NCBI GenBank assembly: GCA_030704615.1
Contig: JAKLZA010000038.1
Location: 1-25,000 of the forward strand
DNA: 25,000 nucleotides
Origin: Takakia lepidozioides
Taxonomy: Eukaryota; Plantae; Bryophyta
Direction of reading: 5' to 3'
The position numbers and the translations under genes were made by a program. Positions 1 through 25,000 of this stretch are shown in pieces (within the stretch, counting starts at the first letter, position 1; every line of letters begins with the position of its first letter). The notes beneath the pieces are model-generated. The model was not told the DNA's origin. It was given only the letters and a program-made list of their open reading frames with translations, and made no database searches.

Positions 1-1860
1 AGTTTGTTAGCAAAATAGAACAACGTCGTCAGTGAATACAAAACAGAATTGACCTGCCCTGGGTGGCTTTCCCTCATACACAAAGGCACACCTAGCTTTG
101 CAAAGGTTCCACAAAGTGAGAGCCCTCAGAGTTGCCCATACAGGACAGGAAACTTGAGAACCAGCAGGCAGCCAATTCAAGAGAAGCAATGAAGAAGGGG
201 GAGGGGCGGGGAGGGGAGCGAGTCTCAATTAGAGTAAAAACATAAGACCGCTCTCCAAACCTTGGCAGGCAGTTGACATTCTGCCAGACAGTGCTCAATA
301 GATTCTAGCTGGACCTGACATGAAGCGCATAAGGAGTTGTTGAGCTGCGTAGCCAAGTTGACAGGCAAAATTCTATGAGCCAGCTTCCATAAAAAACCGG
401 ATTTTTTTGCAACCCTTAGTTGTCACCAGATGTCTTTCCACACCTTATTCCAATCATTTTGGGTCAGATTTAAATGAACCATTTTGATTTCCACTTGAAC
501 GAAGGATCTGGTGGGTTTCAGCAATGAGTAGTCCATCTTCACAGAATAGACGAAGAAATGGAAGTGGTGTTTGTCCATCTAGCTCCACTCCCCGGGGTCA
601 AATTGCAGGGCAGCCAGGGGGTAGGATAGGAACCAGTTACAAGACGAGTGCATGGCCCATTGGAATTCCTGCCCTTGTGGCGGGAGTGGGTTTGCATTAC
701 CCTTCCCATCCACCACCCTGCTAGCTGGATATAAGGAGTGTTTGCTGATTTCTGCCGTGCCTCTGGACTGCAAAGTGCCCTCTTGGTCTGTTGTAAAGGT
801 AATACTAGATGTTGTGTTGTCATCCAGAGCAAGGGTCAGGATCACCGTATTCCCACCATTGTGTGTAGAAGCCAACTAAGCTGGCAGCTTCCATGTGTGG
901 CCTCCATCTGTGAACAAAGGGACCATGTATTGAGGCACTTCAGCCAGCAGAGAGCCACCAGGAAGGCTAAGCCTTAGCACGCCTAGGGCCTAGCAGTGAG
1001 TTCACCAATGGCTCTGGCAAGAAGTTGTCGTTCTCCCAAATGCTGCCCATGTGTGTAAAGCCACAGTACTCCCAAAAAACCCACTTAGATTTCTACTGCA
1101 ATAGCACTCCCAAGCCCATGTTATAATTCCCAAATAGAGGCTGGCGGAAGCATTCAGCAAAATTGAAAGAAATCATCTGGGTAAGAGAGGGCCTGATTGC
1201 TTGTCATGCTGCCTGTCAAGGACAAGAACATGACTGAACACAAACAAGAGATCAAACTAGAGGTACAAGACTAAACAAGAAGTCAAGGTCGGCATGGCCG
1301 AATGCATGGTGGGTAAACATGAATCAAGATTATCTTTATAACAATGGACAAGAGTACAAGGTACTAGAACTCGACTCGAATACAAGAATGCTGGAAACTG
1401 GACTGGAATACCAGATACTTGAAACTGGACTAGAGTACTGGAAGCTGGACTGGAGTACTGGGACTGGGAACAAGAGTAGCTTGAACTTGTGTTGGCGAGA
1501 CTGAAGAGTGTCCAATCTCGCCTCCTACATATACTGGCTACTAAGAAGTTCCCTAAGAAGCTTCCCCTGTAGAGGTTTTTTTATGGAGAAGCTTTCTTAA
1601 GCAAAAGAGGTATCTTGATAAAGAAGTTTCTCCAAAGGAAGCTTCCTCAGCAGTTTCCCAAGTTACTCTTGGTAATTTGGTAAACTCCCGGTAATTTGGT
1701 AACTAATAAAACATGATAGATCATGGTAACTTCCGGTAACATGGTAACTTCTGGTATTTACTCTTGGTAAGTTCCTCTTGGCTATGTCCGTGACACTGCC
1801 CAAACAGATTGCCAGGGGCAATGTGACAATGGCAAATAGTCTGGGGTATTGGAATGGTCA
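1..1860 (-). mobile_element. Degenerate LINE (L1/Tx1-like) relic, C-terminal part of ORF2 including the zf-RVT region, interrupted by a solo LTR at 1214-1795
   Basis: Minus-strand translations match the C-terminal ORF2 of the LINE at 4529-13087: WQSVWAA*..RQPLFGN vs WQAI/WKAW..RQPIFGN; RVVD...NP..QW..WFLSYPLAALQFDPGEW vs RVID...NP..QW..WFLNIPLAQLQWDPGEW; LWNLCKARCAFVY vs AYWKSRCAFFF. Many stops and frameshifts. Runs off the left edge of the window. Confidence 0.85.
1214..1795. mobile_element. Solo LTR (582 bp) of an LTR retrotransposon
   Basis: Starts TGTCAAGGACA and ends TGTCCGTGACA (TG...CA termini, 10/11 inverted match). Flanked by a perfect 5-bp direct repeat CTGCC (1209-1213 and 1796-1800). 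No coding region inside. Internal short tandem motifs (ACTGGA-rich ~1390-1470, GGTAA-rich ~1670-1770). Removing it plus one TSD copy restores the LINE reading frame. Confidence 0.9.
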
Positions 1861-1984
1861 TAGTTATTTTCACTCTTTAATCAAAATCCTCAACGACAAC
1901 CACTACAACCCATTTTGGCTCTCAACAACACCCAACCAACCAATCAACCAACCACAGATGTCTTATTATTCTTTGGCCAAAGTT

Positions 1985-2469
1985 CAGCGTTTTTTTATTT
2001 TTATTTTTTATTTAACCAACAGGGACAGTGGCTTGGATTAAAAATGAGGAAAAAATAACCTCAAGCAACATACCATGAAGGTAGAGAAAGGGGACAATGC
2101 CCCGTGACCAAAATACGCAGGTTGCAGCAAAAATTAGGGATAGAATCTGCTATCTAAGAAAAGCCTCTAGATTATGGCGTTCCTACGCCTGGTAGCATTT
2201 GTTTTTTTGAAATTTGGAATTCATCACAAGTGGCTGCAGAAAGTAGACATACATTCTGTTCATCCACTGAAAGTAGGATAGAATCATCCATTTCCATACT
2301 TTAATCCATCTATATCATCCATATTAGGCAAATTTATCCATAATTGTTTTTAATTTGGAGAAGTTTGGCAATTTCATCCATGATAAAATAGGGAATTTGC
2401 AACAAAATATTCTATTTTATTTTTTTGAGGTTGAAATCTGACGAAAATTCATCAATAAAAAAAACGTTG
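1985..2469. mobile_element. Candidate non-autonomous TIR element (MITE-like)
   Basis: Imperfect terminal inverted repeats CAGCGTTTTTTTATT / AATAAAAAAAACGTTG. Several internal TCATCCA motifs. Flanks GGCCAAAGTT and GGCCAAATGC share 7 of 10 bases. Confidence 0.4.
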
Positions 2470-2570
2470 GGCCAAATGCAATCTTAGATCGAATAAAGTT
2501 AAGCTTCCTCCCCTTTCATCTAAAAGTTTAATATTTATTTATTTTTTAAATTAAAAATTAAAAAATAAAA

Positions 2571-3563
2571 CTTAGACAACTTTGACTGTCTAAAGAGGCC
2601 TCTCTTTTGGTTAAAAGCTGGGATTAATTGGTCTCTAAAAGGTGAGAAAATGAGGAAGTATTTCTTCTTGAAAGCCAAACTGAGAAGTATGGCTACTTTC
2701 ATTGTGGCTCTCAAAGATCTTCACGGGAACCCTCTTCTATTCCTAACGAGATGGCTACCTTTGTTGCCAATTACTTTCTGAATCTTTTCAGCAAACCTGA
2801 CTCTATCCCCTACCCTTCTGCAAGAGCCATATCTTCCATCCCTCGCTATATGATAACGATATTACCATGCTTAATATTGCTACCTTCACCATAGAAGAAT
2901 TAGGCCAAGGGGTTCGCATCCTCAACTCTAGATAGCCCCGGGTCTTGATGGGATGTCCATCGAATTTTTTGCATCTCTTTGGCTTGATATTGGTGATGAC
3001 TTTCTTCAGATGGCTAATCATATCATTTCTCAAGGGATTATGCCCTTACAAATGTCCTTAGGGCTTATTATCTTGATATTCAAAAAAAAAATCGTGATCT
3101 CATCACCAACTACCACCTGGTTTACAAGATTATAGCAAAGACCTTGGTGCTCCGTCTTCAATCTCTGCTGCCAAAAATCATCAGCCAGAGCAAACTGGCT
3201 TTCTTAAGAACCGTATGATCCTGGACAATTTGCTTTTCTTGAATGAAGCTTTGCACAAGGCTAATATTTGTGGTTGGCATTTAGCCATGCTTATGCTTGA
3301 CTTTGAAAAAGCATTTGATAGCATCAACTGAAATTTCCTCCATGGGGCTTTCCTGAAGAACGGAATTCAAGTAAGTTTCCTCTCATGCCATGATGGATCT
3401 TCATTCTACTCAATTCAACCTCCAGTAAAGGTGATGGTTAATGGTAGTATCTCTAAGCCCTTCCCTCTCTTTCATTCTGTTCGCCAAGGCTTGCCCTCTG
3501 GCCCTCCTCTGGCCCTCCTCTGGCCCCCTTTTTGTTCTTCATTGCAGCAGACGCACTTGCATT
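2571..3563 (+). mobile_element. Degenerate LINE ORF2 fragment (EN-RT linker and N-terminal half of reverse transcriptase)
   Basis: Translates to AGINWSLKGEKMRKYFFLKAK, SPGLDGMSIEFF, MLDFEKAFDSIN and RQG.CPL..FLFFIAADAL. These match the same motifs in the LINE at 9040-9990. Frameshifted, and recognisable homology stops at the inverted repeat at 3564. Confidence 0.9.
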
Positions 3564-4367
3564 AGGCACATGTTGCAGCAATGGACAAAGTGGGGAGGGC
3601 TTGCATATAGAGCTTAAACGATTTTTTGCAGAATGGCTCGTATTTCAATATCTTCAACTCATGATGATTTTACTCATTCTTATGAAAAGCAACGGTTGGC
3701 TATCAGTAGGTTGTTCGGATGGTTTCCCGAGTTTGAAAGCTGCTTAAAGCTTTGTTTGTTGCATTCTGGTCTGAGTACTTGGTTGTGGTTGAAGCTATAG
3801 CTGCTCAATATTTGCCGGCACTGGGTGTTGTTCAAGATCACCACACTTCACACATAAGAGCATAGATAAGGTACTTGGATTAAAGCTCTCCCAACTCATA
3901 TTTGGCAAAGCTCTTAGCTAGTTTTGCCCTCAGCAGTGAAAGTTCTTCCCACGTGCTCGCAAAAAAAATAAAAAAAATAAAATCAGCATTCCGGATTTCA
4001 TGAGCCAATTACTAGGCCAGTGGTTGTTCCAAGAGAGTGATCGCCCACAAATTAAAATTACGGAGAAGAGAAAATAACTTAATGACAGTTTTCAATTGAG
4101 AGATTTATTGCACAAAATCTTTTGAAGACACTTATATTGAGAGTAGATTGCAAGCATTGAGAGAGAGAGACAAACAGACAGACTAAAGAAATTACACTAT
4201 CAGCGATTGTAGCTGGATGCATGACGCAACGTTAAATTTTATAAAGAACAATTGCTTGTAGATGCTAAATGCTAGATCTATGGTGATAAAACAAAAGAAT
4301 GCAAGTATACAATAGCGCGGCAAACCAAATAGAAAAGCTATAAAGATTTTGTTTGCAACATGTGCCT
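3564..4367. mobile_element. Candidate ~800-bp non-autonomous DNA transposon (possibly PIF/Harbinger-like)
   Basis: Perfect 14-bp terminal inverted repeat AGGCACATGTTGCA (3564-3577) / TGCAACATGTGCCT (4354-4367). The left end falls exactly where LINE RT homology stops. With ends taken as 3565/4366 the flanks are TTA / TCA, an imperfect 3-bp TSD. Confidence 0.55.
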
Positions 4368-5460
4368 CATAGTCTTCTTGAAACAACTACTCACAAAAGA
4401 AATAAAGAAAGAGTTCCATGATAAACAAAGGAGTACTATTCCCCGCCGTAGTACCCTCTGGTTTGAAATTTTAATTTAAAAAAACCCAATAACAATACCT
4501 AGATTTTCAGTGGTATTGAAAAATAGATGGAGCTCCGCAGGCTGCAGAGAGGGGGACTGCGGGACTTAAGCTTTTTCTCGCTCCTTCGTGCTCCCTGGGC
4601 CTCGTCTTGCTGGTTTTGTTTACTATAATTTTCGTGTTGCATGCCAGGGTTTGGCATTCATAGTTGTGTTCAATTCGCTATCTTGCTTTCCGTTTTGGTT
4701 ATCCCGAAACCAATAGGGGTGATCTTTTTTCTCTCATGCTTTTCTGGCCTAGATTTTGGTTTAAGCTCCCTTCGCCTCAGTTCTAGGTGTTCTCTCCTTG
4801 ATTGTCTGGTTCTAGCACCAATGCTACTCTCTGGCTTGTCGCTGCTGGTCCCCTTGCGCTGAGTGGAGGGATAGGGAGCTCCTTTAAGGCAACTTGCTTG
4901 CATTAGTGTCTCAAGGGTGCCCTCAAGCTTATGCTGGATCCCCCTCCTCGATTTGATTCAATGACGGTCTGGAGCTGTGGCGTGGCGAGCTCTCGGGGTT
5001 GTGGCTGTTGGCAAGTGGCAGAGGGGAGTGTGTTTGCAGGTGTTCCGGGCCCTTCTTCAGCCGCGTTCTGTCTCACTGATCGGCCTCCTCCTGATGTAAA
5101 CCTAATCTCTTTAGTATTGCTTGCTTCGGTTCCTTCCATCGGTGCTCCGTCATTCAGGGTTTGCTCTCGAGCTTTGTGGTTTCTCAAGCTCCTCTTCTTA
5201 GGGTGCTTTGATCTGGCTTTGATCATCATGGATTTTTGGTGGTTTGTACCTCCCTTCTAGGGGATTTGCCTCTTCTGAGTAGCCCTTGTTCGTAATTTCC
5301 TTTGGGTGTCTCGTTTCTTTGTCAGGAATCCAAACTTAATTTTTTTGTTTCATTCTAGATTTCTCCCTTGGGCTGTTGCTGATTCCTAGCTTGGGGATTT
5401 GGAGCTTGGCTATCGCTGCTCTGTCGTCTGTTTCTGCTTTTGTCTCTGTGGGTTTCTACC

Positions 5461-7932
5461 ATGCAACTGTGGGGCAGTGTCATGGGTGGAAGAGGTCGTA
5501 GAGGACAGTTTCCCACTATGAGAGGGAAGGGAATAGGAGGACTTTGGGGATTCCTTTCGGGATCCTCGGGTGAAACCTCAACTTCTTCCTTGCAATCTAT
5601 GCTGGGCAAAGGCCGTTTTCATGTGGCTTCTCCCCCCATGTCGTCCGAGGTTGAGATCTGGCCGGAACCTTTGGATATCTTGGTCTCTGATGAGCCGATT
5701 CATCCCATTAACATGGAAACTGTCCGCTGTCAGACTTCTGAAATGCAAGCTATGGGGGTTCTTCTTCACTTTCCTGGTCGTCTGAAGGATCGAGATTGGG
5801 TTAGAGAGTGGGTCCATGATCATTTGGGGGGTGAGGGTCAGCTACACCAGCTCTTTTGTTTACCCATGGGCAGGGGTTTTTTTGCTGTCATGTTTGATTC
5901 TCAGGAAGCTGCGGCTAGGGCCTTGTCCTTTAATCCTTGCATGTCTGTTCACAAGGTCCATAAATTTCCTTGGTCCAAGGATTGGGGTCACAAAAATGGG
6001 GTTTTTTGTCGCCCTCGCATCATCTCTTTGCCTTTCCTTCCGTGTCAGTATCTAGCTTTCCTTCCTGAAATTGGCACTAGATTCGGTGACTATCTGGGCT
6101 GTTTGAGTATTTTTGACCTAGAAGCCACCAACTCCATGGTTGCGGAGTTGACAGGATGGGGTCCCCTTTCAAATATCAGTAGGATTGGGGATATTTTAGC
6201 CCCCAAGATAGTGGTGTTAATGCCCGTGTTGGCATTAGTTCCAAAAGCCATTAGGCTTCCTTCTCTTGTTGCTCCGTTTATTACTGTCGCCGTTTTCGAA
6301 GAGCAATTCTGCATGGTTTGTCATGGGTGTAATGGAGGAGGCCATTTTAAAGTTGATTGTCCTTTTTTGAAGAAAAAAAAGAGATGGCAACTACTGCTGC
6401 TGTGGTTCCCCCTGTCTCACTTCCCACTCCACCCCCTCCTCCCATCCCTCCTCTCTCCTCTCCTTTGCTCATGTTAGCCATTAATCGAATGGTTGTGTCT
6501 TCTTCCTCTCCGGGGCCTTCTTCTCCGTGTCCCTCAAAGAGACAAAGGACTCCGGCCAAGCCTGTTGGCAAGTCCCCTTCTCCCTCTCCCCGTAAGATTA
6601 CTCTTCCCCCCTCCGCCAACATCTCGCTCTTGGAAAAGGCTCTCCTGCCTCAAGTTTTCTCCATCTCTCATTTATGGAATCTACGGGTCCTAGTTTTCAG
6701 GACAGTCTGGCCTCTCGCTATCTTCGTCTTCGGTCCTTCAGTAATCTTCATTTGACCCCATGGTCTCCGGTTTCTGGGGTTAAAAAATGCAATGCCATCA
6801 TCTCTATCACCCCAATTGTGTTTCAGAAGGTCATGGGCTATCCTCAAATTCTGCTCACTGATCCGGTTTTGGGGCTGGCTACATCTTGGGTATCTCATGA
6901 TGATTTTTTAGAATTTCTTGGTCCGGAGCAAACTGTGGATCTGATCATAAAGAAAGTTCACTCTATTTTCTCCTTGAATTTGGGCTATTTGGCATTGAAT
7001 CCTGGGCTTACTTTGCACTTTGGTTCCTATTTGGTGGATAACTCCAAGCACTCTACTTTTTCCACGGTTCAAGTGTTGGTGGCTTTAGAACAGCGTGAAG
7101 TTACTAAGCCGGGGGAAAGTATTAGGGGTTGTTGGTCTAATGGCAGCTCTATCCCATCTGATTTGGCGGCTTTGATGGATCCTTCGGAGCTTGCGCTGGC
7201 CAGCAGGGCTTTGGATGATGGCTGCCTTCTCATCAATGCCATATCTACAAAAAAAAGCCAAGCTTAAAGGCAAACAATTGCTTATCGAGATGGACCCTGC
7301 TGATGGCAGCTCCCTAGGGGATTTTAATTCTTATTTGGGACCCTTTCAAGAGTTCCCCCCGACTCCAGCTGGGTCTTTGGCCCCGGTACCCCTTCTGGTT
7401 GCGGACTTCCCTCCTCTGGTAATCTTCTCCCCCCCCATCCTTTCCTCAGTGCCATGCGATGACAGTGTTGTTCTTGCTGCTTCAGTTCAGCCCTCCTCGG
7501 AGGACTCCTTGCTGGTCCTTTTTTTTTATTTCTGCTCCTCTATCCAAGAATCGTTGTCACCTTTTGGTCTCTTCCTGTGATAACAAATTTCTCCCCTCGT
7601 TGTATCTCTCTGAAAATGATCTTCTGCATCCTCGGGCCGTCATCTTTGACCTGGCCATCCTTTTGAGTCTTCCAATGGTGAACTTCAATATTTCTTTTTC
7701 TATTCGGAACAAGCTGCAATTTTATTTTTCTCAGTCAGACAAACCGAGAAGAGGCCCGTTGACGGTGGGTCATGTTCAGCTTCGGTTCCCTTCGCTTGTT
7801 TCTTCCTCCCTCTTTTTGTGGGTCTCTGTCCTTCCCTTTCATGATAAAAGAATTAAATTCAAGTTCTCTAAACCATTCAGGCCATCTCTTCAAGGTGACC
7901 CCTTGAGCCTGTTGATGGACAAACCCCCATGA
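5461..7932 (+). pseudogene. LINE ORF1 (DUF4283-like region, CX2CX4HX4C knuckle, long C-terminal extension), about 820 codons, frameshifted
   Basis: MGRGFFAVMFDSQEAAARAL...FPWSKDW resembles DUF4283 of plant LINE ORF1. CHGCNGGGHFKVDC is a zinc knuckle. Overlapping ORFs 5440-6477, 6357-6755, 6674-7267, 7191-7580 and 7459-7932 can be chained by single frameshifts, mostly at homopolymers. Its stop overlaps the ORF2 start (ATGA, 7929-7932). Confidence 0.8.
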
Positions 7933-10900
7933 ACCTTTCTCTCCATTCTTGGAATATCAGAGGTCTGGGCTCTGATTCTGTTGCCCCTAAGAGGACCACA
8001 TTAAAGCGCTGGATTTCTTCTCTTCCCCCCTCTCATTTTATTATCCTTCTTCAAGAACATAAATTAAACTCTGCCACAATTTCAACGCTTGGTAATCAAG
8101 TTTGGCCAGCTTCAGTGGCCTGGTGGAATCCTACCTATGAGGGCTCTCAGGGTGGATCTGCCATTCTTATCTCCCCTTCCCTTCTTCCGTTTGTGTCTTC
8201 GGTGGTTACCTGGATGGTGGGAAGAGTGTAGTGTATTTTTGTTAACACTCCCAACAATGCTGGGTTGCTTGGTATCATCAATGTTTATGCTCATAACTGC
8301 TCCTTGGAGCGAGCTCAACTTTGGTGCCTTATCAGATCTCAGGTTTTGGCCTTGTCTAATGTAGGGCACTGGATTCTTGCCGGGGATTTTAATATGGTGG
8401 AAAACCCATGTGATAGGTTAGCTTCAGAGTCCTCTGTGCTTTCTGTCTCTGAAGTGCATGAATGGGAAGCACTTACTCTCTCGGTGGGCCTTGCAGATAG
8501 TTACTCCTTCCCTCTTTCTCCTGCTTTTTCCTAGACCAACAATCGTAACCCACCAGGTCTGTGCATGGCGAGGCTCAACAGATTCTACTTCTCAGCATCT
8601 ATCTCCTCATGGTTTCATTATCTCCCCATGGGCCCAATCCTCTCTGATTTCGACCATGCAGAGGTTAGGGCCAAAGGTGGCCACGCCTGGAGTCAGGTCT
8701 AAAGGTAGATGGTTTACTAAGATTAACGTAAGTATCTTGAAAATTCCTTGGGTTCTAGAGGCCTTGAAAGCTTGCTGGTCCAGTTCTGCAGGCTTCTTCT
8801 CCTCCCCAACCCTTGGGTTTTTGAATAAGCTTCAGGCCTGTCATAAGCTTTGCATTTCTTTGGCCAGAGATCTTGCAGTTGAGAACAATAGACAGGAGCT
8901 GGCCTTGGTTAAATGTCTTTCGGTTTGTCAAAAGAAGATGGAAAGAAATCGGCATGGTCCCCAAACTTTGATCACTTATCAAGAGGCCAAACGTCGTCTT
9001 GGCCTGTTGCGAAAATCTAAAGACCTTTTTATGAAGATGAAAGCGGGGATCAACTGGTCTTTAAAGGGTGAAACGATGAGTAGGTATTTTTTCTTAAAGG
9101 CTAAACAACGTGGTGCGGCCCAGTCCATTCTCTCCCTTAAAGATGATTCAAACTGCTCTTGTTCTAATCCTAAGCGCATTAATTCCATTGCCAAGAGGTT
9201 CTTTAGGTCCTTGTATACTGCTGATCCTGATTCCCCTAGTATGAGGTTGGCCAGATCCTCTGTTTGTAGTAGAATCCCTGTCATTTTGTCCTCTGCTCAA
9301 GGAGAGAACTTAAACCTTCCCTTCTCTGAGATGGAATTAGCAGATACGTTGGCTGAACTTAAAGATCTTAAATCTCCAGGCATAGATGGCATGCCGACTG
9401 AGTTTTTCAAAGCCCTGTGGTCATCCATCTCATCTGACTTTTTGGCTTTGGCCAATGATATTTTGGCCAAAAACATTATGCCGTCGCAACTTTTCTCAAG
9501 GGGTCATTGCATTAATTTTTAAGAAAGGGGATATTGAGGACATTTCCAATTACCGCCCTATTACCTTGTTGAACGTGTCTTACAAAATCATTGCGAAGGC
9601 CTTGGCTCGGCGGTTGCAACTTCTTCTGCCCTCCCTTATTAGACCTGCCCAGTCTGGCTTTGTAAGGAAAAGGATGATTCTGGACAACATAATTCTCGCC
9701 AATGAGGCCTTGAGTTTTGCCGAAAAATCCAATCAACCTCTGGCTTTACTAATGCTGGATTTCGAAAAGGCTTTTGATCGAATTAACTGGAACTTTCTCA
9801 TTTTGGCGTTGCAGGGTGCGGGCATTCACTCTCAATTCCTTTCTTGGGTTCAAATACTTCTCTTCTCTGCCTCTAGTAGGGTTATGACTAACGGTTACCT
9901 CTCGAAATCATTTGCCCTTCAACGTTCTATTCGCCAGGGATGCCCTTTATCCCCTTTTCTTTTCCTGATTGCCGCAGACTATTTGGGTCACCTTATGGAC
10001 GCACAGCCAAACATTCTGGGTCTTCAAATTCCCTCCCCCTTTTTCTCCCATCCCTTCAATCTCACTTTGTCTATGTATGCCGATGACACGGACTTCTATC
10101 TACGAAATGACTTGCTTGCTAATATTGAGGCTGCTTTGAATACCTTGGACTGCCTGGTCTAAACTGGGCTAAATCTATTGGAATCCTTTCTAAACTTAGT
10201 AGTTCTTTTACGCATTTGCCTAACTGGGGTTTGGATAAGGGCTTGCGCTGGCTACGTGAGGGGGAATCGTGTAAGCTGCTCGGCCATCTGATTGGCCATG
10301 GCCTTTCTCAGCAAGATCGATTCTCTGATTGGCCATTTGATTGACTTTCTGGTGTTCTGCTCAACTGTCCATTGCAGGGAGGGCTTTGGTGGCCAACCAA
10401 CTGTCGGCGGCTATTTGGTTCATAGCCTCAGTCTGGGACCGGGCCCCAAGATTCTTCAATCTATTAAATCTTTGATTCGTAATTTCTTATGGGGTGCCTC
10501 TGATGCTATGATTGCTAGGCGTGCTTTGGTTTCATGGTCCTAGTTATGCCTTAAAAAAAACATGGGGGTCTTGGGATCTTGGACTTGGATAGAGAGATTA
10601 CGGCTTTACTTGGTAAGTGGATTCCCAGGGCCTTCCTGCCCCAGGCTGGTCCGTGGAAGTTCTTCTTTTGCCATAATATTCAGTGCTCAATTCCTGGTTC
10701 TAGTTTGTCATGGCCGTCACCCAGCTTTAGATGGCTGGTCCAGGGAGGCTCTAGAAACACCAAGCAATCTGTGGGTTCCTTGGCCTGGCAAGCCATATTG
10801 GAAAGCCTGGATTCGCCTTCGGGAGTTTCTATACCAAACCCCTCCCATATCTTGGGATGAGGCCCTCCGTCAGCCAATTTTTGGAAACATGCAGCTTAAC

Positions 10901-12153
10901 TGTGAGGTTTTGGCTAAATGCTCGGCTAGATGGGCTGCTTGGGAAAAGGCTGGGATCTCTTTGGTCAAGGATGTGTGGTCTGCCTCTGGTCTGGTCCCCC
11001 GGGAGCATTGGACAGGTAAAGTCCATCATATCTCTCTTATGACTGGTTGGCATTTTATTGCGACTGCCGTGACCCTGAGATGGTCTTCCCTCCTTACTTA
11101 GGGTAGAGATCAGTGGCAAACACCTGCCTGGAGGGGCTGCCTGGCTGGCATTCCTGTGAGTGCTATGTATGTTTCTGAGATCTGCAACAATGTGGCCATT
11201 GGTGTGGGTTTCGCTGCCAACTTGCTGGGCTCCTTGGTCTCCTTGGGTTACATGACTTGTCAGTTTGACTCCACTTTTGCGATCAGAGTCATTGATTCAG
11301 CTAGCACAATCAACCCTATTTACAATGGAGCAAGCACCATTCAACAATGGGGAGCTGCAATTTCAGTGTTTTGGTTTCTTAACATCCCCTTGGCACAGCT
11401 TCAATGGGACCCGGGAGAATGGACTTGGTGTGTGCAGGATAATACCAAGCCGTTTTTTGCTTACACTGCAAAATTAGGTTATAAGATCCTTCTCAATCCC
11501 TATCCCATTACTGCTAAGCTTTCTGCTAAATGGGCTCCCATCGTGGTTCCAGAAGTTGCTTGCATTTGGGTGGATGTTTGGAGAAAGCAACGGGCGGCAA
11601 AGGTTTCTGCCTTCTTGTGGAAATTGTGCAATCTTATCCTCCCTCTTTTCCTTTTCTCAACTGCCCCCTGATAATATTTGCAGATCTTGCAACTCTGGAG
11701 AGCCTGAGTCAATTCAACATTGCTTCATGACTTGTCCATTTGCTTCCTTATCTAGTTTAAGATTCATTCCCTATATGCTAACTGGCACAGCTTTGATCAC
11801 CAGGATCCCCTATTAATTCTGCTCAACTCTTCTTCTTCTTCCTGGGTTTCCTGTCAAGTTTGGGTGGCTCTCCGTGGCCTTGGCCCTTGGCATATTGGAA
11901 GAGCCGGTGTGCCTTCTTTTTTGATCATAAGCCAATCTGTGCCAAAGCCTCTTTGGCAGCCATCTTCTACGACTTATTGATTGAGGGTCGAAGACTTTGG
12001 GATGGGTTGCTGGTTTCAGTTGGCAGATGCTCTGAGGAGCGGGGGGCTACCCTTCTCTCGGAATTTGATGCCCAATGGGGGCACTCTGGACTTTTATGTG
12101 ACAGACAGGGAGAAAGAGTTCGGTGGGCACCCGGACCTCCAATCGACTGGTGA
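7929..12153 (+). pseudogene. LINE ORF2 (AP endonuclease, reverse transcriptase, zf-RVT), with stops and frameshifts
   Basis: EN: SWNIRGL, LLQEHK, INVYA, ILAGDFN, ARLNRFY, DH. RT: KSPGIDG, NYRPITLLNVSYKIIAK, LDFEKAFDRINW, IRQGCPLSPFLF, YADD. zf-RVT: KVSAFLWK...CRSC...ESIQHCFMTC. No RNase H seen. In-frame stops at about 8532, 10541 and 11099. Confidence 0.95.
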
Positions 12154-12280
12154 GTCTCCCAATCACTGGGCTTCTCCAGCAGAGGTGGAGGATCGCGACA
12201 TCAATTGGCGCCATAGGAAGAATCAAGAATCTAGTGTTAGAGCTCATCTGAATTTCGAGCCCCTTAGGGCAAAGCGTTGA
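12154..12280 (+). CDS. Candidate short LINE ORF3 peptide (ESPNHWASPAEVEDRDINWRHRKNQESSVRAHLNFEPLRAKR)
   Basis: +1 frame relative to ORF2, open from 11981. 14 of 28 residues are identical to the peptide at 14011-14094, and 9 of those 14 use different synonymous codons. Start codon unresolved. Confidence 0.55.
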
Positions 12281-12470
12281 ATTCATTATGTTTTTTTTTT
12301 TTTTTTACGGCCTCAGGATGTTGGCTCTGGTCTTTCATTGCTTGCAGGCCTGGTCTCCTGCCTTGCCACTGGGTTGGTTTCATGTTTTGACCTGGTTTTG
12401 TTTCCTGGCCTTCCTCTCTGTTCCTACAACATAGGAAGTTGGGCTGGTTCTTCAGACTCCAGCAGCTCGC

Positions 12471-12955
12471 TGGTATTTAGTTAGCCCTGTTGGATATGGT
12501 TGGATCTTTTGTTTTTGTCTCATTAGTGTTTTGCCACTCTCTTCTCGGCTGCACTACTCTGGGCAGACAGGCAGCTCTTTGCCTTTGGTCTTTTTTAGCT
12601 TATCTTTTGTTCTTTCCTGCAGTATCCTAGCGCATGGCTTCCTAACTTCTCAAGGCTCCTGAATTTTTAAATCCAGAAGCTTGCCCTTGTGGGCCTGGTA
12701 GGGTGTAACCCAATCTGGTTGGTATTTAGTTAGCCCTGTTGGTCCAGGTTGGATCTTATGTTTTTGCCTCTTTAGTGCTTTGCCACTTGGTTCTTGGCTG
12801 CACTTCTCTGGGCAGATTGGCAGCTCTTTGCCTCTGGCCTGTTTTTAGTTCTCTCCTGCAATATCCTAGAGCATGGCTTCCTGACTTCTCAGGGCTCCTT
12901 GATTTCTTAGTTAAAACGCTTGCCCTTGTGGGCCTGGTAGGGTGTTACCCAATCT
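12471..12955 (+). repeat. Diverged tandem duplication (~245 + ~236 bp) in the LINE 3' UTR
   Basis: TGGTATTTAGTTAGCCCTGTTGG ... GCTTGCCCTTGTGGGCCTGGTAGGGTGT(A/T)ACCCAATCT occurs at 12471-12716 and again at 12720-12955, with substitutions and one indel. Confidence 0.95.
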
Positions 12956-13048
12956 ACAATGATGTAAGCCTTATGGCCTTCTGTCCTGGTTATTTTTTCC
13001 AGGATTCCCCCCCTTTTTTAATACGATTTACAGGGCTTCCTCCCCTGT
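12937..13048 (+). other. Conserved multi-hairpin RNA element at the LINE 3' end
   Basis: Hairpins GGGT-GTT-ACCC, GCC-TTAT-GGC, TCCTGG-TTATTTTTT-CCAGGA (12984-13004) and ACAGGG...CCCTGT (13030-13048). Counterparts occur in the same order at 14414-14532 with compensatory changes. Confidence 0.7.
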
Positions 13049-13829
13049 TTGCTGTAAAAAAAAGAAAGAAAAAAGAAAAAAGAAGAAGATTGCAATATAG
13101 AAAAAAAAATCTAGTATCACTATTGCTAGTGTATTGAAAAATGTTTGAATTGGTGCACCCACAAACTCAATAGATCACTTTCAACATGTATTGATTTCAA
13201 TCGAAGTCAATACCAAATTCCAAGCGTAGTCACCCCACTATTTTGAGATCACCGGAATGTGTAGATCATTCAAACCGCTGTAGTTCTGTAGCTCAAGTGA
13301 GCAACTTTGAACTCTTCTCTTCCTGGTCAATATAACTTATAGCCGGTCTTTCCATATAGTGGATGCCCTCTATGCTATCTACGCTTCGGTGCTAATAAGA
13401 GGGGGTTGGTAGAATGTGAGCACACCGGTGAGCACAGGAAAACGTAGGTGTGAGCACAAAAACACAGCAATAGGGTACACATGTTTCCACGGAAATAGAA
13501 TTATCGCGAATAGGGTCCCGGAACAGCAAAAATATTAGTTGTGTGCCTATTTCTGTGCCTATCTCTGTCCCTAATTATGTCCCTAAACCCTAATGAAAAT
13601 AGGTATCCGTAATGTATATCTACAAACTCCAAGTTCCAAATATCTACATGTATGGTATCCTACCCAAAAAACACATTGGGAACAACAAACTCATAATAAC
13701 CAACACTATACAAGACACCCAAAAAACAAACAATTATTGAATGACTTAATATAATGAGGCAAACAACGGGATTCGGGATTCGGGATTCCTTAAATCCAAT
13801 GTCTATTTTTTAAAAACACTACCGAAATA

Positions 13830-14548
13830 AACCTGCTTAGTGAGGGAAGAAAAGCATGGGGAATCATGTTTGCAGCTGTTTCCAGAACTTCTGAACAAAG
13901 CGGGCGCAAGCTCCTCGATCGTTTTCTGCAGTCTTGGGGCAAAGACGACACTCTCGGCACCTATCAGCTTCCTGTCAGCTGGAAAAGCTCCATCCCCTGC
14001 GCATGGGATGTCCCCTGGTGAAGGGGAGGATGGTGATTTCAACTGGAGGCATAAGAAGGCGCGTACAACAAAGTTGAGGACTCAACTTCGTTTTTAGCTC
14101 AAGCTTGTCCAACTTCTTTAGGATGAGCTTTCTTTCTGGTTTTAGTTGTTTCTCTTACTCTGCCACTTTAGGATCATCTCGCTGCCTGGCTGTTTCCAGC
14201 CAGTTGTAGGATAACTCTCTCTTGGTTCAATATTCAGATCCATCTATCAGTTTAGAAAGACCAACCTTTCAGGCTTCTCGTTTTTCCACCTTGCAACGGG
14301 CCCTCATCCGCGAGGTTTTTCACAACCACCTTTACCCTTATCCTCGCTGTTCTCCAGCTCAAATCCCTGCTCGTCTCCTGCTTTTTCTATACAGCTAGTT
14401 TGCTCGGGCACTATGGGGATGTTCCCCCACGGTTAGCCTTCACGGCCTCCCTAGGTGGTTATTTTTTCCACCTTTTGTGACCTTTATTTTTTTTAATTAA
14501 TTTGAGTAAAAGGGCCTCCGACAGTCCCCTTTATTTAAAAAAAAAAAA
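13830..14548 (+). mobile_element. 5'-truncated LINE, a diverged relative of the 4529-13087 element
   Basis: Frame from 13833 reads LLSEGRKAWGIMFAAVSRTSEQSGRKLLDRFLQSWGKDDTLGTYQLPVSWKSSIPCAW, which aligns with the ORF2 end LLIEGRRLWDGLLVSVGRCSEERGATLLSEFDAQWGHSGLLCDRQGERVRWAPGPPIDW. Shared 3' hairpins. Poly(A) at 14537-14548. Confidence 0.9.
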
Positions 14549-15678
14549 CATTGCATCGCTAAAATCAATTAGGGAAGAAATCTCAATGCAATGACCTGCT
14601 AGAAAACCCCACGCCGAGTCCATCTTCGCGCTCATATCTTTCACCTGCCAAACAATTGCGCGCATCAAAGAAGACAACCTCCTCCTTCCAATCTCCCGGC
14701 AAATGTTGCAATTTACACCAGGTCCCCTGGATTCCACTGAGAATCGAAGGCACGCACATTCTACTTCTTAAGCATTAAGTTTGGGGTTAATATGAGGAAC
14801 TGTATCCATTTTAGCTGGGGCAATTATACTCCGGCCAGAGGGGTAAGAAGATTCGAACCCAAGGGCAGCTGCTGTATAGCCCAGTGGGAAGTGCCGTTAG
14901 GGTTTGGGGCGTGAGTAGCAACCCCTAATATGGTCACACGAGGGTTTGCTAGCCATGAGAAGCGACGCGAGCTCCATGTCTGCACTGATCGTTAGGCCGG
15001 TACGTGAGCCATGCTTGCATCCACACTAGACTCTGATTAGGGAAAGAGCAGACATTGCAGTGCAGGCCAGCACGTCCGTAGGCAGGAGGAGGTTGAAGCA
15101 GATCGGGACCACACAAGAGCAGACCTGCATCATCAGCAAAGCTTCATACATTGCGGGATCATGGAAAAGACCGTGTCCGCCTAGCATGTGTGCCTTTTCC
15201 TGCAAACTAGCGTGGGTCACTCATGGCCTTGGGTTGCTTAAGACATTGACTCACATTTAGAGATAGAGATCTCACAGTGATAAGCAGGCATCCGGGAGAG
15301 AGTGCGAGAGAGTGCTGGTTGACTGTGCCCGGCAAATGTGTGTTGTGAGAAAACCTTGATTCCATTGTCTACACGGGATAGTGACCATCGTGGAGTGGGG
15401 GGAGGGATTTGAATAAACCAGGGTTTTCTGTGTGCGTGTGCGTGTGTGTGTCCGAGGGAAAGGTAGAGCTATATTCATGGACTGTGCATAGTGAAGGGAA
15501 GTCTGAGGCGATACTCCTGGCAGATACTAGCTTGGTCCGGTGTTGGCGAACAGTCATGTCTTGTTCTCATCGACTGTGACTAGAGTTTTTGGCAAATAAT
15601 TTCCGCAGGATAGGAGGCCTGTTAGAACCAAGGGGTCGCCAATCTACCAGGTATCACACACACGAGGTGCAGTGCATA

Positions 15679-18600
15679 ATGTACGGGGGGCGATCATCGA
15701 GGAACGCGATGAGGGAGCGCGAGGCCTCAACTCATCATTTGGGCTCATCTCGAAGACACAACTTTACAAATTCGGAGAGGAGTGGCAGAGAACCCTATGC
15801 AGATCAGTATCCTAGAGACCATGGATACAGACAGGAGAGAGAAAGCCGAGTGGAAGAGTTAGGAGGCAAAGTCCGTGGTGACCACCAAGCAGGTCTTAGC
15901 AGTGACGTGACAATTAGAGAGGGAAGGGATGCGGGCGGGCTGTCAAAAGGTCGGAGGTCCAGGGATGATGAAAGGGGAAAAAGGAGTCGTTCAATTCCAG
16001 GAGACCACCACTTTGACCGTAGCCGTGGCTACAGTTATGGGTTTGATCGAGAGAGAAACCTTCCCGGTTTGGGTGGACAGAGTGTGCTTCGCGGCCGTTC
16101 ATCCGAGCCCCTTGAGAACAGCAGTTATCTCAAGGTAGCGGGTCTTATCTGTGATAGCAACAAGCGCGAAATCAACGATTGCTTCTGTCGCAGTGGGGTT
16201 TTCCATTTAAAGGTGGACAGAGTGCACCCTCGAATCTTGAGTCGGTTGTGTGAGGGAACCGACATTTTCTTATACGATCACCATTCAAGGGAGCTCCATG
16301 GATTGTTTGAGGTGGCAACCAGCGCTATGCTTCCTGATGGCTATGAAGGCTCGTACAATCAGTTTGCCGAGCAGGTATGTGTTCGTGTTTCACAGGAGTG
16401 TCTGCCTCTCCCGGAGCGGGAGTTTAAGGAAGCAATTGGAGAGAAGCATGACAGCTCTACCAATTTCAGCCGCGTTCTAACAAAAGATCAAGTGTCAAAC
16501 CTTCTCGAACTTTTCCGACCACTTTCTCGCGTCCCAAGAGGTGGCATAGACACACATCGGAACCCTCAGGTCCAACGCATTACAGGTAGCAGTCAGTCTG
16601 AGGGGCGGAATCGGGATATGATGAACACGGATAACTACTTAAATAGATCCAGCACATTCACTGATGAGTATCAGTCTGAAGCCAGACAAGAGGACTTTCG
16701 AAGAGGAGCCCGAAACTCTGACACACATAACTCCTCAAGAACCCGTCAGAGGAAGGACTGGATAGAGGAGGAAGATGAGCACAGCTCAGAAGATGATACC
16801 ACAGCAGCAACGCCACCGCCTACTGACAGTTACTCGAGGTTGCCGGCCACTTACCAACAGGTGAATAAAACAGAGGCAAGTTACCTTCCCTCAAGGAATT
16901 TTAGTGCAGGCAGAACAGGTCGTGCCACTGTTGGCAATGGTGGCGGTGCTGAGGGCAAGGAGTTTGAAAGGGAATGGAGTGGTGAGTGGGATGCTACAAG
17001 TTATGGGAGAAAGAGAGCCAGGGGCACTTCCTATGTGGACATGCCATCAAAAAGGAGTGCACGGGAGATCACGCCCCCCAGAGAATCCAGACGTGCACCT
17101 GCCCAGATTGTGACTGGACAGGTGTATGGGAGCTTCACTGAGGAAGTTGAGTCAAGCTATGAGAAGAAAGACAGAGGGAGAGGTGGGCGCTATATAGATT
17201 TGTTAGTCAGGAATGAGTCTGAAAGGGATCGGCGTGAGATCGCATCCCTTGGCCATTTCAGGCGCCCCCTCTCCCCAACAGTCACAAGGCGATCACATGA
17301 GAGGGGGGATGAAGAAGTAGAGGTTTACAGTGATGTGGAGGAAGAGGAAGAGGAAGAGGCCATTGCGGTGCAGAGTCATCTGGACCACCATTTTAAATCG
17401 TCCTATAAGCATCCAGATGTCACCACCGTGTTTGACCACCCCCAGCAGGACCTTCTCTTGAATAATCAAGTGAGGTCATTTGAGAATGGGATTGTTAGGG
17501 AAAGATCTGGGAAGAAAGTGCACTCTTGGTCGGGTAGAAGAGAGTATGCAAGCCTCCCCACAAATGCAAGAGTATTTTATTCTCAGCAAGAAGCTTCAGG
17601 TTTCATTCCCAAGGCTGTGTCAAAAGATGGTTATGCAGTGGACTATAATGAGCATGCTTGCATGGTTCCCCAGCATGCTGTAGAGAATGGCCAGCTGCGC
17701 GCTGCCCATACCTTGATCTCACATGTTGACCCAAACTTCCGCAGTTCCAAAAATTTTCAACCCCAGGGAAGTTTGACAGTTACTGTCCGTAATGATATCC
17801 GACGACACAATGTATCTAACCTGCTGAAAAGGCATACTTCAGTCCAAGATAGAATTGGTCCACCAGCAGTTCCTGCTAGACCAATGAAGGGTTTCATTGG
17901 AGCGAGGGAGGTTCAGGACCCCTCCTTCCAAGTCACGCTTTCTGGCAATCTCAAGAGGACCGTGAAGGTCCATGAAACAGAGACCAGCAAGGATCTGGAC
18001 GTAGTGGACAGATCCTATGCATGGGAGCCGAGCCGTTCTGTTCGAGGTGTGTCAGCAGAATCTACTGAAGACCCCTTGGAGGATCAGGTTCACCCAAGTG
18101 GCAAGAGGAAGAGTGCATTCCTGCGTCTTTCAAAACCTCATGACACTAGGAATCAAAGTCTTGATGGCAGATTGAGTAGGCCAGTCTTCAGTCGACTGGG
18201 AACAAGAATTTTACCTCGTTCAAGTGCCAAGGCTTATGCTGTCCCTGAAAACAGAGCCTTCTCAAAGAAACTGAGGAAGGGCACGGTTTACAACAAGGAT
18301 ATGGATGAATTAGAACTGGCCGGGCAAGAAGAGAGGGCAAACCGGATCTTTGGTGAGGAGGATTTGCCAGGTGTGGATGGAGTGAATGTGGACTTCAAGG
18401 ATGGGGCTTTTGTGGTGGATTTCATGGGGCCAAGTTTTGGAAGAAGGTCTCTTCGAGGTAAGAAGGATGCTGAATGTGCTGGGAGTGGAGAAGAAATTGG
18501 GTGCCTCTCTGAGAGGGAGAATGGGCATGGCCAGATTGGTAACCGTAGAAAGCTCGTTCGACCTTCAATCAACAGGGGTATTCAATCTTCAAATGAAAAA

Positions 18601-18729
18601 GCAGAGCAGCAAAACTGTAATGCAGATAATGAGCCCGACAATATAGACAGATTGCCAGCAAACCCCACTCCTTCAGGCATGGAGATTGAATCTTCAACAC
18701 AAGCGCCCTTGGAGTTGCCAGCGGTGTAA
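15679..18729 (+). CDS. DCD (Development and Cell Death) domain-containing protein, about 1016 aa, apparently one coding exon
   Basis: Uninterrupted ORF (frame open from 15589, first ATG 15679, plausible acceptor TTCCGCAG ending 15608). About 16135-16520 reads AGLIC..N...DCF...VFHL...EGTDIFLYDHHSRELHGLFEVAT...FAEQV.VR...CLPLPEREFKEAI...F...LTKDQVSNLLELF, the DCD pattern. The rest is low-complexity R/S/E/D-rich sequence with a basic RRKLVRP motif. Confidence 0.88.
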   Translation: MYGGRSSRNAMREREASTHHLGSSRRHNFTNSERSGREPYADQYPRDHGYRQERESRVEELGGKVRGDHQAGLSSDVTIREGRDAGGLSKGRRSRDDERGKRSRSIPGDHHFDRSRGYSYGFDRERNLPGLGGQSVLRGRSSEPLENSSYLKVAGLICDSNKREINDCFCRSGVFHLKVDRVHPRILSRLCEGTDIFLYDHHSRELHGLFEVATSAMLPDGYEGSYNQFAEQVCVRVSQECLPLPEREFKEAIGEKHDSSTNFSRVLTKDQVSNLLELFRPLSRVPRGGIDTHRNPQVQRITGSSQSEGRNRDMMNTDNYLNRSSTFTDEYQSEARQEDFRRGARNSDTHNSSRTRQRKDWIEEEDEHSSEDDTTAATPPPTDSYSRLPATYQQVNKTEASYLPSRNFSAGRTGRATVGNGGGAEGKEFEREWSGEWDATSYGRKRARGTSYVDMPSKRSAREITPPRESRRAPAQIVTGQVYGSFTEEVESSYEKKDRGRGGRYIDLLVRNESERDRREIASLGHFRRPLSPTVTRRSHERGDEEVEVYSDVEEEEEEEAIAVQSHLDHHFKSSYKHPDVTTVFDHPQQDLLLNNQVRSFENGIVRERSGKKVHSWSGRREYASLPTNARVFYSQQEASGFIPKAVSKDGYAVDYNEHACMVPQHAVENGQLRAAHTLISHVDPNFRSSKNFQPQGSLTVTVRNDIRRHNVSNLLKRHTSVQDRIGPPAVPARPMKGFIGAREVQDPSFQVTLSGNLKRTVKVHETETSKDLDVVDRSYAWEPSRSVRGVSAESTEDPLEDQVHPSGKRKSAFLRLSKPHDTRNQSLDGRLSRPVFSRLGTRILPRSSAKAYAVPENRAFSKKLRKGTVYNKDMDELELAGQEERANRIFGEEDLPGVDGVNVDFKDGAFVVDFMGPSFGRRSLRGKKDAECAGSGEEIGCLSERENGHGQIGNRRKLVRPSINRGIQSSNEKAEQQNCNADNEPDNIDRLPANPTPSGMEIESSTQAPLELPAV

Positions 18730-19117
18730 CCATTGTCCACTGCCAAAGAGAGGAAGAACCATCAAGAGATGAGTTCTATGGGTGAGGAGCACATGGCTTT
18801 AGCTGAAATGTGAGGCATACATGTGGCAAGGCTGTCATATTGTGACAAAACCGAGTTCAATCCCAATCTTGTTGAGTGATTACAGAACTCCTGTTTCCCA
18901 GAGTGTGGCAGGCGAGCAAATTCACTTAATGCTTTTTGACACTTGACGGGATTGGGTTGAAGTAGTTTTCTCTTAATCACATTTTCTTTTCCATGGAGGG
19001 TTTTTAGGGGTGGGGGTTAGGGTTGGCATGTACAGAGGTAGTGTTGCATACCTGTATATACATGCCATATTTGAAAGGTCACGCAAATGGCCAAAGTACA
19101 CAGGTATGAAGCTGGGG

Positions 19118-19295
19118 ATGTCTATTTGTCAAACATTCAGTGTGTAGAGTGGTTGGCCTTCAGGGGTAGTGGGGCTCAGATGTTCGTAACATAATTCAGG
19201 TGCAGCATGTCTATTCGTCAAACATTCGGCGTGGAGAGTGGTTGGCCTTGAGTGGTAGTGGGGCTCAGATGGTCCTGACATTACTTAAGGTGCAG
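19118..19295. repeat. Tandem duplication, 2 x 89 bp
   Basis: ATGTCTATT(T/C)GTCAAACATTC...GAGTGGTTGGCCTT...GGTAGTGGGGCTCAGATG...AGGTGCAG at 19118-19206 and 19207-19295. Confidence 0.92.
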
Positions 19296-21389
19296 TCGAC
19301 AATTTTGCCTTTTCTGCACAATATCAAATGACACTGGCAGAGAGGAGAGTTTGGTTCATCTGTCCCAGGTGAAATGCTGTAAACTCGTCGCGATGAGTGG
19401 ATTGCAAGTAGCGAGTCCTTTTCAATCAGTGGATGGGAGTTTCTTGGAACACCTGGACTGCAGGAGCAATCCCAACTCTCAAGAGTGACTTGCCTGTATT
19501 GATGTATGAATGACGAAGATCGATGCTCTCCTTTTGAATGTGTAATACCTGCCCGTGTACCTGTCAAATGCCTCTGCCAGTAGCCATATGGGCACTGTGG
19601 TGCCTTCGTTGTGAGCAAATGTCGTGCTGCTTTGGTAGTTCATTTTGCTGTCTTAACAAGTTTTGGTGCAATGGTAAGCAAAACAGATACTCTAGTGCTT
19701 CTCTTCCATATACTGAAATCAGGATCATTTTCTACATCAATGATTTTTGCCAGAAGCTTCTCCTCTTCAGGCACAGGGCTGCCTGTTGGAAGTTTTGTCC
19801 GCTGGGTTGTCTCCGGTTCACAGTGATCAATGCAGGCTTTTTAGGTCTCAAGCCGTATTTCACTCAACACTTCCACAAATAAATGGTGTAGGATTGTGGC
19901 ATCCATGGGCTTCCTCTCACCAGCAGTTCTTAACATCCTGGGTTGTGAAAAGCTTGTTTCCAAGTGATGGCTTCCAATTCGGGAGATTCACCAACTTTAT
20001 ACAGTTGTTGTGCAACTGGTTGGGAGGCCAGGTTTCTGGGAATGGGAACCAGGGAAGCAGTTCAAGGTGTTGTACTGCCATACTGCAATTTGATTTCAGT
20101 GGGAGAGTCCTGGTCTCGAGGCGGTGGAGGTTTCACTGCTGCAAATGTTCTGAAGATGGTGAATGTAGGTGAGCCTTGCACCAGCAGCGGGCTACTGGAA
20201 TAAGTAACTCAAAAGCAAGGCAACTGCTATACGGAAGGGTGGGAATTGAAGACCCTTGAAGTTCATGGATCAGACTCAATTTCAAGGAAACACCCCTCTG
20301 ACACAAATAAATCAGCTCAGTAATTGACTGTTTTGCATGTGCAAAGACAATTACTTGGTATATCTATCACCTAACTACTCTGCTTCTTCTAGAACTGCCA
20401 CTTTATGATGAAATATCCAACAAACCTCAACTGCTGTACCACTCAGTCATGTGGGTTTCTAATCCTATCAACTGGGGGTTTATATGTTGTTGGATGCTTT
20501 TCTCAATTTGTGGTCCTGGCTGTGAGGGGGACTTCTGGACCCCTGAGGTGTTAGGGAAAGGTGGAGGGGAGACAAGGAAAGGAAATTCTGTCTACTGTAA
20601 TACATGCAAGGTTAAGGTTTCTCTTATGTCCAGTGGAATTACAGAGGCTCCTGCCCACCCCAGAGCCCAAGGTCGGTTGAAGGCACATGTAGAAGGATTG
20701 AACACGGGATGAAGGCACAAGCATGCAACCTCTAAGCTGTCTGCACACATAAAGAGTGCAGGTTTTGAGCCACGCTGTGCGATATTTGATATTGGTTTAA
20801 CTGGAAGTTTTCCATTTGTAGCCAGCCTTGTTGACTTAGCAAACGGGCTGCAAGTTGTTCATAAACCCTTCTCAACCTGCAAACTCTGGAACCTTTCAAA
20901 CTCTAGAAAAAGATTCGCAGCACCTTGAAGAGATTGAAGTAAAAGCTGTGGGTTTCCATGTTAGAAAATTTAATTTTTTTTTGATTAACAATGCTCAAGG
21001 TTAGCACTGTCTTGACTTGCTGATTTCTTCTTCATAAATTCTGAACTCATTGACAAGATCACTTTGATGAACTGAGTTTGCCTGTTCAATGATCTACCTA
21101 CCCTGCTGGTGCAATAAACTTTGTTTGCAAATCAGTTTTATTGCATTTGGAAGTTACATCTGTGGTGTATTTACAACGCCATATAAATCAGTATTGTCAA
21201 ACAATTGCAAGGATCACCTCTGCCCTATACTTGGAAAGCGCCTGGCCTGTCTTGTGAGTTCTAAGTTGGCCAAGTTTAGTGTCACAGTTGGTATCCAAGG
21301 TTACAGTTTCTTTGTCCCTATCTAGGGACCGGTTGGTTTCAAATCAACACAACACTCCAATGTTCAGTACTCTGTGAAGGAGCCGACTA

Positions 21390-23753
21390 CTAAGCAGCGA
21401 GCCATAACTCTCCGTCAACGAAGCTCACAGACTCGAATGGCGCAGCTTGTGCTGCTGTGAGATCATGAGACCATTTCACACGCCCAGCCGTGTTGGCTCC
21501 AGGACCCGAGCATTGGTACTGGCCGTAGTACACAGTCCTGGAAGAGGAAACATACGTCAGATCCTACATACAAGCCACACATTGTACTTGACAGAAAGGA
21601 CGTCTCTAGTGAACAGGCTTCCGGAAGCTAGAATAGGGAACTTCCCAAGTCTATCGCCATGTTGATTCAACTATGCATGATCTGTTTGAATCTGTCAAAC
21701 CCTCGTACACTTTGAGCCCATTTTTTCGTTCCCAGTCACCCCCTTCGTTGACCAGTAAGACACCGATGTAGGACTAGATCACCATAGACACTCGTATAAT
21801 TTCAAAAAGAGGTAAGGATTATCGCGGGATGCTTACTTTTCTCTGCTAGATATATCCCAGTCTTGCCATCCTACAGGGAGGATGAGGTCCTCGAAGTAGG
21901 TGCCGATGAACACCACTCTGGAGTAAGGACCCCAAGCACGGCCCAGGTAAATTGGTCCAGTTCCTGTCACGGTGCAATCCACGAAAGAGTAGCCTGTATT
22001 CTCTGAACCCTTGCTCCTCTTCTGAGCTGTTAGTGAACCAGTGTTGGGCTTGGCGAAAGAGTTGAGATGACAACCCTGCACAGAACATATGGACAGAGCA
22101 ATGTCATGAGGCGCCCATAAGCATTTGGAGGTGAAACTGCTTTGAACAATCTAGGACTGAGATACTATCTAGGTGACAACAAGTGTGAACATAGACTGTG
22201 CTTAAATTTAAGATAGATTTCTCTTTGTAAATGTCCTGCTGCTCTCACACAGACCCATACGTGCTCTCACTTGATATTGGATGTGGGAACAACATTCTAG
22301 TGATATCCGGACTGTAAGCTATACACACGCATAAGCAGTCTCATATGCTGGTTATCGAATATTCTGTGTCTTTACCTCATAGTACGACTGGCCATCGCCG
22401 AAGATGAAGTCGATGGACCCCTGGATGAAGCAGCTTTTGAAGTAATGGCGTCCAGCCTGATCATACAGCGTATCCTGAGCTCCATAGAATGAGCAGTCGT
22501 AGAAGGCAGCCTTGTCTCCCTTAATTCTGAAGGCAACGGCCTGTTTCCCCACAGCTCCGCCGGGTGGAGCGGGGGCAGAGTTCTGTGGTCAAGCACAGCT
22601 CTCAAACAGATTACAGAATATCCATGTCCCATCCATGTCACTCATTTCGAGCCTTCCCCTAGAATGAGCACGTATCCTTGCGTGGTCTACTGTATTGCCT
22701 CACAATCCGACGGGTATTGAAATTCCCATGTGGATAACATGCACTGGCCCCTTCGACTACATTGTGGAAACAAGGGTGATATGGCCAGCTCAACAAACAT
22801 CTCAAATTTCCGTCTCACATTCCTTACAGTAGTGTGCCAGTGACTGGAATTAATCACTGAAGCTGGGTTTTATGAAAAATACCTTAAACGAAATCCCTGA
22901 AGCAATGAAGTAGTCGGATTCTACAGCGGTAGAGGCACTCTTAGAAGTGCTGCCAGCACTGCCCGCGGTGTCGTCCCATACTAATGTTGTTTTGTCAGCT
23001 CCAGCTCCCTGGAATGTTACGTAAGGCTTTGTTTTTGGTACCAATATCTTCTCTCTGTATCACATCACATCCGCGTTTCTGGTGAGCGTGCATCCACAAT
23101 GTTTCCTATATAGCTCTGTCCTTCTCTTCCTATCTGTCTCTCTTCAGACCACCACCAGCCTATTCGCCACATGACACACAGGTATAAAATTGTGTACTTG
23201 GTGCGCAAATCTATGTACATATGATTTTTTGGGGCCACTCCCTCCTAATGCCAGATTCTCCTTTTGATTAAAACAAATGGCTGTTATACATTATTCGTCA
23301 TCTGTGGACTTCTCTTCAGCCACATGAACCACTCTAGACATATTTCATCATTGAAAGAATTCCGCAGCTGAGGATTGTCACTTACTTATAAGTTCCGGCG
23401 TTGATTTGAATCACAACCCGGTTTGAGTTGCCGTTGGAGATGGAATTAACGGCCGCTTGAACTGTCTTGTACTGTCCTTTCCCTGCTTGATCAACAATGA
23501 TCACTTTGCCTGATGCAACTGCGCGCTCAGTATGATCCTTTTCTGCAGTAGAATCAGCAGCTAGCTGTTGCTTAGCGGCGTGCTTCTGGCCAACCCGATC
23601 AACCCACCCCCAAAACTCATCTGCAACTGCCTTTTTAACGGAGGCCTTATGTTGTTTCGGACTCTGTTTCGAGAGAGCTGGATGAGGATATACGACTAGT
23701 AAAATTCCTAGTAGAAATACGACACATAACAGATTACTACTGGACCTGCCCAT
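21390..23753 (-). CDS. PME: Pectin methylesterase (pectinesterase, CE8), no PMEI pro-domain, secreted, 377 aa, 5 coding exons
   Basis: Exons 23753-23386, 23054-22883, 22582-22376, 22075-21837 and 21537-21390, all with GT-AG boundaries and matching phases (1134 nt in total). Hydrophobic signal peptide ([15 protein letters not shown]). Motifs GTYKEK, QAVA, QDTLYD, IDFIFG, YLGRAW and [12 protein letters not shown]. Confidence 0.96.
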
Positions 23754-24059
23754 CTGAAAAACCCAACCTGCAGACCAGCTTAGAATCGATTCTCGAATGA
23801 CACTCCTACGAAGCTTTCTCGGTAGACGCAAGCACCTGGGGAGTGCACGTAGTCAGCTCAAAATTGGCGACTGTGCAGACTACCACTCTCTCTCTTTCTT
23901 CAGGTCTGTCTGTCTAAGATTGCAATATACCTATGGATATATCCACTCTTTCACTCTCTCTCTCTCCTCTCTCCAAGTGATGCTGAGGTGATGCTGGGGA
24001 GGGGAGGAACAGAGCACTCTAGCACATCGGATGAAGTGAATAGCAAGCTAGGCTAGCAG

Positions 24060-24066
24060 TATATAA
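24060..24066 (-). promoter_or_regulatory. Possible TATA box of the PME gene
   Basis: TTATATA on the minus strand about 310 bp upstream of the ATG, followed by a GA-rich leader. Based on position only. Confidence 0.35.
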
Positions 24067-25000
24067 GTGCGAGGCTTGGACATAGCAGAAGGGATGTGCG
24101 TGGCCATAGCCAGGGATCCAGGAACCCCAATTTAGAAAGGGGCCCCACGGTGGGCAGGCATCTGCAAGTTCGCATGAGCTTCATCGCTTTGTCAAACAAA
24201 TGATGCCCCGCGGCACTACACTTTCTTCCCCATCTCCCCGTCATCCCCCCCCTCAATTCCAGTCTCGCGTTTTGACTGCCACACACAAACCAACTTTTTC
24301 AAGCCCGCACGATGCCCACTATCTTAACTTAACCCGGGGTTAAAGCGCTCTGCAGCTCTGGTCTAAATTTGTTGTGCCCCATTATTCAAATACGTTTGCA
24401 TGCCCAACTGCTCCTCCATTTCTTTTCATTCTCTCCCCTTTTTTTAGCCTGCCCTCCCTTATTAAGCTTGCTTTCACTTCACTCTCAACGGATATATATT
24501 TTGCTATATATATTTCAATTAATAAATTAATAAATCAGATCCTCTTGAACGAAGCTGCAGAAAATGAAACCCATTTTCTCAAGGAAAAAGGAAAAAGTAA
24601 AAACAAAAATAAAAAAGAATGAGAATACACATATGTACAAGTTGTTTTCTCGGGCAGTCTAGTAGTCAAGTGTGACCATGGTTAGTTTGGTTGACCTGAG
24701 AGAGTGGGATACAGCGTGCCAGCGGCTTGACCGGTAACCGGGGTGACCGCCGCGGAAGTAGCGCGCTGCCAGCTGCGTGCAACAGGCTGGTGACCGGCAA
24801 ACGGCGATGGGCACGCACCAAGCGGAGCGCACGTTGGGGCACGCGCCTTCATGTGCCCAGCCTGTCCCCCAACGGCTCCCTGTCCTTTCTCGCCGGAATC
24901 TTCCGCCCTCCACCCTGAAGGTTCAGGCGAGACCTGCCCTGCATATATCAGGGTGCCGACAAAGCCTTTTTGTGTTTTTTTAATTTGTTCTCGGTTTTTT

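Follow-up and report, generated by a model that had tools for sequence, protein, structure and literature searches.

A putative +1-frame coding tail behind the ORF2 stop codon of an old plant L1-type LINE clade, and its possible expression by ribosomal frameshifting at UGA

A stop codon can act as an effective slow A-site codon, and UCC_UGA, the site used by most antizymes, and GCG_UGA_C of yeast, for which intrinsic frameshifting of 37% is given, are effective +1 frameshift sites (PMC5009743). Among retroelements, the yeast LTR elements Ty1 (CUU_AGG_C) and Ty3 (GCG_AGU_U) shift into the +1 frame at a slow, rare sense codon and thereby join gag and pol. Non-standard decoding is also found in non-LTR retrotransposons, namely in the frameshift within HeT-A gag and in the stop/start coupling of ORF1 and ORF2 of LINEs (PMC5009743), and primate L1 carries with ORF0 a short coding region beyond ORF1 and ORF2, which is antisense, located in the 5′ UTR and primate-specific (PMC5203782). 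LINE ORF2 itself is treated as a single plain frame terminated by its stop codon, and neither a coding tail nor a recoding event after LINE ORF2 was described in the reviews and surveys examined.

Here, we report on two LINE 3′ ends in the window (the whole stretch of 25,000 nucleotides that was analysed) in which the sequence following the ORF2 stop codon appears to encode a short tail in the +1 frame. Similar to antizyme (OAZ; UCC_UGA, in yeast GCG_UGA_C), the 0-frame of the LINE ends at UGA and is followed by a +1 frame whose first codon is GAN; the proposed shift would likewise need no re-pairing in the P site and would use the stop as a slow A-site codon (PMC5009743). Unlike in antizyme, the P-site codon is UGG or CUU, no downstream stimulator was found when predicted folds were compared to shuffles, the host is a plant retrotransposon, and the part that the predicted shift would reach is a short tail and not the main body of the protein. 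With Ty1 and Ty3 the locus would share a retroelement +1 shift at a slow codon, and one relative (L001, see below) has CUU before the stop; in contrast to the gag-pol join at rare sense codons, the shift would here lie after the reverse transcriptase (RT), at the end of ORF2 of a non-LTR element. HeT-A and the ORF1/ORF2 coupling are comparable as cases of non-standard decoding in non-LTR elements, but concern gag or the ORF1-ORF2 junction and not the region downstream of ORF2. Compared to ORF0, also a short additional L1 coding region, the tail is in sense orientation, lies 3′ of ORF2 and is common to deeply diverged plant lineages.

The source stretch is plant DNA and contains, at 15589-18729, a 1046-codon ORF whose product has a plant DCD domain (development and cell death; E 6e-21), a probable host gene located next to the LINEs. 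LINE copy 1 (5440-13110, forward strand) was delimited by Pfam domains and the ORF listing and is a decayed full-length L1-type element. It comprises, all on the forward strand, an ORF1-like part (5440-6477), an endonuclease (7929-8231; Pfam Exo_endo_phos, E 8.2e-7, above the cut-off), an RT (9386-10162; RVT_1, E 3.7e-28) and a zf-RVT domain (11556-11816) that is weak in this decayed copy (E 0.001, 20.1 bits compared to a cut-off of 27.5); in the nearest relatives, the layout is Exo_endo_phos, RVT_1 and zf-RVT. The APE-type endonuclease N-terminal to the RT in ORF2 and the RT itself assign copy 1 to the L1 clade, as does the A-rich 3′ end without LTRs, in which, in both copies, an A-run follows a shared terminal motif. 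According to the ORF list, ORF2 of copy 1 is fragmented into many pieces. Its final 100 codons (11851-12153, forward strand, frame 0) are, on translation, homologous to copy 2 and to a public relative (P0005, see below) in frame 0 only, and this frame (phase 11851) ends with V-R-W-A-P-G-P-P-I-D-W and a TGA at 12151-12153, so that the motif W-x4-P-x2-W (12124-12150) stands directly before the stop. The 3′ UTR (12281-13110, forward strand) holds a tandem duplication of ~249 nt, the terminal motif (12987-13001) and the poly(A), the A-rich end being located near 13059-13110. Within the duplication (12466-12955), 12466-12625 pairs with 12715-12874 (79% identity) and 12598-12716 with 12837-12955 (84% identity); other copies skip it, as contig joints 12210>12870 and 12266>12935 indicate.

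Copy 2 is the 5′-truncated 3′ end of a very different LINE (about 13797-14545). Its ORF2 C-terminal fragment (13797-14021, forward strand, frame 0), recognized by translation and alignment to copy 1, ends in phase 13800 with V-S-W-K-S-S-I-P-C-A-W-D-V-P-W and a TGA at 14019-14021; here, W-x4-P-x2-W (13980-14006) is followed by the four codons D-V-P-W and then by the stop. The 3′ UTR with poly(A) (14098-14545, forward strand) includes the terminal motif (14456-14470) and an A-run at 14531-14542. This 15-nt motif, TGGTTATTTTTTCCA, is identical near the 3′ termini of both LINEs, and the two 3′ UTRs cannot be aligned except near the 3′ terminus. A variant of TGGTTATTTTTTCCA with two mismatches at 2047-2061 (reverse strand) could indicate a third LINE 3′ end, a short one. 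A further, heavily decayed LINE 3′ end possibly lies at 20442-20772 (forward strand; shuffle P 0.009), where 20442-20564 (phase 20382) resembles the ORF2 C-terminus and 20683-20772 (phase 20380, corresponding to +1) resembles the tail, its conserved W codon now being TGA. We regard this possible third copy as weak and left it out of the independent support.

In both copies, homology in the ORF2 frame extends to W-x4-P-x2-W and TGA, and from there on similarity is found in the +1 frame alone. The original prediction had described this arrangement, two LINE 3′ ends with ORF2 ending in V.W....P..W and TGA and a +1 peptide behind it, and both the sequence and the three-frame translations agree with it. 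The +1 frame of copy 1 (phase 11852) is open from 11981 to a TGA at 12278-12280; counted from the stop, the tail (12152-12280, forward strand) has 42 codons and that TGA, and it contains the conserved core peptide at 12173-12256. In copy 2, the tail (14020-14097, forward strand) has 25 codons from the stop and a TAG at 14095-14097, and a similar peptide is found in the +1 frame at 14011-14094, the similarity reaching back to 14011, or to 13993 under an alternative alignment. The layout of the tails (25-42 codons) is an acidic start, a core D-[IF]-N-W-[RK]-H-x-K and a basic end. A recount of 12173-12256 against 14011-14094 gave the same 14 identical residues out of 28 as originally claimed, 9 of the 14 being encoded by different codons. 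When each peptide was searched with tblastn over the whole window, the other peptide was recovered (E ~1e-7), and nothing comparable was found outside the two tails.

The two copies allow the constraint on ORF2 and on the tail to be compared frame by frame. Over the last 57 codons of ORF2, they are identical at 44% of the nucleotides and 37% of the amino acids (pN 0.50, pS 0.73), with a pN/pS of 0.69 in frame 0 and of 1.15-1.37 in the other frames. Over 28 tail codons, identity is 60% for nucleotides and 50% for amino acids (pN 0.31, pS 0.77), and pN/pS is 0.40 in the +1 frame compared to 1.53-1.67 in the other frames. The tail is more conserved than the ORF2 codons preceding it, and the constraint switches from frame 0 to +1 at the ORF2 stop (TGA 12151-12153, TGA 14019-14021 and, in the relative L001, 1392-1394). 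Compared to shuffles, the similarity of the tails was significant (P 0.002-0.005): column shuffles gave at least 14 identities in 0.5% of trials and reached the BLOSUM score of 80 in none of 20000, and when copy 1 was mutated at random, again with 34 changes, 14 identities were reached in 0.18% of trials. The other two forward frames and the three reverse frames produced far lower scores or stops; an antisense ORF was rejected, the reverse frames holding stops or having low identity. By translation and alignment, the +1 frames upstream of the junction are unrelated between copies 1 and 2, which suggests that +1 coding begins near the stop and does not belong to a long overlapping ORF starting far upstream. 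Because synonymous sites are saturated, an unselected or untranslated tail should have been randomised and no longer be recognisable.

An alternative explanation is that the tail is a cis-acting RNA or DNA element, serving for example RT recognition or RNA stability, which is untranslated and whose codon-like pattern is incidental. This would be in line with the tail holding the best-kept nucleotides of the 3′ region among subfamilies, the 3′ terminus apart, and with its retention, along with the 3′ UTR, in an internally deleted element (L003, see below). We nevertheless consider a cis element unlikely, as the nucleotide differences between the two peptides concentrate on third positions of the +1 frame (9/8/17 for the three codon positions), an arginine of the tail is conserved through CGC versus AGG, pN/pS is 0.40 in +1 and above 1.5 elsewhere, and the frame is uninterrupted in the two copies as well as in the two public relatives. 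In addition, the downstream RNA of the three lineages did not fold better than shuffles (z 0.14, 0.67 and -0.04), an outcome that also speaks against a stable RNA structure and provides no sign of a stimulatory element for frameshifting.

Relatives outside the window were rare. A profile of the ORF2 C-terminus searched against 1.84e9 representatives yielded one true relative (P0005) and four spurious tandem-repeat proteins. The latter were the top matches (P0001-P0004, with 22, 14, 7 and 6 matched stretches) and are long tandem-repeat translations unrelated to LINEs, an artefact illustrating how a profile built from two sequences can go astray when the C-terminus is of low complexity. A word search with the 99-aa +1 ORF had no matches, one with the C-terminus alignment returned P0005 itself only, and no locus was confirmed from two metagenome scans (tail alignment and C-terminus alignment) or from one viral scan. 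The 466 matches of an RT search were, besides P0006, distant L1s; the loci L005-L008 taken from them are without the C-terminal module, and some appear to be animal. With the large searches nearly blank, only three or four tail lineages were collected.

The two informative relatives are from public Logan contigs: P0005 (L001/L002) and P0006 (L003/L004). The ORF2 C-terminus of P0005, a distant relative, contains W-x4-P-x2-W, followed by nine further codons and a TGA stop, and in the +1 frame after this stop a tail-like V-E-G-G-D-V-N-F-H-H is encoded (shuffle P 0.003). P0006, the closest RT relative (58% identity), stems from an element with an internal deletion that has fused part of the RT in frame with the tail, and the fusion was called as one gene. 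Its tail reads S-P-E-F-D-K-S-D-I-N-W-K-H-V-K, followed by a basic end, shows codon-periodic conservation and has a pN/pS of 0.47 and 0.77 compared to copies 1 and 2, respectively. The three good tails (copies 1 and 2 and L003/L004) have the core S-P-x-E ... D-[IF]-N-W-[RK]-H-x-K in common and are conserved on first and second codon positions. In L003:1780-2523, which is identical in L004, the RT fragment ends ~30 residues past the FADD box and the tail follows; the end of the L003 3′ UTR resembles that of copy 1. The L003 element may represent a non-autonomous derivative in which the tail and the 3′ region have been retained.

The single gene call across the RT fragment and tail of L003/L004 would also be expected if the tail were the last exon of a shorter product, derived by splicing or deletion, in which an upstream part of ORF2 is joined to it in frame. 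We give this explanation little credit, since copy 1 has no GT at the site matching the left breakpoint of L003, no acceptor before the tail is conserved in copies 1, 2 or L001, and the runs presumed to be RNA (see below) have no specific joint before the tail, their contigs crossing the junction colinearly; an in-frame join has a one-in-three chance. Splicing at a GTGAGT...CAG of copy 1 was rejected as well, this stretch being 30 nt long, a multiple of three, and absent from copy 2.

Contigs of two DNA runs and two runs presumed to be RNA, all from the same species, were aligned to 11400-14600 at 80% likeness. Contigs of paralogs with a likeness of 80% or more extend across 12017-12210 and across 14000-14097 with no gap in the alignment. 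Among the variants listed, there are no indels in 12024-12280 or 13968-14097, with similarly supported indels being listed elsewhere, and no variant at all at 12146-12156. All three of the differences listed behind the stop among copy 1 paralogs (12157, 12166 and 12178) are synonymous in the +1 frame. Consensuses of loose contig ends just before 14003 and 14004 have W-x4-P-x2-W in register with other intervening residues, suggesting that the ORF2 frame is preserved as far as the junction in further subfamilies (two were seen). The summed contig depth, a rough measure, was higher in the junction and tail bins than in most adjoining ORF2 and UTR bins. Judging from these paralogs, the +1 phase is a family trait and not private decay.

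As a side observation from the same alignments, the terminal bins of the LINEs (12898-13004 and 14396-14502) had some of the highest depths of the whole aligned stretch, exceeded only by the repeat bin 13540-13646 in one DNA run. This bin belongs to a very high-copy repeat (13326-13860) located between the two LINEs, with degenerate CCCTAAA telomere-like units near 13560-13600; other copies of the repeat have a CCCTAAA insertion at 13580.

The paralogs bear on a further explanation, in which the tail is the former in-frame end of ORF2, severed by a frameshift and without function in dead copies that were possibly moved in trans. Copy 1 is indeed heavily decayed, with ORF2 in many pieces, and one T inserted before a GAR codon automatically creates TGA. 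However, the +1 phase is common to lineages whose ORF2 C-termini are only ~37% identical, and to the paralogs of each; at a pS of ~0.77, a dead tail would not have retained 50% identity, an open frame and a low pN, and its constraint would not exceed that of the preceding ORF2 codons. A severed, functionless ORF2 end is very unlikely for these reasons. The same contigs do not sustain the reconstruction of a stop/start ancestor TGG-TGATG-TCYCC, as neither junction has a well-supported one-base indel; W-x4-P-x2-W in the ORF2 frame and the TGA stop are conserved as they stand. Neither of the two outcomes named beforehand as speaking against the prediction, a tail in frame with ORF2 in other copies or a dN/dS near 1, was observed. 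Taken together, the proposal that a peptide is selected in the +1 frame fared well: the frame-specific pN/pS, the arginine kept through CGC and AGG, the third lineage with the core and the phase common to the paralogs make protein-type selection on the tail in the +1 frame well supported as a reading of these comparisons.

How ribosomes would enter the +1 frame is less firmly indicated. Between the second W of the motif and the E-D of the core lie 37 nt in copy 1, 19 nt in copy 2 and 52 nt in L001, in each case 1 modulo 3. The linker contains 18-nt repeat units (12155-12172/12173-12190 in copy 1 and 13993-14010/14011-14028 in copy 2), and these permit two ways of aligning copies 1 and 2 and prevent the exact shift point from being pinned down. 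TGG TGA is homologous between the copies provided that copy 2 gained its extra unit through a duplication specific to its lineage. From reading the sequence, TGG TGA G in copy 1 (12148-12154, forward strand) and TGG TGA A in copy 2 (14016-14022, forward strand), with the same hexamer, are candidate +1 shift sites; in copy 1, omission of the T of TGA brings GAG into frame with the tail. The ORF2 stop is TGA in all three lineages, within TGG TGA R in both copies of the window and within CTT TGA T, which is similar to +1 sites already known, in L001. This comparison covers three lineages with an ambiguous linker alignment. The first +1 codon is accordingly GAG, GAA or GAT.

In the proposed mechanism, the stretch after the ORF2 stop would be the coding tail, in the +1 frame, of an old plant L1-type LINE clade. 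A share of the ribosomes, stalled when the UGA stop occupies the A site, would pass over its U and take GAR or GAU as the next codon, and these +1-shifted ribosomes would add the tail to the C-terminus of ORF2p. The tRNA-Trp bound to UGG is unable to re-pair in the +1 frame (GGU), which would require a shift that does not depend on slippage in the P site. The different shift site of L001 counts against this mechanism. We know of no plant cellular mRNA for which such +1 frameshifting is established. Ribosome hopping from UGG to UGG was rejected, as it fits copy 1 only, and so was transcriptional slippage, there being no homopolymer run in common.

The original prediction had named two routes, reinitiation or a +1 extension of ORF2, of which the extension fits better and is favoured, though no more than that, while reinitiation fits poorly, with no +1 ATG near the stop in copy 1 and L001. 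A conserved AUG near the stop in the +1 frame was looked for in the three lineages and found in copy 2 only, where an ATG at 14008-14010 lies 11 nt upstream of the ORF2 stop. Together with the translational coupling of ORF1 and ORF2 known in LINEs (PMC5009743), this ATG would suit a third ORF, that is a separate small peptide not fused to ORF2p and made by termination-reinitiation, leaky scanning or non-AUG initiation. Copy 1, however, has no +1 ATG within 80 nt upstream of the stop or in the tail, and L001 has none from the preceding +1 stop to the tail; the linker just past the stop already shows synonymous differences only in +1, and the extra T required for a UGAUG overlap is present in no listed paralog variant. 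An unfused peptide is therefore an improbable source of the selection on the tail.

Compared to a separate peptide, an extension of ORF2p is the reading we prefer. We infer from the nucleotide comparisons that the tail is translated, joined to ORF2p and reached by a shift at UGA. That antizyme-like +1 ribosomal frameshifting at UGA appends the tail to the C-terminus of ORF2 seems to us about as probable as all other readings combined. Slightly more doubtful is the wider proposition that plant L1 LINEs of one ancient clade depend on a programmed +1 ribosomal shift at the UGA of ORF2, which would add a conserved acidic-then-basic tail to ORF2p. As a guess, the tail could act as a basic extension for nucleic-acid binding or nuclear import.

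The claim about the junction can be tested with a short reporter. If it is true, no recoding event at the end of a LINE ORF2 would have been described before, as far as our literature search shows, and the protein would be annotated too short in all copies by present pipelines. A natural and testable +1 recoding signal would become available in plants, a rare plant case of a +1 shift at a stop codon. If part of the ORF2p carries a frameshift-dependent tail, the element would have an extra functional part and a built-in control over the amount of this part.
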